NCBI GenBank assembly: GCA_045592485.1
Contig: JAZNUS010000037.1
Coordinates: 133-64,132 of the forward strand
DNA length: 64,000 nucleotides
Direction of reading: 5' to 3'
Source of the DNA: Clostridia bacterium
Lineage (GTDB): Bacteria > Bacillota > Clostridia > UMGS1810
Under the pieces are notes generated by a model that was not told the DNA's origin, did not search any database, and was given only the letters and a program-made list of their open reading frames with translations. The stretch's first letter is position 1. Every line of letters starts with the position of its first letter. Both the position numbers and the translations under genes were made by a program. Shown piece by piece: positions 1 through 64,000 of this stretch.

Positions 1-52
1 CGCTCAACATGACATTTTGTAATTTATTCTCATGCCGAAAAAACCCATTTTT

Positions 53-763
53 TCACTCAAGGCTTTTTCTGAGCATGGAAAGAACCTTTTTCTCAATCCT
101 TGAAATCTGCACCTGAGACACACCGATAATTTCTGACACCTCCATTTGAGTTTTTCCACGAAAATATCTGAGAATAATGATTTTTTTATCTCGTTCCCCG
201 AGAGAATTAATCGCCTCCTTCAATGCAAGCTTTTCAAGTTCATCTTCTGTGCTGAATTTATCTTTTACAACATCTGCAACACAAGTTTCGTTATCTCCTC
301 CGCCAATTTTTTGCCACAAGGATTCACATGGCATACAGGCCTCCATAGCCATTGTTAATTCTTCAACACTGCAAGAAAGCCTTTCGGAAATTTCTCCCAC
401 TGTTGGTTCTCTGGAAAGCTGAGCAGACAAAGCCTCCCGCACATGCACCGCTTTTATCCATAATTCCCGGAGAGAACGGCTGACCTTAAGTGTCGAGTCA
501 TCTCTCATATATCTTTTTATTTCACCGATTATGAGAGGCACAGCATAAGTGGAAAGTCTGAGACCAAGACTTGTGTCAAATCTTCGTATGGCTTTTATCA
601 ATCCTATGCTGCCTACCTGGACAAGATCGTCGAAATCGAATCCCGGTCTAATAAGCTTGCGTACAGAGCTATACACCAGTGCCATATTATCATCGGTGAG
701 TTTCCTTTCGGCATTTTTATCTCCCGAATGTGCCTGTCTGATTAAATTGTATATATCTGTCAA
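53..763 (-). CDS. sigF: Sporulation sigma factor SigF (sigma-70 family)
   Basis: 236-aa ORF with sigma region 2 (DLVQVGSIGLIKAIRRFD...STYAVPLIIGEIKRYMRD) and region 4 HTH (TQMEVSEIIGVSQVQISRIEKK). It is the third gene of an anti-anti-sigma / anti-sigma kinase / sigma triad. TTG start lies 8 nt after AAGGAG. Confidence 0.9.
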   Translation of the reverse strand: MTDIYNLIRQAHSGDKNAERKLTDDNMALVYSSVRKLIRPGFDFDDLVQVGSIGLIKAIRRFDTSLGLRLSTYAVPLIIGEIKRYMRDDSTLKVSRSLRELWIKAVHVREALSAQLSREPTVGEISERLSCSVEELTMAMEACMPCESLWQKIGGGDNETCVADVVKDKFSTEDELEKLALKEAINSLGERDKKIIILRYFRGKTQMEVSEIIGVSQVQISRIEKKVLSMLRKSLE

Positions 764-775
764 TTTATATACTCC

Positions 776-1213
776 TTATAGACATCTGTTTCTGATTCTC
801 TTTGTCATAGAAACCTTTGTTCCAACACCGGATACCGAATTTACAGCCACACTGTCCATAAAGGTTTCCATAACAGTGAAGCCCATTCCTGAGCGCTCCG
901 CTTCGGGACAGCTTGTAAACATGGGTTCCATTGCCTTTTCGATGTCCTCAATTCCAGTGCCGTTATCCTTTATGTCAACTGTAAATGTGTCTCCGTCTAT
1001 GTAACAGTCCATAAATACAATTCCGTCCTTCCTGCCCGTATATCCGTGAACAATAGAATTTGTCACAGCTTCGGAAACTGCAGTTTTCACATCGGTCAGC
1101 TCCTCCACGGTGGGGTCAAGCTGTGACAAAAATGCGGCGCATACAACCCTGGCAAGGCTCTCATTTTCGGGAATTGCAAGAAAACTTGTTTTAATGTTAT
1201 TACGATAATTCAT
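776..1213 (-). CDS. spoIIAB: Anti-sigma F factor, GHKL Ser kinase SpoIIAB
   Basis: 145-aa ORF with an N-box-like AVSEAVTNSIVHGY and G-box GMGFTVM. It sits between the STAS protein and sigF. Confidence 0.9.
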   Translation of the reverse strand: MNYRNNIKTSFLAIPENESLARVVCAAFLSQLDPTVEELTDVKTAVSEAVTNSIVHGYTGRKDGIVFMDCYIDGDTFTVDIKDNGTGIEDIEKAMEPMFTSCPEAERSGMGFTVMETFMDSVAVNSVSGVGTKVSMTKRIRNRCL

Positions 1214-1234
1214 TTGTTATCAATCCTTTCATAA

Positions 1235-1570
1235 TCAGAGTTTTTCTACGGCTTCTTCAAGATTTTCATAGATGGGAATGATTTTTCTGATTCCCGACAT
1301 TTCAAGAATACGGCTAACGGTGGAATTGGTACACACTACAGAAATACTGCCGCCAAAGCTTTTTATAAGCTTGTACCTGCCTATTATTACACCTATGGCA
1401 GAGCTGTCCATAAATGTGACATTCCTGAGGTCGATGACAAAATGTTTATCAGGATATGTGACAATACGACGGTCCGCCTCATTTCTTATGCGTATTGAAT
1501 AGCGATGGTCAATTTCACCGCTGACGCTCATAATAATTGCATTTTTTTCATTTGAAAAACTTAATTCCAT
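1235..1570 (-). CDS. spoIIAA: Anti-anti-sigma factor SpoIIAA (STAS domain)
   Basis: 111-aa STAS protein with phosphorylatable Ser context FMDSSAIGV. ATG is preceded by GGAGG. First gene of the triad. Confidence 0.88.
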   Translation of the reverse strand: MELSFSNEKNAIIMSVSGEIDHRYSIRIRNEADRRIVTYPDKHFVIDLRNVTFMDSSAIGVIIGRYKLIKSFGGSISVVCTNSTVSRILEMSGIRKIIPIYENLEEAVEKL

Positions 1571-1642
1571 TATTTTATGCCTCCGTTTAAAAAAGTTGAA
1601 TCCCAGCCTCCGTGTATGAAGCTGACTTCAACCTATAAATTC

Positions 1643-1685
1643 AAGAAAACCTCCCTGTTTCCTTTGTCGGGAAATGGGAGGTTTT
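1643..1685 (-). terminator. Rho-independent terminator-like hairpin after the GerM-like gene
   Basis: AAAACCTCCC (1647-1656) pairs with GGGAGGTTTT (1676-1685). On the minus strand it is followed by TTTTCTTG. Confidence 0.5.
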
Positions 1686-1743
1686 GAAAAGTATTATTCA
1701 AATTTCGACACTGAGATTTCAGACAGGTTTTAAACACAACAAT

Positions 1744-2697
1744 TCATTCTGCCAGGGCTGCATTTCTTTCAAGAGGAGCTGAAAAAAGCTGATTTCCGTC
1801 GCTTTCAGGCTTCTTGCCATCAATGAGAATCTGAACCTTTTCAATTCCTGCAATACGGGTCAGTGAATTAACCACAGAATAAACTGCCAGCTCCTGTGAT
1901 TGGTAGTTGTTTTTAAATTCTGACATAAATGCTCCGGTAAAGTTTACAAAGCACACTTCTTCGGTTGTTTCAACGCTTATAAATTCCGTATCCTTTGGAA
2001 AGGTTCTTTCAAGATTAGGCGATACCGGTCCCTTTATAAGCTCTGTAATAACAGTTTTTTCAATACTGTTATCAGTCATTGTGGCTTTGCGTGTTTCAGG
2101 GTGAAGCATTTTACCTTCTTTGTCTGTAAAATACAAAGTAATAAATTTTTCTGTTCTTGTTTCAGAGCTTGACGGCGAATCTGTAAGCACACTTGAGCTT
2201 CCGAGAGGCTCCACAATTTCACCCTTGCCGCCCATGGAGCGCAAATCTTCACCGTTTACATATATCTTTACCTTTTTGATATTTTCAAACTGACAAAGAG
2301 TCATAACGATGGAGTATCTTGCCAAAAGCTCATTTGATGCATTGTTTGGCTCCGTGGTATTAAGATAAAACTCTCCGCCGATATCAATGTTGACAAGTCC
2401 CGGTTCGTTCTTCGACTCGGAAGCTCCTCTGAGCGAAACCCCTTCGGGAATAACCGCAGAATTTTCAGGATTAACAGGACCGTCGAAGAGCTTTTCCATT
2501 ACTTCTGTAACGAGAGTCTGTGTATTTCCGAAAGACGCCTCATTTATATATGCTGTTTCACTTACAAGGGTTGTTTTTTCTTTATCGGCAAAATACAGCT
2601 TTATTTCTCCTTTGCCAACAGGCTTATCCGTCGAACACGCCGAAAGCAAAAGCACAGCTATTAAAGAAAGTGCTATTAAATTTATAAATCTTTTCAT
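1744..2697 (-). CDS. gerM: GerM-like lipoprotein (two GerMN-type repeats)
   Basis: 317 aa with lipoprotein signal MKRFINLIALSLIAVLLLSAC. Two similar halves end in ...IKKVKIYVNGE and ...IEKVQILIDGK. Located next to the spoIIA operon. Confidence 0.65.
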   Translation of the reverse strand: MKRFINLIALSLIAVLLLSACSTDKPVGKGEIKLYFADKEKTTLVSETAYINEASFGNTQTLVTEVMEKLFDGPVNPENSAVIPEGVSLRGASESKNEPGLVNIDIGGEFYLNTTEPNNASNELLARYSIVMTLCQFENIKKVKIYVNGEDLRSMGGKGEIVEPLGSSSVLTDSPSSSETRTEKFITLYFTDKEGKMLHPETRKATMTDNSIEKTVITELIKGPVSPNLERTFPKDTEFISVETTEEVCFVNFTGAFMSEFKNNYQSQELAVYSVVNSLTRIAGIEKVQILIDGKKPESDGNQLFSAPLERNAALAE

Positions 2698-2767
2698 ATT
2701 GGTTCACACCTTTTAGGATTGAAAGGTCTAATCTTGCTGAAATAATCTCCAATGGAATTGTTTTCGC

Positions 2768-4222
2768 CTATTCCACAGGAACATCGGGCAAGGTTATTTT
2801 AAACACTGAGCCTTTTCCCGGTTCACTTTCAACATCGATTGTTCCGTTGTGATATTTTATTGCGGTGAGGGCAATTGAGAGACCAAGCCCCGTGCCTCCG
2901 GTGTCTCGGGAACGAGCCTTGTCCACACGGTAAAAACGGTCAAATATTTTTTCGACATCTTCCTTTGATATGCCGACACCGGTATCCCTGATTTCTATGA
3001 CCACCTTGCCGTCAACCCGCTCCATTGCTACAAGAACATAGCCATCTGAATCGGTATATTTTATTGCATTATCAACTATATTGTATATTCCCTGCCACAA
3101 AACATCCTTATTGGCCATAAGCAGAATTTCTCCGGGAGTTGAGAACACAAGGGTTATATCGGCTTTTTTGGCAAGAGGCTGAAGATTTTTTTCAATGCCC
3201 TGCATAATATCATTTAAGGATTCAAGCTCAAAGCGTTTGTCATCATCGGATTTGCGTGCATCCATTTTTGTGATGTACAAAAGCTTATTTACTATGCGGT
3301 TTAGCCGGTCAACCTCGTTGTTCATATCACCCATAAACTCTTTTACATATTCGACGCTTATGTCCGGAGTCTGAATTATAGAATCCGCCATGAGCTTTAT
3401 GGAGCTGAGTGGTGTTTTCAGTTCGTGAGAAGCATCCGACACAAACTGCACCCTCTGCCGTTCAAGATTTATAACCTTTTCACTCATCATGTTGAAGGCT
3501 TCACCAAGTCGTGAGATTTCGTCATGACCTGATATATCGAGCTTTTCATCTAAAATACCATCGTCACTCATAGATGTGATTTTTGATGTGAAATCTACAA
3601 TTCGTTTTGACACAAGATTCGCCACTACGAAAATTATCAAACCAACAAGAACGAGGATAACAAAAATGAGAAAAACCATCTCCGTTAATATTGCATTGAT
3701 AAATTTTCCGATTGATTCGGGAACACAAACAACATTCACAACACCGATAACCCTGCCATTGACATCGAAAATCGGTGCCGCTGCATCAAGAGTCATAAGG
3801 TTGTCTTTATTTTCGTATTCACCGTATCCTCCGGATCCGTTTACCGCAGAAAGCACCGAAGGACGCAATTGAACCGTTCCGATGAGATTACGGTTATTCT
3901 GAGAATCATAGAGCACAATTGCATCATGATTCATAACCATAATTCTCATTTGGGAATCGACGCCCATTCCCCCGATAAACCTTGAAAAGCTGACACTGTC
4001 AACCTCTCCGCTTTCGGGAAGAAAATAGTCAGGTGCAAAGCTTGCAACAACATTGGACATGGTTGTAACATTAAGTTTTTCGTCATCATAAAGATATCTC
4101 TCTATGGTAGTAAGTACATAATAACCGAAAAGCAGAAGAGTTATCAGCATAATTATGAAATATGTAACAACAAGACGGGAGGTTATGCTGTTGAATCCTC
4201 TGATTGGTCTTTTAAATTTCAC
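2768..4222 (-). CDS. Sensor histidine kinase (two TM segments, HAMP, HisKA, HATPase)
   Basis: H-box SHELKTPLSS, N-box DNAIKYT, G1 DTGVGI, G2 GGTGLGLSIA. I prefer the in-frame GTG at 4222 (11-nt overlap with the regulator stop) over the ORF-track start at 4276. Confidence 0.85.
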   Translation of the reverse strand: MKFKRPIRGFNSITSRLVVTYFIIMLITLLLFGYYVLTTIERYLYDDEKLNVTTMSNVVASFAPDYFLPESGEVDSVSFSRFIGGMGVDSQMRIMVMNHDAIVLYDSQNNRNLIGTVQLRPSVLSAVNGSGGYGEYENKDNLMTLDAAAPIFDVNGRVIGVVNVVCVPESIGKFINAILTEMVFLIFVILVLVGLIIFVVANLVSKRIVDFTSKITSMSDDGILDEKLDISGHDEISRLGEAFNMMSEKVINLERQRVQFVSDASHELKTPLSSIKLMADSIIQTPDISVEYVKEFMGDMNNEVDRLNRIVNKLLYITKMDARKSDDDKRFELESLNDIMQGIEKNLQPLAKKADITLVFSTPGEILLMANKDVLWQGIYNIVDNAIKYTDSDGYVLVAMERVDGKVVIEIRDTGVGISKEDVEKIFDRFYRVDKARSRDTGGTGLGLSIALTAIKYHNGTIDVESEPGKGSVFKITLPDVPVE

Positions 4223-4895
4223 TGAAATAGTAACCAGCTCCCCACTTGGTAAGCAGATATTTTGGCTCAGCCGCATTGGGCTCTATTTTTTCACGGAGTC
4301 GCCTTATGTGAACATCAACCGTGCGGGCATCACCGGGATAATCATAACCCCAGATGAGATCGAGAAGGTTTTCACGGCTATATACCCTTCCGGGATTGGT
4401 AACAAGAAGATCCACAAGGTCAAACTCTTTGGAAGTAAGATCTGTTGTTTTGCCGTCTATGGTGACCTTACGCTGATTATAGTCAAGCTCAACAGAGCCT
4501 ATACGCACCTTGGTGCGGTCACCTTTGGGCATAATGGGAGTAACTCTCCTCATAATTGCCTTTACTCTTGCTTTTAGTTCAAGGATGTTGAAGGGCTTTG
4601 TGATGTAATCGTCTGCTCCGTATTCAAGGCCCATTATTTTGTCCATATCTTCTGCTTTTGCAGTGAGCATTACAATGGGAATATTTGAAAATTCTCTGAT
4701 TTTCTGGCAAACTGTGAGACCGTCTATCTCAGGAAGCATAAGGTCGAGAATTATAATATCAAGATTTTTATCCCTCGCAAGACGAAGAGCCTCTGCACCG
4801 TCATAGGCGGTTTCAACATCGTAGCCTTCCTGTTCGAAATTAAACTTCATTCCTTTAACAAGAAGCTTTTCATCATCTACAATCAATATTTTCAT
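4212..4895 (-). CDS. OmpR/PhoB-family response regulator
   Basis: Receiver domain (MKILIVDDE..., DLMLPEIDG) plus winged-helix C-terminus (RTVDVHIRRLREKIE). Translationally coupled to the kinase. Confidence 0.9.
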   Translation of the reverse strand: MKILIVDDEKLLVKGMKFNFEQEGYDVETAYDGAEALRLARDKNLDIIILDLMLPEIDGLTVCQKIREFSNIPIVMLTAKAEDMDKIMGLEYGADDYITKPFNILELKARVKAIMRRVTPIMPKGDRTKVRIGSVELDYNQRKVTIDGKTTDLTSKEFDLVDLLVTNPGRVYSRENLLDLIWGYDYPGDARTVDVHIRRLREKIEPNAAEPKYLLTKWGAGYYFSEI

Positions 4896-4898
4896 TTA

Positions 4899-5450
4899 TC
4901 AGTTCCCCCCGACAGTTATCATATCTTTGATCGCTTCATATTTGTTTTTGCCAATTCCTTTGATTTCCATCAGTTCATCTGTCCTTTTGAATTTGCCGTG
5001 GAGATTGCGGTAATTGATTATCTGCAGAGCAAGTTTGTCCCCGATTCCCGGCAAAGTGCTGAGTTCTTCAGCATCTGCGTTGTTAATATCTATGGGAAGC
5101 TTTGCAGAACTTTTTTCCGGCAATGCCGATTGCTCAGGGACAAAAATTGTGCAATCTTCGCACACATATGTGTCAAAATCAAATCCAGAAAGGTCGGCAT
5201 TTTCTGTCACTCCGCCTGCAATGTGTAAAACATCGTGAAGGCTTGTCCCTTTAAGAATGCTGTACAGCCCCGGAGCTTTAACAGCACCGGAGACGCCCGC
5301 AACAACTCTGTCGGCTGTGGGAGCATTCATCGGATTTTCAACGACAAATTCCGCCTTCTTTTCATTGTGAGCGGTTAAAAAATATCCTGCCGCCACTGCC
5401 GCAGCAAAAACAACAAGAACTATGATTATCTTTCGTGTTTCGGATTTCAT
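4899..5450 (-). CDS. comEA: ComEA-type competence DNA-binding protein (TM + SLBB + tandem HhH)
   Basis: 183 aa with an N-terminal TM segment. C-terminus is IDINNADAEELSTLPGIGDKLALQIINYR...IKGIGKNKYEAIKD. Confidence 0.8.
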   Translation of the reverse strand: MKSETRKIIIVLVVFAAAVAAGYFLTAHNEKKAEFVVENPMNAPTADRVVAGVSGAVKAPGLYSILKGTSLHDVLHIAGGVTENADLSGFDFDTYVCEDCTIFVPEQSALPEKSSAKLPIDINNADAEELSTLPGIGDKLALQIINYRNLHGKFKRTDELMEIKGIGKNKYEAIKDMITVGGN

Positions 5451-5452
5451 AA

Positions 5453-6550
5453 TTATTCAAGGAAATCCTTAAGCTTTTTGCTTCTGCTGGGATGACGCAA
5501 TTTACGCAGTGCTTTTGCTTCAATCTGTCTTATTCTTTCACGGGTTACTTTAAATTCTCTGCCCACTTCTTCAAGAGTTCTGGCTCTTCCGTCATCAAGA
5601 CCGAATCTGAGTCTTAAAACCTTTGCTTCTCTTGGTGCAAGAGTGTCAAGAACATTGATGAGCTGTTCTTTAAGAAGCATGAACGCCGCCATTTCAGAAG
5701 GTGCCGGAGCATCACTGTCGGGAATGAAGTCACCGAGAATGCTGTCCTCCTCTTCACCGATAGGAGTTTCAAGCGAAACAGGCTCCTGAGCTATTTTCAT
5801 AATTTCACGGACTCTGTCTTCGTTCATATTCATTTCCCTTGCTATTTCATCAACATGAGGCTCTCTGCCGTATTCCTGAAGAAGCTGACGGGAAACCCTG
5901 ATAAGTTTATTAATGGTTTCAACCATGTGAACAGGAATTCTGATGGTACGCGCCTGATCGGCGATAGCCCTTGTTATGGCCTGTCTGATCCACCAGGTTG
6001 CATAGGTACTGAATTTATAGCCTTTGGTGTAATCGAATTTTTCAACTGCTTTTATGAGACCCAGATTACCTTCCTGAATAAGGTCGAGGAAGAGCATACC
6101 TCTGCCCACATAACGCTTTGCAATGCTGACAACAAGGCGAAGGTTAGCTTCTGAAAGGCGTTTTTTGGCTCTTTCATCTCCGTTGTGCATACGCTCTGCC
6201 AGCTCAATTTCCTCCTGTGCAGACAAAAGCGGAACCTTGCCTATTTCCTTAAGATACATTCTTACCGGATCATCAAGACCGATGCCTTCGGGAACCGAAA
6301 GATCAAGTTCTTCCTCGGTTTCAGAATTCTGAATTTCATCAAGCTCTTTGTCGAAATCTTCAACAAGCTCGATGCCCTTTGCTTCAATGGTTTCATAAAC
6401 CTTTTCAATTTGTGCAACTGTAAGGTCGATCTGCTCAAGAGCATCGGCAATCTCCTTGTAAGACAAAACACCTTTCTTTTTTCCGGTTTCAATTAACTTC
6501 TTTATGATAAGGCTTCTGTTGTCGGTTGACATTGTTTCTTTATTTTCCAT
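5453..6550 (-). CDS. sigA: Primary sigma factor SigA/RpoD
   Basis: 365 aa. Region 2 is [41 protein letters not shown] and region 4.2 is [28 protein letters not shown]. Directly downstream of dnaG. Confidence 0.95.
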
Positions 6551-6565
6551 GTCACTACCCCTTTC

Positions 6566-8320
6566 TTATCCTTTGTTATTGATCATTGCATTGAATTCTT
6601 CCAGTGTAACTTCACCTTTCTGCAAAAGCTCAAGGGCTCTCTGAACACCGGATTTTTCTTTTATTTGCTTTATATAATCACTCACAGCGCGGTCTGTATC
6701 ATCCGACTGCACATCCAGGGCAAGTATGCCCGAGGCTTCGTTAATTTCTTCGTTAGTATCAAACTTTGCCATGAGTGCTGTATTTGAGGTTTTTTCATCT
6801 TTTCCGTTGCATTCTTTTATATAGGAAAAAATGACCTTATGAATTGGTGTTTCAAACATTTCATCATCTATCTGCGAAAGATATTTACGGCATAGCTTTC
6901 TGTCGTAAAACAAAGTGCTTAAAAGAAGAGCTCTTGTTTTTTCAACATATTGCCTGTCATCTTTCGGAAGAGATCCCTTGTTTACAACATTAATCACATC
7001 AACATTCGGAGAGCCGCTTTGAATGGCTCCGCTTTTCCGCATTCCTGTTTGTGTGATTATTGATGACTGTTGAACACCTGTTTTTTGGGAAATAATGTTG
7101 GCATATATGTCAAGTTCAACAGAGGTATCGATAAGCTTAAGATATTCTGATATATCGGAAATGTAGCTTAAGATATCTTCCGATTTTTTCAGATTGTAGT
7201 TTTCCCCGAAATAGTCAATTAAATACTCCATATCCGGCTTTCTGTTGTTAAGCATGGCATCAAACCTTGCCCTGCCGTGGGTTTTGATATATTCATCAGG
7301 ATCTTTTTTTGCTTTAAGATCAAGTACGGATATTTTCAGCTTTTTTTGAGTGCGCAAAACCTGAATCGCACGGTTTGTTGCATTTCGCCCCGCAGAGTCG
7401 GAATCATAGCATATTACAACCTCGTCAAAATATTTTGACAAAATTTTTGCCTGATGCTCACCAATTGCAGTACCGAGAGTTGCAACGGTGTTTTCATAGC
7501 CGCTTTTTATGAGGGCAATTGCATCCATATAACCTTCACACAAAATCACAAAAGGCTTTTTTGAGTGGCGTGCAATGTTCAGGGCATAAAGATTTTTTCC
7601 TTTTGAAAAAATCGAAGAATCGGGAGAGTTGAGGTATTTTGGTTTGCTGTCATCTAATACTCTGCCGCCAAATCCGATTACATCGCCGTTTGCATCAAAA
7701 ATAGTAAACATTATACGATTGCGGAAATAATCGTAATAGCTGCCCGAATCGTGACGGCGTATGAGACCCGCATCGTAGATGTCGCCTTCGGTGTAGCCTT
7801 TTGATTTGAGATGATCAAAAAGGGCTGTCCAACTGTTGGGTGCATAACCAAGCCAGAAATATTTTGCCACCTGACCGGGAAGCTCTCTTTTTTTAAAATA
7901 AGCCACAGCTTCTTCCGATGTTTTTATGCTTTGATAAAAAAACTGGGCAGCTTCTTTGTTTATTTCACACAGAAGCTGTCGTTTTTCCTTTCGTTTTTCA
8001 GCTTTTTCTGCATCGTAGCCCTTTGTTTCGGGAAGCTGAATACCGGCTCTTTGTGCCAAATTCTGAACAGCTTCATAAAAGGAAAGATTTTCGCTTTTCA
8101 TAACAAAATGAATTACATCTCCGCCTTCACCGCATCCGAAGCATTTAAAAATGCCCCGTCGGGGGGTAACATTGAATGAAGGAGATTTTTCATTGTGAAA
8201 GGGGCAAAGTCCCACATATGAATTCCCGCTTTTTTTAAGGCTGACCGTCTGAGAGACGACATCGAGTATGTCGTTGCGCTCGGCAACTTCTTTGATGATG
8301 TAGTGGGGAATCATAGCCAT
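6566..8320 (-). CDS. dnaG: DNA primase DnaG
   Basis: 584 aa with zinc ribbon CPFHNEKSPSF...FKCFGCGEGGD and TOPRIM motifs EGYMDAI and DSDSAG. Confidence 0.93.
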   Translation of the reverse strand: MAMIPHYIIKEVAERNDILDVVSQTVSLKKSGNSYVGLCPFHNEKSPSFNVTPRRGIFKCFGCGEGGDVIHFVMKSENLSFYEAVQNLAQRAGIQLPETKGYDAEKAEKRKEKRQLLCEINKEAAQFFYQSIKTSEEAVAYFKKRELPGQVAKYFWLGYAPNSWTALFDHLKSKGYTEGDIYDAGLIRRHDSGSYYDYFRNRIMFTIFDANGDVIGFGGRVLDDSKPKYLNSPDSSIFSKGKNLYALNIARHSKKPFVILCEGYMDAIALIKSGYENTVATLGTAIGEHQAKILSKYFDEVVICYDSDSAGRNATNRAIQVLRTQKKLKISVLDLKAKKDPDEYIKTHGRARFDAMLNNRKPDMEYLIDYFGENYNLKKSEDILSYISDISEYLKLIDTSVELDIYANIISQKTGVQQSSIITQTGMRKSGAIQSGSPNVDVINVVNKGSLPKDDRQYVEKTRALLLSTLFYDRKLCRKYLSQIDDEMFETPIHKVIFSYIKECNGKDEKTSNTALMAKFDTNEEINEASGILALDVQSDDTDRAVSDYIKQIKEKSGVQRALELLQKGEVTLEEFNAMINNKG

Positions 8321-8361
8321 ATTTACCCCCTCCTTTGCATTTTGTTTCTCATTATTATCCT

Positions 8362-8377
8362 TTCGACATTTGTCGAA
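8362..8377. promoter_or_regulatory. 16-bp palindrome made of two inverted perfect Spo0A-box heptamers (TTCGACA tt TGTCGAA)
   Basis: Read directly at 8362-8377, about 45 nt upstream of the dnaG start codon. It matches the 0A-box consensus TGTCGAA on both strands. Confidence 0.35.
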
Positions 8378-8453
8378 TAAACCCTTTCAAATTTTTCAAA
8401 TTCTATTCTTTGTAAAATAAAATTGCTCTCTGCAGCAGGATATTTGTGCATAT

Positions 8454-9446
8454 TTATTTAGTGGGCATAAACAAATCATTAAAAAGCTTTACGCAATAGT
8501 TATCTGTCATGCCTGCAATGTAATCACAAACAACAACCGAAGGCTCCCAGTCTTTCAGAAGAGCCTTATACTCTTCGGGAAGCTGGGATGTTTTTTCCAT
8601 GAAATAGCGGTAAAGCTTTTCAATTACCATAAATGCCTGAGAATCCCTTTCTGCAAGAACATTATAGACATTTTCAAACATGAATTTTCTCAGTTCCATC
8701 ATATCTGCATAGGTTGATTGGCTCATTGTTATTTTGTTTTCCCTGAGACTTTCGGAAACCAGGTCATTTATGAGGCTGTCTATCCTTTCGGAATGAGACA
8801 TACCAAGATTGTTGAGAAGCTCTGTGGGAATATCGGAATTTTTAATTATTCCGTCTCTGACAGCATCATCTATATCGTGATTTATATAGGCAAAGCGGTC
8901 CGAAAATTTTACAATCAGACCCTCGGGAGTTGATGCAAGGTTTTCGCCTGTGTGATTGGCAATCCCGTCACGAACCTCAAAGGTGAGATTCATCCCTTCG
9001 CCGTTTTTTTCAAGAACATCGACAACACGGAGACTCTGCTTGTAGTGTTGGAACCCATTTTCCGAAAGAATGTCAAGTGCTCTTTCGCCGGAATGACCGA
9101 AGGGCGTGTGCCCAAGGTCGTGACCGAGAGATATTGCCTCTACAAGGTCTTCGTTGAGACAAAGGGCACGGGCTATTGTCCGTGCAATCTGCGATACCTC
9201 GAGAGTGTGAGTGAGGCGTGTACGGAAATGGTCATTGTCAAAGGATATGAAAACCTGAGTTTTGTGTTTGAGACGCCTGAATGCCTTGGAGTGAATTATG
9301 CGGTCTCTGTCACGGATAAAATCTGTACGGAGCTTACACTTTTCTTCAAAGCGTTCCCTGCCTTTTGAATTTTCTGACAAGGTTGCCATGGGAGACAAAA
9401 TTCTGCGCTCAAGCTCCTCTCTCTGAATGCGGATATTCATTGGCAA
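8454..9446 (-). CDS. dGTP triphosphohydrolase-like HD-domain protein
   Basis: 330 aa with HD motifs THTLEVSQIAR and GHDLGHTPFGH. The position upstream of dnaG-sigA is typical in Firmicutes. Confidence 0.8.
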   Translation of the reverse strand: MPMNIRIQREELERRILSPMATLSENSKGRERFEEKCKLRTDFIRDRDRIIHSKAFRRLKHKTQVFISFDNDHFRTRLTHTLEVSQIARTIARALCLNEDLVEAISLGHDLGHTPFGHSGERALDILSENGFQHYKQSLRVVDVLEKNGEGMNLTFEVRDGIANHTGENLASTPEGLIVKFSDRFAYINHDIDDAVRDGIIKNSDIPTELLNNLGMSHSERIDSLINDLVSESLRENKITMSQSTYADMMELRKFMFENVYNVLAERDSQAFMVIEKLYRYFMEKTSQLPEEYKALLKDWEPSVVVCDYIAGMTDNYCVKLFNDLFMPTK

Positions 9447-9461
9447 ACACCCCTTTGGACA

Positions 9462-10043
9462 TTAATACTTTTCGCCGGTGAGCTCTTCATATATTCTTTC
9501 TGCCGCAAGGTGAGCCCTTGAAATTGCAAATTCGTCTTTGTCTGCCGGTGCCTGACCGCAAACACCCATATGGCCCATCATGGAGGACGAGGACGGTCCG
9601 AGAATTGTCATACCGTTTACAAGCATGCAGTCATGAATCGCCGCAACTGTTTTTTCCTGACCGCCATATTTTGACGCACCACAGGCAATTGCTATGCCGG
9701 GTTTTGAAAGAAATGCCTTTCTGCCTCGTGCATCGCGGGTTTTATCGAAAACACATTTGAGCTGACCGCTCATGGAACCAAAATATACCGGGCTTGCAAA
9801 AATTATTGCATCGGCATCTTCCATTTCGGAAAACATTCTGTCCAGCTTTGTGCCATAGCATGCCTTTGAGCAAGGCGATGAACAGGAAAGGCAAAATGGT
9901 GTTTTGCAGTCGGCAATGACCTCATCTGCTTTGAATATTTCTGTTTTTGCACCTTTCAATTCCAGATCTCTTAGTATTATATTAATAAGGAAAGCACAGT
10001 TGCCCTCCGGATTGTGACTTCCGTTTACAGCTACTATTTTCAT
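9462..10043 (-). CDS. Flavodoxin-fold NAD(P)H-dependent FMN reductase / iron-sulfur flavoprotein
   Basis: 193 aa. N-terminal MKIVAVNGSHNPEGN and a Cys-rich insert CKTPFCLSCSSPCSKAC. Confidence 0.6.
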   Translation of the reverse strand: MKIVAVNGSHNPEGNCAFLINIILRDLELKGAKTEIFKADEVIADCKTPFCLSCSSPCSKACYGTKLDRMFSEMEDADAIIFASPVYFGSMSGQLKCVFDKTRDARGRKAFLSKPGIAIACGASKYGGQEKTVAAIHDCMLVNGMTILGPSSSSMMGHMGVCGQAPADKDEFAISRAHLAAERIYEELTGEKY

Positions 10044-10188
10044 ATTATGTACATCCTTTCACAAAAACTTATCACTAATATATATACTACAAAAAAAAGG
10101 AAAATCCTTTTTTTGTAAAAAATATATTCTTCAAAGACTGTAATTACCATAAAACAACACTGAACACAGCAAATATTTTTATATACAG

Positions 10189-10218
10189 AAAAAACCTCAC
10201 GGAACATTGTCCGTGAGG
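10189..10218 (-). terminator. Rho-independent terminator after tRNA-Arg
   Basis: CCTCACGG (10195-10202) pairs with CCGTGAGG (10211-10218). A T-run follows on the minus strand (A-run 10189-10194 on plus). Confidence 0.75.
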
Positions 10219-10220
10219 TT

Positions 10221-10297
<77 letters not shown>

Positions 10298-10315
10298 ATA
10301 TCAGCAACAGATGGT

Positions 10316-10344
10316 ATTATAGCACATAATTCAAAGAAAATCAA
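10316..10344 (-). promoter_or_regulatory. SigA-type promoter for tRNA-Arg
   Basis: On the minus strand: TTGATT, 17 nt, TGcTATAAT (extended -10). It ends about 18 nt upstream of the tRNA 5' end. Confidence 0.55.
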
Positions 10345-10430
10345 GCTTTTTTTAAAAAATTTTTTAAATTTCAGAAAAAATACAGAAAAAAATGAATTTG
10401 GCAGCACAACCTGGTTGTTAAATCTCATTT

Positions 10431-11075
10431 TTACATCATCGAAATAAGCGCAGGAACAAACAAGAGCAAAAGAATAATTCCGATCACAAGAGCAGGCGAC
10501 ATCTTCTTTGTAGGTTCAGCCTGAGTCTTTTTCTCTATCAGACCACATCTCCTGAGTCCACCCACCACGGGCTTATAGACAAGAAGCGTCAATCCTGAAT
10601 TAATGAAGCCTTTAACAAGATTGAAAGGCAAAAACACCGTTGGAAGCATTGCCGCTACTGCTTCACGGGGAATTTTCATATAGATGGGAGTTATATAATA
10701 ATTCCACAAAAGCATAACAACCGTGAGAACAAGTGTTCCAAGAATCAGTCCTGCCACAGCTCCGGGAAGAGTTTTTCTTTTGAGATACACCAGTCCGGCA
10801 GTAACACAAAAGGCGCCGGTGGAAACAAAATTCATCAAAAGACCAATGACACCGGTGTGACTGGCTGTGAGAAATTCGAGAAATGTCACAACGGCAGTTA
10901 CGATAAGTGCATACACAGGTCCCATAACAAAGGAACCGATTACAATAATCACATCCTTAACATCAAACTGTAAAAAACCGCTGACCTGAGGAATGATTTT
11001 GCTCACCATCATAAGAAGATAGGCAATTGCTGAAAGCATTGCGGCACAAGTGATGCTGCGAGTTGAAATTTTCAT
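10431..11075 (-). CDS. ribU: Riboflavin ECF-transporter S component (RibU-like)
   Basis: 214-aa multi-TM protein starting MKISTRSITCAAML at ATG 11075, with an AGGAGGG RBS. It is immediately downstream of an FMN riboswitch. The ORF-track N-terminal extension to 11228 is translated riboswitch sequence. Confidence 0.75.
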   Translation of the reverse strand: MKISTRSITCAAMLSAIAYLLMMVSKIIPQVSGFLQFDVKDVIIVIGSFVMGPVYALIVTAVVTFLEFLTASHTGVIGLLMNFVSTGAFCVTAGLVYLKRKTLPGAVAGLILGTLVLTVVMLLWNYYITPIYMKIPREAVAAMLPTVFLPFNLVKGFINSGLTLLVYKPVVGGLRRCGLIEKKTQAEPTKKMSPALVIGIILLLLFVPALISMM

Positions 11076-11120
11076 GGAATATACCCTCCTTGCAGGAATG
11101 TCTGCTATATAGCCTTTGAG

Positions 11121-11284
11121 CAAAAAGAAAAGCCCCGCCATACAGCGGGGCATAGTGCGCATAAAAACACCGTCTTTTCTCATCCGGACTGTACCGTCGG
11201 CTCCGGAATCACACCGGATCGACCGCAAAATGCGGTTAGCGGGCTTTTACCGCCGGTGGGGAATTGCACCCCGCCCCAAAGACA
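11121..11284 (-). promoter_or_regulatory. FMN riboswitch (RFN element) with terminator expression platform
   Basis: The minus strand reads GGGGCGGGGTGCAATTCCCCACCGGCGGTAAAAGCCCGC...GATCCGGTGTGATTCCGGAGCCGACGGTACAGTCCGGATGAGAAAAGAC. This is followed by hairpin GCCCCGC/GCGGGGC (11132-11151) and a T-run. Confidence 0.9.
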
Positions 11285-11290
11285 ATTCAT

Positions 11291-11319
11291 ATTATACTAC
11301 CTATATTATATTTTGTAAA
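11291..11319 (-). promoter_or_regulatory. SigA-type promoter driving the FMN riboswitch-ribU unit
   Basis: On the minus strand: TTTACA, 17 nt, TATAAT, directly upstream of the aptamer. Confidence 0.6.
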
Positions 11320-11424
11320 GTGTTTTTTGTGTTTTTTGTGATTTTTATTATTTTGGCAACAATAAAAGACAGAGACGGTTTTTGCCGAATCTGCCCTGAT
11401 TTTATTGCGTTCTTAAAAATATGA

Positions 11425-11661
11425 TTAGTTAAGTATCAGAGAAAGAACAAAGGATGTAACGATAAAGAGTGCTGCAGCTACTGCTGTGCATTTTGCAAGG
11501 ATACCGTCAAGAGTTCTTGCCTTATTCTTTCCGAAGAAGGTTTCAGCACCGCCGGCAATTGTACCGGAAAGCCCTTGCTGTGCACCGGACTGGAAAAGAA
11601 CGATAGCTATCATAACAATAGCAATAATAACATGAACTATTGTAAGAATTGTTGTCCACAT
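11425..11661 (-). CDS. secG: Preprotein translocase subunit SecG
   Basis: 78 aa from ATG 11661, after GGAGGTG. Two TM segments flank VLFQSGAQQGLSGTIAGG. Confidence 0.8.
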   Translation of the reverse strand: MWTTILTIVHVIIAIVMIAIVLFQSGAQQGLSGTIAGGAETFFGKNKARTLDGILAKCTAVAAALFIVTSFVLSLILN

Positions 11662-11822
11662 ATTAAACACCTCCAAACAAATCATATGTGTTTTGTTGAT
11701 TATACCACAAAATTATGATTTTGGCAAGACTTATTTTTAAAATATAAAAAATTTTTTTCTTCGCCCCGTTTTTACATTTTTCACGGATCAAATAGCATAT
11801 AATATAAAAAGAGGTGAATCCA

Positions 11823-12698
11823 ATGGATGCAACAGTATATGCAGATGTGCTTTTTCTGATAAATTTTCTGATAAATTTTATTCTTCTTAAAATAACAGAA
11901 ATGTTTTCCAAAAGAAAAATGACAGCTTTAAGACTCTGCCTTGCCGCGGCTTTTGGAGCAGCATATGCTGTGTTTATGTTTTTGCCCCAATTAGAGATTC
12001 TTTACATATTCCCTTTCAAAATGATTGTCTCGCTGATAATGGTACTTATTGCATATCCAAAGTCCGGATCTGTACAAACAGTTAAATGCTGTGCAGTATT
12101 CTATCTGGTATCCTTCTCATTTGCCGGAATATTACTTGCTTTAATATATTTTACCGATTTTGCAAAAAATACATCACCGAAATTATATGATGGAATTTTT
12201 TATTTTGACATTTCGTTGACTACGCTCATTGTGTCATCATTTGTTTCATATGTTGTTCTGATGCTGGCTTCAAGCATTTTCTCAAGGAACAGGAATTTGG
12301 GCATCAGAAATCTCAAAATATGTGTGGATGGCAAAGAGTGTACTCTCACGGCACTCAGCGATACCGGAAATCTTCTGACAGATCCCATATCCAATTCGTC
12401 TGTTATTATAGCCGAAAGGAATCACATCCTTCCTCTTTTTCCCGAAGGAATACCCAGCATAAATGAGCCCCGGGTCAGCTGCTCCAGGCTCAGAATTATT
12501 CCCTATTCGTCTTTGGGAAACGAAAGCGGAATAATGACGGGATTTGTTCCCGATGAAATTATTATTGACGGCAGAAAAATACACGATACAATTGTGGGAA
12601 TAAGCGAAACCGTCCTTTCAAAAACCAACGAATACAATGCCCTGTTCAATCCAAATATAATCAATAACCGGAGGTCACAAAAACCATGCAAGTATTAA
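11823..12698 (+). CDS. spoIIGA: Sigma-E processing aspartic peptidase SpoIIGA
   Basis: Five N-terminal TM segments and the catalytic ALSDTGN motif. ATG at 11823 follows AAAGAGGTGA (the ORF track used GTG 11814). Overlaps the sigE start. Confidence 0.88.
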
Positions 12699-13399
12699 CA
12701 AATTTACCAAACAGTTTCAAAAAAATAATTTTTTCATTACTGGCTGTTCCCGATGTTCACTATATTGGAGGTCCCTCTACCCTTCCGCCGCCACTCACCA
12801 AGGAAGAAGAAGAAAAATATATTAAGCTCCTTGAAACAAATCCCTCAGATGCCAAAGGAATTCTCATTGAAAGAAATCTTCGTCTTGTGGTGTACATAGC
12901 AAAGAAATTTGAAAACACCGGAATCAACATTGAAGACCTTATTTCCATTGGCACAATAGGACTTATAAAATCTATAAATACCTTTAATCCCGGAAAGAAA
13001 ATAAAGCTTGCAACTTATGCTTCAAGATGTATTGAAAATGAAATTCTTATGTATCTCAGAAAAAACAGCAACCGACGAATTGAAATTTCTATTGATGAGC
13101 CTCTCAATGTTGACTGGGACGGAAACGAGCTGCTCTTATCTGATATTTTGGGAACAGATTCTGACATAGTGTATCAGGATATTGAAAATGAAGTTGACAA
13201 GCAGCTTCTGACAATTGCTCTCGAACACCTTTCCGAAAGGGAACAAAATATTATGGAGCTTCGTTTCGGGGTGAAAAACGGCGCACAAAAAACGCAGAAA
13301 GAAGTCGCTGATATGTTGGGAATATCACAGTCCTACATATCAAGGCTTGAAAAACGAATTATTCAGAGATTAAAAAAAGATATAGCAAAAATGATATGA
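12686..13399 (+). CDS. sigE: Sporulation sigma factor SigE (pro-sigma-E)
   Basis: 237 aa with an N-terminal pro-sequence, then [17 protein letters not shown], region 2 ([13 protein letters not shown]) and region 4 ([22 protein letters not shown]). Confidence 0.92.
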
Positions 13400-13413
13400 T
13401 TTTGCACACAACG

Positions 13414-13457
13414 CAAAAATGCAGGGCGGAGCCTTCAATACCGCCACTGCATTTTTA
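13414..13457 (+). terminator. Terminator after sigE (also faces the convergent gene)
   Basis: AAATGCAGGGCGG ... CCGCCACTGCATTT hairpin followed by TTTTAT. Confidence 0.7.
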
Positions 13458-13520
13458 TGATAAAAACCACCACTTGGATGATTGTTTTTTTATTATTGTC
13501 CAAATCTGAAACAATTATAC

Positions 13521-14459
13521 TTAATCAGACAAGGAATCTATTATTTTATTTATTTCATCATCTGACATGTTCTCGCCTATAACAGCAATGTTTCCATTCT
13601 TTGTGTGAATGTGGTGTGCACCGGGATATGCCGCCTCAAAACCGTCTGTCCCGGATACGATAACCGTAAGGCATCTGTCGGGATTATCTTTTGAAACCGC
13701 AATATAGCTTATTGAACCATCAGTGTTTCCCACAGCTTTTCCAAAGGTCATATCTTCGGGAATAACCGCCCTTGATACAACAGTGTCAGATTTAGCCATT
13801 ATATCTGATGCACCACCTCCGGATGCGGCAGATTTTTTCTCTGGTTCACTTTCCTCGTACTTTTCCTGTGATATATCATAAGCCTTTGCCGGAGCCGGAG
13901 CTGAATTGACATCTTCTGAATCAAAACTGTCGTAGGCTTCATCAAAGGTCTCATCTCCGGAATGAGCCGATTCTGTCTCTGCGTGCATTGTTTCGTCAAG
14001 GGATGCCACCATTGGTGCATTGCTTTCATCAACAGCTGCAGGCTCGTCATAATCTGAGTTTCTTTCCACGGCAGACCCGACACCTGTAATGTTCTGATTA
14101 TCAGTCTGCGATTTTTTTGGTGCCTTCGCTTCGGATTTACTGTTTTGAAGCTTGTCTGAAACTGTATACTGATCGGCAGATTCATTTGTTTTCTCTTCTT
14201 TTGCAGTTACCGTTTCTTCATTTTCCTTCTCTGTTACTACTTTTACATTTGAAGGTGAGTATTGTTCAATTCCGGTATTTTTATAAACTGTTGCTATGCA
14301 TAGTACAAAAACTGCCGTCAACGCAGTTGCAAACACAGGCTTGAAATTAAAGTCGAATTTTCTCTTTTTTCCGGCTTCACCATTTAAAATTGAATGAAGC
14401 AAAGCTCTGTCACCGTGGATTTCATCGTTCATATTTTTGTATGCATCTTTAAAATTCAT
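13521..14459 (-). CDS. Putative membrane anti-sigma factor (single TM, long acidic low-complexity region)
   Basis: It overlaps the stop of the ECF sigma gene. There is a short cytoplasmic N-terminus, TM segment FATALTAVFVLCIATV, and an approximately 170-aa D/E/S-rich stretch. ATG 14459 lies 7 nt after GGAGG. The function is inferred from position only. Confidence 0.5.
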   Translation of the reverse strand: MNFKDAYKNMNDEIHGDRALLHSILNGEAGKKRKFDFNFKPVFATALTAVFVLCIATVYKNTGIEQYSPSNVKVVTEKENEETVTAKEEKTNESADQYTVSDKLQNSKSEAKAPKKSQTDNQNITGVGSAVERNSDYDEPAAVDESNAPMVASLDETMHAETESAHSGDETFDEAYDSFDSEDVNSAPAPAKAYDISQEKYEESEPEKKSAASGGGASDIMAKSDTVVSRAVIPEDMTFGKAVGNTDGSISYIAVSKDNPDRCLTVIVSGTDGFEAAYPGAHHIHTKNGNIAVIGENMSDDEINKIIDSLSD

Positions 14460-14940
14460 AATCATACCTCCCTCCCAGGATTTTTTTGAGTTCGTTTCTT
14501 CCTCTGAAAAGGTGAGATTTGACCGTTGATTCGTTCATTTTCAGAATGCGGGCAATTTCAGAAACGGGCATATCTTCATAATAGTGAAGATGAATGACTG
14601 TAAGATACTTTTTGGGAAGCTTTTGCACATGAGTATACAAGTCGCTGACTTCGGGATCGTTGAAGCTGAGTTCTTCCGAGAGAGGTACGGTTTTTTTAAA
14701 CCACGAACTCGTAAAGGCGCCCTTGCTTAAATTTATTGTAACTTTTATAAGCCACGCCTTGACATGCTCCTCGCTTTCAAAATTCTTGTCGGATTTTATG
14801 TATCGCACAAAAACATCCTGACAAACATCATTTGCAAGCTCTGTGTCTTTTGTTCTGGCGAGAGCAAGACGATACACCATGTCAAAATATTTTTCAGTCA
14901 TTTCCCGTTTAAAAACGCCTGCGCAGTCCGTTTTTGTCAT
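14449..14940 (-). CDS. ECF-type sigma-70 family sigma factor
   Basis: About 163 aa with region 2 (DVCQDVFVRYIK...KAWLIKVTINL) and region 4 (MPVSEIARILKMNESTVKSHLFRGRNELK). ATG 14940 follows GGGGGAG. Confidence 0.85.
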   Translation of the reverse strand: MTKTDCAGVFKREMTEKYFDMVYRLALARTKDTELANDVCQDVFVRYIKSDKNFESEEHVKAWLIKVTINLSKGAFTSSWFKKTVPLSEELSFNDPEVSDLYTHVQKLPKKYLTVIHLHYYEDMPVSEIARILKMNESTVKSHLFRGRNELKKILGGRYDYEF

Positions 14941-15004
14941 CGGCAAACTCCCCCTCTCATTAGTAATACTCTTTTAAGCCTGAAAAGGTTGCAAAATTCT
15001 TTGA

Positions 15005-15508
15005 TTATTTTAATAATTGTGAGTTTTTCATAATTCTGACCGAATATAATGCACATATACCATTGAAACAGCCCGTAATGACCGATGAAATCACAAGGAA
15101 CAAAAAATAATATGCCACAGCTATCTGACCGGTTATGAGAATTGCCACGGCAATCTGACCAAGGTTATGGGCAAATGCCGCAAAAACGCTTACTGCCCAC
15201 ATATTATCTTCGGACATATATTTTGAAAGCAAGCACATAACCGAAAAACTCAGCAATCCCCCGGCAAGACTGAATGTCAGAGACATTGCCTGTCCAAAAA
15301 GAATTGACGAAAGAAATATTCGCAGCATTAAAACTGCGAATGCTTCTTTTTTTCCGAGCAGGTATATACATACTAAGGTTACAATATTTGCAATTCCCGG
15401 CTTCACACCGGGAACCGGCACTATTGGCGGTATTGCACATTCAAGTCCGTATAAGCCCAGTGCCGCAGCAACGAAAAGTGAAGCAAGCACAAGTTTTCGA
15501 GTTCTCAT
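15005..15508 (-). CDS. Gx-transporter-like small polytopic membrane protein
   Basis: 167 aa with 5 predicted TM segments. It is paired with a NusG-domain-II-like gene, which is the usual arrangement. Confidence 0.5.
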   Translation of the reverse strand: MRTRKLVLASLFVAAALGLYGLECAIPPIVPVPGVKPGIANIVTLVCIYLLGKKEAFAVLMLRIFLSSILFGQAMSLTFSLAGGLLSFSVMCLLSKYMSEDNMWAVSVFAAFAHNLGQIAVAILITGQIAVAYYFLFLVISSVITGCFNGICALYSVRIMKNSQLLK

Positions 15509-15510
15509 TT

Positions 15511-15879
15511 TTATGCTCCTATGGTAAGGTCAACATCGCTTTCATCATCTGTCAGTTTTATGACAACATTATTGGGAAGGCATACAATAGGTCTTGCTCC
15601 GCCACTGACAGCCCCCTGTTTTATGCATAGCTTATCCGGGCAATCTGCTTCTATAACGGATATCTGCCCTTTTTCAACAAAAACTATATTTCCGTCAAGC
15701 TCGATGGTATATGCTTTTGTAACCATTGAAAGATCTATTTTGTGAATAAGTTTTCCATCCTCATAAATACATGCATATTTTTTCGGTTCCTGTTGATTAT
15801 TGAGATACACAATTCCCGCAGCTGCTGCTATGGCTGCAACGGAGAAGCATGCCGCAAGAAACTTTGTAGATTTTTTCAT
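15511..15879 (-). CDS. NusG domain II-like small secreted or anchored protein
   Basis: 122 aa with an N-terminal signal or anchor and a beta-rich body (IELDGNIVFVEKGQISVIEADCPDKLCIKQG). Confidence 0.5.
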   Translation of the reverse strand: MKKSTKFLAACFSVAAIAAAAGIVYLNNQQEPKKYACIYEDGKLIHKIDLSMVTKAYTIELDGNIVFVEKGQISVIEADCPDKLCIKQGAVSGGARPIVCLPNNVVIKLTDDESDVDLTIGA

Positions 15880-16856
15880 TTCAAATCATCTCCCTTTATA
15901 TAATTAGCATATTCATCTATAACATTCATAAGTTCCTGAAGGCTTTCAGTTTTGCAAACTTCGTTTCTCACCGTCGAACCGGATTTCATTCCTTTGGTGT
16001 ACCATGCCACATGCTTTCTTGCCTCACGGATGCCAACGCGCTCGCCTTTGAGTTCACACAAAAGATTTATATGCTGCTTCATAACGGAAAGTCTTTGTTC
16101 CCAGTCAGGATTTGTTGTGACACTTCCGGAGGACAGGTACTCTCTGATCTGAGAGAAAATAAAAGGATTTCCTTCTGCTCCGCGTGCCACCATAACTGCA
16201 TCGCAGCCGGTATCTTTAAGCATACCGGCGGCATCTTCGGCAGTGAATATGTCACCGTTACCAATCACAGGAATGGAAACTGCATTCTTAACCTCTGTAA
16301 TTTTACTGCGATAAGCTGTTCCCGAATAATACATAGCCGCAGTTCTTCCGTGGACTGTGATTGCCGATGCACCGCTGTCTTCTATGATTTTTGCAAGGTC
16401 GGTCATATCTACAAATTCCTTTATGCCGCATCTGACCTTACATGTTACGGGAATCGACACTGACTCTGACACAGATTTAACTATCCGTCCTATAAGAGCA
16501 AAATCCTTAAGGAGTGAGCTTCCGTCTCCGTTTGATGTGACCTTTGGTGCCGGGCAACCCATATTTATGTCAACAAGAGGGAAACCCATTTGCTCTACTT
16601 TGCAGGCGGCTTCCGCCATTATTTCAGGTTCGCTTCCGAAAATCTGAACTGCCATGGGTGCTTCGCGTGGATCGGTCTGAAGAAGTGAAAAGGTTTTTTT
16701 GTCGTTGTAGTGCATTGCCTTGGCACTTACCATTTCAGAGTACACAAGACCTGCACCCCATTTTTTGCAGATTATACGGAAAGCAAGATCTGTTACACCT
16801 GCCATTGGAGCAAGAAATATGTTATTTTCAATTTTAAAATTTCCAATCGTCAACAT
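15876..16856 (-). CDS. dusB: tRNA-dihydrouridine synthase
   Basis: 326 aa with LAPMAGVTDLAFR, VDINMGCPAPKV and ITVHGRT motifs. Confidence 0.9.
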   Translation of the reverse strand: MLTIGNFKIENNIFLAPMAGVTDLAFRIICKKWGAGLVYSEMVSAKAMHYNDKKTFSLLQTDPREAPMAVQIFGSEPEIMAEAACKVEQMGFPLVDINMGCPAPKVTSNGDGSSLLKDFALIGRIVKSVSESVSIPVTCKVRCGIKEFVDMTDLAKIIEDSGASAITVHGRTAAMYYSGTAYRSKITEVKNAVSIPVIGNGDIFTAEDAAGMLKDTGCDAVMVARGAEGNPFIFSQIREYLSSGSVTTNPDWEQRLSVMKQHINLLCELKGERVGIREARKHVAWYTKGMKSGSTVRNEVCKTESLQELMNVIDEYANYIKGDDLK

Positions 16857-16936
16857 AGCTTTTCCTTTTATTTTTCCAGAATTATATGTTAATTATTAAT
16901 TATTTGTAAGGCACGGTACATACCTCATTATGAGTT

Positions 16937-16979
16937 GTAAAAAAGAGGTAACAGTCAGCCAAGCGCTCCCGTTACCCCT
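16937..16979 (-). terminator. Terminator after nrdR
   Basis: The minus strand reads AGGGGTAAC...GTTACCTCT followed by TTTTTAC. Confidence 0.6.
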
Positions 16980-16992
16980 GATATAATTATAT

Positions 16993-17448
16993 TTATTTTG
17001 AGTGTATAAGGGTGCTCAGTTCATCCATAAACGAATTGATGTCTCTGAACTCACGGTATACAGATGCAAAACGAACATATGCAATGTCATTGAGCTTTTT
17101 AAGCTTTTCCATAACAAGCTCACCAATCTCTGTGGATGTTACTTCACGATCGAGAGTGTTATTGAGAACGCTCTCAATCTCAAGTACAACTGCTTCAATC
17201 TGTGCAAAGCTGACAGTTGTTTTTTCACAAGCTTTCAAAAGTCCGTTAAGAAGCTTCTGTCTGTTATATGCCTGACGCTTGCCATCTTTCTTGATGATAA
17301 TAAGAGGAACAGACTCAATTTGTTCGTAGGTAGTGAACCTTTTTTCGCATTTGAGACATTCACGACGGCGTCTGATTGATGAGCCGTCATCAATAGGCCG
17401 TGAATCAATTACTTTACTTTCGAGATATTCGCAATAAGGACATTTCAT
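16993..17448 (-). CDS. nrdR: Transcriptional repressor NrdR
   Basis: Zinc ribbon (MKCPYCEY...CLKCEKRF) plus an ATP-cone. ATG 17448 lies 8 nt after GGAGG. Confidence 0.92.
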
Positions 17449-17534
17449 TTTTAAAGCCTCCTGTACACCCAATGGATGTATGTTTCTTCAATTGTCGAAA
17501 TTTGTCATAACGCACTGCATATGACAGAGAAATT

Positions 17535-17572
17535 TTTAAACAAATATGCTGTATGATACATACAGCATATTT
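17535..17572 (-). terminator. Terminator after ftsZ
   Basis: AAATATGCTGTATG / CATACAGCATATTT hairpin at 17542-17572. Confidence 0.65.
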
Positions 17573-17584
17573 GAAAACTATTTA

Positions 17585-18646
17585 TTATCTTCTGTTAAGA
17601 AAATCGGGGATTTCGAATCCGCCTACATCAGCGAAAGTGTCGGAAGACATAACATCACCGATACTGTCTTTGGAAGCTTTGGAATCTTCAAAGCCTGTTG
17701 CAACAACAGTAATAACGATTTCATCGCCCAGGGATTCATCAATTGATGTACCGAAAATGATATTTGCATCGGGATCAACAAGCTGATGAACAAGTTCGGA
17801 AGCCTGTTCGATTTCCATAAGACCAAGATCGCTTGAGCCTGCGACATTGAGTACAACCTTCTTTGCACCGTCGATTGTTGTTTCGAGAAGAGGACTGTAG
17901 ATTGCATCTTTAACAGCTTCTTCTGCTCTGTTATCTCCGGAAGCACGGCCGATACCCATATGAGCAACACCGGTATTTCTCATTACAGATGAAATATCGG
18001 CAAAGTCAAGGTTGATGTAACCGGGGCTTGTGATAAGGTCGGAAATACCTTTTACACCCTGGCTGAGAATTTTGTCTGCCATTTTGAAAGCATCTTTCAT
18101 AGATGTTTTTCTGTCACATATGTCAAGGAGTTTGTTATTGGGAATAACAACAAGTGCATCAACGCAGTCTTTGAGAACCTCAATACCTTTTTCAGCGCGT
18201 TCCATTCTCTGTTTGCCTTCAAATGCAAAAGGCTTGGTAACAACACCAACTGTAAGGATGCCCATTTCTTTCGCTATTGATGCAACTGTGGGAGCTGCGC
18301 CTGTACCGGTACCGCCGCCCATACCTGCTGTAACAAACACCATGTTTGCATCGGCAAGAGACTGTTTGATTTCGTCGCGGCTTTCTTCTGCCGCCTTCTG
18401 TCCGATTTCCGGGTTTGCTCCGGCACCGAGACCTTTTGTAAGCTTTTCACCTATCTGAATTTTGCCGTTTGCTTTTGTGGCATTTTCGCCAAAAAGCACC
18501 TGCTTGTCTGTATTGATTGCTATAAACTGAACGCCTGAAAGTCCGTCTTCGATCATACGGTCAAGGGCATTGTTTCCGCCGCCGCCGACGCCGACAACTT
18601 TCATATTGGCACCAACTATTTCTCTTTCGTTATCAAATTCTAACAC
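17585..18646 (-). CDS. ftsZ: Cell division GTPase FtsZ
   Basis: GVGGGGNNA and [10 protein letters not shown] signatures. GTG start lies 8 nt after AGGAGG. Confidence 0.97.
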
Positions 18647-18814
18647 GGTTCTTTCCTCCTATATCCCATATTAATTATAAATTATATCATAACATTGTGC
18701 ATAATGCTATAGTTTTTTTGATGTTTTTATAAATTTGTACAAATTAAACAATTTTCTTTTGCTTATAAGGTAATAATTACTGTCAGTGTGAGTCCGCCGG
18801 CAAATTCCGTGCTT

Positions 18815-19612
18815 TTATGACATTCTGCTGGTGACATTTTCCGTGTCGGCAAGCTCGATAACACCGCCGGCTTGTGATTCGGGAAGTTCTGCAAGAATTG
18901 CCTTTAAATAAGCTATTTTGTATTCAATATTGTTGCCGTCTTCATCTCCGTCCTCGCCCATGTTTACAAGGGTGTCCGTGGTAAGAGTCATGCGTATGTT
19001 TTTAAGGTTTGATATGTCTATCGATTTAATGCTTGAAAGTATGCCCTGATTTTTAAGCTCAACAAGCATTCTTACAACAAGATCTGTCAGAAGAGGTGCA
19101 TTGTCGGAGTCAATTTTCACATACTGCCCCTTAACTGAATCCTTTGCCTGTATGCCGTATATAACGGGGACCTTTTCCTCAATTGCCGACGATGTCAGAA
19201 GTATGAGACCGTTTTCATCAATTCCCGTATATGTGGCTTTTTCCTTTATATAGGCACATTCACTGCGTTCATCTACCTGAATTATAATTGAATCGGGCAA
19301 TGACCTTACTATTCTTACATCAGTTACCCTGCCCAGACCAATAAGCTTGTCACGAACCTCTGTTTCACTTACAGAAAAGAGATTGCACCCCTTTTCAACG
19401 CCGGATGCCTTCATAACATCTTCAGCCTTTAGCTTTACGAGTCCTTCAACGCTTACATTTTCCACCTTGAAAATGGGCGACATCAGAATAAGCACCACGG
19501 CTATTATAACCAAGCACAAAATGCCCGCCGCCTTTGCCCTTTTGAGAGTAATTTTATATGGTGTTTTTCTTTTGACCGCAGGTGCCGCATTATTTGAAGT
19601 TTCTGTTGCCAT
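18815..19612 (-). CDS. ftsQ: Cell division protein FtsQ/DivIB (TM + POTRA)
   Basis: One TM segment (ILCLVIIAVVLILMSPIF), then a POTRA-like VENVSVEGLVKLKAEDV. ATG at 19612 follows AGAGAGGA. Confidence 0.8.
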   Translation of the reverse strand: MATETSNNAAPAVKRKTPYKITLKRAKAAGILCLVIIAVVLILMSPIFKVENVSVEGLVKLKAEDVMKASGVEKGCNLFSVSETEVRDKLIGLGRVTDVRIVRSLPDSIIIQVDERSECAYIKEKATYTGIDENGLILLTSSAIEEKVPVIYGIQAKDSVKGQYVKIDSDNAPLLTDLVVRMLVELKNQGILSSIKSIDISNLKNIRMTLTTDTLVNMGEDGDEDGNNIEYKIAYLKAILAELPESQAGGVIELADTENVTSRMS

Positions 19613-19613
19613 T

Positions 19614-20867
19614 TTACTCAATCCTCTCTATTGATGCACCGATTCTGGAAAGGTCGGCGCATAAATTTTCGTAACCTCTTTCTATATATTCTATCCGACG
19701 GATATGGGTAACTCCCTCTGCCCCCAGAGCTGCCGCACAAATTGCGGCGCCGCACCGAAGGTCGCTTGCACACACATCTGCCCCGGACAAGCACTCAACA
19801 CCGGTTACAGTTGCAGTCAGGCCTTTTATACAGATGTCTGCGCCCATGGTATTTAAAATGCCACAATGGCTGAACCTGTTTTCAAATATTTTTTCTCTGA
19901 TAACCCCGACGCCCGACGCAGTTGCCATTGACGCAATCAATAGGGGCTGACAATCGGTGGGAATGCCCGGAAACACTTCCGTGCTTACATAGGCTTGATT
20001 CCGGCATCGCTCCGACTTTTGCACATTCAGATAATTGTTTTCGCAGTTTATGGAAAGTCCCATGCGGCGATATAGTGCTATAACAGTTGACAAATGCTTA
20101 GGAATGACATTTTCAATTCTGATGCTTCCCCCTGCACATGCCACAGATGCTATGTATGTTGCAGCAACAATCCTGTCGGGGAAAATTGTCACTTCGCCAT
20201 CTTTGAACTCATTTGTTCCTTTGATTATTATTCTGTCGGTTCCGACTCCGCTGACACTGACTCCGAGAGAGCGCAGAAAGTATGCAAGATTTTCTATTTC
20301 CGGTTCTTTTGCTGCGTTCATAATTACAGTCGGAGAAGTGTTGACCGATGCTGCAAGCATCAGATTTTCAGTTGCGCCTACCGATGGGAATGGGAGATGG
20401 ATAGAGGAAAATCCCTCAGGCTTGCCCTCGCAGAGAACTCCGTCATTACAACAGCTGACATCTATTCCCATTTCCCTGAATCCGGCAAGATGTATATCAA
20501 TAGGTCTTTTACCTATGCAGCATCCGCCGCTTCCGGATATAAATGCTCTGTGACAGCGGGCAATAAGTGCTCCTGCAAAAAGAGTGGAGCTACGGGTTTC
20601 CTTCATGGCCTCAAGCGGTATATCGCACGAATTGAAACCCGACGAGTCAACAGTAAGTGTATTTCCGTTATGCTCTGTTTTACAACCAAGCATCTGAAGA
20701 ATAGAAATTATGCTCGAAATATCCGTTAGGTCCGGACAGTTATGTATAACATTTTTGCCACGATTTATTATTGTTGCGGCAAGAATCGGCAAAGCGGCAT
20801 TTTTTGCTCCGTGAACTCTGACTGTTCCCGACAGCTTGCTGCCGCCCTCTATTCTATAGCATTTCAT
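19614..20867 (-). CDS. murA: UDP-N-acetylglucosamine 1-carboxyvinyltransferase MurA
   Basis: About 417 aa from MKCYRIEGG, with the active-site Cys loop GSGGCCIGKRPIDIH. Confidence 0.9.
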   Translation of the reverse strand: MKCYRIEGGSKLSGTVRVHGAKNAALPILAATIINRGKNVIHNCPDLTDISSIISILQMLGCKTEHNGNTLTVDSSGFNSCDIPLEAMKETRSSTLFAGALIARCHRAFISGSGGCCIGKRPIDIHLAGFREMGIDVSCCNDGVLCEGKPEGFSSIHLPFPSVGATENLMLAASVNTSPTVIMNAAKEPEIENLAYFLRSLGVSVSGVGTDRIIIKGTNEFKDGEVTIFPDRIVAATYIASVACAGGSIRIENVIPKHLSTVIALYRRMGLSINCENNYLNVQKSERCRNQAYVSTEVFPGIPTDCQPLLIASMATASGVGVIREKIFENRFSHCGILNTMGADICIKGLTATVTGVECLSGADVCASDLRCGAAICAAALGAEGVTHIRRIEYIERGYENLCADLSRIGASIERIE

Positions 20868-21005
20868 ACCGATACCCCCATGCATAATAAGTTTGTTAAT
20901 AACTTATGCATAAAGCTCGGTTTGTGTTACAACGATACTGCATTGCTGCCTAGCGGATTAGCGAGCATTTTGGTGATGATAAGAGCAATTTTTGTATCTT
21001 AAAAT

Positions 21006-21096
21006 CGGAGTTCGGACTACTCTCTTTCGGCTACGGTTTCGAAAGATAGTAAGCTCCGCGGATGGTAGGTAGGTATAAGGAGATGCGGAGCTTACT
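21006..21096 (-). promoter_or_regulatory. Two mutually exclusive hairpins in the murG-murA spacer (possible attenuator or terminator)
   Basis: Hairpin A is a perfect 12-bp stem, 21048-21059 with 21085-21096. Hairpin B spans 21006-21058 with about 16 bp imperfect pairing, and is followed on the minus strand by ATTTTAAG. Segment 21048-21058 is used by both. Confidence 0.35.
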
Positions 21097-21111
21097 TGGA
21101 ATAGTCAAAAT

Positions 21112-22224
21112 TTATTTCAAAGAACTGTTTTTAATAATATCCGTCAGCTTGCCATATATTATTTCAAGTGCGTTTACACTGCTTATTGCAATTGATTTTT
21201 TACTCATTTCCTTTAATCTTTCTTCGCTGAAAAGCAAGGATTCAAGAGCGTCTTCAAAAGATGACAGATTAAAATCTTTTTCAAGAATGGTTATTGCCGC
21301 ACCCTTGTCTGAAAGTGCGCGGGCATTGTATTCCTGATGATTGTTGGTAACATTCGGCGAAGGAACGAGGATTGCCGGCTTGCCAAGTGCAGAAAGCTCA
21401 GAAACAGTTATGGCTCCTGAACGGCAAAGCACTATGTCCGCCGCATTCATGGCTTCGTCCATATTGTGTATGTAGGGCACAATTGTAATGTTTTTCTTTT
21501 TGTCAATGCCTTGTTGTGATGAAACTTTTTTAATTTCATCATAATTACGGTTTCCCGTTGCAAAAAGCACATGGACATCGGGATTATTCAGTTTTTTCAT
21601 ATATTCTACGGCAACAGAATTAATTGCCCCGGCTCCCAGGCTGCCACCAAAGATAAGTATGAGCTTTTCATTGGAGAGACCAAGCTTTTTTCGTGCACAA
21701 TCCGATTGACACGACAATATCTCAGGTCTGATCGGGTTGCCTGTAAAGAGAACCTCTTTTGCGTCCGAAAGATATTTTTTACTGTCTTCAAAGCTTATGG
21801 CAGTAACGGTTGAAGTTTTTGAAAGAAGCTTTATTGCACTTCCGGGGAAAACATTCTGTTCATGTATCAGAGTGGGAATGCCGAGAGAATTAGCCGCCAT
21901 AACTGCCGGAGCGCAAACATAACCACCTGTACCGATTACAACATCGGGTCTGAATTTTTTGATGATTTTTTTGCACTTTTGCTTGGCAGTCAGCATGTGA
22001 TACAGGGACTTGAAATTTTCAAAGGTAAGCTTCTTGCTGAGCCCCTCTACCTTTATATACTCGATATCGTATCCGGCACCCGGAACAAGAGTGCTTTCCA
22101 TACCTTTTTTCGTACCTACAAAAAGTATTTCGGAATTTTTGTCAGCCTGCTTTGCATATCCTGCAATTGCCAGAGCCGGATTTATATGCCCGGCTGTTCC
22201 TCCGCCGGCTAAAAGAATCCTCAA
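21112..22224 (-). CDS. murG: Lipid II glycosyltransferase MurG
   Basis: GGTAGHINPALA motif. I prefer TTG 22224, which lies 6 nt after GAGGTGG. The ORF track used GTG 22248, which overlaps ftsW. Confidence 0.9.
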   Translation of the reverse strand: MRILLAGGGTAGHINPALAIAGYAKQADKNSEILFVGTKKGMESTLVPGAGYDIEYIKVEGLSKKLTFENFKSLYHMLTAKQKCKKIIKKFRPDVVIGTGGYVCAPAVMAANSLGIPTLIHEQNVFPGSAIKLLSKTSTVTAISFEDSKKYLSDAKEVLFTGNPIRPEILSCQSDCARKKLGLSNEKLILIFGGSLGAGAINSVAVEYMKKLNNPDVHVLFATGNRNYDEIKKVSSQQGIDKKKNITIVPYIHNMDEAMNAADIVLCRSGAITVSELSALGKPAILVPSPNVTNNHQEYNARALSDKGAAITILEKDFNLSSFEDALESLLFSEERLKEMSKKSIAISSVNALEIIYGKLTDIIKNSSLK

Positions 22225-22237
22225 TTTAATCCACCTC

Positions 22238-23356
22238 TTATAATTCACATTCTCTTGAAACAGAAAGTATTACGCCCATTTCCGCCAGAATGAAGACCAA
22301 TGATGTTCCTCCGTAGCTGAAAAAGGGCAGTGGCATTCCTGTTGCAGGAAGTGATGATGTTACAACAGCAATATTTATGATAACCTGAATGGCTATGAGA
22401 CCTATAATGCCTATTACCGTAAGCTTTGAAAATTTGTCAGGAGCATGAACTGCGATTTTAACTCCACGCCATATGAGAAAAACAAAAAGGACAAGCACCA
22501 AAAGTGCACCGATAAATCCAAGCTCTTCACATACAATGGAAAATATGAAGTCATTCTGAGGCTCGGGCAAATACAGGAATTTCTGTCTGCTCTGACCAAG
22601 TCCCAGTCCCCAGAAGCCGCCGCTTCCGATTGCATAAAGTGATTGAACAACCTGATAGCCGTCTCCGGACATATCCTTGAACGGATCGAGAAATGTAAGA
22701 ACTCGTTCAAGACGGTATTCAGCACTAAGAACTGCCAGCGATGCAAGTCCGGCTGCAGGAATACCAATGGTCAGGAAGTGAGAAATTTTTGCTCCGGCTG
22801 CCCAGAGTATTATGAAGCCCGTAAGAGCTATGACTATTGCCGCACTAAGGTGAGGCTCTATGAATACAAGCATTGCCAATAGTCCTATTATTACAATGTA
22901 AGGCAAAAATCCTTTGGTGAAGGTTTTTAGTGCCTGTGTGTTTACGGTCAGGCTTCTGGCAAGGAAAACAATTATTGCAAATTTCGCAACCTCCGAGGGC
23001 TGAAAGGAAAAGGAACCAAATCCTATCCATCTTTTTGCTCCGTTTACAGTGGTTCCCACAAAGGGGACTGCAATGAGCAAAACAATTGCAATTGCCATTA
23101 TATGAATGGCATAGCGATAAATTGTTTTATAGGAAATTCTCGAAACAGTAAACATAATTCCGAGACCGATAAGCGCCCATGCAAACTGCCTTTTTATAAA
23201 GTAGTACGCATCGTCGTAGCGGTAATGCGCATGAGCACTGCTTGCACTGAATACCATAATAAGCCCATAGCAAAGAAGCATGAGAACAATTATTAAAAAT
23301 GTGTAGTCCGGCTTGGTTTTCGGACCGAGTGTAAATGCTTTTTGCTTAACAGCCAC
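22238..23356 (-). CDS. ftsW: SEDS-family peptidoglycan glycosyltransferase FtsW/SpoVE
   Basis: About 10 TM segments and the conserved LPATGMPLPFFSYGGTS. GTG 23356 follows AGGAGGAG. The ORF-track start at 23431 would overlap mraY by 56 nt. Confidence 0.88.
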   Translation of the reverse strand: MAVKQKAFTLGPKTKPDYTFLIIVLMLLCYGLIMVFSASSAHAHYRYDDAYYFIKRQFAWALIGLGIMFTVSRISYKTIYRYAIHIMAIAIVLLIAVPFVGTTVNGAKRWIGFGSFSFQPSEVAKFAIIVFLARSLTVNTQALKTFTKGFLPYIVIIGLLAMLVFIEPHLSAAIVIALTGFIILWAAGAKISHFLTIGIPAAGLASLAVLSAEYRLERVLTFLDPFKDMSGDGYQVVQSLYAIGSGGFWGLGLGQSRQKFLYLPEPQNDFIFSIVCEELGFIGALLVLVLFVFLIWRGVKIAVHAPDKFSKLTVIGIIGLIAIQVIINIAVVTSSLPATGMPLPFFSYGGTSLVFILAEMGVILSVSRECEL

Positions 23357-23375
23357 TTTATTCTCCTCCTGATTT

Positions 23376-24332
23376 TTATACACAAGCAAAGTATGACAAA
23401 ATACAAAGAGCAATTGTTGCAACAGATGCACATGTCACGATTTTCACTTCGCTCCATCCGCACATTTCAAAATGATGATGAATGGGGCTCATTTTAAATA
23501 TTCTTTTCCCGGTTTTTTTAAAGTATGCAACCTGAAGAATAACCGAGAAGGTTTCAAGAACATACACTCCGCCGCAAATAATGAGAATCAGCGGATTTTT
23601 CAAAAGCAGTGCATTAGAGCACACAAGTCCGCCCAGAAACAGCGAGCCGGTATCGCCCATGAACACCTTTGCCGGGTAATGATTGAACACAAGAAATCCC
23701 AGAATCGATGCGGCGGATATTGCGTTTACCACAGTTACACCGTACATTCCCATAGCATAGGAAAGAAATGCAAAAAATATGCATACAACAAATGTAACCG
23801 AGCCTGCAAGACCGTCTACACCATCGGTAAGATTAACGCTGTTTGTTGTTCCGAGTAAAACAAAAAGTGCAAGGGGAATGTATATTACAGAAAAATCAAT
23901 CTCTGTTTTTGCGAAGGGAAGAAAAACTTCCGTGTCAATGAGACCGAGACCGTAGATGCTGACACAAATGAACACAACCGAGAATACCAATTGCAGCAGG
24001 AACTTATGTTTTGCACTAAGTCCCAGATTTCTTTTTTTGACTACTTTTATGTAATCATCGGCAAAGCCAACCAGACCGAAACTCAATGCAAAAAGCACAA
24101 GGCTGACACAAAGAGCATTTCTTTCAAATATCAGTGTGCACAAAATTATGGGAATAATAAATATAAATCCGCCCATAGGTGGAGTTCCGCTTTTTTTCTG
24201 GTGCCAGCTCGGACCTTCTTCTCTTATTTGCTGACCAAATTTGAGCCTTCTGAAAAGCGGAATCAGTATGGGACCGCATCCCACTGCTATTACAAAAGCT
24301 ATAATCGATGATAATATCAATTCCTTTGCCAA
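23376..24332 (-). CDS. mraY: Phospho-N-acetylmuramoyl-pentapeptide transferase MraY
   Basis: 318 aa, polytopic, with DDYIKV and NSVNLTDGVDGLA motifs. TTG start follows GAGGTG. Confidence 0.95.
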   Translation of the reverse strand: MAKELILSSIIAFVIAVGCGPILIPLFRRLKFGQQIREEGPSWHQKKSGTPPMGGFIFIIPIILCTLIFERNALCVSLVLFALSFGLVGFADDYIKVVKKRNLGLSAKHKFLLQLVFSVVFICVSIYGLGLIDTEVFLPFAKTEIDFSVIYIPLALFVLLGTTNSVNLTDGVDGLAGSVTFVVCIFFAFLSYAMGMYGVTVVNAISAASILGFLVFNHYPAKVFMGDTGSLFLGGLVCSNALLLKNPLILIICGGVYVLETFSVILQVAYFKKTGKRIFKMSPIHHHFEMCGWSEVKIVTCASVATIALCILSYFACV

Positions 24333-24404
24333 TTAAAACACCTCATCTGCATATTGGTAATTTACATTAACCCGACAGAAGTTATCAGATTCGGATATCT
24401 CCTG

Positions 24405-25766
24405 TCAGGCTACAGTAAGTGAATGTGAAATCTCTTCAAATTTCATAAATCTTGAAGCCTTCACCAAAACAGCATCACCGTTTTTTACAAATTTTTTCAA
24501 GAAATCTATTGCTTCGGGAACCGTGTCAAAGCTATAGGTTTCTTTGTTTTTTACTTCCTGAGCCATAAATCGCGAAAGAGAGCCCACAGTGACCAAAACA
24601 TCAAGGTCGGACTTTTCAAATTCTGCTCCAACACTTCTGTGAAGCTCTTCGCCCATTTTCCCAAGCTCACCGATATCACCAAGCACAGCTATGCGTCTTT
24701 TGCACTCCACACTTGACAGAACCTTCATGGCGGCAATGTCCGACTGAGGGCTGGCATTGTAGCAGTCACTGATAACCTTGTAGCCATTTACCGAAATAAT
24801 GTTCTGCCGAATCCCTTGGGGGTGATAATTTTCCAGCCCTTCTCTGACAGCTTCATAATCAATGCACAGAAGCTCGCCTGCAGCTATTGCACACAGGGCA
24901 TTATATACATTATGCTCTCCGGCAAGATTAATTGAATATTCCCTTCCTGCCAAAACAAAGGTACATCCCGTTTCATCGGTTTTAACATTCTCTGCCGTAA
25001 AATCACAGTCTTTATTTTTTATTCCGACAAACTTTACATTTTTAAAATTCAGTTTATCCTTTAAAGACCAAAGATAAGGGTCATCACCATTTAGTATTAC
25101 ACTGCCATCCTTCGACATACCGTTAAATATTTCGCTCTTGGCTCTGAGTATGCCTTCCCGGGAACCGAGAAATTCAATATGGGATGTGCCTATGTTGGTT
25201 ATAACCCCAATATCGGGAAGTGCACATCTTGAAAGCAAATCTATCTCGCCGAAATTACTCATGCCCATTTCAACAACAGCAACCTCATGTCCGGAATTAA
25301 GTCCGAAAAGGGTGAGAGGCACACCGATATTATTATTGAAATTTCCCGCAGTGCTGAGTGTGTTGTATTTTTGAGATATGACTGAAGCAAGAAGCTCCTT
25401 TGTGGTAGTTTTGCCAACACTTCCTGTTAGCCCCAGAACAGTTATATCGAATTTTTTTCTGTAAAAGCCGGCAAGATCAAGCAATGCTTTTGAAGTGTCA
25501 TCTACAGCAACTGCAAATGATGCCTTTTTATTAATATGCAAGTCAGAGCAAATATATCCACATATGCCGCTCTCGCAAACGTCGTCAATAAAATCGTGGC
25601 CGTCAAATTTTTCACCCTTAAGGGGAATAAAGAGACAATCCGAAGAAACCGTACGGCTGTCTGTGCTGACTGCCGATACAGCTGCTTCGCCGTCGCCAAA
25701 CAAAATTTTTCCGCCGATGGCTTCGGATATATCTGAAACTGTAATTTTTTCTATGGGATAAATCAT
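24405..25766 (-). CDS. murF: UDP-MurNAc-tripeptide--D-Ala-D-Ala ligase MurF
   Basis: 453 aa with P-loop GLTGSVGKTTTKE and the Mur ligase C-terminal domain. Confidence 0.92.
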   Translation of the reverse strand: MIYPIEKITVSDISEAIGGKILFGDGEAAVSAVSTDSRTVSSDCLFIPLKGEKFDGHDFIDDVCESGICGYICSDLHINKKASFAVAVDDTSKALLDLAGFYRKKFDITVLGLTGSVGKTTTKELLASVISQKYNTLSTAGNFNNNIGVPLTLFGLNSGHEVAVVEMGMSNFGEIDLLSRCALPDIGVITNIGTSHIEFLGSREGILRAKSEIFNGMSKDGSVILNGDDPYLWSLKDKLNFKNVKFVGIKNKDCDFTAENVKTDETGCTFVLAGREYSINLAGEHNVYNALCAIAAGELLCIDYEAVREGLENYHPQGIRQNIISVNGYKVISDCYNASPQSDIAAMKVLSSVECKRRIAVLGDIGELGKMGEELHRSVGAEFEKSDLDVLVTVGSLSRFMAQEVKNKETYSFDTVPEAIDFLKKFVKNGDAVLVKASRFMKFEEISHSLTVA

Positions 25767-25767
25767 T

Positions 25768-27216
25768 TTATTTTCCTCGTGCAGAAAGAATTTCTTTTAC
25801 TACTTCTCTCTCGTCAAAATGTATTGTGCCGGTGTTAAGTATCTGATATGTCTCGTGTCCCTTGCCTGCAAGAACAATTACATCACCTTTTTCACCATGG
25901 TCAAGAGCATAGGCAATGGCATCTTTTCTGCTCTCAATGACAGTGTAGTCACAGCCTGACTCTTTGACACCTTCTTCAACCATCCTTATTATGGATAGCG
26001 GATTTTCGGTTCGGGGATTGTCGCTGGTAACAACACAAAAATCTGCAAGCTCGCCTGCAACTCTTCCCATAATCGGTCTTTTGGTGCTGTCACGGTCTCC
26101 GCCGCAACCAAACACAATTGTGAGCTTACCGTCAGTAAATGTGCGGACTGCTTTTAAAATATTTTCTATTCCGTCGGGAGTGTGGGCATAGTCTATTATC
26201 ACTGTGTAATCGGTGTCGGTTAAAACCACCTCGGCTCTTCCCTTTACTCCCGTTGCACCCGACAAAGCCCCGGCTATAATTTCTTCATCAATTCCTGCAA
26301 GCTTTGCAATTCCTATTGCACAAAGTGCATTATATACCGAAAACTCACCGGGGATGGAAAGAGAATAGGATTTGTCGTCAATTTCAAAGGTTATGCCTTT
26401 TGAAGAATATACAATGTTTTCAGCCAAAAGGTCATTTTTACTATTTTTCACGCCAAACGCCAGCTTTTTGCACTTGCATTTGTCAATGTATTCTTCACCG
26501 TAGCAATCATCACCATTGATAACCGCTCCGTCGGACATTTCAAAAAGCTTGAACTTTGCTTTTGCATAATTATCCATCGTTTTGTGAAAATCAAGATGAT
26601 CCTGAGTGAGATTTGTGAAAGCTCCCACCGCATAACGGCAACCGTAAACCCTGTCAAGCTCAAGGGCATGGGAGGAAACCTCCATAACACAAAAATCAAC
26701 TTTTTCGTTTGCCATTTTCGCAAAAAGACTCTGAAGCTCAATTGAGTCGGGAGTTGTTCTTCCTGTTTCTATAACTTCGTTTCCAATCATATTCTGATTT
26801 GTACCGATTAATGCCGTTTTAAATCCGCACTCCTCAAGAATATGTTTAACAAGATATGTGACCGTTGTTTTTCCGTTGGTTCCGGTAACACCTATAAGCT
26901 TTAGTTTTTTGCATGGATTGCCATAGAAATTTGCTGCGGCAACTGCCTCAAAGCGACGACTGTCCGACACTATAATCTGTGTGCAATCAATGTCCGGAAA
27001 ATATTCCTCGCAAAGAATTGCTGATGCTCCGTTTTGAACTGCAGAAGGTATATATTTGTGACCGTCGGTCTGAAATCCGCGAACCGCAACAAAAAGACTG
27101 CCTTTGACACATTCTTTCGAATTATTGGTTATGTGGCAAATATCAACTTCGGGATTGCCATAAAAATTAAGAATTTCTATATCTTTTACTACATCTCTCA
27201 GCTTCAACTGAAACAC
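25768..27216 (-). CDS. murE: UDP-MurNAc-L-Ala-D-Glu--2,6-diaminopimelate ligase MurE
   Basis: P-loop GVTGTNGKTT. The DNPR motif (SDNPRTENP) indicates meso-DAP specificity. Confidence 0.92.
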   Translation of the reverse strand: MFQLKLRDVVKDIEILNFYGNPEVDICHITNNSKECVKGSLFVAVRGFQTDGHKYIPSAVQNGASAILCEEYFPDIDCTQIIVSDSRRFEAVAAANFYGNPCKKLKLIGVTGTNGKTTVTYLVKHILEECGFKTALIGTNQNMIGNEVIETGRTTPDSIELQSLFAKMANEKVDFCVMEVSSHALELDRVYGCRYAVGAFTNLTQDHLDFHKTMDNYAKAKFKLFEMSDGAVINGDDCYGEEYIDKCKCKKLAFGVKNSKNDLLAENIVYSSKGITFEIDDKSYSLSIPGEFSVYNALCAIGIAKLAGIDEEIIAGALSGATGVKGRAEVVLTDTDYTVIIDYAHTPDGIENILKAVRTFTDGKLTIVFGCGGDRDSTKRPIMGRVAGELADFCVVTSDNPRTENPLSIIRMVEEGVKESGCDYTVIESRKDAIAYALDHGEKGDVIVLAGKGHETYQILNTGTIHFDEREVVKEILSARGK

Positions 27217-27228
27217 ATCTCCTTTGAA

Positions 27229-29397
27229 TCAATGAACATTGCTTGTGTAATTATACTCAACGCTTACAACAGTTCCTCTCGGAACCTCAGTGCCTGCAGG
27301 AGGATCCTGAGTTCCCACGAGTACATAGCCGCTGGTTGTTCCTCCGTGGGCTTTCATATTAAGTCCATTATTAATAAGTATCTGATTTGCATCGGACGCA
27401 AAATATCCGTTCAAGTCGGGGACAACTACATAATCATCATCTATTTCTTCGGTATATATAACAACCATAGCATTATTTCCCAGAGCTGTTCCGGCAGGAG
27501 GTGTCTGGGATATAACCTTTTCACCGCTTCCCATAACCACAGTCTTAAAGCCTGCATCGCCTGCTGCCTGTTTTGCAGTTTCAACATCCTTTCCGATTAT
27601 ATTCGGAACAAAAATATATTCCTGCTGACTGTCGTTTTTAATCTGCATATATACAAGAACATCAGACATAATCTCTTTGAAGGTAGGTGCTGCAATGGCA
27701 CCGCCCATATGGGACGAACCCATGGGCTCGTCAAGCATTACAAGACATATGAGTTCGGGGTCATCTGCCGGTGCAAAGCCCACAAATGAAGCAACATATT
27801 TGCCGCTTCCTCGGGGTGTCTTTTCACTTGTGCCGGTTTTTCCGGCAATGTGATAGCCATCTATGTAAGCATTTTTACTTGTTCCGTCTGAAGCAACGCC
27901 TTCAAGAATTTTAGCAACGGTGTTTGCAGTTTCCTTGCTTACTACCTGTCTTATTGTTTCTGTTTCATAATTTTTTATTACATTGCCCTCATCATCTACA
28001 AGAGATTTTATGAGTCTGGGTTTAACCATATAACCGTCATTGGTTATTGCAGAATATGCCGTAATGAGCTGAAGCGGGGTGATGATGAAGCCCTGACCGA
28101 AGGAGGCAGTTGCAAGTTCTACCTCATTGAATCTGTCCATAGAGTGAAATGTTCCGGTAGCCTCACCGGGAAGGTCGAAGCCTGTTGTTTCACCAAATCC
28201 GAAGGACTTATAGTATTTATAAAATGTTGATGTGCCAAGTCTTGCACCAATTGACATAAACACAGGGTTACAGGAATTGTATACGCCCTGAACAAAGGTT
28301 TCGGTACCATGTCCTGCGGTGTTCCAGCAGCCAATGTCATAGTCGGCAACACGAACAGAGCCGCCGCACACAAAATTTTCGGTCAGGCTTACAAGGTTTT
28401 CTTCGAGTGCCATTGCGGCAACCATTGCCTTGAATGTGGAGCCGGGTTCATAGGAGTCAACAACTGCCTTGTTACGCCACTGCTTGTTGAGTGCATCGGA
28501 GGTTTTCTTGAGTCTTTCGTCCTCGTCCTCTATTTCATCAATTTCTGCCTTTACCGTTTCGTCGATAATGGTAAAGGGCGAGTTGAGATCAAAGGTGGGA
28601 TAAGTTGCCATTGCAAGAATTTCTCCTGTTTTTGCACCCATAATGATGCACGCAGCACCATTTTGAACCACATAGTTCTCCACTGCTTTTTTCAGTGATT
28701 CTTCAACCTTACGCTGTACAACCTCATCGATAGTGAGAACAACATTTGCTCCGTTCTCGGGATCTATGTATTTTTCATACTGATAAGGCATATTGGTTCC
28801 GACAGCATTTTTGGCAGTTATTACTCTGCCGGGAACACCCTTCAGATATGATTCATATATCATCTCTATTCCGGCAAGACCCTGATTGTCGGTTCCGACA
28901 AAGCCAATTACATGGGCGGCAAGGCTTCCGCCGGGATAGTATCTTTTAAAGTCTTCCACAAGAGACACTCCTGCATAGCCCTTGTCTCTTATGGCATTTG
29001 CCTGATCTTTGTCAATTTTTCTTTTTACAACTTCATAGGAGCTGTTGCGGGCAAGAATTGCATACACCTTGTCTTTTTCCATTCCAAGAATTGTTGCAAG
29101 TCCTTTTGCAGTTTCATTTATGTCGCCGTTTTTCTTCACCTCGGCAGGATTCACCGTAACGGTTTCCGCTGATGCACTTTTTGCAAGCTCGTTCATGTTG
29201 CGGTCATAAATGGTTCCTCTCTTCGAAGAAACAACTGTATCCTTTGTCTGCTGAATTGCAGCTTCTTTACTGTACTGGTTTCCTTTTACCCCCTGTATCC
29301 ACATAACTCTTACCAAAAGAAGAGCAATGATGACAACAGACATAATCAGAAGTATCAATATTCTGTTGTGCATGTTTACAGAAGATCTATTGTTCAT
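27229..29397 (-). CDS. Class B penicillin-binding protein (FtsI/SpoVD-like) with two C-terminal PASTA domains
   Basis: Contains STFK, SCN and KTGT motifs and two PASTA-like repeats near the C-terminus. The start is uncertain: ATG 29397 follows GAAAGGA, and ATG 29499 is also open. Confidence 0.88.
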   Translation of the reverse strand: MNNRSSVNMHNRILILLIMSVVIIALLLVRVMWIQGVKGNQYSKEAAIQQTKDTVVSSKRGTIYDRNMNELAKSASAETVTVNPAEVKKNGDINETAKGLATILGMEKDKVYAILARNSSYEVVKRKIDKDQANAIRDKGYAGVSLVEDFKRYYPGGSLAAHVIGFVGTDNQGLAGIEMIYESYLKGVPGRVITAKNAVGTNMPYQYEKYIDPENGANVVLTIDEVVQRKVEESLKKAVENYVVQNGAACIIMGAKTGEILAMATYPTFDLNSPFTIIDETVKAEIDEIEDEDERLKKTSDALNKQWRNKAVVDSYEPGSTFKAMVAAMALEENLVSLTENFVCGGSVRVADYDIGCWNTAGHGTETFVQGVYNSCNPVFMSIGARLGTSTFYKYYKSFGFGETTGFDLPGEATGTFHSMDRFNEVELATASFGQGFIITPLQLITAYSAITNDGYMVKPRLIKSLVDDEGNVIKNYETETIRQVVSKETANTVAKILEGVASDGTSKNAYIDGYHIAGKTGTSEKTPRGSGKYVASFVGFAPADDPELICLVMLDEPMGSSHMGGAIAAPTFKEIMSDVLVYMQIKNDSQQEYIFVPNIIGKDVETAKQAAGDAGFKTVVMGSGEKVISQTPPAGTALGNNAMVVIYTEEIDDDYVVVPDLNGYFASDANQILINNGLNMKAHGGTTSGYVLVGTQDPPAGTEVPRGTVVSVEYNYTSNVH

Positions 29398-29567
29398 AAT
29401 ACAAAATCCTTTCATAATAATGTCAACCGAAAAATTAAGCCTTTTTGGCAGTTGCTCAAAAAGGCGCACATTATAATCCCGAATTATGTCCGAAATCATC
29501 TTTAGTTTTGCCGCACAGGGCTGCTGACTCTCGTTAATCCGGCCTTATTATATTGTATATTTGAAAA

Positions 29568-30053
29568 TCAGCTGATATATGCCAAAAACGATTTCAAACC
29601 TGATATCATTTTTTCCAGTGTACTCTTGTCCCGGGTTACGGCATTTACTGCTTCTGAATAATCGCTTTGTACAACTTTTATGTACACATTCTGATGACTT
29701 TCAGGCTGTTGCATTCCAAATTGGGTTTTAGCCTTGGCTTCCACCTCTGCCAGATCAACCGCTGAGGCAATTTCGAACGAAACCTGAGTGTTGCGGTCTC
29801 TCATATCCTGAATATCTTTAACAAGCTGATCGTGTCTTGATGCAGTCTGGATAAGAACAACATTTGCATACAAAAATGCAATGGCAACCGCAAATATGAC
29901 GCATGTGATTGTGACTACTTTTTTATGATTCAGTACAAGATGCCTTACAGACTGTTCTTTTTTCTCTTCCTGTCTTTTTTCAACAGTTTCTCTGTATAAA
30001 TCGTACTCATTGATTTTATATGCCGATGTGCCGTCGTACAGTCTGTTTGCCAC
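29568..30053 (-). CDS. ftsL: FtsL-like division protein (single TM plus coiled coil)
   Basis: Sits at the FtsL position between rsmH and the PBP gene. TM segment is VVTITCVIFAVAIAFLYANVVLI. GTG 30053 lies 5 nt after AGAGGTGA. Confidence 0.65.
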   Translation of the reverse strand: MANRLYDGTSAYKINEYDLYRETVEKRQEEKKEQSVRHLVLNHKKVVTITCVIFAVAIAFLYANVVLIQTASRHDQLVKDIQDMRDRNTQVSFEIASAVDLAEVEAKAKTQFGMQQPESHQNVYIKVVQSDYSEAVNAVTRDKSTLEKMISGLKSFLAYIS

Positions 30054-30067
30054 TTGTCTCACCTCTT

Positions 30068-31000
30068 TTACAGTTTTTCACAAATTCTGAGCTTTGCACT
30101 TTTGGAGCGCTTGTTAAATTCCGTTTCTTCGTCGGACGGAAGTATGGGTTTTGTTGTTATTACCTTTCCTCTTGGCTTGTTACCGCAAACGCAAATCGGA
30201 AAATCCTTTGGACATGTGCACCCTTTTGCAAAGGATGCAAAGGTCTGTTTCACAATGCGGTCTTCGAGAGAATGGAAGGTTATGACGCAAAGTCTTCCAC
30301 CCGGACTCAGACAGTCAAAAAAATCGGTCAATGCGTTCTTTAAAGGTTCAAGCTCACTGTTTACCTCTATCCTGATTGCCTGAAAAACCCGTTTTGCAGG
30401 ATGGGATCCCTTTTGCCTGAGTTTTTCGGGGATTGCTTTTTTTATGATTTCAACCAGTTCAAGGGTTGTTTTAATCTCTTTTTCTTTCCTTTGTTCGCAA
30501 ATCAGGTCTGCAACCCTTTTTGAAAACCGCTCCTCTCCGTACTCATAAAAAATACGGGTGAGCTCTTCCTTTGAATATGTATTTATGACATCATATGCCG
30601 AAAAATCCGCCTCCCGGTCCATCCTCATGTCAAGAGGTGCATCTTCCATATAGGAAAAACCTCTTTCGGCACAATCAAGCTGATAGGATGACACTCCAAG
30701 GTCGATTACCGCACCATCTATGTGATCTATCTGAAGTTCTTCAAGAATTTCTTTTATAGCCGAAAAATTATTGTGAACATAACGGACATTATTAAAATCC
30801 TTCAGGCGATTGCCTGCCGCCTTCAAAGCGTCGGTGTCTCTGTCGATGCCAATGAGAAGTCCTTTGTCTGACATTTTCGAGAGTATTTCATAGCTGTGAC
30901 CGCCACCGCCCAGAGTTCCGTCGGCATATATTCCGTCCGGCTTGATGCGCAGAGCATCTACGGATTCTTTTAGTAAAACCGAAATATGTTTAAATTCCAA
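30068..31000 (-). CDS. rsmH: 16S rRNA m4C1402 methyltransferase RsmH
   Basis: 310 aa with HISVLLKE...[13 protein letters not shown] start lies 7 nt after GGAGG. Confidence 0.93.
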
Positions 31001-31075
31001 AACAATGCCTCCAGACCTGCGTCACCGAATTTTTGCCGTTCTGAGCAGGTTCGGACCTTTCCGCAGTTGATTTTG

Positions 31076-31507
31076 TCATATCATAATACCAAGCTCACAA
31101 AGGCTTTCTGCAATTTCATCGGTGTCTATGCTGTTCATATATTCGTTCCAGTTAGCCGTGCTCCAGATTTCAACCTTGTTGCCGTTACCGATGATGGTAA
31201 CATCCTTTTCAAGTGATGCATAGTCCTTTAAGGGTTGAGTAATAAGTATTCTTCCCTGCTTGTCCGCTTCACACTCGATGGCACCTGCAAGAAAAAGTCT
31301 TGCAAAGCCTCGTGAATTTTTGTTGGCAAGGGGAAGTGTGCTGAGCTTTTCATAGAACTTTTCCCATTCTTCACGGCTGAAAACAAGCAGATTTTTGTCA
31401 AGACCTTTGGTTACAAAGAAGGTTTCACCAAGGCCTTCGCGAAGCTTTGACGGCATAATTACTCTGCCTTTGGCATCTAATGTATGCTGATATTCTCCAC
31501 TGAACAC
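31076..31507 (-). CDS. mraZ: Transcriptional regulator MraZ
   Basis: Two SpoVT/AbrB-like halves (DAKGRVIMP and DKQGRILI). GTG 31507 follows AAAGGAAG and gives the consensus-like N-terminus FSGEYQHTLD. Confidence 0.9.
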   Translation of the reverse strand: MFSGEYQHTLDAKGRVIMPSKLREGLGETFFVTKGLDKNLLVFSREEWEKFYEKLSTLPLANKNSRGFARLFLAGAIECEADKQGRILITQPLKDYASLEKDVTIIGNGNKVEIWSTANWNEYMNSIDTDEIAESLCELGIMI

Positions 31508-31545
31508 AAAAATCACTTCCTTTCACTGTAATTATTTGGGAAAAT

Positions 31546-31585
31546 CACCACTTTTACCCATTTCAAACCACTTTTCACCACTTTT
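31546..31585 (-). promoter_or_regulatory. Putative MraZ operator: four GTGG/TGGG boxes at exact 10-nt phasing
   Basis: The minus strand reads AAAAGTGGTG AAAAGTGGTT TGAAATGGGT AAAAGTGGTG, about 40 nt upstream of the mraZ start. Confidence 0.6.
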
Positions 31586-31632
31586 TTATGATTATAAACC
31601 ATTTTTGGGAATTTTGCAATAGTTTTTAGCAC

Positions 31633-31670
31633 AAAAAAAACGCCAAAATTTGCATATTTGGCGTTTTTTT
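31633..31670 (-). terminator. Bidirectional terminator after ftsY
   Basis: AAAAAAAACGCCAAA...TTTGGCGTTTTTTT. Confidence 0.8.
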
Positions 31671-31754
31671 GAAATTTCGTGAAAATTGCACAAAGAAATT
31701 CCATGTTTTTTATTCAATTTAACATGTAGTTTAAGGAGCGTTTCTGCCTTAATA

Positions 31755-33008
31755 CTACTCTGCAAACAAAGCTTTTGCAAAATCTTCAGATGAAAAATTC
31801 TGCAAATCGTCAATTCCCTCACCCACTCCCACAAGCTTTACAGGAATGTTTTGCTCGTGAGCAATGGCAAGGACAATGCCACCCTTGGCACTGCCGTCGA
31901 GCTTGGTCAATATAATTCCGCTGATCTGTGCAGATTCTGCAAAGAGTTTTGCCTGATTTACTGCATTCTGACCGGTTGTGGCATCGAGCACAAGAAGAGT
32001 TTCAACTGCTGAATCGGGAAGCTCGCGTTCAATTACACGGGAAATTTTGCTGAGCTCATCCATAAGATTCTTCTTGTTGTGAAGTCTTCCGGCAGTGTCG
32101 AGAATAATGCAGTCGGAGCCTCTTGATTTTGCCGCCGCAATAGTGTCGAATACAACGGAAGCAGGATCGGAGCCTTCCTGATGCTTTATTATTTCAACGC
32201 CGGAACGGTCTGCCCATATCTGAAGCTGATCAATGGCAGCTGCTCTGAATGTGTCTGCGGCACCAAGAATGACTTTCTTGCCGCTTTCCTTAAGTCTTGC
32301 GGCAAGCTTACCGATTGATGTGGTTTTACCAACACCGTTTACACCGATTACCATAATCACAGAGGGATTTGTGGAGATGTTAAGAGTGTTGTCATTTTTG
32401 CACAGAAGCTCTGATATAATCTCTTCAATAGATCCCTTGACATCTTCGGGTTCTGTAATTTTTTCTGATTTCACCTTGTCGCGGAGCCTTTCGATTATGT
32501 AGAGAGAAGTGTCAACGCCAACATCTGCCATGATGAGGGCTTCTTCAAGCTCTTCAAAAAGCTCTTCATCCACCTTCTGAAAGCTTTTGAGAACATTGTC
32601 TATTTTTGAATTGATTGAATCGCGGGTTTTGGAAAGACCATCCTTGAGTTTTGCAAAGAATCCTTTTTTGGGAGTTTGGACATCTTCGTCTGAATCAACT
32701 GCTTCATCTGTTGTTTCATCTACTGTGTCTTCTTCCGGAGGCTCTTCTGAGAGTTCCTCAAAGGGCTGCTCCTGCAAAAGCTCTTTGGTTGATTCCTCTT
32801 CCTCTTCAAACACCTCTTCTGCAGTTGTTTCGTCTGCAGTCTCTTCGACAGGTTCTTCAACCTTATGAGAGATAACTGAATCTTCAAAATCATCGGATGC
32901 TTCCGAGATTTCTTCTGCAGTATCGTCGATTAATTCTTCCCGAACAGCTTCTTCTTCGTTCTTAGCCGAAAATCCGAAAAGCTTTCCGAATTTCTTTTTA
33001 AGTCCCAT
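31755..33008 (-). CDS. ftsY: Signal recognition particle receptor FtsY
   Basis: Acidic N-terminal domain, then an NG domain with GVNGVGKTTSIGKLA, DTAGR and TKLDG. Confidence 0.95.
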   Translation of the reverse strand: MGLKKKFGKLFGFSAKNEEEAVREELIDDTAEEISEASDDFEDSVISHKVEEPVEETADETTAEEVFEEEEESTKELLQEQPFEELSEEPPEEDTVDETTDEAVDSDEDVQTPKKGFFAKLKDGLSKTRDSINSKIDNVLKSFQKVDEELFEELEEALIMADVGVDTSLYIIERLRDKVKSEKITEPEDVKGSIEEIISELLCKNDNTLNISTNPSVIMVIGVNGVGKTTSIGKLAARLKESGKKVILGAADTFRAAAIDQLQIWADRSGVEIIKHQEGSDPASVVFDTIAAAKSRGSDCIILDTAGRLHNKKNLMDELSKISRVIERELPDSAVETLLVLDATTGQNAVNQAKLFAESAQISGIILTKLDGSAKGGIVLAIAHEQNIPVKLVGVGEGIDDLQNFSSEDFAKALFAE

Positions 33009-36000
33009 TATTCATAATCCTCCAAATCTTCAAAATTCAGTTTCAAAAGCTTTGATACACCTTTTTCCTGCATTGTAACACCGTACATAATATCGGCAGC
33101 TTCCATTGTACCTCTACGATGGGTAACAACGATAAACTGAGTCTTACGGCTGTATTTCCTGATGTAGTCGGCAAAACGGTAAACATTGTTATCGTCAAGT
33201 GCAGCCTCAACCTCATCGAGAATACAGAAAGGCGTTGCCCTTACCTCAAGGACAGAGAACAAAAGTGCAATTGCGGAAAGTGCCCTCTCTCCTCCGGAAA
33301 GTGCCATCATGTTCTGAAGCTTTTTGCCCGGCGGCTGAACTTCTATGTCAATTCCGCTCTCTAAGATGTTGTCGGGGTCAGTGAGAGAAAGCTTTCCTGT
33401 ACCACCGCCAAAAAGTGCCTTGAATACAACATCAAAATGGTTTCGTATGATTTCAAAGGTTTCGCGGAACTGCTGAGTCATAATAGACTGCATATCCCTG
33501 ATAATACCTTCGAGCTTGGCTTTCGTTTCATCAAGGTCCTGTTTTTGTGCAGAAAGAAAGTCAAAACGCTCTTTAACTTCTTTATACTGCTCAATAGAGT
33601 CAATATTGATGTTTCCCAGAGCTTTAATCTGAGCACGCAGGGATGCCGCTTCCTTCTGGGATTCGGTCATATTGAAATCTTCTCTTTTATACTCAAGAGC
33701 AGCATTATAGGTAAGCTCATATTCATCCCAAAGCTTTGCCGTTACATGCTCTGTTTCAAGCTCAAGCTTAGAATTCTGATTTTCAATTCTGGACACCTCA
33801 AGCTGAAGAACATATATGGTTTCATTCTGATCCTTCAGCCCCCTCTGACCTTCAACAAGCTTCTGAGAGGCTTTGTCGTAGGCTTCGGTGTTGTCGGAAA
33901 TAACCTTCGAAAGCTCTTCGCTGTTGCGATTTGCCATATTAATCTGATTTTTAATCTGTTCGATTTCAGCCTCTATTGCAGTGTTTTCATCAATGAGCTT
34001 TTGTTTTTCTTCGCCTTTTTCAATGCCTGCCATTGCAGAACCTTGCTTTTCGGCATTAAGAGTTTCAATGCGTTCTCTGGAAACTGCAATATCCTTTTCT
34101 ATGTTGGCAAAATTAATTTTGTCTTCTGTAGCAGAATCGGAGAAATTTTGTCTGCGTTCTGCAAGTGTGGCGCCCTCTGCCTGTACGGCTTCAAGCTCTT
34201 TTTTTACACCGTTGCCGGCTTCTTCGTTTTCTCTGATTTTTGCACGGCATGCATCTTTTTGCTTTTCAACATCTTCAATTTCTCCGAGAACGGAACCGCT
34301 TTCATTTGTAATGAGGCTTATGTTTCTTTCAAGCTCTCTGAGAATACGGGTGTTGTTTTCGATGGAGGAATTGATTTTTATCAGCTCACGGTCACAGTCT
34401 GCAACTTTGGAATCAAGGCTTTCCTTTTGTTCAGCCATTTTCCTGATTTTCATGCGATAGGAGTTAATCTTATCGTCGTTATCATCAATGACCTTAGTAA
34501 GCTTTTCTATTTTTTCCGTCAGCTCCTCAATATCCTTGCTTCTGCTGAGCAGGCTCTGAGTTTTGTTTACACTTCCACCGGTGAGAGAACCGCCGGGATT
34601 AATAAGCTGACCGTCGAGAGTGACAATTTTATATTTATAGCCTGTCTTTTTTGCAAGAGCCACAGCGTTGTCAATGTTGTCCATAACAACAGTGCGTCCG
34701 ATGAGGCTTTTGAATATGCCGTCATAACGGGCTTCATAGCCTATAAGCTCGGAAGCTATGCCTACATAGCCCCTTTCTTTTTTGGGGGCATCATTTAAAA
34801 CATTGCCCTTAACAGAAGTAAGAGGAAGGAAGGTTGCACGGCCAAGCCTGTTTTCTTTAAGATAGGCAATGGATTTTTTGGCTGTATCCTCATTGTCAAC
34901 TACAATGTTCTGAAGTGCGCCGCCCAGGGCAATTTCAATTGCAGTAACATATTTGTTGTCAACATCAATGAGCTTTGAAACAACACCGCAAACATTTTTA
35001 ATTCCGCTTGTAAGAATGTTTTTAACGCTTTTTGCATAGCCCTCGTAGCCCCTTTCAAGGTCTTCGAGAACACTTTTCCTTGACTGAAGGTCATTACACT
35101 CGGCAACGACCTTGTTTTGTTCTTCCTTTGCTTTGTTCATATCCTCTGTCAAAGCAAAATACTCTGTTTTAAGCTTTTCAAGACCGTCGATTGCCTTGAG
35201 TCTGTCGGAAGTTACAGTTTCCTTATCTTCAGCCAGGTTGACACTGTCTGATTTTGCTTTTTCCAGTGCTTCGTTTTTCACATTGAGATCATCAATCAGT
35301 GTTGCTTTTCTTTCATCAAAGTTTTTAAGAAGCACATCGAGGCTGGAAATTTTGGCCTTAAGAGCAGAACTGTCGTTGAGATATGCAACTATTTTTTCCT
35401 TAAGCTCTTCGCTTTCAGCAAGCTTTGCGGCAATTTCACCGTCAAGCTTTGCCATTGCTCCGTCATGATTTGTGACCTTCTCTTCAAGGAAGGTTTTTTC
35501 ATCAAGCTTCTGAGCAATGAAGGCTTCAAGGCGTTTAACCTCAGAATCGCCATCGGTTATCTTTTCTCCGAGGGCTTTCAGCTCTTCGTCTATTCGCTCA
35601 CAGTTGTGCAAATTGTTTTCTATGTTGTTTTTAAGTATATCAATGCGGTGAGAAAGGCTTCCGCTGTTTTTTTCTATGTCGAAATTCTGTTGACGAAGCT
35701 CCGTAATTTTTTCGTTCAGCTCTGCAATGCTTGCAGTTTCTTTTTCAATGAGACTTTCTATCTCAGCAAGCTTTTGCTTTTCGGCATTAAGCTGATTGAA
35801 GGCAACGGTAAATTTTTGCTGACCCTCCTTGAGCGCCTGCTTCTGCTTGTCGATGTTGCGGATGGAAATGTTGATATCGAGACCCTTGAGAACTTCACGA
35901 AGGTCAAGATATTTTCGTGCTTTTTTTGACTGATTTTCCAATGGGCCTACCTGGGATTCCAACTCGGATAATAGGTCTTTTATTCTGACAAGATTTTCGT

Positions 36001-36553
36001 CGGTCTGCAAAAGCTTCTTTTCGGATTCCGCCTTGCGGTAGCGGTATTTGGTTATACCGGAGGCTTCTTCAAAGATGTTTCGTCTCTCTTCTGCCTTGTT
36101 TGACAAAATCTGGTCAATCTTACCCTGACCGATAACAGAATAGCCTTCCTTACCAAGACCTGTATCCATGAAAAGCTCGTGAATATCCTTGAGTCTGCAT
36201 TCCTTATCATTTATGAGATAATTACTTTCACCGCTGCGGTGAACACGGCGGGTAACCTTTACTGTGTCATAGTCTATTTTGAATATATTATCCTTGTTAT
36301 CCAGAACAATCGAAACCTGAGCAAAGCCGAGAGGGCTTCGTTTTTGCGTGCCCGCAAAGATGACATCTTCCATTTTGCCGCCACGAAGACTTTTGGCGCT
36401 CTGCTCACCCATAACCCAACGGATTGCATCGGAAATGTTACTTTTTCCGCTGCCGTTTGGTCCGACTATGGTGGTGATGCCCTGTCCGAATTCAAGATTA
36501 ATCTTGTCTGCAAAGGACTTGAATCCCTGCATTTCTATTCCTTTAAGATACAT
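33008..36553 (-). CDS. smc: Chromosome partition protein SMC
   Basis: 1181 aa with Walker A GPNGSGKSN, long coiled coils, a hinge, signature LSGGE and Walker B ILDEVEAALD. Confidence 0.97.
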   Translation of the reverse strand: MYLKGIEMQGFKSFADKINLEFGQGITTIVGPNGSGKSNISDAIRWVMGEQSAKSLRGGKMEDVIFAGTQKRSPLGFAQVSIVLDNKDNIFKIDYDTVKVTRRVHRSGESNYLINDKECRLKDIHELFMDTGLGKEGYSVIGQGKIDQILSNKAEERRNIFEEASGITKYRYRKAESEKKLLQTDENLVRIKDLLSELESQVGPLENQSKKARKYLDLREVLKGLDINISIRNIDKQKQALKEGQQKFTVAFNQLNAEKQKLAEIESLIEKETASIAELNEKITELRQQNFDIEKNSGSLSHRIDILKNNIENNLHNCERIDEELKALGEKITDGDSEVKRLEAFIAQKLDEKTFLEEKVTNHDGAMAKLDGEIAAKLAESEELKEKIVAYLNDSSALKAKISSLDVLLKNFDERKATLIDDLNVKNEALEKAKSDSVNLAEDKETVTSDRLKAIDGLEKLKTEYFALTEDMNKAKEEQNKVVAECNDLQSRKSVLEDLERGYEGYAKSVKNILTSGIKNVCGVVSKLIDVDNKYVTAIEIALGGALQNIVVDNEDTAKKSIAYLKENRLGRATFLPLTSVKGNVLNDAPKKERGYVGIASELIGYEARYDGIFKSLIGRTVVMDNIDNAVALAKKTGYKYKIVTLDGQLINPGGSLTGGSVNKTQSLLSRSKDIEELTEKIEKLTKVIDDNDDKINSYRMKIRKMAEQKESLDSKVADCDRELIKINSSIENNTRILRELERNISLITNESGSVLGEIEDVEKQKDACRAKIRENEEAGNGVKKELEAVQAEGATLAERRQNFSDSATEDKINFANIEKDIAVSRERIETLNAEKQGSAMAGIEKGEEKQKLIDENTAIEAEIEQIKNQINMANRNSEELSKVISDNTEAYDKASQKLVEGQRGLKDQNETIYVLQLEVSRIENQNSKLELETEHVTAKLWDEYELTYNAALEYKREDFNMTESQKEAASLRAQIKALGNINIDSIEQYKEVKERFDFLSAQKQDLDETKAKLEGIIRDMQSIMTQQFRETFEIIRNHFDVVFKALFGGGTGKLSLTDPDNILESGIDIEVQPPGKKLQNMMALSGGERALSAIALLFSVLEVRATPFCILDEVEAALDDNNVYRFADYIRKYSRKTQFIVVTHRRGTMEAADIMYGVTMQEKGVSKLLKLNFEDLEDYE

Positions 36554-36653
36554 TGATACACCTCAAACATTTCATCTGTACATATACCGTTTAATTGTAC
36601 CACATTATTGAACTTTTTTCAAGTACTAATGTTTTTTAAAATTATGCACTTTG

Positions 36654-36743
36654 TAAAAAAACAGAGTGCCGGGTGAGCCGACCTCCCAATTGTTAGATTT
36701 TTGGTCTAACTTTTGGGGGTCGGCTCAAAATCCGAGCACTCCG
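36654..36743 (-). terminator. Three-tier compound hairpin (about 80 nt) plus T-run, acting as terminator of the upstream gene
   Basis: Nested stems: AGTGCCGG/CCGaGCACT, GAGCCGACC/GGTCGGCTC (9 bp) and GTTAGA/TCTAAC. TCTGTTTTTTT follows on the minus strand. Confidence 0.6.
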
Positions 36744-36754
36744 TTTTAGTTTTC

Positions 36755-37705
36755 TTATTTTATTATCATTGCTTTAAGTTGCTCACTTGAATAACTGCCG
36801 TCACTGCTTACTCCAACATCCACAGAAACAACGCCGCCATGATCATTTACAGATTTTATATATTTTTTCATATACTCATTGTCATAGCGTGCATCCTTCA
36901 TTCCCCAGGTTGAACCAAGAGGGGCAAGAATGTGACTCTGAAGCCCCGATACAAACCGGCTTTCGGGAATGTATTCAAGTTCATTGAATTCACCGGAAGT
37001 ATATTCTTCATCGGAATAGCACCTGTACAGTTCTTTTTTGACGCCGTTATTGAAGGTGGTTATTGCATTGGGATTGCCTTTTTTTGCCGCCTGATAAAAA
37101 GGTTTTATCCATTCGTTGTTAAATCCGAAAAAGTCGTAGAAGCCGTCGAACCACCAGCCCTTGATTTTGTCGCCATAACGAATTGAGTATTCTTCAAGAA
37201 CCGCTGACCAGTTATCCACAAACCGCTGATTAAGTCGTTTTTCAAGCAAAACCTTGTTTTCATTGGGTTCTCTGTGGCAATATCGTCCGTCCACCAGTTT
37301 ATAGACATCATCTGTTTCATAATAAAATCCAAGTTTTTCGCCGTATTCACGGTCACAGTGAGGACCGTCGGAGGGGAAATACAGGTAGAGATCTATTCCA
37401 TATTTTGAAAGCTCTTCATAAAGCTCGGAAACTATATCCCTGTCGCCCGACACATCACTATCAAGGCAGCCTGCAATACTATTGTATGTTTTATTTGGTA
37501 CAAGAAGGTGCTTCGTGCCCTGACAAAGAGTTATGAAATAGTATCCGGCACCCATTTTGCGGAGCTGGTCGGATATTTTTTTCACATCGAATCTGCTAAT
37601 GGCATCTCCCCATGAAAGATTTTCACCTTTTGCAACATAGTTGTAGAGGTAGTGATTGAACACTCCCCATTTTTTCTCAAAAAGTCTGTCCGTTATGTGA
37701 TTCAT
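36755..37705 (-). CDS. Hypothetical TIM-barrel-like glycoside hydrolase (alpha-L-fucosidase-like?)
   Basis: 316 aa with WGVFNHY and GWWFDG-type motifs reminiscent of GH29-like folds. No signal peptide. This is a weak assignment. Confidence 0.3.
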   Translation of the reverse strand: MNHITDRLFEKKWGVFNHYLYNYVAKGENLSWGDAISRFDVKKISDQLRKMGAGYYFITLCQGTKHLLVPNKTYNSIAGCLDSDVSGDRDIVSELYEELSKYGIDLYLYFPSDGPHCDREYGEKLGFYYETDDVYKLVDGRYCHREPNENKVLLEKRLNQRFVDNWSAVLEEYSIRYGDKIKGWWFDGFYDFFGFNNEWIKPFYQAAKKGNPNAITTFNNGVKKELYRCYSDEEYTSGEFNELEYIPESRFVSGLQSHILAPLGSTWGMKDARYDNEYMKKYIKSVNDHGGVVSVDVGVSSDGSYSSEQLKAMIIK

Positions 37706-38511
37706 AGCCTTATCTCCTGTGTTCCGTCTTTGGTGACATAGTGCTCAATCACACCCATGTTATACATCCATTTTCTCTGATGCCATGTTCCCCAAAGCTC
37801 AGGCTCGTGTTCAATATCTTCCTCCTCCCACAGCCACTGGGGAGCGCACCACATACACGCCTTTGGTGCAATTGCCCTGTAAACCTCCTCGGTAACACCG
37901 CCGTGACCGTGGTGTGACATCTGGACAATGTCACTCGATAGCTTGTCACCGCACATTTCAAGAAGGTCTCTGCCTCCCTCGGGGCCAAGGTCGCCTAAAA
38001 AAAGTACACTTCTCATTCCCGGAGATGTGCATTTAAACACAATTGAGCTTTCATTCACCGCAAGGTTGGGCTTTGGCATATAGTACCTTTCCTCTCCGCA
38101 GAAAAGAAATTCAATAGTCAGCTCGTCTATGTGGATTTTCATTCCCGGCGATACAATGGTGCACTTATCGGAAAATTTTGGGAGAAGACGATTGAAATCT
38201 GTTATAACATGAGGGAGAATCTCTGTTGCACAGCCCACGGTAAATTCTTCGGAGGGAAAATTATAATAAACCCCTTCAATGCGGTGAGTTATTTCGTCTT
38301 TTTCAATTTCATCTACAAAGCCCTCAATATGGTCAACATGGGGATGGGTAAGAATCCAGGCAGAAATTTTTCTGTCACCGACAATTTCACGAAGATGTTC
38401 CATGTCAGATTTTCTTCCGCCGTCTATCACAACAGCATTGCCTGAATCTGTGACAAACACAAAAGACATCATAAAGGGGCTGTGCTCTGTAAGCATATAT
38501 AATTTTGCCAT
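37702..38511 (-). CDS. Metallo-beta-lactamase-fold hydrolase
   Basis: 269 aa with the HPHVDHIEG (HxHxDH) motif and a later MSHHGH. Confidence 0.75.
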   Translation of the reverse strand: MAKLYMLTEHSPFMMSFVFVTDSGNAVVIDGGRKSDMEHLREIVGDRKISAWILTHPHVDHIEGFVDEIEKDEITHRIEGVYYNFPSEEFTVGCATEILPHVITDFNRLLPKFSDKCTIVSPGMKIHIDELTIEFLFCGEERYYMPKPNLAVNESSIVFKCTSPGMRSVLFLGDLGPEGGRDLLEMCGDKLSSDIVQMSHHGHGGVTEEVYRAIAPKACMWCAPQWLWEEEDIEHEPELWGTWHQRKWMYNMGVIEHYVTKDGTQEIRL

Positions 38512-38523
38512 GGCTTCCTCCTT

Positions 38524-39651
38524 TTAATAACCATCAGGCGAATCAACACAGAAATGAAGCGGAAACCAGTTGAGATGGTTTTCGTCGGGGTTCATAACCG
38601 TGGTGAGAGAAAAAATCATTCTCTGAGCCTCCATATGAGTAAGCTGCAGGCAATCACCTTCAAAGGAATTATGCTTTTTGACAAAAGCCTTGCCCTCCGA
38701 AACTACAATTTCAAAGACTTCGGTATCAATTTCAAGAAAAAGTCGTCCGTCTTCGAGAGAAAAGCATAGGGATTTTAATTTGAAAAAAGCTGCAAGAACC
38801 TTTTCCCAGTTAAGAACATTAAGCATTTCAACATGGGACAGTGAAAAATCTTCACAGAGATTCATTAAAAAAGCATTTCTCTCCTTTTGCCAGGGAGCAA
38901 CTCTGATTTGAAGCCCGGAAACAGAATGTTTTTCAAAAAATGCCTTGAGTACAAGAGGATAGTCCTTTTCATCTCCGAGAACTACCTCCTCAAAATCACC
39001 ATACACATAGCCTATGGAATGATTGTCCTTATATATCATACGGCACGGCTTTGCCCATGTGTGAACAATGTCTGTAAATTCATCATCGGGACGCAGAGTG
39101 TGGAAAATTCTCTTTTCGTAAAGAGATTTTGCAAAAGCCACATCCTTTTCTTCAAGATTTTCAAAATCTACAGAGGATGTGTCCAGGTCGCCAAGGCAGT
39201 GACGGAGATTTGTTTCAGACACATTGTATAACTGCACTGCTCCTCCAAGCTCATAGCCAAAATATCCGTAGCGTTGTCTCTGGCCTCCGAGAACAAGGAT
39301 GTCCACTCCTCTTTTCAAAGCATCTTCCTTTGCCATCTGCATAAGCTGCTTCATGTGTCCTTCCCCTCTCGAATAAGGATGAACCGACACATTACCAATC
39401 ATGCCGTAGCGGACAATTTCACCGGCAACATTCACATCAATAATTCTTGTTGCAACAAGGGCTTTTATTTTGCCGTCACATTTGGCAAGATAATGAACTG
39501 CCCCAAGTTCTTTGGCGTTTTCACCATAAGATTTCGGCACAAGAGCTTTGAAATCGTGAGGAAACTTTGCCTGTGAAAAAACATAGTTTATGAAATCAAC
39601 AATTTCTTCTTTTTCTGAAACTGTTCCCAAGCAATACTCTGTCATAAACAA
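38524..39651 (-). CDS. GNAT N-acetyltransferase with C-terminal extension (Eis-like architecture)
   Basis: 375 aa with acetyl-CoA loop HPYSRGEGHMKQLM and an approximately 200-aa C-terminal domain. Confidence 0.55.
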   Translation of the reverse strand: MFMTEYCLGTVSEKEEIVDFINYVFSQAKFPHDFKALVPKSYGENAKELGAVHYLAKCDGKIKALVATRIIDVNVAGEIVRYGMIGNVSVHPYSRGEGHMKQLMQMAKEDALKRGVDILVLGGQRQRYGYFGYELGGAVQLYNVSETNLRHCLGDLDTSSVDFENLEEKDVAFAKSLYEKRIFHTLRPDDEFTDIVHTWAKPCRMIYKDNHSIGYVYGDFEEVVLGDEKDYPLVLKAFFEKHSVSGLQIRVAPWQKERNAFLMNLCEDFSLSHVEMLNVLNWEKVLAAFFKLKSLCFSLEDGRLFLEIDTEVFEIVVSEGKAFVKKHNSFEGDCLQLTHMEAQRMIFSLTTVMNPDENHLNWFPLHFCVDSPDGY

Positions 39652-39753
39652 CTCTCCTCTTCACAAAAAACTTAACAGACAATAATATATCACAACTCAA
39701 AATGTATGTAAATGCAATTACAGGCCACATTTATGTAATTTTGGTTCACAGCA

Positions 39754-40926
39754 TTAATCAATACAGGAATACACCACATTGCGAAGCCGCGGCTGATAAC
39801 AGGCTTCCTGAGGATTGAGCATGTGATGAGCATAGGCTACACCGAGCCTCAGATCGGTGTCTACAAGAAGAGTGGCACCTGCTGCACCGCCCCACCCAAA
39901 CTCACCGATTGATCCGTTGGAGCCGCCTGTTGCTTTGTTTACGAGAGTGCGCACACCAAGGCCGTAGTTATAGCCCCTGAATTGCTGCCAGCAAAATGTT
40001 TTTGACTGCTCCGGCGAAAGCTGGGGTGTTTTTATGAGGTCGATTGTGTGAGAACTTAAAATGCGCTCGCCGCTTTTTCCGACACCGCCGCAGGCAAGGG
40101 CATTTGCAAATTTACCGTAGTCAGAAACCGTGGTTGTTATTCCGGCTCCGCCACTGTCATATTCACAGCCTAAAACATGAGAAACTTTTTTGCCCACATT
40201 TTCAACATATCCGTTTTCAGATGAAACAAGACCCGACTGAAGCTTAACAATGTCACTTTCTTCTTTGGAAACAAAATTATACTGTTGTGCCATTTTGTCG
40301 GTAACATCGTCGTTATGATACACAGAATCATTCATGCCAAGGGGTTCAAAAATGTTTTCTTTAACATAGTCTCTGAACCTTTTGCCTGATACAGCCTCTA
40401 CAAAACCCGCAAGAACATCGTGGCAAAGGCTGTAGTTCCAACGCTCTCCCGGCTCAAAAATGAGAGGATCGGAAGCGATGCATTTTGCCACTGTCAGGGT
40501 GTCCATTTTTCCATTTGTAAGTTCTCTTGCTTTTTTAAACGCCTCCGTTTCAAAATTGTAGGTAAGACCTGCAGTCATAGTGAAAAGATTCCACAGTGTA
40601 ATGGGATTGCATGCCTTTACCAGGTCTCCCGATTCTGTTTTTAAATACATTTCACGATACTCGGGGATATATTCATAAAGAGGATCGGAAAGCAGAAACT
40701 TGCCCTTTTCAAAAAGCTGCATTGCGGCAACAACGGTTACCGGTTTTGAACAGGAATAAAGATTAACAAGCTCATTTCCATTCATGGGAATTTTATTCTC
40801 AATATCGGAATATCCGGAGCTGTATTTGAATACACATTCATTGTCCTTGTAAACAAAAACTGTGTTTCCGGGAATAATCCATGAAGTGAGGCTGTCCATA
40901 AAATCTTTAAGCTTACTGAAATTCAT
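39754..40926 (-). CDS. Serine hydrolase of the class C beta-lactamase / esterase family
   Basis: 390 aa with SxxK motif SCSKPV and no signal peptide. Confidence 0.7.
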   Translation of the reverse strand: MNFSKLKDFMDSLTSWIIPGNTVFVYKDNECVFKYSSGYSDIENKIPMNGNELVNLYSCSKPVTVVAAMQLFEKGKFLLSDPLYEYIPEYREMYLKTESGDLVKACNPITLWNLFTMTAGLTYNFETEAFKKARELTNGKMDTLTVAKCIASDPLIFEPGERWNYSLCHDVLAGFVEAVSGKRFRDYVKENIFEPLGMNDSVYHNDDVTDKMAQQYNFVSKEESDIVKLQSGLVSSENGYVENVGKKVSHVLGCEYDSGGAGITTTVSDYGKFANALACGGVGKSGERILSSHTIDLIKTPQLSPEQSKTFCWQQFRGYNYGLGVRTLVNKATGGSNGSIGEFGWGGAAGATLLVDTDLRLGVAYAHHMLNPQEACYQPRLRNVVYSCID

Positions 40927-40946
40927 ATTAAAAATCCTTTCTGATT

Positions 40947-40975
40947 TACAATTTACTTATGTACAATTTACTTAT
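40947..40975. repeat. Tandem direct repeat, 2 x TACAATTTACTTAT separated by 1 nt
   Basis: Read at 40947-40960 and 40962-40975, in the divergent spacer just upstream of the serine hydrolase start (40926). Confidence 0.8.
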
Positions 40976-41133
40976 ATAATGTTGAATTATAACAAAAACA
41001 GCCGTTTTTTTCAAGTTAATTTTAAAATATCAATTGCTAAACCATTGACATTTTGACACAAAGGTCTTATTCTTATAGTGGGGGCTTTTTGACAACCTGA
41101 AAGCAAAAACTTAATCAGTCAAGGAGGATATAT

Positions 41134-42549
41134 ATGAGAAAAACAAAAGTTATCTGCACAATTGGTCCGGCGTGTGAAGACGAACAGATTCTGACACAAA
41201 TGTGCCTTGAAGGTATGAACGTTGCAAGACTGAACTTTTCCCACGGAACCCACGAAGAACATCAGAGAAAATTTGATATGATTAAATCTGTCCGCGAAAA
41301 GCTCGGACTTCCCATTGCCATAATGCTTGATACCAAAGGTCCTGAATATCGTATAAAAACCTTTGAAAATAAAAAAATCACCCTTTCCGAAGGGGACACT
41401 TTTACATTTACCACAAAGGACCTTGTGGGAAACAGTGAATTTGTTTCTGTGAACTACGAGCATCTCACAGAAGATCTGACAGTGGGTGATACAATCACTG
41501 TCAACAATGGGCTTGTTATTTTCGAAGTTAAAAAAATTGACGGTGCCGATGCCGTATGCAGGGTTGTTGTTGGCGGAGAGCTTTCCGACAGAAAAAGTAT
41601 GCATTTTCCCGGAATTGTGATGAAGCACGAGTTTCTCAGTGAGCAAGATAAACAGGATTTGCTTTTCGGCATAAAAAATGATGTTGATTTTGTTGCTGCA
41701 TCATTTGTATCCAAGAAAAATGATGTTGAAGACATAAGAGCCTTTCTCGATGCAAACGGCGGTAAGGAAATCGACATTATAGCCAAAATCGAAAACCGTT
41801 CCGGAGTTGATAACATCGAGGAAATTTGCGAGATTGCAGATGGAATCATGATAGCCAGGGGTGACCTGGGGGTTGAAATTCCTTTCATAGAAGTTCCTGC
41901 AATTCAAAAATATCTGATAAACAAGTGCCGTCTTCTCGGAACAAGGGTTATTACTGCCACCGAAATGCTTGAATCCATGATATACAATCCCCGCCCCACA
42001 AGAGCTGAGCTTTCCGATGTGGCAAATGCTGTGTATGACGGTTCCTCGGCAATTATGCTCTCAGGCGAAACCGCATCGGGAAAATATCCTGTTCAGGCAG
42101 TTAAGAACATGGTAGAAATTGCAGAATTTACTGAAAAGAAAATAAATTATGTGGGCAGATTCAAATCAACTCAATTTGAAATCAAAAGCAATCTTGATGC
42201 ACTTTCCCACTCCACCTGTTCAATGGCAATTGACCTGAATGCCAAGTGTATTGTTGTAAATTCCATCAGCGGACGCACCGCACGAATGGTAAGCCGTTTC
42301 AGATGTCCTGTGGATATTCTTGGCACGACAACCTCTGAAAAGGTGTGGCGCAAGTTGAATCTCAGCTGGGGTGTAAAGCCTGAGCTATGCGAAGAATTTT
42401 CTTCTGTTGAGGTTATGTTCTACAGTGCACTCAAGCAGGCCAAAAAAGCTTTTAATCTTGAAAAAGACGATAATGTTGTTCTCACAGGAGGTCAAATCAA
42501 CGGTAAATCCGGAAATTCAAATATCATTAAAATAGAAACAATCAATTGA
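41134..42549 (+). CDS. pyk: Pyruvate kinase
   Basis: 471 aa starting MRKTKVICTIGPA, with MNVARLNFSHG and MIARGDLGVEIP. AAGGAGG RBS. Confidence 0.96.
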   Translation: MRKTKVICTIGPACEDEQILTQMCLEGMNVARLNFSHGTHEEHQRKFDMIKSVREKLGLPIAIMLDTKGPEYRIKTFENKKITLSEGDTFTFTTKDLVGNSEFVSVNYEHLTEDLTVGDTITVNNGLVIFEVKKIDGADAVCRVVVGGELSDRKSMHFPGIVMKHEFLSEQDKQDLLFGIKNDVDFVAASFVSKKNDVEDIRAFLDANGGKEIDIIAKIENRSGVDNIEEICEIADGIMIARGDLGVEIPFIEVPAIQKYLINKCRLLGTRVITATEMLESMIYNPRPTRAELSDVANAVYDGSSAIMLSGETASGKYPVQAVKNMVEIAEFTEKKINYVGRFKSTQFEIKSNLDALSHSTCSMAIDLNAKCIVVNSISGRTARMVSRFRCPVDILGTTTSEKVWRKLNLSWGVKPELCEEFSSVEVMFYSALKQAKKAFNLEKDDNVVLTGGQINGKSGNSNIIKIETIN

Positions 42550-42566
42550 TATGAAAGGTGTTTGCA

Positions 42567-43097
42567 ATGAAATCAACAATTGTTATTTACAAATCAAAAT
42601 ATGGCTCTACGGAGCAATATGCCCGTTGGATTGGTGAGGAGCTCGGATGTGAAGTGCGTGAATCAAAAAGTGTTAAAGCCGACGAACTTTCCGACTTTGA
42701 AAACATAGTTTGCGGCGGCGGTCTTTATGCTGAAATCATTGCCGGAGCAAGCATTATAACCAAAAACATTGACAAGCTGAGAGACAAAAAAATTGCCATT
42801 TTCACCACCGGAATCACTCCTCCGGACTGTCGGCAATATTATGACGGCGAAGTGATTGAAAAGAATTTCAAATTGGGTGTTCCCGAAAATGTAAAGCTTT
42901 TTAACTTTCCGGGCAAAATGATTCTGGAAGAGCTTTCAACACCTCACCGCCTTGCAATCAAGGCACTCAAAAAAATTATGGGAGCAAAAGAAAATCCCAC
43001 AGACATGGAAAAGCTTCTGCTGGAGCTTTGTGACACCTATGGTGATTTTACGGACAAAAAAATGATTTATCCTCTTGTTGAATACATAAGAAAATAA
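42567..43097 (+). CDS. Flavodoxin-domain protein
   Basis: About 176 aa starting MKSTIVIYKSKYGSTEQYA. ATG 42567 lies 6 nt after GAAAGGTG. Confidence 0.6.
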   Translation: MKSTIVIYKSKYGSTEQYARWIGEELGCEVRESKSVKADELSDFENIVCGGGLYAEIIAGASIITKNIDKLRDKKIAIFTTGITPPDCRQYYDGEVIEKNFKLGVPENVKLFNFPGKMILEELSTPHRLAIKALKKIMGAKENPTDMEKLLLELCDTYGDFTDKKMIYPLVEYIRK

Positions 43098-43101
43098 ATT
43101 C

Positions 43102-43146
43102 AAAGGGCGTTACCTCAATTAATTGAGACACGCCCTTTATTTTTAT
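43102..43146. terminator. Bidirectional terminator between the flavodoxin-like gene and rpsR
   Basis: AAAGGGCGT...ACGCCCTTT with an inner CTCAATT/AATTGAG stem and T-runs on both sides. Confidence 0.8.
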
Positions 43147-43382
43147 TATTCAGCTGTGAAAGGAAGAAGAGCGATGTGTCTTGCTCTCTTGATAGCTACA
43201 GTAAGCTGTCTCTGATGTTTAGCACAGTTACCGCTGATTCTTCTGGGGAGAATCTTAGCTCTTTCGGAAACATATCTTCTGAGCTTTGCTATATCCTTGT
43301 AATCGATTTCCTGAATTTTATCTGCACAGAAAGCACAAACTTTTCTTTTGGGTTTTCTGCGGAAGCTTTTTTCTTCAGCCAT
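43146..43382 (-). CDS. rpsR: 30S ribosomal protein S18
   Basis: 78 aa with KVCAFCADK...DYKD...[21 protein letters not shown]. Confidence 0.96.
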
Positions 43383-43403
43383 TTCTATTACCTCCTTTTA
43401 ATT

Positions 43404-43850
43404 TTAGAAGGGCAGGTCATCATCTGCAGCGGGCATCGGCATAAAACCGTCATTTGCATCAAATGAGGGCATTGCCGGAGCACTTGCCTGACCGGAAACA
43501 TTGCCTGAGGGCTGGAAAGCATCGCCGCCGGAAGCCTTGGAGTCTACGAAATGAATTTCGTCGGCTGCAACTTCGGTAACATAAACTCTCACGCCGTCTT
43601 TATTGTCATAGTTTCTTGTCTGGATACTGCCAATTACACCTACCATGCGTCCTTTAGCAAAATATTTTGCTAAAAATTCTGCCTGCTGTCTCCATGCTAC
43701 GCAATTGATGAAATCTGCATCATAATTGCCTTCTGCATTTTTGAAGCGTCTGTTAACAGCAATTGAAAAGCTGCAAACACTAACGCCGCCGGCAGTTGTT
43801 CTGAGTTCGGGATCTCTTGTGAGACGCCCCACGAGAATTGCCTTATTCAT
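43404..43850 (-). CDS. ssb: Single-stranded DNA-binding protein
   Basis: OB fold starting MNKAILVGRLTRDPELR, with an acidic tail DDDLPF. Confidence 0.95.
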   Translation of the reverse strand: MNKAILVGRLTRDPELRTTAGGVSVCSFSIAVNRRFKNAEGNYDADFINCVAWRQQAEFLAKYFAKGRMVGVIGSIQTRNYDNKDGVRVYVTEVAADEIHFVDSKASGGDAFQPSGNVSGQASAPAMPSFDANDGFMPMPAADDDLPF

Positions 43851-43868
43851 AACAAATCACCTCTCAAA

Positions 43869-44159
43869 TTACTTTCTGATAACGATTGTTCTGAGTATAC
43901 CATCGGTGATGTTATAAACTCTTTCGAGTTCTGCAACAAATTCTGCCTCACTTGCAAAATTAACCAAAACATAATAACCTTCTGTTTTGTAGTCAATTTC
44001 ATATGCAAGGCGTCTTTTGCCCCATACGTCAACAGATTCTACAGTACCGTTAGCAGCGATCATAGCCTGGAACTTTTCAGAAATAGCTGTGATCTGGTCT
44101 TCCGGTAAGGACGCATCGATAACAAAAATAGTTTCATACTTGTTGATAACATTTGTCAT
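43869..44159 (-). CDS. rpsF: 30S ribosomal protein S6
   Basis: 96 aa with YETIFVI...WGKRRLAYEI. Confidence 0.95.
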   Translation of the reverse strand: MTNVINKYETIFVIDASLPEDQITAISEKFQAMIAANGTVESVDVWGKRRLAYEIDYKTEGYYVLVNFASEAEFVAELERVYNITDGILRTIVIRK

Positions 44160-44206
44160 AATGTTTCACCTCCTTGTGGACTATGGCCCCGAAAATCGGA
44201 GCAAGG

Positions 44207-44224
44207 AACCCAAAATTTTGGGTT
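44207..44224 (-). promoter_or_regulatory. 18-nt perfect palindrome in the rpsF 5' leader (possible S6:S18 autoregulatory hairpin)
   Basis: AACCCAAAATTTTGGGTT lies between the promoter and the rpsF RBS. Confidence 0.35.
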
Positions 44225-44257
44225 ACTGACAATATCGACCTTTTAATCAGCCTGTTT

Positions 44258-44286
44258 ATTATAATGGAACAAGCTTAATTTGTCAA
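44258..44286 (-). promoter_or_regulatory. Consensus SigA promoter of rpsF-ssb-rpsR
   Basis: On the minus strand: TTGACA, 17 nt, TATAAT. Confidence 0.7.
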
Positions 44287-44407
44287 GTCTTTTTTATGTT
44301 TTTATACATTAAAGTCACCAAAGCATTGCTTAAAAAGGCTTTAGTTGTGAATTTATACAGAGAAAAATGCTCCGCCATAACGGAGGAGCATTTTCGAACA
44401 CTTTTTA

Positions 44408-44704
44408 TCAGTCTTCAAAATCCTGCTCAGCAAGCCAAGCCTCGAAGCTATCTGCTGCAGCATTGTATTCATCGTCATCCTCGATGTCGGAAAGCTCGGG
44501 ACCGTCTTCCCCTTCTGCATAAGCATAGAGGAACACTTCATCATCTTCGATGCCGTCTGCTTCTTCCATGGGAAGAAGGGCAACATAGCTTCTATCGCTT
44601 ACATCAAACACTGTGAGCACTGCACATTCGAGAGTTGAGCCGTCGTCTAAGGTAAGCTCAACAGCTACATAGCTGTCATCTGAAGCATAATTTTTATCTG
44701 CCAT
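44408..44704 (-). CDS. Small acidic DUF1292-like protein
   Basis: 98 aa, highly acidic, with the pattern ...YVALLPMEE.... Confidence 0.55.
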   Translation of the reverse strand: MADKNYASDDSYVAVELTLDDGSTLECAVLTVFDVSDRSYVALLPMEEADGIEDDEVFLYAYAEGEDGPELSDIEDDDEYNAAADSFEAWLAEQDFED

Positions 44705-44727
44705 AATTTTTTAAATCTCCTGTCTGA

Positions 44728-47700
44728 TTATATTTTTTCAACACCGATTTTTACCTTTTCGCCGTTAATGTTCCATTCCCTGGCATTTGCAAAATCTGTG
44801 TTCGAGAGAACATCATCTGCAAGAACCTCTTCTTTGATGAAGTCTTTGTTTTCTTCCATAATTGCATCGATTTTGCCGTTGCCGAAGGTATAGACCTTAA
44901 TGTGGTCCATAACCTCAAATCCGGAATCCTTACGCATTGTCTGGATTTTGGAAATGATTTCTCTCACAAAGCCTTCTTTGATAAGCTCTTCGGAAAGGCG
45001 GGTGTCGAGAACAACTGTGATTCCGTTGTCACTCTCCGATGCAAAGCCTTCAACCTGGGCGGCAGTTATGAGAAGGTCTTCTTTTGTAAGCTCAACTCCA
45101 TTGCCGTCAAAGTCAAATTTAAGGGCGCCGTTTGCTTCAAGCTCGTCCATTGCGGCATTGCCGTCAACAGATGCCAGTGCTTTCTGAATCTGACCGAGGA
45201 ATTTGCCGTATTTTGGACCCACGGTTCTGAGCTGAGGCTTGAAGCTGTAGGTTGTGCATTCTTTAACATCGTCTGTAAATTCAACAGCCTTTACATTAAG
45301 CTCGTCGGCAATGATGTCGGCAAAGAATTTGTCAAGGGCAAATTCTGCTTTAACATACATTTTGCCAATGGGCTGACGGTTTTTGATGCCCGATGCATTT
45401 CTTGCGGCACGGCCGAGGACAACCACATCGAGAACCTTTTCCATATTGGCTTCAAGGTCTGAATCCATAAAGCTTTCATCATATGCAGGGAAATCGCAAA
45501 GGTGAATACTTTCGGGAGCCGTCTTGTCAATTGAGCAAACAAGATTTCTGTAAATATCTTCTGCCATGAAGGGAATCATGGGAGCGGAAATTTTTGCAAG
45601 AGTTACAAGCACTGTGTAGAGTGTCATGTAGGCATTGATTTTGTCCTGAGGCATATCCTTCTGCCAGAAACGCTCACGGCTTCTTCTTACATACCAGTTG
45701 GAAAGCTCATCCACGAAGCTCTGAAGTATTCTTGCAGTTTCGGTAATCTTGTAGTTTTCAAGATTCTCGTCAACCTGCTTAACCAAAGTGTTGAGCTTTG
45801 AAAGCATCCATTTGTCAAGCACGCTGAGCTTGTCTTTTTCAAGGCTATATTTTGTTGCATCGAATTTGTCGATGTTTGCATAAAGCACGAAGAATGCATA
45901 GGTGTTCCAGAGTGTTCCCATGAACTTTCTCTGTCCTTCAACAACCGCACCCTTGTGGAAACGGTTGGGAAGCCAGGGAGCGGAGTTGGAGTAGAAATAC
46001 CATCTGATGGCATCTGCACCATGCTCTGCGAGAGCATCAAAGGGATCAACTGCGTTGCCCTTTGATTTGGACATCTTCTGACCGTTTTCGTCCTGAACAT
46101 GACCGAGAACGATAACATTTTTGTAGGGAGCTTTGTTGAAGATGAGAGTTGAAATTGCAAGAAGTGAATAGAACCAACCTCTTGTCTGGTCAACTGCTTC
46201 ACTGATGAAGTTTGCAGGGAAGTTATCTTCAAAGATTTCTTTATTTTCAAAGGGATAGTGCCACTGTGCAAAGGGCATTGCACCGGAGTCGAACCAGCAG
46301 TCGATAACCTCGGAAACTCTGTGCATTTCGCCTCCGCAGTCGGGGCATTTAATGGTAACTGCATCGATGTAGGGGCGGTGAAGCTCAATTTCCTCGGGGC
46401 AGTTGTCGCTCATTGATTTGAGCTCTTCAATGGAACCGATGGCATGGCGTTTTCCGCAGGAGCATTCCCAGATGTTGAGGGGTGTTCCCCAATATCTGTC
46501 ACGGCTCACGCCCCAATCCTGAACATTTTTCAGCCAGTCGCCGAATCTGCCTGTGCCGATTGATTCGGGAATCCAGTTGATTGTGTTGTTGTTGCGGATA
46601 AGGTCATCACGGACTGCTGTCATTTTGATGAACCAGCTTTCTCTTGCATAGTAGATAAGCGGTGTGTCACATCTCCAGCAGAAGGGATAATCGTGCTCGA
46701 ATTTGGGTGCGTCAAAGAGAAGGCCTCTTGATTCAAGGTCCCCCAAAACCTTCGGGTCTGCATCCTTAACGAAGAGTCCTGCAAAGGGAGTTTCTTCGGT
46801 AAGGTTACCCTGAGCATCTACAAACTGAACAAAGGGAAGGTCATATTTTCTGCCAACCTGGGCATCGTCTTCACCAAATGCAGGTGCAATGTGAACGATA
46901 CCTGTACCGTCGGACATTGTTACATAGCTGTCGCAGGTTACAAAGTGACCTTTTTTGCCCTGTTTTTCGCAAGGCGCCTTCTGGCATTCAAAGAGAGGTT
47001 CATATTCCTTGTATTCAAGGTCTGAGCCTTTGTACTGTTCGAGAATTTCATAAGCATTGCCATCTTCGGAAAGTCCACCGAGAACCTTGTCAAGAAGAGC
47101 ATTCGCCATGTAGTAGGTGTAGCCGTCGGCAGCTTTAACCTTGCAATAATCATCATCGGGGTTCACACAAAGAGCCACATTGGAAGGAAGTGTCCAGGGG
47201 GTGGTTGTCCATGCAAGGAAATATGCGTCTTCGCCAACAAGCTTGAAACGGACAACTGCAGAGCGTTCCTTAACATTTTTGTAGCCTTGAGCCACTTCGT
47301 GGGAAGAAAGAGGAGTTCCGCAACGGGGGCAGTAAGGAACAATTTTGAAGCCTTTGTAGAGAAGACCTTTGTCCCATATCTGCTTAAGAGCCCACCATTC
47401 GGATTCTATAAATTCGTTGTGGTATGTAACATAGGGATCGTCCATGTCTGCCCAGAAGCCGACTGTTCCGGAGAAATCCTCCCACATACCCTTGTATTTC
47501 CAAACACTTTCCTTACATTTTGTTATGAAGGGTTCGAGACCGTACTCTTCAATCTGTTCCTTGCCGTCGAGACCGAGAAGCTTTTCAACTTCAAGTTCAA
47601 CAGGAAGACCGTGAGTATCCCAGCCTGCTTTTCTGAGAACCTTGTAGCCTTTCATTGTGCGGTAACGGGGAATCATATCCTTGATTACTCGTGTTAAAAC

Positions 47701-47874
47701 ATGACCGATATGAGGTTTGCCGTTAGCTGTTGGGGGACCGTCGTAGAAGGTATAGGTTTCGCCTTCCTTGCGGCTGTCGATGCTCTTTTGGAAAATGTTG
47801 TTTTCTTTCCAGAAGCTTTCGATTTGTTTTTCTCTCTCAACAAAGTTGAGATTGGTGTCAACCTTATTATACAT
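44728..47874 (-). CDS. ileS: Isoleucine--tRNA ligase (long, type-2-like form)
   Basis: About 1048 aa with HIGH (KPHIGHV) and KMSKS motifs. ATG 47874 lies 10 nt after AGGAGG; the ORF-track start at 47895 contains the RBS. Confidence 0.95.
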   Translation of the reverse strand: MYNKVDTNLNFVEREKQIESFWKENNIFQKSIDSRKEGETYTFYDGPPTANGKPHIGHVLTRVIKDMIPRYRTMKGYKVLRKAGWDTHGLPVELEVEKLLGLDGKEQIEEYGLEPFITKCKESVWKYKGMWEDFSGTVGFWADMDDPYVTYHNEFIESEWWALKQIWDKGLLYKGFKIVPYCPRCGTPLSSHEVAQGYKNVKERSAVVRFKLVGEDAYFLAWTTTPWTLPSNVALCVNPDDDYCKVKAADGYTYYMANALLDKVLGGLSEDGNAYEILEQYKGSDLEYKEYEPLFECQKAPCEKQGKKGHFVTCDSYVTMSDGTGIVHIAPAFGEDDAQVGRKYDLPFVQFVDAQGNLTEETPFAGLFVKDADPKVLGDLESRGLLFDAPKFEHDYPFCWRCDTPLIYYARESWFIKMTAVRDDLIRNNNTINWIPESIGTGRFGDWLKNVQDWGVSRDRYWGTPLNIWECSCGKRHAIGSIEELKSMSDNCPEEIELHRPYIDAVTIKCPDCGGEMHRVSEVIDCWFDSGAMPFAQWHYPFENKEIFEDNFPANFISEAVDQTRGWFYSLLAISTLIFNKAPYKNVIVLGHVQDENGQKMSKSKGNAVDPFDALAEHGADAIRWYFYSNSAPWLPNRFHKGAVVEGQRKFMGTLWNTYAFFVLYANIDKFDATKYSLEKDKLSVLDKWMLSKLNTLVKQVDENLENYKITETARILQSFVDELSNWYVRRSRERFWQKDMPQDKINAYMTLYTVLVTLAKISAPMIPFMAEDIYRNLVCSIDKTAPESIHLCDFPAYDESFMDSDLEANMEKVLDVVVLGRAARNASGIKNRQPIGKMYVKAEFALDKFFADIIADELNVKAVEFTDDVKECTTYSFKPQLRTVGPKYGKFLGQIQKALASVDGNAAMDELEANGALKFDFDGNGVELTKEDLLITAAQVEGFASESDNGITVVLDTRLSEELIKEGFVREIISKIQTMRKDSGFEVMDHIKVYTFGNGKIDAIMEENKDFIKEEVLADDVLSNTDFANAREWNINGEKVKIGVEKI

Positions 47875-47929
47875 ATTAATAATGCCTCCTGACATCTGTA
47901 TTGCATAAATCTACTATTATAACTTATAC

Positions 47930-47958
47930 ATTATATACCATAAGCCGTGTTTTGTCAA
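47930..47958 (-). promoter_or_regulatory. Consensus SigA promoter of ileS
   Basis: On the minus strand: TTGACA, 17 nt, TATAAT. This leaves only a leader of about 50 nt. Confidence 0.7.
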
Positions 47959-47986
47959 CCGCTTTCGGGGAATATGTTTAGCAGAA

Positions 47987-48210
47987 GGAATAAATCGGGG
48001 GTTGTCGCTCTGTTTAGCACTAGGGCGAAAGGCTCCCCTGCCTAAGGGGAGCTGGCAGTGAGCATAGCGAAACTGACTGAGGGGTATTGCTGAAAGTATT
48101 GATATCTTTGCATTTCGTACCCCTCCGTCTTTGCCTGACGGCAAATCCACCTCCCCTTAGGCAGGGGCGGCTTTCGCTTCAGCCCAATTTCAAACACCCC
48201 GATAAATTCC
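47987..48210. repeat. 224-bp imperfect palindromic intergenic element (two diverged ~110-nt arms, inverted around GATATC)
   Basis: The arms share GGAAT(A/T)(A/T)ATCGGGG, GCGAAAG.C.CCCCTGCCTAAGGGGAG.TGG and GAGGGGTA blocks in inverted orientation. The centre is at 48101-48106. Confidence 0.8.
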
Positions 48211-48224
48211 AATTTAAAATCAAA

Positions 48225-48269
48225 CCGCAAAAAAACTGCAAAAACCCCTTACGGAATTTTTGCAGTTTT
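48225..48269 (-). terminator. Terminator after pheT
   Basis: AAAACTGCAAAAA...TTTTTGCAGTTTT, with TTTTTTTGCGG following on the minus strand. Confidence 0.8.
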
Positions 48270-48294
48270 AATTTAATAGTTTTAATAATTACAA

Positions 48295-50667
48295 TTACAT
48301 GGGCAAGCCGTTTTTCAGCTTAATGTTCTGAGCATCAAGTTCTGCCACAATGCCGTTTACCACATCGAGAACCTCTTCTTTTGTAAGAGTTCTTTCGGGG
48401 TGGGCAAAAACCACACGGACAGTTATGGATTTGCCGCTTTCGTCGCTATAGACATCTGCTACGCTGACATTTTTAATAAGCGGACATTTCGCATTTTCAA
48501 TAGCCTTTGAAATTGGAGCAAAGGTTTCTGAAACAAAGGAAAGGTCAATTTCAATTGCCGGGAACTTTGAAGGTTCGTCATAGGAAATGCCTGCATTGCC
48601 TATTTTTGCAAACTCTTCAACATCAATTTCGGCATAAGCAATGTTGGCTTTTTTGTCAATTTTTCTTGAAACCGAAGTGTTTACAATGCCGATTTCACCA
48701 ATGAATCTGCCACCGCAGCAAATGCCGTTGAGGTTCTTCGGATGCTGATAGGAATGGGTTGCTTCCATTTTTTCAAAGGTGAGAGCTTCGTGCTTGATGT
48801 CGTCTGCAATAACGGCAAGAATGTCGCGGAGCTCAAAGTAGATTGTTTCAAGCTCTTTGGTTTTTGAGAAAATTGTGATACAAAGCTTTTTGCTCTCGTT
48901 GCAAAGACCGTCTGCACCTATTCCGTCAACCACTCTGCCAACCTCAAAAATTGCAAAATCGGTGTCGTAGCCTGTGTTATATTTAGCCTGACAAAGCTGT
49001 GTTGGAACAATTGATTTTCTGATTGTTTTAATGTTGGGATTTGTTGCATTTATGAGCTCAACATTGTCTTCCACTTCAATTCCAAGAGCTTTGTACTCAT
49101 CATAATATGCCCACACATAGGAATGAAGCTCGTGCATTGAATATCTTTTTACAAGAATATCCTTGATGCGGTCTTCGTCGCTCTTTTCCTGAGCAGCTCT
49201 CACAGGGTAAAGAGGCACGGCTGCTGTGTGAACATCGAAGTTGTCGTAGCCATAGATTCTGGTAATTTCTTCGATTATGTCCGCTTTTATTGTAACATCC
49301 TTTGTGGCTCTCCAGGAAGGAACATCAACCTTGAACACATCGTCGGCAAGTTCAACCCCGAATCCGAGAGAAAGAAGTGTTTTGACAATTGTATCGTTGC
49401 TGATTTCAATACCGGTATATTTGTTTACAAAAGCCTTGTCAAATGTGAGGCTCACATTGTCATATCTGAATGCATATTCATCGGTAAGAGCAGAAGTCAC
49501 TGTTGCACCGGGATCAATTTTTGTGAGAAGGTCAACAAATCTTGCAATTGCAACTGTTGTAAGCTCGGGATCGAGGCTTTTTTCATAACGCATTGAAGCA
49601 TCGGTTCTGTGGGAAAGACGAACTGTGGATTTTCGGATTGAAGCAGCATCGAAGGTTGCCGACTCTAAAGTGAGGCTTGTTGTGTCCTCGACAATTTCAG
49701 AATCGAGACCGCCCATAATTCCGGCAATGGCAACGGGAGTGTCATCATTGCAAATCATAAGAGTGTTTTCGTCTATTTCACGGTCAACACCGTCGAGGGT
49801 TTTGAATGTGAAAGGTTTGTCGAAACGCTTGATTCTGATTTTTTCAACTTTGCGGCTGTCAAATGCGTGCATAGGCTGACCAAGCTCAAGCATAAGATAG
49901 TTTGTGAGGTCTGCAAGGAAGTTGAGAGCTCTCATTCCGCAGTAGTAAAGACGGATTCTCATATTCACAGGACTTGTGTGAGTTGAGATGTTTGAAAACC
50001 TAAGGCAGGAATATCTCTGACAGAGGGGGTCTTCAATTTTAAGGTCCACCTTGTCAAGATTTTCATAAGCCGAAAGGTCAGCCTGAGGAACGGGCTTTAA
50101 TTCTCTTCCGGAAATTGCCGCAAATTCACGGGCAATGCCGTAGTGTCCCCAAAGGTCGGGGCGGTTGGTGAGAGACTTGTTGTCTACTTCGAAAATTATA
50201 TCGTCAATTTCATAAATTGATTTGATGTCTGTGCCGAGTGCCACATCTTCCTTAATGTCCATGATTCCGTCGTGGCTGTCGCTGATGCCCAGCTCCTGCT
50301 CAGAACAGCACATACCGTTTGATGTGTAACCGGCAAGCTTACGGGGAGCTATTGTGATTTCGCCAATCTGTGCACCAAGCTTTGCAAAAGCAGTTTTCAT
50401 GCCGACTCTTACATTGGGCGCACCGCACACAACATCCACAAACTCACCTTCACCGATGTCAACTTTTAGAAGATGAAGCTTTTTGGATTCGGGGTGGTCT
50501 TCAACAGATTTGATTTCGGCAACAACAATGCCGGAGATGTCGGAGCCTTTGAAGAATATTTCATTTTCAACCTCAGCGGTTGAAAGAGAAAACTTGCTTA
50601 TGAGTTCCATTTTGTCAAGACCGGAAAGGTCAACAAAGTCGGAAATCCAGTTCATTGATAAAAACAT
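48295..50667 (-). CDS. pheT: Phenylalanine--tRNA ligase beta subunit
   Basis: 790 aa with an N-terminal tRNA-binding OB domain, then B3/4, B5 and FDX-ACB domains, immediately after pheS. Confidence 0.95.
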   Translation of the reverse strand: MFLSMNWISDFVDLSGLDKMELISKFSLSTAEVENEIFFKGSDISGIVVAEIKSVEDHPESKKLHLLKVDIGEGEFVDVVCGAPNVRVGMKTAFAKLGAQIGEITIAPRKLAGYTSNGMCCSEQELGISDSHDGIMDIKEDVALGTDIKSIYEIDDIIFEVDNKSLTNRPDLWGHYGIAREFAAISGRELKPVPQADLSAYENLDKVDLKIEDPLCQRYSCLRFSNISTHTSPVNMRIRLYYCGMRALNFLADLTNYLMLELGQPMHAFDSRKVEKIRIKRFDKPFTFKTLDGVDREIDENTLMICNDDTPVAIAGIMGGLDSEIVEDTTSLTLESATFDAASIRKSTVRLSHRTDASMRYEKSLDPELTTVAIARFVDLLTKIDPGATVTSALTDEYAFRYDNVSLTFDKAFVNKYTGIEISNDTIVKTLLSLGFGVELADDVFKVDVPSWRATKDVTIKADIIEEITRIYGYDNFDVHTAAVPLYPVRAAQEKSDEDRIKDILVKRYSMHELHSYVWAYYDEYKALGIEVEDNVELINATNPNIKTIRKSIVPTQLCQAKYNTGYDTDFAIFEVGRVVDGIGADGLCNESKKLCITIFSKTKELETIYFELRDILAVIADDIKHEALTFEKMEATHSYQHPKNLNGICCGGRFIGEIGIVNTSVSRKIDKKANIAYAEIDVEEFAKIGNAGISYDEPSKFPAIEIDLSFVSETFAPISKAIENAKCPLIKNVSVADVYSDESGKSITVRVVFAHPERTLTKEEVLDVVNGIVAELDAQNIKLKNGLPM

Positions 50668-50684
50668 ATACTTTCTCTCCCTTC

Positions 50685-51737
50685 TTATTTGTCGTCCGTA
50701 AACTGTGACAGGCTTTTCAGACTGCCGCTGTTGAGATCACGGATATCCTTGATGCCGTATTTTATCATTGCAAGACGGGTGAGACCGAGACCAAAGGCAA
50801 AGCCTGTGTATTCTTCGGGGTCGATGCCGCCGGCTTTCAGAACCTCGGGATGAATCATACCGCAGGGGCAAAGCTCAAGCCATCCGCTGTGCTTACAGGA
50901 GGGGCAACCCTCACCGCCGCAAATGAGACAGCTTATGTCAAGCTCGAAGCCGGGTTCCACAAAGGGGAAGAAGCCGGGACGAAGACGAACCTTGATGTCT
51001 TTTTGGAAAACCTCGGAAAGCATTGTTTTCATAAAGAAAATGAGGTTTGAAATTGAAATGTTTTTGTCAACCATAACACCCTCCATCTGGAAGAATGTGT
51101 TCTCGTGACAAGCGTCGGTAGCCTCATTACGGAAGCATCTTCCGGGGAAGATTGCCTTGATTGCCTTGCCTTCATTAACAAGAGCATCTTTATATTTTTT
51201 GTAGATGGCATTTTGCGCTGCCGAGGTCTGTGATTTGAGAAGCTGACCGTTTTCAAGATAGTAGGTATCCTGCATATCTCTTGCAGGGTGATTTTTGGGA
51301 ATGTTCAAGGATTCGAAGCATTCATAGTCTGTTACAATTTCGCTGTAGTCTTCAACAGTGAAGCCCATGGATTTGAAAATTTCTTCACACTGGCGCTGAA
51401 CGAGGGTAATCGGATGATATGAGCCTCTGGCAAGATTTGCAGGCATTGAAACATCAAACTCGGGCATACGGCTGTTTTCAAGCTCAATTTCCTTTTGCTT
51501 GAGTTCCTCCCTCTTTGCGTTAATCATGTCGTTAACTTCGTTTTTGAGCACATTGACGGACTGACCAAAGGTCTTCTTTTCTTCATTTGAAAGATTTTTC
51601 ATTTCCTTGAGAAGTTCGGTAACAAAACCTTTTTTGCCGATATACTCAACTCTGATTTTTTCAAGCTCTTCCATTGAGGCAACTCCGGCGAGAGCGCCAA
51701 GGAAGGACTCTTTTACTTCCATTGTCTTATCTGCCAT
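50685..51737 (-). CDS. pheS: Phenylalanine--tRNA ligase alpha subunit
   Basis: 350 aa with class II motifs (HPARDMQDTYY, FPGRCFRNE, GFAFGLGLTRL). Confidence 0.96.
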   Translation of the reverse strand: MADKTMEVKESFLGALAGVASMEELEKIRVEYIGKKGFVTELLKEMKNLSNEEKKTFGQSVNVLKNEVNDMINAKREELKQKEIELENSRMPEFDVSMPANLARGSYHPITLVQRQCEEIFKSMGFTVEDYSEIVTDYECFESLNIPKNHPARDMQDTYYLENGQLLKSQTSAAQNAIYKKYKDALVNEGKAIKAIFPGRCFRNEATDACHENTFFQMEGVMVDKNISISNLIFFMKTMLSEVFQKDIKVRLRPGFFPFVEPGFELDISCLICGGEGCPSCKHSGWLELCPCGMIHPEVLKAGGIDPEEYTGFAFGLGLTRLAMIKYGIKDIRDLNSGSLKSLSQFTDDK

Positions 51738-52035
51738 AACAATGTTCCTTTCTATATAATAATATATTTATACAAATACAGGGCTTTAAAGCAACAAAAA
51801 AACAGCCCCATCCACATAGGGACGAGCTGCAACCCGCGGTACCACCCTGATTCAGAAAAATCTGCACTCAACGGTCTTTTGGTGTGAGACCATACACCCT
51901 GCTTATATCAAAAGACTTTCGCAAGATACTCCAATGCTGAAATTCACACATTCACACCACCCCGGATACTCACAGCCAACGATATCCGTTCTCTCTTGGG
52001 CGCTTATGAAGGCTACTTACACATTTTCATCGTAC
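51738..52035 (-). promoter_or_regulatory. T-box leader (Phe specifier) upstream of pheST
   Basis: The minus strand carries the T-box sequence AATCAGGGTGGTACCGCGGG (51834-51852) followed by a terminator and T-run. There is an AGAGAGA box and a candidate specifier UUC-A at 51949-51951. Confidence 0.85.
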
Positions 52036-52041
52036 TGATGT

Positions 52042-52070
52042 ATTATATCAGTTTTAAAATGAAAAGTCAA
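52042..52070 (-). promoter_or_regulatory. SigA promoter of the pheST T-box leader
   Basis: On the minus strand: TTGACT, 17 nt, TATAAT. Confidence 0.65.
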
Positions 52071-52205
52071 TAGCACTTTTTCCGAAAAAACCTTAATTTT
52101 ATTACATCACTGTGTATATTTTAAGCATAATTGCTCATAATGATAGTCTGGAGAGACTCTTTTTATGCAGATATGACCGAAAAGATATTTTTTTTCAAAA
52201 AAGTG

Positions 52206-52234
52206 TTGACAAACATTAGCAAAACTGTTATAAT
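52206..52234 (+). promoter_or_regulatory. Consensus SigA promoter of the five-tRNA operon
   Basis: TTGACA, 17 nt, TATAAT, 41 nt upstream of tRNA-Gly. Confidence 0.7.
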
Positions 52235-52275
52235 TCTAAAAGTCGGTTGACGACAAAGATGTTTTCAGATGGTAT

Positions 52276-52347
52276 GCGGGTGTAGTTCAATGGCTAGAAT
52301 CTCAGCCTTCCAAGCTGATTGTGTGGGTTCGATTCCCATCACCCGCT
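52276..52347 (+). tRNA. tRNA-Gly (anticodon UCC)
   Basis: Acceptor GCGGGTG/CACCCGC, anticodon loop CTTCCAA, T-loop TTCGATT. CCA is not encoded. Confidence 0.92.
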
Positions 52348-52362
52348 TCAATCTTTTTATTT

Positions 52363-52436
<74 letters not shown>

Positions 52437-52481
52437 CTCATCTTTCTTCAATCAGAATTAGCAAATAGGCTTACCACATAT

Positions 52482-52558
52482 GGTGGGTATAGTTCAGTTG
52501 GTAGAGCGCCAGATTGTGGTTCTGGATGTCACCGGTTCGAGTCCGGTTACCCACCCCA
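52482..52558 (+). tRNA. tRNA-His (anticodon GUG), with G-1 and encoded CCA
   Basis: An extra 5' G pairs with the discriminator C. Anticodon arm is CCAGA-TTGTGGT-TCTGG. Confidence 0.92.
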
Positions 52559-52572
52559 CTTTTTCTTAGCAT

Positions 52573-52646
52573 TGGGCTGTAGCCAAGTCGGTAAGGCACC
52601 AGATTTTGATTCTGGCATTTCGTAGGTTCGAGTCCTGCCAGCCCAG
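52573..52646 (+). tRNA. tRNA-Gln (anticodon UUG)
   Basis: Acceptor TGGGCTG/CAGCCCA and anticodon arm CCAGA-TTTTGAT-TCTGG. Confidence 0.92.
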
Positions 52647-52690
52647 TCCCTTTTGGGCAAAGGACAAGACCTTTTATATAAAACTAAATA

Positions 52691-52763
52691 CGGGCCATTA
52701 GCTCAGCCGGCAGAGCACTTGACTTTTAATCAAGGTGTCCGGAGTTCGAATCTCCGATGGCTC
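52691..52763 (+). tRNA. tRNA-Lys (anticodon UUU)
   Basis: Acceptor GGGCCAT/ATGGCTC, anticodon arm CTTGA-CTTTTAA-TCAAG, T-arm CGGAG-TTCGAAT-CTCCG. Confidence 0.93.
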
Positions 52764-52764
52764 A

Positions 52765-52795
52765 TAAAAAACGATACCGTTTGGTATCGTTTTTT
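52765..52795 (+). terminator. Terminator of the tRNA operon
   Basis: AAAAAACGATACC GTTT GGTATCGTTTTTTT. Confidence 0.85.
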
Positions 52796-52796
52796 T

Positions 52797-52875
52797 GTGC
52801 GTTCGTGAGATTTGAACTCCGCAGAGCAAGATTTGCAGGTCAAGTGCTCTGAACGGCTGAGCTAACGAAGCCGGA
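52797..52875 (-). pseudogene. Inverted tRNA-like pseudogene (tRNA-sized, 5' half about 90% identical to tRNA-Lys, no anticodon stem)
   Basis: The reverse complement reads GCTTCGTTAGCTCAGCCGTTCAGAGCACTTGACCTGCAAATCTTGCTCTGCGGAGTTCAAATCTCACGAACGCA. The D-arm and T-loop are recognisable, but the acceptor, anticodon and T stems do not pair. Confidence 0.6.
52816..52846 (+). repeat. 31-bp perfect direct repeat, copy 1 (CTCCGCAGAGCAAGATTTGCAGGTCAAGTGC)
   Basis: Identical to 53066-53096. It lies inside the tRNA-like pseudogene. Confidence 0.9.
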
Positions 52876-53048
52876 AGTTTTAAAGCCTTCCGCTGCCGGT
52901 GGCAGATGAAGGAAGGCTTTAAAAGGCGTAGCGGTCGAAGAAAGGGATGCACCCCTTGTGGGTGTATCTCTTGATTCGGGCACCGCAAGTGTCGTCCATA
53001 CAAAAGCTGTGATTAGATGAAATATGGCAGACCACTTAGCCTTTGCAA

Positions 53049-53070
53049 TGTGTCCGGAGTTCGAATCTCC
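53049..53070 (+). repeat. 22-bp duplicate of the tRNA-Lys variable/T-arm segment (GTGTCCGGAGTTCGAATCTCCG)
   Basis: Identical to 52734-52755 within tRNA-Lys. It lacks the 3' acceptor strand and runs directly into repeat copy 2. Confidence 0.9.
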
Positions 53071-53096
53071 GCAGAGCAAGATTTGCAGGTCAAGTG
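53066..53096 (+). repeat. 31-bp perfect direct repeat, copy 2
   Basis: Identical to 52816-52846, giving a 250-bp period. Confidence 0.9.
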
Positions 53097-54207
53097 CAGT
53101 CCTTGTGGTTTGTCTCACATATCGGTCGTCCTCGGTTCTCTTTGGAAGAGTAACATCTCTTGTGGGAGCAACACCTTTTTTCATTGCACCGTATTTTTTT
53201 ACAGCCTCGTCAATCCTTTTTTGTGCTTCCACATCAATTTCAAGCCTGCCGAGAGGTCCTGAATCTGATTCTGTAGAAGTAGTTCCGGTGTCGGGTTTGG
53301 ATTTTAAGATTCCTGTTTTTTCTTGTATGTCAAAGATATTTTTGACGACTTCTCTAAAAGCTGGGCTTCCGATAAATTTGGGTGATTTTCCCTGCAGAAC
53401 TGGAGCATATCTTGTATTGCTTCCTCTTCCTCGAGATCCAGCATTGTTATTTGCCATATCGTGCTTTTTTTGCACCTGATTATTGCTGCCAAGTAGCTCA
53501 TCAATAATTCTCGATTTTTCGATAGCACTTCTTTCACTTTCAATTACCTCCAATGCTCTTGTTAAAATATCTAATTCACGGTTTGCATTTCCGCCTTTAA
53601 CCTCATACAGAATAGTAGGTTTGTTTAAATTTTCCGTACTGTATATAACAAACAAATCTTCACCGTTAATTCTGCCTTTATACCAACAAGCAGTGTCGGT
53701 AATTCTTTTTGAGTCGGGAGCTCCGGCTTTTTGTATCCATTGTTCAACCATTTTAAGTTGTGTTTTGTTTAAATCGGTTCTCCAATATTGTTTATTATAC
53801 ATTACACCAACAGAATTTGCAATGTTTTTTTTGTTACTGTGCATCACACTCCCACTCTCAGCACCCTTAATCTTATACCCCTGATTCTTTTGGGTTGCCT
53901 TAAGCATATTATTGTAAGCTCTGAGTATTTTCGCCCTTTCACCCTCAAGCATTTTTACAGCTTCTTTAATTTCGGGTGACATCTTTCCGGGATTCTCACC
54001 CTTGTATCTGCCGATTACCTTGTCAAAAAATTCTTTGACGGCATCTATAACCTTTTGGACAAATCCTCTGTCCTCATTGGCAAAATTCTTCATAAAGGTT
54101 TCATCAAGTGTAAGAACTCTTGCGGTTACTTCCGCAATCATTTCCTCGGTCACAAGGTCTGCGTTAATTCTTCCCTTTTCGTCTGTTACCACAGATTTAT
54201 ATATCTA

Positions 54208-54242
54208 AAGGCTGACTTACAACATGAATGTAAATCAGCCTT
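54208..54242 (-). terminator. Hairpin after the HD::glycosylase gene
   Basis: AAGGCTGA...TCAGCCTT (8-bp stem), with only a weak T-run. Confidence 0.4.
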
Positions 54243-54282
54243 AATAAATTTAACATATTAATATTTAAGATAAGTAAACGCC

Positions 54283-55305
54283 CTACTTTTTAACCTCTTT
54301 CCACGCCTCACACAGTTTTTCAAACGACCATGCGGCATTTGCAGGTGATGTGGACGGGAGGCAAACGGCATTTTTACCTGCTATGTCACGAATATATTTG
54401 TTATAATACTTCTCTGCAGTTTTTCCGTTAACATATATCCTGTCAATGCTACAACGGTTGAATATGACATTCAAATCATTTGCAACAACATTTCTTATTG
54501 ACGAATCAGAGCTTCCCTCAATCTCGCAAGATGCAATAACATCCCAAAGTGCAAGATTGTTTTTCAGAATAATTTCCTTTTTCTGCGCTGTTGTTTCGGG
54601 AACTTTTTCCCCAAAAATATTTGCAATCACCTTCCAGAAACGGTTTTGAGGATGGCCGTAGAAAAACTTCTCTTCTCTTGATTTTACCGAAGGAAAGCTA
54701 CCAAGAATTAAAACATGAGAATCTTCGTTAAACAGAGGCAAAAAAGGGTGTGTTACTTTTTCATTTTCCAAAAGCTTTGCTGTTAAACCTTCAAAAATCC
54801 TCAGAAATTCATTTCTTACCTCTGCAAAGGGTTTTTCTTCAAACACAGGATTTGAGCAAATTTCGGGCTTTTTTGAAAGCTCTATGCCCATATAGTGATA
54901 AAACTCGTGGTACAAAAGGTCTTTGTCTATTCCATAGATTATTTCTTTTTCTTCGTCAGAAAAGCCGCCTGCATATTTTTCATAAATTACATCTATAAGG
55001 TTATCCTCATATTTTCTGTAATCCTCAAGATTATTTTTAACAGGTGTTGTCACATCGGACATATATGCTTCCGATGCATCGTGGAGAAGGCAGCCCAGAC
55101 AAATTTTTGAGCTTAGTCCTCTTGCGATTGCTTCGTTGGCGCATTCAATTGAATGCTGTGCCACTGAATGAAAAGACGGGAAATGACCGTTGGCTCTTGA
55201 AAGCATTGAAAGCGCATGGGCAATGTCTTTAATGTCGATATCAGCCGGGTTGGGATTCAAGGGATAGAACTGTTTTTTTGATACTGTGTAGATGTATTCT
55301 GCCAT
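54283..55305 (-). CDS. Fusion protein: N-terminal HD phosphohydrolase (YfbR-like nucleotidase) plus C-terminal UDG-superfamily hypoxanthine/deoxyinosine DNA glycosylase-like domain
   Basis: HD motifs are HSVAQHSIECA and LLHDASEAYMSDV. The C-terminal half has LILGSFPSVKSRE...FFYGHPQNRFW...LWDV. ATG is at 55305. Confidence 0.6.
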   Translation of the reverse strand: MAEYIYTVSKKQFYPLNPNPADIDIKDIAHALSMLSRANGHFPSFHSVAQHSIECANEAIARGLSSKICLGCLLHDASEAYMSDVTTPVKNNLEDYRKYEDNLIDVIYEKYAGGFSDEEKEIIYGIDKDLLYHEFYHYMGIELSKKPEICSNPVFEEKPFAEVRNEFLRIFEGLTAKLLENEKVTHPFLPLFNEDSHVLILGSFPSVKSREEKFFYGHPQNRFWKVIANIFGEKVPETTAQKKEIILKNNLALWDVIASCEIEGSSDSSIRNVVANDLNVIFNRCSIDRIYVNGKTAEKYYNKYIRDIAGKNAVCLPSTSPANAAWSFEKLCEAWKEVKK

Positions 55306-55307
55306 AA

Positions 55308-55832
55308 TCAATACCCCAGAATGTCGAGACGCATTGTAACTCCGAGCTGAAAAAAGGCTGTGATTGTTTTTCCCACATAGGCATTTGCTTCGGGGAGCTT
55401 GAAGTAGTCCTTCATTTTGACAACCCAGTTTTCATACATTTCTATCATAAAATTCTGAAAATCCTTTTTATCTGAATCGGAAGTCATTTCAAGAAGAACA
55501 AACACATTGTTCCACACACCGCCATCATAGATTTCGTCATACTTGATTTTGGAAAGGCGGTCTCCCCCATCTGCCCACGCATCCGCCGCAGAAAGTCCGA
55601 GACAGAAGCAGTTGACACAAAGTCCGAGATAGTAGCCAACCATATTGCCCTTGAAGGTTTCATAAAACTCCGAATCAGAAAGCCAGTCGGCAGAGTATTG
55701 AAAGCCTTTTTCAAGAAGCTCTTCAACCATGATGGCATCCTTGTCGGTATAGTCTTTTTCCATTGCCGCTCTGTGAAGCTCCACAAGAGTGGACTTAAAT
55801 AATTCGTTTGCAGTGTTCAAATTGTTTTCCAT
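55308..55832 (-). CDS. Hypothetical 174-aa protein
   Basis: ATG 55832 follows AAGGAAA. It is wedged with overlapping or adjacent stops between the LOG and HD genes. No motif recognised. Confidence 0.5.
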   Translation of the reverse strand: MENNLNTANELFKSTLVELHRAAMEKDYTDKDAIMVEELLEKGFQYSADWLSDSEFYETFKGNMVGYYLGLCVNCFCLGLSAADAWADGGDRLSKIKYDEIYDGGVWNNVFVLLEMTSDSDKKDFQNFMIEMYENWVVKMKDYFKLPEANAYVGKTITAFFQLGVTMRLDILGY

Positions 55833-55846
55833 TGTTATTTTCCTTA

Positions 55847-56422
55847 TCACACATATTTTGTATCCCTTATGGAGAGATTTTCGCCAACATAGCTTTCTAT
55901 GTATTCTATGAGCTTGTCACCATCGTCAAAAAGCTCGTAGAGAGTCAATGTTTTGTCGGAAACAAAGAATTCGTCTTTTGCCACATTCATAAAGTCCTGA
56001 AGCTTGTCATAGTAGCCATTTATGTTGTAGATTACAATTGCCTTGGAGTGTCTGCCAAGCTGTTTTAAAGTGAGAATTTCAAAAAATTCGTCAAATGTGC
56101 CCACACCTCCGGGAACAATGAGAAAAACATCGGCGTTGTCCTCCAGAAGCTTTTTCCTTTCACGCATTGTTTCGGGACGGATAAGCTCATCACATTTATC
56201 GTAGATAATTCCGTCAATGTCAAAAAAACCCGGCGCAATTCCTATGATGTGGCCGCCGCCCGATGTGAAGCCTCTTGCAGCTGCGCCCATAAGACCATTT
56301 GCTCCTGCACCGAAAACAAGAGAGTGACCTCTTTGGGCAAGAGTTTTGCCTAAGGACTCAACAGCATCGATATATTTTTTGTCTGTTTTTGTGCTTGATG
56401 CTCCATATATGCATATTCTCAT
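55847..56422 (-). CDS. LOG-family nucleotide 5'-monophosphate nucleosidase (TIGR00730-type)
   Basis: 191 aa with GAGANGLMGAAA and PGGVGTFDEFFE motifs. Confidence 0.85.
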   Translation of the reverse strand: MRICIYGASSTKTDKKYIDAVESLGKTLAQRGHSLVFGAGANGLMGAAARGFTSGGGHIIGIAPGFFDIDGIIYDKCDELIRPETMRERKKLLEDNADVFLIVPGGVGTFDEFFEILTLKQLGRHSKAIVIYNINGYYDKLQDFMNVAKDEFFVSDKTLTLYELFDDGDKLIEYIESYVGENLSIRDTKYV

Positions 56423-56467
56423 ATTATCATTCCTTTCTTGTAATAATATTATAAGAGTTTTAATATT

Positions 56468-56668
56468 ATGATTTCAAATTGGGGTTTAGCTGTGAGATTG
56501 TACACAATCTCACAGAGGGAAGAAGTAATAGTGAAGAGTGAAGAGGTATTGTTCAAACTCGCCTGTGGGCGAGTTTGTTCCTTACTTATTCCTTCTTACT
56601 TATTAACTTTTACTTCGGTGAGTTTGCAGGCAAACTCACCGCTAAACCCCAATTTATCACAAAATCAT
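56468..56668. repeat. 201-bp palindromic multi-hairpin intergenic element
   Basis: The outer stems are ATGATTT/AAATCAT and a perfect 15-bp AAATTGGGGTTTAGC/GCTAAACCCCAATTT. They enclose three 10-11-bp hairpins (56491-56514, 56554-56577, 56617-56640) and opposed purine-rich and pyrimidine-rich tracts. Confidence 0.85.
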
Positions 56669-56684
56669 TTCCAAAAGGCGGAAA

Positions 56685-56712
56685 GAAAAAATCCCCGCCG
56701 GATTCGGCAGGG
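56685..56712 (-). terminator. Terminator after hup
   Basis: The minus strand reads CCCTGCCG AATC CGGCGGGG followed by ATTTTTTC. Confidence 0.75.
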
Positions 56713-56728
56713 ATTAAACTAAACTGAA

Positions 56729-57001
56729 TTATTTAACAGCGTCTTTTAAAGCTTTACCAACTTTGAAAGAAGGAACTGTTGTAGCGGGGATATCAATAAT
56801 AGCACCTGTCTGGGGGTTTTTACCCTTTCTTGCTGCACGTTTTTTGGTTTCAAAAGAACCAAAACCAACGAGAACAACTTTATCACCAGCTACGAGAGCT
56901 TCTGTTACGCCATCAACGAAAGCGTTTAATGCTTTCTCTGCGTCTTTCTTTGATAATTCTGCTTTGTCTGCTATTTTAGCAATTAATTCACTTTTGTTCA
57001 T
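56729..57001 (-). CDS. hup: Nucleoid protein HU
   Basis: 90 aa starting [11 protein letters not shown], with [21 protein letters not shown]. Confidence 0.95.
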
Positions 57002-57148
57002 TTTTACCTACTACCTCCTAAGATTTTTGGTCTAAAGTTATTATAACAGATAATTCCATTTGTTGCAAGTGAAAAAAGCAACAATTTTGTGGTAATATTG
57101 CATAAACTTAAATGCGTTTAATTGATGTAAATGTCAAAAAGATGGTTG

Positions 57149-57841
57149 TCAGTCAATTTCTTCCTCAGGATCATACATATTGTCATATACATACTCGCAC
57201 CCGTTTCTCGCTGAAAGCAGGAACAGGAAGGCTAAAATAGCCTCACATATAATGTTGAGAACCAGCGAATTTTCAACATTAAAATAATCCCAATACACAT
57301 ATGATGCTACTGTTTTAAGAGACGGGAATCCACAGAACAGCGAGTACAGTGATGCAGCCATACAAAACAATGCTACACCTTCAAATATCAAAGGAATATA
57401 TTCTATTTCTCCGACTTTTCTGTTGGGTATGATGTTACACTTTATAAACAACGAATTTAAAAAATTCATGGTTGCAACCAGTGCAAAATAAAATACATAT
57501 CCCATATTCCTGTCAAATCCAAGTAAAATAACGAAGGTAACCGAAGAGGCAATAAGCACAAAGGCTGAAGCCTTGAAAAACCATCCGTAGAAGGCTTTTG
57601 TAAAAAACATTCCAAAAAACCCAACAAGTAATGCTGTGGAGATAATCTGAGGAATGTACAGATACCACATATCAAAATACAATTCATCCTGCTCATTTAT
57701 CATAAAAATATACATAGTCAGATCCACCAGAAATTTCATAACGAATCCGATCATTCCCAGCATAACCAGAGTTGAAACTGTTTTTTTCTTTAATTGCACA
57801 GACATGGCATCACGCTGTATTTCGCTTCGGGGTTTAAGCAT
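57149..57841 (-). CDS. Hypothetical polytopic membrane protein
   Basis: 230 aa with about 6 TM segments. No recognisable motif, and the start is uncertain. Confidence 0.45.
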   Translation of the reverse strand: MLKPRSEIQRDAMSVQLKKKTVSTLVMLGMIGFVMKFLVDLTMYIFMINEQDELYFDMWYLYIPQIISTALLVGFFGMFFTKAFYGWFFKASAFVLIASSVTFVILLGFDRNMGYVFYFALVATMNFLNSLFIKCNIIPNRKVGEIEYIPLIFEGVALFCMAASLYSLFCGFPSLKTVASYVYWDYFNVENSLVLNIICEAILAFLFLLSARNGCEYVYDNMYDPEEEID

Positions 57842-57861
57842 TGTATATCACATCTTTCCAA

Positions 57862-59475
57862 TCATTCTATAATTTGATTTACATATATATTTTCAAAGGG
57901 GAAATTAATATCCACAAGCTCAATGCCGGTATTGACATCTGCATAGAATACATCGCCGCTTTTAAGGGTCTTTGAACCGACTGCATCGTTAGAACATTTG
58001 ATAATGTCTGAAAGCTTTGATGCTGCACCGCTGTCTTTCACAACAACCTTTACTCTTAATGTGTAGCCCTTTGTGGCTTTTGAAACAAGAGAGGGGTTAT
58101 CATAAATTTCAATGTTGGCACCCTTTGATTTTGCATAGGTTTTCCACTGGATAAACATTGTGTCGAAAATACTCTTGAAATTAGTCGCTTTTTTGAAGTT
58201 TTGTGCAGGTGTCTCTGCCATATCAACAAAGGATGTTTCATACACCTTTGAGGGGATTCCTTCAAGAATAATCCGATAGTCTGATGCATTTGCAGGATAT
58301 GCAGAAGGGTCTGTGTTCAGTCTGTAATCTACACTGTGGGAATTGTCTGCATAAACATTGCCTGTGAGGAAGCCTGAAATACCGTCAAATTCTATCATAA
58401 GACATGCAAGCTCTTTGAGGGTAATGTCTTTGTTAAAATCAATGACATCGCCGTGACGATTAAAGAGGATTCCGTTCTGATAGGCTCTTTTCAAAAGTGC
58501 TGTCTGCTGTTCGTTTGCAGGATTTGCATTTGCGTAGATGCCGCCGTTTGTATCAAATCTTATGGGAAGATGTGACGTTCTCTGAGTTGCAAACATAAGT
58601 GCCATAATGGCATCTTTAACAGTTGCATTTTTATCGGCAAATTCTATTGTGTCATTTTCCGCACCTGCATAGTAGCGGGAAATCATGTTAACTGCCATTG
58701 CGTAGGGATGTTCAAAGGATTTTGTGGCAGAAACGCCCTTGTAGTCAGGGCTAACGCAATCGGAAATGATGCGTGCTGCGGCATAGGCAAGCTCACCGTT
58801 TGTAACTGTCTGCTCGGGAGAATATGCCTTATCTACAAAACCGAATGCATTATATGCAGTTTCCAAAACCTTTGCATCAATTGAGTTTATGAAATCAATT
58901 TTTTCACTGGATTCATTAATCTGACGGGAACGGACAATAAGAGCTGCTGCTTCAGCTCTGGTGAGAGTATCGCCAAGACGAAGATTCAGATAATCGTCAC
59001 CGTTCATAATTTTGTAGGTATATACCCATGCAATTGCATCATAGTTAACGCCCTGACTGAAAATTACAGGCGGAGCTGTGAGTCCCTTTGGACTTCCTGC
59101 TCTTGTCCAGAGAAGGGTTGCAACCTCGCCTCTGGTGATGGGCTTTGAGGGTTCAAAAAACTCACTGCCTGTTTCAAAGCCGGAGGTCATAACATATTCA
59201 TATGCCCAGTGAGACTGATTCACATCAGCAAAATCTGAAGAGCGTCTTGTGGGACCGTTACCAATCATTTTAACAAATTCTGCTCTTGTAACAGTGCCGG
59301 CGGGTCTGAATGTTCCGTCTTCGAAGCCGTTGATGGTTCCGTCAGCCACGAGAGCGTTTACATAAGAAAATGCCCAGTGGTCACCGGAAAGATCGTGAAA
59401 AGATACGGCAAAAACATTTGTTGTTAATGTGAATACAAACGCAATTGTTAATAAAAGTGAAAGTAATCTTTTCAT
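57862..59475 (-). CDS. Secreted SLH-domain surface protein
   Basis: Signal peptide MKRLLSLLLTIAFVFTLTTNVFA. Three SLH-like repeats follow (FHDLSGDHWAFSYVNALV..., FADVNQSHWAYEYV..., ...AIAWVY...), then an approximately 350-aa unknown region. AAGGAG RBS. Confidence 0.75.
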   Translation of the reverse strand: MKRLLSLLLTIAFVFTLTTNVFAVSFHDLSGDHWAFSYVNALVADGTINGFEDGTFRPAGTVTRAEFVKMIGNGPTRRSSDFADVNQSHWAYEYVMTSGFETGSEFFEPSKPITRGEVATLLWTRAGSPKGLTAPPVIFSQGVNYDAIAWVYTYKIMNGDDYLNLRLGDTLTRAEAAALIVRSRQINESSEKIDFINSIDAKVLETAYNAFGFVDKAYSPEQTVTNGELAYAAARIISDCVSPDYKGVSATKSFEHPYAMAVNMISRYYAGAENDTIEFADKNATVKDAIMALMFATQRTSHLPIRFDTNGGIYANANPANEQQTALLKRAYQNGILFNRHGDVIDFNKDITLKELACLMIEFDGISGFLTGNVYADNSHSVDYRLNTDPSAYPANASDYRIILEGIPSKVYETSFVDMAETPAQNFKKATNFKSIFDTMFIQWKTYAKSKGANIEIYDNPSLVSKATKGYTLRVKVVVKDSGAASKLSDIIKCSNDAVGSKTLKSGDVFYADVNTGIELVDINFPFENIYVNQIIE

Positions 59476-59554
59476 TTTTATTTCTCCTTACTTTGTTTTA
59501 TTTTCCAAAATATATATAAATCTTTAACCTATAAATCTTTTGATTATTTAATAA

Positions 59555-60448
59555 TTAATCTTTGAAAATCTGTTCCCTGGCAGTGATTGCCGCATCAGCA
59601 TCCATGTTGCAGCTGAGGTTATATATGGGAACAGTTTTGCAAATCTTATTTATTGTTTCTGTAACATCGTCAAACATTTCTTTTGAAAGAGGCGAAACCA
59701 TTGCATCGAAAAACCTTTGGGCAACGGCAAAAAAGCTTGTCTTTTCAATGGTGTTTGTTTCTCCGCGGGACAAAAACACAATAGCCCTGAGAGGTACTGC
59801 TTCATTGGAGTTGATTCCTGTGGAGCCTGCCCACGGTGTTCCATAGAGCATAACCTTCCCATCGTGAAGTGCCCTTATGATGGGAGTGTCGTCATTGATA
59901 ACCCTTACTCCGTCAAACTCCTTTTGCCAGAGAGATGTATGAGTGGATTTACCTGTCCCTGATTTAGCAGAAAACACCACACCCTCACCGCCAAAAGAAA
60001 TGGCAGAGGAATGAAACACAATGCCATCAAACTTTCTTATTGCATAGTGCATTGCACTGTCAATAAGATTAACAACAAAGCATTCGTCAGATATGTCATA
60101 AAGCTTTGTAACATCATATTTTGTGATTGTAATTTTTGAATAGTTTTCACCGAATACTGTCGTTGCAAGAATAATTCCGCTTTTTTCGTCATAGTCGATA
60201 ACAACATCATTATTTTCCTGTTTGGAATAATATTTTCCGGGGCAGAGCTTTGTAACAGCCGAAAAATCATTGTCAATTTTTTCGTCGGATTTTGTGATGA
60301 CAAATTCAATATCGGGCTCACCTTCAAACTCAAACCTGTATGGGGCATGTGACAGTTCAAGATTTTCATCATAGTCCGATGTGACTGAAATTTTTAAATC
60401 TGCAATTATGTATTTACTTGTCATAATCACATAAGGACCACCTTTCAA
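59555..60448 (-). CDS. HPr-kinase-like P-loop protein of the type found in RiPP (lasso/ScmC-type) clusters
   Basis: 297 aa with FHSSAISFGGEGVVFSAKSGTGKSTHTS...NDDTP...GTPWAG. The true start may be GTG 60430 or ATG 60424. Confidence 0.55.
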   Translation of the reverse strand: MKGGPYVIMTSKYIIADLKISVTSDYDENLELSHAPYRFEFEGEPDIEFVITKSDEKIDNDFSAVTKLCPGKYYSKQENNDVVIDYDEKSGIILATTVFGENYSKITITKYDVTKLYDISDECFVVNLIDSAMHYAIRKFDGIVFHSSAISFGGEGVVFSAKSGTGKSTHTSLWQKEFDGVRVINDDTPIIRALHDGKVMLYGTPWAGSTGINSNEAVPLRAIVFLSRGETNTIEKTSFFAVAQRFFDAMVSPLSKEMFDDVTETINKICKTVPIYNLSCNMDADAAITAREQIFKD

Positions 60449-60534
60449 AAGAGTTCTGTCAGGACAGGGGAAGCTTCTTTATAATCCGATTGTGAAACTG
60501 CAGGGTTGCTATCTATCGATTTAACAGATTACTT

Positions 60535-60570
60535 AAAAAAAAGGTTGACTTGGTATGTCAACCTTTTTTT
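60535..60570 (-). terminator. Strong bidirectional terminator immediately after the 61-aa peptide gene
   Basis: AAAAAA AAGGTTGAC TTGGTAT GTCAACCTT TTTTT. Confidence 0.85.
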
Positions 60571-60590
60571 AATTATTAATAGTCGTTTAA

Positions 60591-60776
60591 TTAGCCCTGA
60601 ATCTGAGAAGTGTTGATTGATGTAAGATCATACACTGTAAGGGGAATGTCATCTCCGTATGTGCCATCTGCAGCACCAGCAACAGGAGCAGTTTTAATTC
60701 CTGTGGGGAGAGCAGCCATTGTTTCCTTAACAGAAAGTTCAACAACATTGATTTCGGGTTTTACATAGTTTTTCAT
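60591..60776 (-). CDS. 61-aa candidate RiPP precursor peptide with a lasso-type leader
   Basis: Strong RBS (GAGGAG, 8 nt, ATG). The leader-like N-terminus MKNYVKPEINVVELSVKETM carries YxxP and a Thr at -2. The 41-aa Gly/Ala/Thr/Asp-rich remainder has no Cys. Confidence 0.6.
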   Translation of the reverse strand: MKNYVKPEINVVELSVKETMAALPTGIKTAPVAGAADGTYGDDIPLTVYDLTSINTSQIQG

Positions 60777-60798
60777 TTCAATATCTCCTCTCTGTTAA

Positions 60799-61614
60799 TT
60801 AGTTATCAATTTCTGCATAGAAATCGTCTTCTGTCACTGTACCAATTTTTTCAGGAAGCTTAAGCTGTACAGCTGCTTTTCCGCCTTCTGCAGCAAGAGC
60901 AGGATAGAAATGATTCTCATAAATCATACCAATCTTACCAATAGCTTCACTCTTGTCACCTGTGAAGGTAATTACACAAGTAGCAAGATATGCATCATTA
61001 GCATCGTCAAATTCAACATACTTTGCAGAATCATTAATTACAACATCAGTCTGCTGAGGCTGAGTTTCAACAACAAGCACATCACCGATTTTGAGTTCTA
61101 CTGTACCTACAAAGTCAACCTGAGCTTCACCGTTGATTTTAACAGCGGTAATTTCATAGCCATCTTTAGCAACAATAGTAGCATTAGCTGTATCTTCAGA
61201 ACCTGTGATTGCTTTTGTGAATTCTACTGTGTAAGTTTCAGCATTATCATCACCAAATTTTGCAAGAGGAAGAACATCACTTCCGTCTGTGATAGGTGTA
61301 TCACCGTCTGTACCGAAGGTTGCTAATGTGCTGAGATTGACATCAAGTTTATCAACTGCAATTTTGTAGTTGAATGTTGCGCTACCAGTATTATCTGCTG
61401 TAGCCTGATCAATGTACACGATATTGTCATTGGACTTTACGAGGTATGTAACCTCTTTACCTGCTTCTGCTGTTCTAACAGTTTCTGAAACAACAACCTT
61501 GTTGTTAGCCAAATCATAAGTTGTAGTTGCTGCTGCAAAACCTGTCATAGCAGTCGCCATTACTGCAACTGCTGAAAGAGCTGCAAAAATAGCTTTTAAT
61601 TTTCTGCTTTTCAT
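60799..61614 (-). CDS. Secreted beta-rich protein of unknown function, co-transcribed with the peptide
   Basis: About 271 aa from MKSRKLKAIFAALSAVAVMATAMTGFAAA (signal peptide). The upstream part of the ORF-track frame lies 5' of the predicted promoter. Confidence 0.6.
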   Translation of the reverse strand: MKSRKLKAIFAALSAVAVMATAMTGFAAATTTYDLANNKVVVSETVRTAEAGKEVTYLVKSNDNIVYIDQATADNTGSATFNYKIAVDKLDVNLSTLATFGTDGDTPITDGSDVLPLAKFGDDNAETYTVEFTKAITGSEDTANATIVAKDGYEITAVKINGEAQVDFVGTVELKIGDVLVVETQPQQTDVVINDSAKYVEFDDANDAYLATCVITFTGDKSEAIGKIGMIYENHFYPALAAEGGKAAVQLKLPEKIGTVTEDDFYAEIDN

Positions 61615-61654
61615 TTTGACATACATCTCCTTATTCATGTTTTTCGTTACAGTC

Positions 61655-61683
61655 ATTTTACCAAATAAAATCAACATTGTCAA
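61655..61683 (-). promoter_or_regulatory. Near-consensus SigA promoter for the secreted-protein/peptide cassette
   Basis: On the minus strand: TTGACA, 17 nt, TAAAAT. Confidence 0.6.
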
Positions 61684-61779
61684 TAGTTTTATGAAATCTT
61701 TTAGTATAATTTTTTCACAATGAATTTGCCGACATTTTGTTATATTTGCACAATGCCCTTAAATACGGACCTTTTGAAA

Positions 61780-63462
61780 TTATTCGCAGATTATTTTCTT
61801 GTCACAAATTTTGAGCACCTTGTCGCTTGCTGCCAATGAGCCTTCCTTGTGCGAAATAATAATGCAGGTGCGGTCCTTTAGTGCGCGTATGTTTTCGAGA
61901 AGCTGTTTTTCGCATTCCTCATCAAGAGCTGAGGTCGCCTCGTCCAGAAGAAGCACATGGGCACCTGTGCAAATTGCTCTTGCTATGGCAAGTCTTTGAA
62001 TCTGCCCCTCCGAAAGACCGAGACCCCCTTCGCCAAGGACTGTGTTGTAGCCATTGGGAAGATTTTTTATCACTTCATCTATACACGCAACCTTTGCAGC
62101 ATTTTCCACTTCTTCATCGCTTATTCCGTCGGACATAAATCTTATGTTGTCACCGACAGTGCCCGAAAGAATCATATTCCCCTGAGGAACATAGGCAAAA
62201 AGACTTCTCGCCGAAGCGTCGGCACTATAGTCTTTGTCGCTGCATTTTATAAACACTCTGCCGTTGTCGGGTTCGAGTATGCCAAGGAGCATTTTCATAA
62301 AAGTGCTTTTCCCTATTCCCGAAATACCTGCAATTGCAGTGATTGAATTTTTTTCTATTGTAACAGAGGCTGAATCAAAGATTTTTTCAGAGTCAAATGA
62401 AAAACCGATGTCCTGTGCAACGATAGCCTCCATTGAAGCATAGACCTTTTCAGCATCGAAATCCCTGTTGGAATATTCTTCGTCGGGAAGCTCTTCTATT
62501 TCCATTATGCGCTCTGCCGATGCAGTCATTGCAAAAACCTGGGGAACAACTCCTGCCAGCTCACGGAAGGGAGTCTGAATCTGACCTACAAGCTGAATTA
62601 TGGCGGTGAATGTGCCAACGGTCATTATGCCTTTTGAAATTTTCACTGCACACCAGCCCACAGCGAAGTAATAGCCAATGGTCAGAAACACATAGAACAA
62701 AAGATTTGCAAAAATGCTGAAATAACCTTTTTTCATCACATATTTAAGATTAGTCTTCTGGAGTGCCTTAACCGAATCGGTAACTCTGTCATAGGCACCA
62801 AAGGATTTTACAACAAGAATGTTGCGGAGTGTTTCAAGAATAAAAGAATGGGTTTTCCCCTGTGATTCCAAAGCCTTTTTGTGAATGGGTTTCATAAAAC
62901 GGCTATATATGCGTGCAACAATCAGAACAAAGGGACCTATAATCAGAAATATGAGTGCAAAATCACTGTCAAGGGCATAGAGAGCTGAAAAACCGAGAAT
63001 TATTCTTGACACAAAGGCGAGAACATTGGGCACAATTGCCAGCACTCCCGAGGTGACAATCCCGGCATCGCCGTTAAGTCTGTTGAGAATGCCGCCCGTG
63101 TGGTAGGCTGATAAAGATTCCCACTTTTTGCCAAGGAGTTTTTTGTAAGTATTTCTTTGAATTCTGTGCTTGAATGCGGTTTCAGTGTTGATGTGAACCA
63201 GTGTGCTGACTGTCTGTATGACAAGCTGCACAATTACAAGCACAACAAGCTTTATGATACTGTCTTTCAAGCTGCCGGAGGTGCCGGTGTTTATTGCGGC
63301 ATCAAGAAGCTCCTTTGACACAAGTGCAAACCTTACCGAAATCCACGAAATACACATTGCACAAATCGCAACAAAAAATATTCTGAGATATACGGGACGG
63401 GCGACTTCAAGAAGCCACCTTACCGATTTGTATTTTTTTTCTTCCATTATATATACCCTCAT
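61780..63462 (-). CDS. ABC exporter, fused permease/ATPase
   Basis: 560 aa with 6 N-terminal TM segments, Walker A GISGIGKST, signature LSEGQ and Walker B LLLDEATSALD. ATGA overlap with the upstream peptidase gene. Confidence 0.88.
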   Translation of the reverse strand: MRVYIMEEKKYKSVRWLLEVARPVYLRIFFVAICAMCISWISVRFALVSKELLDAAINTGTSGSLKDSIIKLVVLVIVQLVIQTVSTLVHINTETAFKHRIQRNTYKKLLGKKWESLSAYHTGGILNRLNGDAGIVTSGVLAIVPNVLAFVSRIILGFSALYALDSDFALIFLIIGPFVLIVARIYSRFMKPIHKKALESQGKTHSFILETLRNILVVKSFGAYDRVTDSVKALQKTNLKYVMKKGYFSIFANLLFYVFLTIGYYFAVGWCAVKISKGIMTVGTFTAIIQLVGQIQTPFRELAGVVPQVFAMTASAERIMEIEELPDEEYSNRDFDAEKVYASMEAIVAQDIGFSFDSEKIFDSASVTIEKNSITAIAGISGIGKSTFMKMLLGILEPDNGRVFIKCSDKDYSADASARSLFAYVPQGNMILSGTVGDNIRFMSDGISDEEVENAAKVACIDEVIKNLPNGYNTVLGEGGLGLSEGQIQRLAIARAICTGAHVLLLDEATSALDEECEKQLLENIRALKDRTCIIISHKEGSLAASDKVLKICDKKIICE

Positions 63463-63929
63463 TTAAGAAACCTTCTGTATAATCTTGCCCCAAGTGTGAG
63501 AGTTTTTTTTGCAAAAGGTCTCACAGGAAATGCAAAAACCCAGAATGCGGTGTACAGTTTGTACCACAAAGCATTGACACTGTCTTCAGTACCCATTCGC
63601 ACAAAGGATTTCATAACTGCAAGACAATCTTCTTTTTTTACAGGATATTCCTTAACTGTTTCATTGTCGCCGGCAAATGTGAACAATCCGTTTTTTTTCT
63701 TTATTATACGGTGAAGCACAAACCTGCCGTCAGCTCTTTGGAAAAGAACCACATCGCCCTTTTTAAAGGATGATGCCGGAGACAGAGTCACCGTGTCTCT
63801 TTGGTCACGAAACAAGGGATACATACTGTTTCCTGTAACAGTGAGCCGGACACTCTTGCCATCCTTCAGTGCTGACTGAATGTAGGGAGCAATTTCGTTT
63901 ATGCTTGGTCTGAAATACTGTGCTACCAT
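63459..63929 (-). CDS. S24/S26-type Ser peptidase with SipW/ER-like Ser-His signature and no N-terminal anchor
   Basis: 156 aa with GNSMYPLF (Ser) and VLHRII (His where bacterial type I SPases have Lys). The only hydrophobic segment is C-terminal (LWYKLYTAFWVFAFPV). Confidence 0.6.
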   Translation of the reverse strand: MVAQYFRPSINEIAPYIQSALKDGKSVRLTVTGNSMYPLFRDQRDTVTLSPASSFKKGDVVLFQRADGRFVLHRIIKKKNGLFTFAGDNETVKEYPVKKEDCLAVMKSFVRMGTEDSVNALWYKLYTAFWVFAFPVRPFAKKTLTLGARLYRRFLK

Positions 63930-63931
63930 TA

Positions 63932-64000
63932 TTATTTCTCCAGTATGCCGTGTTCAAAGAGCAGGTCGGCAAATGCGTTTATATCAGCGGCAAGTTCTTC
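63932..64000 (-). CDS. 3' end of a gene truncated by the window edge (possibly a PqqD-like RRE protein)
   Basis: 23 codons ...EELAADINAFADLLFEHGILEK then stop, 2 nt before the peptidase start. The PqqD idea rests only on the tail resembling ...F(L/V)xxLxxxG(L/I)(L/I). Confidence 0.25.
   Translation of the reverse strand, partial: EELAADINAFADLLFEHGILEK

Follow-up and report, generated by a model that had tools for sequence, protein, structure and literature searches.

A probable Clostridial variant of the linear polyphosphorylated peptide gene cluster

Genes and features of the locus

The window analysed here, the whole stretch of 64,000 nucleotides, ends in a group of genes which all lie on the minus strand, and every element listed for it by the initial annotation is present. 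We describe these genes with reference to the lpp cluster (lppA-K-B-S-D-N) of the linear polyphosphorylated peptide (LPP) family, known from Paenibacillus alginolyticus DSM5050 and other Bacilli (Popov et al., Nat Commun 2026;17:6633, PMC13381572). The first gene in the direction of transcription enters the window only with its last 22 codons (63932..64000, minus strand), which translate as EELAADINAFADLLFEHGILEK followed by a stop; we take these to be the C-terminus of a discrete PqqD-type RRE (LppB-like), the rest of which lies outside the window. The earlier suggestion of a PqqD-type RRE at this position has held up: the tail is 91% identical to the C-terminus of PqqD in the closest relative, locus L088, where the gene is complete, and 77% identical to that of L087, and the PqqD genes of the orthologous loci match Pfam PqqD at 1e-16 to 1e-18. 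At 42% identity, the orthologous RRE resembles one from Desulfosporosinus that Popov et al. placed among 'RRE others'; against LppB it aligns at 29% over just 56 residues, and against the lasso protein PbaB1 at 29% over 31 residues.

Next lies the gene for a 156-aa S26 serine peptidase of the SpI-like (archaeal/ER-type, SipW-related) kind (63459..63929, minus strand), a predicted leader peptidase comparable to LppS. It matches Pfam Peptidase_S24 (1.9e-9), and its best NCBIfam match is TIGR02228, archaeal-type signal peptidase I (4.4e-10). BLASTP aligns it end to end with the characterised LppS (WP_029196374.1) at 25% identity (residues 12-136, E 8e-11), with Ser35, His73, Asp88 and Glu94, invariant in 40 homologues, falling opposite Ser29, His68, Asp87 and Asp93 of LppS. 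The Ser, the His and Asp93 of LppS are experimentally essential (Popov et al., PMC13381572), and the pairing of Asp93 with Glu94 is a conservative change, invariant in this clade. The enzyme has a higher identity (35%, 4e-28) to SSN cluster 4 of Popov et al., a group that those authors left unanalysed and whose RREs they classed as 'other' (PMC13381572). Its N-terminus is a polar helix (MVAQYFRPSINEIAPYIQSALKDGK) and its sole hydrophobic stretch is C-terminal, so that the window peptidase is devoid of the N-terminal transmembrane anchor expected of a SipW-type housekeeping signal peptidase. Bona fide SipW proteins (SSN cluster 2) have such an anchor and are found without an RRE (Popov et al., PMC13381572).

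The ATG of the following gene overlaps the TGA of the peptidase gene (ATGA) and opens a 560-aa, MsbA-like half-size ABC exporter resembling LppD (61780..63462, minus strand), with ABC_membrane and ABC_tran domains. Its best NCBIfam match is MsbA, TIGR02203 (2e-70), a model that also appears in the published LPP domain matrix. Downstream, a near-consensus sigma-70-type promoter (61655..61683, minus strand; TTGACA-17-TAAAAT with a TG extension), agreeing at 11 of 12 positions and the top match in the scanned region 57000-64000, is predicted to serve a secreted protein and a peptide. The mechanically called frame of the former has 294 aa and starts from a TTG located within the -35 box; translation really begins with the ATG at 61614, in agreement with the 271 aa stated by the initial annotation (60799..61614, minus strand). 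This protein, Sec271, has a signal peptide and three beta-sandwich domains. No Pfam or NCBIfam family matched it, its AF2 model (pLDDT 86.5) is all-beta, and Foldseek returned only generic Ig/FN3/lectin-like matches.

Sec271 lies directly upstream of the peptide gene in all close loci. The peptide itself (60591..60776, minus strand) has 61 aa and would be an LppA-like precursor, with the leader MKNYVKPEINVVELSVKET and a predicted core beginning at Met20; no Sec signal is present in it. Among 26 such peptides the leader is conserved and the middle variable. The RRE-binding motif YxxPx[V/L/I], here Y4-V-K-P7-E-I9, is kept in all 26, and it contains the YxxP typical of lasso leaders. Residues Y4, P7, E18 and T19 stand in the register of published LPP precursors; the spacing of Tyr, Pro, Glu (+14) and Thr (+15) is the same in the nine that were checked. 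The full consensus, YxxPxVLxHQxIxFET|xxS, is not reproduced: the peptide has neither the HQ pair, nor Phe at -3, nor Ser3 of the core. At position -3 this clade has Lys, Arg, Ala, Ser or Asn, and at core position 3 it has Ala, Asn, Lys or similar residues and never Ser. In LppA, Phe at -3 is required for cleavage, and Ser at core position 3 is the sole phosphorylation site shown (Popov et al., PMC13381572). The tail of the peptide is rich in conserved Ser and Thr.

A bidirectional intrinsic terminator, a 14-pair hairpin between runs of A7 and T8 (60536..60570), separates the peptide gene from that of an HprK-like/ScmC-family P-loop protein (59555..60448, minus strand), which has 297 aa as an open reading frame and 289 aa from its likely start at 60424, a Met common to the orthologues. 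We regard it as a putative LppK-like kinase on the strength of weak profile matches and motifs. Its best NCBIfam match, ScmC TIGR04249 (1.6e-5), falls under the curated cut-off of that model, and HprK_rel_A (1e-3) and HPr(Ser) kinase (0.07) follow; the LPP kinases carry the TIGR04249 label in Supplementary Data 2 of Popov et al. (PMC13381572). Orthologues carry a precomputed Pfam ScmC match (PF27840), matches in a PDB profile search were marginal and confined to PEP-carboxykinase P-loops, and 16 homologues show no or almost no variation in the Walker A sequence SGTGKST and an NDD motif.

Two further genes complete the block. An SLH-domain, cell-wall-anchored protein (57862..59475, minus strand; Pfam SLH 6.7e-22), whose profile matches PDB entries for the SLH domains of S-layer proteins, is co-conserved with the peptide and kinase block and adjoins the cassette, variously arranged, in 11 of 55 loci. 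It is followed by a 230-aa multi-pass membrane protein (57149..57841, minus strand), matched by no Pfam or NCBIfam family, with which conservation of the block ends in the close clade; it is kept after the SLH gene in L001-L012.

Conservation among related loci and the region upstream

A survey of 55 Bacillota loci, found through the peptidase and counted for adjacency where the contig leaves room, argues that this arrangement does not owe to chance, because PqqD adjoins the peptidase in 47 of 54 loci and an ABC exporter does so in 37 of 45. Two different gene orders bring ScmC next to the cassette in 25 of the 55, and 19 have a peptide with the shared leader (26 such peptides when non-representative loci are included, with differing cores). 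Sec271 is present in only eight, and the combination of PqqD, peptidase and ABC exporter mostly occurs without it. Related loci also adjoin Wzz, BY-kinase, CpsB and LCP genes, a type of neighbourhood that LPP clusters share (Popov et al., PMC13381572). A gene cluster for a peptide natural product is thus genuine, its genes being co-conserved across relatives. The RiPP-like cluster proposed by the initial annotation is confirmed in this respect: an RRE is encoded upstream, the genes travel together, and homologues of the peptide keep the same neighbours.

The initial annotation had also looked to a cyclase, radical SAM, YcaO or ATP-grasp gene just past base 64000, and this expectation did not survive comparison with syntenic contigs. 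These place there the remainder of PqqD, then a single 350-aa orphan, X350, and then unrelated genes. In seven related loci, two of them with a peptidase 78-84% identical to that of the window, what precedes PqqD and the orphan is housekeeping or opposite-strand genes. L001 and L003, with 10 kb of upstream flank, have rnhB, yraN, ylqF, lepB and rplS directly past X350, and the closest relatives, L087 and L088, have unrelated opposite-strand genes on their shorter contigs; no cyclase, B2 protease, radical SAM or YcaO gene was found in any of these flanks. X350 resembles rifampin phosphotransferase in truncated form. Considered as a counterpart of NTP_transf_5, it proved unrelated (hhalign probability 0.1%).

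These flanks bear directly on the reading of the region as a lasso-peptide cluster truncated at the end of the window, whose cyclase and B2 protease would be found further upstream. Such a reading would accommodate the lasso-like YxxP leader, the PqqD RRE, the HprK-like protein and the ABC exporter, and about one third of Bacilli SpI genes do adjoin lasso genes (Popov et al., PMC13381572). However, the genes past X350 in L001, L003, L087 and L088 are of the kinds just described, the source contig reaches only 1,746 bases beyond the window length, and the core, 41-42 residues long, offers no Asp or Glu for ring formation at positions 7-9 whether read from Met20 or from Ala21; its first Asp is at position 17-18. 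We consider a truncated lasso cluster to have next to no probability.

Predicted maturation and role of the product

We consider it probable, judging from gene content and sequence comparison, that the locus represents a Clostridial variant of the LPP-type RiPP cluster. Under this assignment the 61-aa peptide would be the precursor, and the discrete PqqD RRE would bind its N-terminal YVKP...ET leader, as is suggested by homology and by the co-occurrence of leader and cassette. By analogy with the characterised LppK, the HprK-like/ScmC P-loop protein may then phosphorylate Ser or Thr of the core. The RRE would offer the junction of leader and core to the soluble SipW-type Ser/His peptidase, with a cut predicted after Glu18-Thr19 because the register is identical to that of LppA, which is cleaved after FET. 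The MsbA-like protein would finally export a linear product, no macrocyclisation being expected since the cluster is without a cyclase.

The kinase step is open to another account, namely that a leader guides the export of an essentially unmodified linear peptide (bacteriocin-like or signalling) and that the ScmC-family protein is no peptide kinase here. The acceptor Ser3 of LppA is indeed absent, the resemblance of the P-loop protein to HPr kinase is weak, and loci of the L021/L024/L028 type hold peptide, PqqD, peptidase and ABC exporter with no ScmC within 10 kb. Set against this are the strict or nearly strict conservation of Walker A and NDD, the adjacency of ScmC to the cassette in two gene orders, the TIGRFAM model shared with proven LPP kinases, and the abundance of conserved Ser and Thr in the peptide tail. 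We judge an unmodified product to be unlikely.

The peptidase admits a different role as well. In a system like tapA-sipW-tasA it would remove the signal peptide of Sec271, and perhaps that of the SLH protein, and the 61-aa peptide would be a small structural or accessory partner instead of a RiPP precursor. The enzyme is related to SipW and archaeal signal peptidases, Sec271 carries a clear signal peptide and shares a transcript, driven by a strong promoter, with the peptide, and SLH and capsule-regulator genes often adjoin. The missing membrane anchor argues otherwise, as does the finding that a characterised homologue cleaves its leader peptide only with the RRE present (Popov et al., PMC13381572). 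Furthermore, Sec271 is confined to a small minority of loci, the peptide itself carries no Sec signal, and the RRE-binding YxxP leader is also found in cassettes without Sec271, such as L052, L057 and L058. Such a surface-protein processing system is decidedly improbable.

We take X350, Sec271, the SLH protein and the membrane protein to be putative accessories specific to this lineage, and their presence would suggest a role at the cell surface. It may be that the cassette does not simply make a diffusible phosphopeptide, and that a peptide modified elsewhere than at Ser3, for example in the conserved TxYNL or the Ser/Thr tail, is exported as a component or primer of a surface structure. We raise this as a doubtful alternative because a very strong promoter co-expresses Sec271 with the precursor and because SLH, membrane and rifampin-phosphotransferase-like proteins are co-conserved; if true, it would link RiPP chemistry to envelope or capsule assembly.

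Comparison with known systems

The SynChlorMet (SCM) cassette, ScmC/ScmD (TIGR04249/TIGR04248), shares with the window a ScmC-family P-loop protein and a PqqD-family protein. Where it has the radical SAM enzymes ScmE/ScmF, the window has a signal-peptidase-like enzyme and an ABC exporter, and no radical SAM gene is found in the window cluster or the syntenic loci. The tapA-sipW-tasA operon of Bacillus subtilis (SipW, ER-type) offers a peptidase of the same superfamily, with Ser/His, GDN and acidic-residue motifs, encoded beside a secreted protein of about 270 aa; the window peptidase differs in having no N-terminal anchor and in its partnership with an RRE and an ABC exporter, and the secreted protein is not TasA/camelysin-like.

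Parallels exist also with the paeninodin-type lasso clusters of Bacillota (padeCAKB1B2D; pseudomycoidin psm), in which a [Y/W]xxP leader is bound by a discrete B1 RRE, an HprK-like kinase acts on the precursor, an ABC exporter is present, and the order A-K-B1-protease-D is similar. Unlike these, the window has neither an Asn-synthetase-like macrolactam cyclase nor a transglutaminase-type B2, and the core is without their ring-forming acidic residue. The initial annotation had correctly seen that a Ser/His signal-peptidase-type enzyme stands where B2 would be expected, a serine in place of a cysteine peptidase.

The most complete likeness is to LPP clusters. The genes and their order agree with the lpp core (A, K, B, S, D): a YxxP leader with an E-T pair 14 and 15 residues past the Tyr, a discrete PqqD RRE, a soluble SipW/archaeal-type leader peptidase with aligned catalytic Ser and His, a TIGR04249-type HprK-like P-loop protein, an MsbA-like exporter and no cyclase, in relatives located in capsule and cell-envelope neighbourhoods. 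The best TIGRFAMs of the window enzymes (TIGR02228, TIGR02203 and TIGR04249) are the very models by which the LPP domain matrix identifies SpI, MsbA and HprK. The family was itself found via an archaeal-type signal peptidase, the type present here, and its primary, class-defining modification is installed by the kinase rather than by a hidden enzyme (Popov et al., PMC13381572). As such, the biological reading of the initial annotation stands in the main, and its two remaining propositions, a hidden upstream maturase and a gene combination assignable to no described RiPP class, give way; the combination is assignable since Popov et al. 2026 (PMC13381572), to the LPP family.

The differences from described LPP clusters are nonetheless several. 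The peptidase is distant from LppS and nearer to the unstudied SSN cluster 4, the RRE appears to be of a clade that those authors list as 'other', and leader and core depart from the consensus at HQ, Phe(-3) and Ser3. LppN (NTP_transf_5, PF14907) has no match in the window genes or syntenic loci, and NTP_transf_5 occurs in only four of the 55 related loci (L025, L040, L052 and L057). Conserved additions in the window variant are X350, the secreted Sec271 with its three beta-sandwich domains, and the SLH and membrane proteins; the variant comes from an uncultured Clostridia lineage of gut or rumen, whereas known LPP hosts are Bacilli. Given its probable membership in a family first described in 2026, the cluster is a variant worth interest rather than a new class.

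Gene series at the window edge

The series of genes that the initial annotation had read on the minus strand is present over 57149-64000, and its structural reading of the cluster is correct. The final 69 bases of the window encode EELAADINAFADLLFEHGILEK and a stop codon; this gene tail had been suggested to belong to a PqqD-type RRE, and it is 91% identical to the C-terminus of the PqqD protein in one relative (L088). It is followed by a 156-aa peptidase (63459-63929, minus strand) that matches Pfam Peptidase_S24 (1.9e-9) and, as its top NCBIfam family, archaeal-type signal peptidase I (TIGR02228, 4.4e-10), with SipW next. The ATG of a half-size ABC exporter (560 aa; top match MsbA, 2e-70) overlaps the peptidase TGA. 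A TTGACA-17-TAAAAT promoter with a TG extension (61683-61655) is the top promoter-like site of the 7 kb scanned, and the TTG start of the mechanically called 294-aa ORF of the secreted protein falls within it; the protein therefore begins at the ATG at 61614, and the 271 aa initially given for it (hence Sec271) holds. The gene for the 61-aa peptide (60591-60776, minus strand) lies directly after the Sec271 gene, and is itself followed by a terminator-type hairpin (60536-60570) of 14 pairs with an A run and a T run at its sides. The P-loop protein (59555-60448, minus strand) is matched by ScmC (TIGR04249, 1.6e-5), HprK-related kinase A (1e-3) and HPr(Ser) kinase (0.07); an ScmC-family profile compared with PDB sequences missed HPr kinase and gave only marginal matches to PEP-carboxykinase P-loops. 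Downstream of this gene lie an SLH-domain protein, with N-terminal SLH domains like those of S-layer proteins and an uncharacterised C-terminal region of ~350 aa, and then a 230-aa membrane protein, beyond which are housekeeping genes (HU, LOG, PheRS, IleRS, pyruvate kinase).

Elsewhere in the window, an FMN riboswitch (120 bits; 11168-11287, minus strand) has no relation to the cluster. Five tRNA genes (Gly-Arg-His-Gln-Lys) occupy 52276-52764 on the plus strand and a lone tRNA-Arg 10221-10297 on the minus strand, and a 342-aa protein (54283-55311, minus strand) has a uracil-DNA-glycosylase-superfamily domain as its C-terminal half and an N-terminal half with no family match.

Synteny and co-conservation in relatives

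The sequence past 64000 was inferred from syntenic contigs reached through peptidase homologues (loci L001, L003, L087, L088 and others). For L001 and L003, where the upstream flank spans 10 kb, the series opens with the housekeeping genes ffh ... rplS, lepB, ylqF, rnhB and yraN, and proceeds through X350 (an orphan protein of 340-360 aa with no Pfam family), PqqD (88-95 aa), peptidase, ABC exporter, a 270-300-aa secreted protein and a 54-61-aa peptide to the ScmC-family protein, SLH protein, membrane protein, HU and LOG. The X350-PqqD-peptidase-ABC core is also found on shorter contigs, among them L087 (peptidase 84% identical to that of the window) and L088 (78%). Upstream of X350, both have an unrelated gene in the opposite orientation, and the L087 gene upstream of PqqD is a member of the X350 family (hhalign probability 99.9%). 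The modifying enzyme sought past 64000 in the initial annotation does not materialize, as the flanks of the syntenic relatives contain no lasso cyclase, B2 protease, radical SAM, YcaO or ATP-grasp ligase. Since these flanks hold no further maturase genes, the window cluster is, as judged from synteny, bounded and missing only about 1.3 kb. That the window edge cuts a lasso cluster, as the hallmarks noted initially might suggest, is essentially excluded, being contradicted both by this synteny and by the core sequence: the window peptide has no Asp/Glu at core positions 7-9 and no Sec signal, and so is not a lasso precursor.

A scan with the peptidase alignment, using one genome per species, yielded 55 Bacillota loci, mostly in MAGs of animal or human gut origin (Clostridia, Oscillospiraceae, Acutalibacteraceae), together with two Paenibacillus genomes. 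Alphaproteobacterial matches (L062-L086) constitute an unrelated S24 group with 0 partner genes and were left out. With family HMMs built for the purpose, PqqD was found to adjoin the peptidase in 47 of the 54 loci with room for it, and the ABC exporter in 37 of 45. The ScmC-family protein occurs in 25 of the 55 loci, either upstream of PqqD or following the peptide, and the SLH protein (11/55), Sec271 (8/55), X350 (6/55) and NTP_transf_5 (4/55) are rarer. A SipW/TasA-like signal-peptide system is unlikely: the peptidase is not membrane-anchored, its gene is coupled to those of an RRE and an exporter, and most of its loci have no Sec271 gene.

Candidate precursor peptides and accessory proteins

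A leader HMM retrieved 26 peptides, 19 of which belong to the 55 species-level loci, and all 26 share the consensus MKxYxKPx[IVL]x[VI][VI]ELxxxE[TN][IMF]A. In most of them the leader gives way to a variable middle, a conserved xTxYN[LM] and a short, usually Ser/Thr-rich tail, while the two Paenibacillus loci and L058 carry the common leader on very different cores and have no secreted-protein gene. A common leader on variable cores that travels with an RRE is a RiPP signature.

The peptide of the Paenibacillus camelliae and P. doosanensis loci (L052:8619-8720, L057:8578-8760) has 32-33 aa, (M)KK[EQ]YEKPQIEIEEYELT[DN]IC[FS]LSGGLGDGEDF, in which a leader of the same type precedes a third core, acidic and very short; its gene directly precedes ScmC-PqqD-peptidase(-ABC)-NTP_transf_5 and comes after a two-component system. 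A peptide of 65 aa that contains Cys and shares this leader (MKRYEQPVLSVVDLRQEERIAAVIP...) is encoded in an Oscillospiraceae MAG (L058:8669-8866), adjoining ScmC, peptidase and ABC genes, with PqqD moved 2.6 kb upstream. In L021, L024 and L028 (e.g. L028:12528-16728) the peptide and the ABC gene upstream of it are ~6 kb apart, a gap that holds two Cu_amine_oxidN1-domain proteins and a pair of secreted proteins, of which one is cohesin-like by sequence; no ScmC gene was detected within 10 kb.

The X350 family has 43 representatives among the 1.84 billion proteins searched, of ~340-360 aa save for a few shorter entries that are probably partial, and this search returned no long RPH-like proteins. 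Comparison of a 37-sequence X350 profile with rifampin phosphotransferase (PDB 5FBS) strengthened the sequence match (E 1.7e-7), which comprises two collinear stretches (47-141 against 257-351, and 275-344 against 685-751). The same enzyme is the top Foldseek match of the X350 model (probability 0.99, TM-score 0.3), which we regard as supportive only because the AF2 model, built from six sequences, is poor (pLDDT 63). Neither the phosphohistidine swivel domain nor the ATP-grasp domain's N-terminal 250 residues are present in X350, so that a catalytic role would appear doubtful. A reading of X350 as a diverged NTP_transf_5 was rejected (hhalign probability 0.1%). The Sec271 model, a confident one (pLDDT 86.5), has three beta-sandwich domains, the N-terminal of which recurs in other secreted proteins encoded ahead of the peptide at more distant loci. 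TasA-, cohesin- or enzyme-like assignments of Sec271 were rejected, with nothing in Pfam or NCBIfam and only generic beta-sandwich Foldseek matches (Ig/FN3/lectin-like, E >1e-3).

Relation to linear polyphosphorylated peptides

The initial view that the cluster fits no described RiPP class does not stand, given the publication in May 2026 of the linear polyphosphorylated peptides (LPPs), described in Bacilli only (Popov et al., Nat Commun 2026;17:6633; PMC13381572). Their genes encode a precursor, LppA (motif YxxPxVLxHQxIxFETxxS), an HprK-like kinase (LppK), a discrete RRE (LppB), an SpI-like peptidase (LppS), an MsbA-like exporter (LppD) and an NTP_transf_5 nucleotidyltransferase (LppN) (PMC13381572). 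In B. subtilis, LppK puts one to four phosphates on core Ser3 (PMC13381572). LppS requires LppB and cleaves after Thr(-1), and Phe(-3), Glu(-2) and Thr(-1) of the leader bear on this cleavage (PMC13381572).

The window peptidase is 25% identical to LppS (Supplementary Data 1 sequence) over residues 12-136 (E 8e-11); its Ser35, His73 and GDN Asp88 align to Ser29, His68 and Asp87, and its invariant Glu94 to Asp93. The LppS mutants S29A, H68A and D93A have no activity (PMC13381572). The top matches of three window enzymes (TIGR02228, TIGR02203, TIGR04249) are those of the LPP genes in the published domain matrix, which also lists PqqD and NTP_transf_5 (PMC13381572). The window peptide and the nine published precursors checked share Glu at +14 and Thr at +15 from YxxP, and this common register predicts cleavage of the window peptide after Thr19. 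Wzz, BY-kinase (AAA_31) or CpsB phosphatase genes occur in ~18 of the 55 loci, and LCP or Polysacc_synt_2 in some; capsule-type flanks surround the PqqD-peptidase-ABC trio, in varying orders, in L013-L034 and L033/L037/L041 (e.g. L015:2026-4602), the same association as published for the Bacilli LPP clusters (PMC13381572).

The resemblance is nonetheless incomplete. The window peptidase is nearer to SSN clusters 4 (Anaerocolumna, 35% identity, 4e-28) and 9 (uncultured Ruminococcus, 33%, 3e-23) than to LppS, and the orthologous RRE is 42% identical to a cluster-4 "other" RRE, against only 29% over 56 residues for LppB. Cluster 4, with its RRE classed "other", had no precursors assigned (PMC13381572). 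LppN and the FET|xxS motif with Ser3 are family features absent here, the leader is missing the HQ pair, no peptide of this clade has Ser at core position 3, and position -3 is Lys or Arg, whereas it is Phe in LPPs. In the published AlphaFold3 model LppS Phe42 touches leader Phe(-3) (PMC13381572); this residue aligns to Thr48 in the window peptidase, and leader and peptidase may thus co-vary, Phe(-3)/Phe42 against Lys/Arg(-3)/Thr48.

While gene content, homology, motif conservation, co-conservation and the promoter and terminator signals are observed directly, the pathway itself is modeled on the characterised LPP system. The RRE would bind the YxxP leader, the HprK-like protein would phosphorylate the core (with Thr47, Thr56 and Ser57 as candidate acceptors), the RRE would offer the junction to the Ser/His peptidase for a cut after E-T, and the MsbA-like pump would export the linear product. 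An export-only pathway with no phosphorylation is a possible alternative, consistent with the missing Ser3 and with the absence of ScmC from some peptide-bearing loci.

The LPP logic of an RRE, a signal-peptidase-type leader peptidase, an HprK-like protein and an MsbA-like exporter occurs widely among uncultured Clostridia of the gut and rumen, and a very new family is thereby extended from Bacilli to gut Clostridia. The Clostridial peptides are candidates for the precursors that the peptidase-plus-"other RRE" groups were left without (PMC13381572), and the pairing of leader Lys/Arg with peptidase Thr48, set against Phe(-3) and Phe42, offers a natural test of leader/peptidase specificity co-variation. 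Tight linkage of the cluster to SLH-anchored and secreted proteins lends strength to the hypothesis that these peptides may act at the cell envelope. The locus is best classed as a variant LPP cluster of Clostridia, differing from the Bacilli form in having another precursor family, no NTP-transferase and its own conserved accessory genes.

Follow-up and report, generated by a model that had tools for sequence, protein, structure and literature searches.

A small gene with a lasso-like leader in an uncultured Clostridia bacterium as a likely precursor of an LPP-like linear peptide

The question raised by this locus is what product is made from a small peptide whose leader resembles that of a lasso precursor while its core does not permit a lasso ring. 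The gene lies near one end of the DNA that was analyzed (a stretch of 64,000 nucleotides, hereafter the window) and consists of a 61-aa ORF followed by a stop codon, of which the translation is MKNYVKPEINVVELSVKETMAALPTGIKTAPVAGAADGTYGDDIPLTVYDLTSINTSQIQG. Its position and those of the other features are listed in Table 1. The preliminary description of this ORF had pointed to a YxxP motif and to T19 as the penultimate residue before a supposed cut at ETM/A, and both are present in the translation. It had also stated that, with the core beginning at A21 (AALPTGIKTAPVAGAAD...), I-K-T occupy core positions 7-9, no acidic residue comes before D17, and the peptide has no Cys. We read the same from the translation. 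Neither Asp nor Glu comes to core positions 7-9 in any plausible register, including that of the linear polyphosphorylated peptides (LPPs) discussed below, and a macrolactam of 7-9 residues is thus impossible, as had been argued. Two outcomes had been left to choose between: recruitment of the leader to a different modification, or decay of the precursor.

Table 1. Features of the peptide cluster, with positions in the window
Feature	Position	Strand	Basis or remark
Polytopic membrane protein, 230 aa	57149..57841	-	Found in closest cluster type only
SLH-domain cell-wall protein (SLH540), 537 aa	57862..59475	-	Pfam SLH; co-occurrence
ScmC/HprK-like P-loop protein, putative peptide kinase, LppK analogue	59555..60430	-	NCBIfam, fold, Walker A
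Hairpin with U-run between peptide and kinase-like genes	60536..60570	-	Intrinsic terminator or attenuator
LppA-like precursor peptide gene	60591..60776	-	Translation, 12 homologues, about 40 profile matches, pN/pS
C-terminal core module, residues 44-61 (DIPLTVYDLTSINTSQIQG-type)	60594..60647	-	13-sequence alignment; pN/pS 0.32
Variable mid-core, residues 30-43	60648..60689	-	Sequence and length both vary in alignment; pN/pS 1.13
Leader, residues 1-19 (MKNYVKPEINVVELSVKET)	60720..60776	-	Anchored comparison with 11 LPP and 39 Clostridial precursors; LPP mutagenesis and structure (PMC13381572)
YxxP RRE-binding motif (Y4-V-K-P7)	60756-60767	-	Leader alignment
Shine-Dalgarno AGGAGA	60784..60789	-	7 nt 5' of ATG; read from sequence
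X294, secreted Ig-like protein	60799..61683	-	Signal peptide; hhalign
Promoter-like site TTGACA-17-TGnTAAAAT (11/12)	61655..61683	-	5' of X294 and peptide gene; consensus match only
MsbA-like ABC exporter, LppD analogue	61780..63462	-	Pfam ABC_membrane and ABC_tran; NCBIfam TIGR02203
SipW/archaeal-type signal-peptidase-I-like S24/S26 serine peptidase, 156 aa, putative leader peptidase, LppS analogue	63459..63929	-	PF00717, TIGR02228
PqqD-family RRE gene, last 22 codons and stop, ending EELAADINAFADLLFEHGILEK	63932..64000	-	Translation; gene cut by window end

The second of these outcomes was ruled out by the homologues. We found 12 full-length homologues of the peptide, which share 52-77% identity with it and carry no frameshifts. 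When related loci were gathered by a genome scan with a 6-sequence alignment of the neighboring peptidase, a profile made of these 12 homologues matched small ORFs on the same strand in about 40 of the 51 related Clostridia loci, which adds about 40 more distant relatives of the peptide from Clostridia metagenome-assembled genomes; the homologues P0012 and P0008 served as entry points to the syntenic loci. The pN/pS value was 0.24 in the leader and similarly low in the C-terminal 18 residues, while that of the mid-core exceeded 1 (Table 1). That is, the leader and the C-terminal module are under purifying selection and the middle is free to drift. Thus the comparison of homologues, which had been proposed as a check, gave intact ORFs and no indication of a pseudogene. 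The ORF is far beyond chance, and we regard it as confirmed that it is a real, conserved precursor gene. An exact-sequence database look-up of the 61-aa peptide returned no record, Pfam and NCBIfam hold no family for it, and a profile search of the PDB with the peptide alignment gave no match. Across all six frames of the window, this peptide was the sole match to the leader motif of the family.

The hairpin that follows the gene has 14 bp and begins 20 nt past the peptide stop. Its minimum free energy is -17.3 kcal/mol (z = -5.5), none of 200 shuffles folded as well, and because it is symmetrical it can work on both strands. A gut metatranscriptome contained contigs 90-95% identical to the leader-coding part, the X294 gene and the ABC gene, which is a weak hint that the cluster is expressed.

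We next consider the genes around the peptide. The order RRE, S24 peptidase, ABC exporter, X294, peptide and ScmC-like protein is conserved in loci L001, L003 and L005-L007, and the flanks of the syntenic loci are housekeeping genes. In most of the 34 loci that have a ScmC-like gene, the peptide gene lies directly upstream of it. The related clusters come in several flavors, namely those with the kinase only, those with kinase, radical SAM enzyme and NTP transferase, and those free of the kinase. Some are embedded in capsule loci with Wzz, CpsB and Polysacc_synt_2. NTP_transf_5 was found in 12 related loci of other types and in none of the type A loci, which is the type of the window.

This set of genes resembles that of the LPPs, which were described from the lppA-K-B-S-D-N cluster of Paenibacillus alginolyticus (Popov et al., Nat Commun 2026; PMC13381572). 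In that system, LppA together with LppS, LppB, LppK and LppD gives a leader-cleaved linear polyphosphorylated peptide; the leader is cut after T-1 and the RRE is required for it, the kinase acts on the precursor, and the unphosphorylated peptide is cleaved inefficiently (PMC13381572). LPP clusters have also been reported in capsule loci (PMC13381572).

A gap of 160 nt separates the peptide stop from the start of the downstream kinase-like gene. The product of this gene has 291 aa when counted from the start of the database gene call (P0014), although the ORF reaches a TTG at 60448. The best NCBIfam matches were TIGR04249, TIGR04352 and TIGR04355, the three models that Popov et al. combined under the name "HprK kinase" (PMC13381572). 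ScmC was the best among all models, with 24 bits against an equivalog cut-off of 125, and the homologues of the protein carry a precomputed PF27840 assignment. Its AF2 model had a pLDDT of 95.8, the top Foldseek matches were ATP-PEPCK and HprK/P, and the Walker A sequence SGTGKSTH is invariant in the homologues. From the shared family models and the predicted fold, we regard this protein as a putative LppK-type kinase. In the kinase-free clusters, the protein family that precedes the peptide gene (f17) was considered as a diverged ScmC and rejected (hhalign probability 0.7%).

The peptidase matched PF00717 (E=1.9e-9) and TIGR02228 (E=4.4e-10, below the model cut-off), and the alignment shows no variation at S35, H73 and D88, its candidate catalytic residues. 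It was closest to the peptidases of cluster 4 in the sequence similarity network (SSN) of Popov et al., with 32-35% identity and E values of 6e-27 to 3e-24, versus about 28% identity and a best E value of 1.4e-12 for five sequences of SSN cluster 1, the LPP cluster. It falls short of membership in SSN cluster 1, the edges of which are E < 1e-23 to LppS of the P. alginolyticus type. Full-length RRE genes (PF05402) stand at the matching position in L001 and L003, and the L001 orthologue gave E=2.5e-14 with this model. The sole PDB sequence match of the RRE was LppB (9x8z_B), which was weak (E=0.36); in the alignment, its residues N35, D73 and F77 correspond to N33, D70 and F74 of LppB. The RRE shares 36-49% identity with the partners of the SSN cluster 4 peptidases (E values down to 3e-27) and about 28% with bona fide LPP proteins. 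It groups with the "other RRE" of the paper and not with the LPP RRE group. The exporter has permease and ATPase domains without a C39 peptidase domain, and TIGR02203 was its top match (2.1e-70).

The leader was then compared with that of the LPPs. The residues Y4, P7, I9, E18 and T19 are spaced as Y-16, P-13, V-11, E-2 and T-1 of LppA, and the spacing identical to LPPs is Y+0, P+3, h+5, E+14 and T+15. Compared to the precursor motif YxxPxVLxHQxIxFETxxS, the window peptide has N, V, E, K and A in place of L+6, H+8, Q+9, F+13 and S+18. Thus F-3 and L-10, which are important for the cleavage by LppS, are replaced by K and N. The published LPP search motif Px9Fx[T/A] would overlook this peptide and likewise the related Clostridial clusters. 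The consensus of the Clostridial leaders is Y-[VI]-K-P-x-h-E-h-[VI]-E-L-x-x-x-E-x-[IML]-A. In this wider family T19 is variable but E-x-h-A is kept, so the scissile bond may differ from that of the LPPs. The LPP cut falls after T-1 and not after Thr-x, and the ETM/A register assumed earlier is therefore probably off by one residue, either toward T19/M20 or, in the other direction, toward A21/A22. A cut after T19, which corresponds to the site used in LppA, and a cut after A21 are thus the two candidates, and M20-A21 (60714-60719) may still belong to the recognition element.

The peptide is built of three parts: a constrained leader, a constrained C-terminal T-V-Y-D/N-L...N-T-S module, and a drifting linker between them. 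The T-V-Y-D/N-L motif of the C-terminal module recurs in other cluster types. At core position 3, where LPPs have the phospho-acceptor Ser, the window peptide has A22 and its homologues have Ala or Asp. S57 is the sole invariant Ser across the 13 aligned homologues, and it is also Ser in L005-L007. By analogy with LPPs, the modification is probably phosphorylation, and the site is perhaps S57. A general rule of a C-terminal Ser in ScmC-containing clusters was dropped, as 18 such cases were observed versus 14.4 expected and the enrichment was not significant. Five clusters with related peptides (type E) have no ScmC-like gene, meaning that phosphorylation is not obligatory for the wider family.

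Taken comprehensively, the ORF likely belongs to an LPP-like RiPP pathway in an uncultured Clostridia bacterium of the ruminant gut, for which it would encode the precursor (A) peptide of a linear product. This reading rests on the conserved gene set, the spacing of the leader, the RRE residues, the fold of the kinase-like protein and the capsule context of related loci. Between the two outcomes named at the beginning, we thus favor recruitment of the leader to a different modification; the cluster encodes an RRE and a gene set that is not of the lasso kind. By analogy, the PqqD-type RRE would bind the Y4-x-x-P7-x-I9 motif of the leader as a beta-strand, with D73 (D70 of LppB) forming a hydrogen bond to the leader Tyr. 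It would then present E18-T19-M20-A21 to the Ser/His/Asp peptidase of the SipW type, which would remove the leader after T19 or A21. The ScmC/HprK-like enzyme would phosphorylate the peptide, most likely at S57, and the MsbA-like ABC transporter would export a linear peptide of about 40-42 residues with no macrolactam. The site of action is probably the cell envelope; genes of an SLH protein and a secreted Ig-like protein adjoin the cluster, and capsule loci with Wzz/CpsB harbor related clusters.

A different view is that the peptide is exported unmodified, as a leader-dependent bacteriocin or a signaling pheromone; the RRE and the peptidase would cut the leader, the ABC transporter would export the product, and the ScmC-like protein would have another or a non-catalytic role. 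The pN/pS value of about 1.1 in the middle region recalls the diversification of pherotypes and bacteriocins, the polytopic membrane protein could be an immunity protein, and both the type E relatives and the missing acceptor Ser at core position 3 agree with such a view. This 230-aa membrane protein may instead have a role in the envelope. However, the ScmC-like gene is a close neighbor of the peptide gene in clusters of widely differing architecture, the kinase-like protein is conserved with an invariant P-loop, and the cluster has no gene for a sensor kinase or a response regulator. The kinase of the LPP system, moreover, acts on the precursor, and the unphosphorylated form is poorly cleaved (PMC13381572). 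We therefore consider an unmodified product unlikely.

Another explanation begins from the accessory genes. X294 is probably translated from an internal ATG near 61614-61638 and has no family match in Pfam or NCBIfam. In other types of cluster, the protein encoded directly 5' of the peptide gene shares its N-terminal domain (hhalign probability 92-93% versus f16 and f51), and clusters of types A, B, C, D and E all encode a secreted protein with such a related domain ahead of the peptide gene. In mature form, these proteins begin with ATTTYDL or ATYTTTTxY, which resemble the conserved motifs T-[TV]-Y-[DN]-[LM] of the peptides. The SLH protein and the peptidase/RRE pair co-occur in 13 loci (12 related loci and the window), in more than one arrangement and in some cases inverted; the SLH protein may thus be a part of the system. 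Together with the capsule loci, these observations would fit a structural or envelope peptide that works with X294 and the SLH protein, in which T-V-Y-D-L mimics or complements the "ATTTYDL" strand of mature X294 or constitutes a common modification site. On the other hand, the resemblance is confined to a short Thr-rich motif, and the synteny among related Clostridia may account for part of the co-occurrence. We think this explanation very unlikely as a replacement of the LPP-like one, with whose maturation it is compatible rather than exclusive. A combined form can also be imagined, in which the peptide is a matured and possibly phosphorylated envelope component, not of the antibiotic type, whose T-V-Y-D/N-L pairs with, or shares a site with, "ATTTYDL" of X294. 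This is a speculation that we judge to be improbable; if it were true, the leader, RRE and peptidase machinery of RiPPs would have been taken over for building or decorating the surface of Gram-positive cells.

X348, a further protein of the cluster, matched no Pfam or NCBIfam family; a deeper profile matched part of rifampin phosphotransferase. It occupies the slot held by NTP_transf_5 in L017, and the idea that it is a diverged NTP_transf_5 was rejected (hhalign probability 0.1%). Its AF2 model, made from a 2-sequence alignment, had a pLDDT of 32.6.

It is extremely improbable that the peptide is a lasso precursor, whether intact with an unusual type of ring or decayed, whose cyclase and B2 protease lie elsewhere in the genome: the YxxP motif and the Thr two residues before Ala do fit a Y-17/P-14/T-2 register, and the PqqD protein weakly matches the NCBIfam models of lasso PqqD chaperones, but core positions 7-9 are without Asp or Glu, the cluster encodes its own non-lasso protease, six-frame translation of the window has no SGGxDS PP-loop of a macrolactam cyclase and the syntenic loci no Asn-synthase genes, no B/B2 transglutaminase-like peptidase was matched by Pfam in L001 and L003 or recurs as a family around the 51 loci, and the intact homologues under strong purifying selection exclude decay. 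The earlier view that the leader is of a lasso type read by B1/RRE proteins thus holds as far as the RRE-binding type of the leader is concerned, and a PqqD-family RRE is encoded in the cluster, but it does not hold for reading by the B1/B2 lasso machinery, of which B2 and the cyclase are missing. YxxP and Thr are common to lasso and LPP leaders and do not discriminate between them. In Bacillota, a leader of lasso appearance is not enough to indicate a lasso peptide; the protease of the neighborhood (SipW type versus B2) and the presence or absence of a cyclase decide.

Compared to known systems, the cluster shares with the paeninodins (padeA/K/C/B1/B2/D) an ABC exporter, an RRE-bound [Y/W]xxP leader and an HprK-like kinase, the target of which in paeninodins is a precursor Ser. 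However, the paeninodins need an Asn-synthetase-like cyclase, a B2 Cys protease, WxxP and a ring acceptor at 7-9, all of which are absent here. With SynChlorMet (ScmC/ScmD and the radical SAM proteins ScmE/ScmF), it shares the pairing of a ScmC-family P-loop protein with a PqqD-family protein, but it has no radical SAM/SPASM enzyme.

The likeness to the LPPs is more extensive: the precursor is followed by the gene of an HprK/ScmC-type kinase, the PqqD-type RRE is discrete and keeps the Asn, Asp and Phe that touch YxxP, the S24/S26 peptidase is of the SipW type with Ser/His/Asp, the exporter is MsbA-like, no cyclase is present, and relatives lie in capsule loci. The differences are as follows. 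The host is a Clostridia bacterium here, whereas those of LPPs are Bacilli; the leader lacks the H-Q pair and its family has E-x-h-A instead of F-E-T; the core has no Ser at position 3 and, unlike LPP cores, is not rich in Gly, Asn, Lys and His but has the C-terminal T-V-Y-N-L...N-T-S module; NTP_transf_5 (LppN) is absent; and X348, X294, SLH540 and the membrane protein are extra in this cluster type. The Paenibacillus doosanensis locus (L047) is not counted as a bona fide LPP locus, since its RRE is of the cluster 4 type and no LppA-like ORF was found in it. If the product is confirmed, LPP-type chemistry would extend to the abundant uncultured Clostridia of gut and rumen, and would offer a tractable test of peptide action at the capsule or S-layer.

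The nearest published peptidase and RRE sequences are the SSN cluster 4 pairs with an "other RRE" from Desulfosporosinus, Dehalobacter and Anaerocolumna, whose precursors are given as "ND" in Supplementary Data 1 (PMC13381572). The precursors of these loci (type F) have Cys-rich cores, and the loci add a radical SAM enzyme and NTP_transf_5, neither of which the window cluster has. Our scan included the Anaerocolumna xylanovorans locus (L050), and its precursor is of the same leader family as that of the window. To our knowledge, these precursors are the first for the Clostridial SipW-type-peptidase/RRE clusters that were left uncharacterized in the LPP paper. The same chassis of leader, RRE and peptidase also feeds radical SAM (Cys-rich) and kinase-free variants, which suggests a broad and little-explored superfamily of which the LPPs of Bacilli are one branch.

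Translation of the reverse strand gave the same 61-residue peptide as the preliminary description, and the features read there were correct: Y4-x-x-P7 is present, T19 stands directly before M20-A21, Cys is absent, and the first acidic residue falls at core position 17 in the register used there (cleavage after ETM, core from A21). To account for a lasso-type leader without a lasso core, that description offered either a decayed precursor or a leader recruited to a different modification, and it proposed examining which core residues are conserved. A search of 5.8 billion proteins yielded 12 full-length homologues of 60-63 aa with 52-77% identity. In their alignment the N-terminus MKNYVKPEINVVELSVKETMAALPAGIQT and the C-terminus (D/N)IPLTVYNLTSLNTSQVNG were nearly invariant, and the middle region varied in both length and sequence. 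The pN/pS values, obtained from Nei-Gojobori counts of six orthologous genes, were 0.24 for residues 1-21, 0.61 for 22-29, 1.13 for 30-43, and 0.32 for 44-61. This pattern, together with the full-length homologues, excludes a decayed gene.

The features of this part of the window are listed in the table. Because the longest reading frame of X294, the secreted protein encoded 5' of the peptide gene, contains a promoter-like site within its 5' end, the true X294 start is probably an internal ATG at about 61614-61638. Transcription of X294 and the peptide gene may be separate from that of the RRE-peptidase-ABC genes. Since the promoter-like site before X294 is strong and a hairpin follows the peptide stop, the two genes may form a highly expressed unit that is attenuated ahead of the ScmC-like gene. 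In a gut metatranscriptome run, contigs matched the leader-coding part, X294 and the ABC gene at 90-95% identity; this points weakly to expression in relatives, given that expression is poorly measured by contig depth and that DNA may have been carried over.

Features of the peptide locus and of the tRNA region in the window
Feature	Position	Strand	Remarks
PqqD-family gene (RRE), last 22 codons	63932-64000	-	gene cut by window end
S24/S26 peptidase	63459-63929	-	PF00717; best NCBIfam match, archaeal-type signal peptidase I model TIGR02228
MsbA-like ABC exporter	61780-63462	-	
Near-consensus extended -10 promoter-like site	61655-61683	-	TTGACA-17-TGnTAAAAT; inside 5' end of longest X294 ORF
X294, 294-aa secreted protein	60799-61683	-	without family match
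Shine-Dalgarno AGGAGA	7 nt 5' of peptide ATG		read from sequence
Peptide gene, 61 aa	60591-60776	-	
14-bp hairpin, then U-run	20 nt 3' of peptide stop		-17.3 kcal/mol, z = -5.5
ScmC-like protein, 291-297 aa	59555-60448	-	best NCBIfam matches: ScmC (TIGR04249), HprK-related kinase A (TIGR04352), HprK-related kinase B (TIGR04355)
SLH-domain protein, about 540 aa	57862-59475	-	
Polytopic membrane protein	57149-57841	-	
450-aa ORF	52840-54192	-	no obvious family; abuts tRNA-Lys gene
Five-gene tRNA array	52276-52764	+	Gly-TCC, Arg-TCT, His-GTG, Gln-TTG, Lys-TTT

In the tRNA array, several of the small "ORFs" listed are translations of tRNA genes. In its C-terminal portion, the 450-aa ORF repeats a tRNA-like peptide string (DLQILLCG...), which also occurs in an overlapping 101-aa ORF. 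The 450-aa ORF may be the remnant of a tRNA-integrated element or an over-extended reading frame.

The contigs carrying two of the homologues (P0012 and P0008) had the same gene order as the window. Beyond the equivalent of the window end they encode a complete 88-aa PqqD protein, preceded by an orphan protein of 348-354 aa (X348), and their flanks are housekeeping genes (SMC, FtsY and RNase HII upstream; HU and LOG downstream). Neither an asparagine-synthetase-like cyclase nor a transglutaminase-like protease was found in these two loci, and in the 64-kb window all frames lacked an SGGxDS PP-loop.

Popov et al. (Nat Commun 2026; PMC13381572) described "linear polyphosphorylated peptides" (LPPs) in Bacilli. 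Often located within capsule loci, the LPP cluster comprises genes for LppS (a SipW-like archaeal-type signal peptidase I), LppB (a discrete RRE), LppK (an HprK-like kinase), LppN (an NTP transferase) and LppD (an MsbA-like pump). The motif of its precursor is YxxPxVLxHQxIxFETxxS, with the search pattern Px9Fx[T/A]. RRE binding requires Y-16 and P-13, and N33, D70 and F74 of LppB fix the kink at Pro, hydrogen-bond Tyr and sandwich Pro. LppS cuts after T-1, for which LppB is needed, and cleavage is affected by F-3, E-2, T-1 and L-10. LppK was shown experimentally to polyphosphorylate core Ser3, and it accepts neither Thr nor Tyr. The "HprK kinase" category of that study pools TIGR04249, TIGR04352 and TIGR04355 (PMC13381572).

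With the Tyr of YxxP as anchor, we aligned the window peptide with eleven published LPP precursors. It shows Y+0, P+3, I+5, E+14 and T+15, and the LPP precursors have Y+0, P+3, V+5, E+14 and T+15. In contrast, it possesses N for L at +6, V-E for H-Q at +8/+9, K for F at +13, and A for S at +18, and the pattern Px9Fx[T/A] would therefore miss it. The only PDB sequence match of the RRE orthologue was 9x8z chain B, the LppB-leader complex, although weak (E = 0.36). In the pairwise alignment, N33, D70 and F74 of LppB pair with N35, D73 and F77 of the orthologue, and the Asp and Phe equivalents are also readable in the window's own C-terminal RRE fragment. S35, H73 and D88, invariant in the peptidase alignment, correspond to S29, H68 and D93 of LppS. 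The ScmC-like protein matches precisely the three pooled "HprK kinase" models. Its predicted structure (pLDDT 95.8) was most similar to ATP-dependent PEP carboxykinases and HprK/P, and the Walker A SGTGKSTH and an N-D-D motif were invariant or nearly so among 117 homologues. All 527 homologues are named "hypothetical", and PF27840 was found in nearly all of the 120 listed of these 527. The LPP-type gene set and leader spacing, without a cyclase, bear out the alternative that the leader was taken over for a different modification.

Gene content, conservation, fold and motif registers were observed for this pathway, and by homology the window system is considered to work like the LPP pathway. 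That is, the RRE would bind the leader motif YxxP-x-I, the peptidase would remove the leader in an RRE-dependent manner, the ScmC-like enzyme would phosphorylate the peptide with ATP, and the ABC transporter would export the product. The LPP register predicts that the scissile bond is T19-M20. Because E-x-h-A is kept family-wide while +15 varies, the cut could instead be at A21-A22, with recognition reaching A21; small residues would then occupy -3 (T19) and -1 (A21). The lasso register after ETM is the least supported of the three. As for the phospho-acceptor, the position of Ser3 is A or D in the window peptide and its homologues, the window core has just two Ser, and among core Ser residues only S57 is kept in all 13 aligned homologues (the related loci L005-L007 likewise have Ser aligned there). 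Since LppK, moreover, refuses Thr and Tyr, S57 is our best guess for the acceptor, with low confidence. Across all ScmC-containing clusters, C-terminal Ser was not significantly enriched.

X348 (L001:5377-6423), whose orthologue would sit just past window coordinate 64000, occurs only in the closest cluster type, with its gene upstream of the RRE. It had just 34 relatives, all of about 345 aa, among 1.84 billion representative proteins. A profile of 29 relatives matched Listeria rifampin phosphotransferase (5fbs and 5hv1, deposited as "phosphoenolpyruvate synthase"; E = 2.8e-7). Residues 39-142 aligned with 249-351 of the chain and 277-345 with 686-751, and no other segments aligned. These chain segments are the end of the ATP-grasp domain and both ends of the rifampin-binding domain. 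Neither the N-terminal part of the chain nor its C-terminal region, the site of the phospho-histidine domain, is covered by the match. A role as a substrate-binding accessory protein is possible for X348.

An N-terminal domain is common to X294 and its counterparts (hhalign probability 92-93%). A secreted, family-less protein is encoded just 5' of the peptide gene in five cluster types, as in the window, L009:10503-11486, L011:14960-15883, L013:5316-6350, L017:3881-5002 and L032:6281-7270. After the signal peptide, the mature N-termini read ATTTYDL or ATYTTTTxY; their apparent resemblance to the peptide core motif T-[TV]-Y-[DN]-[LM] is a lead. The SLH-domain gene is placed divergently upstream of the RRE in L013, L015, L019 and L027, which suggests that it is functionally linked to the peptidase/RRE pair beyond mere synteny.

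The peptidase alignment, used to scan one genome per species, recovered 51 loci, of which nearly all come from uncultured Clostridia of ruminant, human and other guts. Genes were counted by iterated profiles in 56 sources (these 51, the earlier loci and the window). The RRE was found in 48, the ABC exporter in most, the ScmC-like gene in 34, the SLH protein in 13 (12 related loci and the window), X294 in 8 and X348 in 6. The peptide profile detected small ORFs on the same strand in about 40 loci, and 39 distinct sequences gave the leader consensus Y-[VI]-K-P-x-h-E-h-[VI]-E-L-x-x-x-E-x-[IML]-A. Conservation is almost complete at Y, P, L+10, E+14, A+17 and the hydrophobic position +16, whereas +15, the position of T19, is variable. 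In most ScmC-containing loci the ScmC-like gene starts within about 0-250 nt of the peptide gene end, which is the lppA-lppK arrangement.

Gene maps fell into several types, type A being the window's own. Types B, C and D contain the peptidase/RRE pair, a secreted X294-like protein, the peptide, the ScmC-like gene and the SLH protein; in type C (L017), NTP_transf_5 holds the position of X348 in type A. Type E, within Wzz-Wzz-CpsB loci, lacks the ScmC-like gene. Type F has the order RRE, radical SAM, Cys-rich peptide, ScmC-like gene, peptidase, ABC and NTP_transf_5, and includes Anaerocolumna xylanovorans, a cluster-4 organism of PMC13381572. Type G is a compact form. Recurrent Pfam neighbours were CpsB/CapC, Wzz/GNVR, Polysacc_synt_2, NTP_transf_5, Radical_SAM and VanZ.

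In L033-L037, L040, L041, L045, L050 and L053 (e.g. L050:7507-14717), the leader/RRE/peptidase/ScmC-like chassis is combined with radical SAM, NTP_transf_5 and Cys-rich cores such as ...ATCHGGYINYNIW...GCS. As many as three different precursors are encoded in L033-L035, and one of these is rich in Gly, His and Asn and ends in WGWFFPW. The kinase-free variant inside the Wzz-Wzz-CpsB capsule loci (L011, L012, L016, L018, L021-L023; e.g. L011:9673-16965) has the order RRE, peptidase, ABC, two copper-amine-oxidase-N-domain proteins, two unknown secreted proteins and a precursor ending in ...TTTYNMALLxEGSQI.

A published explanation for a lasso leader without a lasso core already exists in the LPPs. 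We compared the window system with that work by BLASTP against the sequences of PMC13381572 Supplementary Data 1. The window peptidase was 32-35% identical (E 6e-27 to 3e-24) to SSN cluster 4 (Desulfosporosinus, Dehalobacter, Anaerocolumna) and 33% to cluster 9 (a Ruminococcus), whereas it was about 28% identical to LPP cluster 1 (best E 1e-12). The identity of the RRE was 36-49% with the cluster-4 "other RREs" and, in partial alignments, about 27-35% with LPP RREs. Those clusters are listed there as RRE-associated, with precursors and chemistry "ND" (PMC13381572). Because the window system does not share SSN cluster 1, the FET-xx-S motif, Ser3 or LppN with the LPPs, we regard it as a Clostridial sister family, whose precursors were previously undefined in the literature searched. 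The family is diverse among Clostridia and may be linked to the cell envelope.
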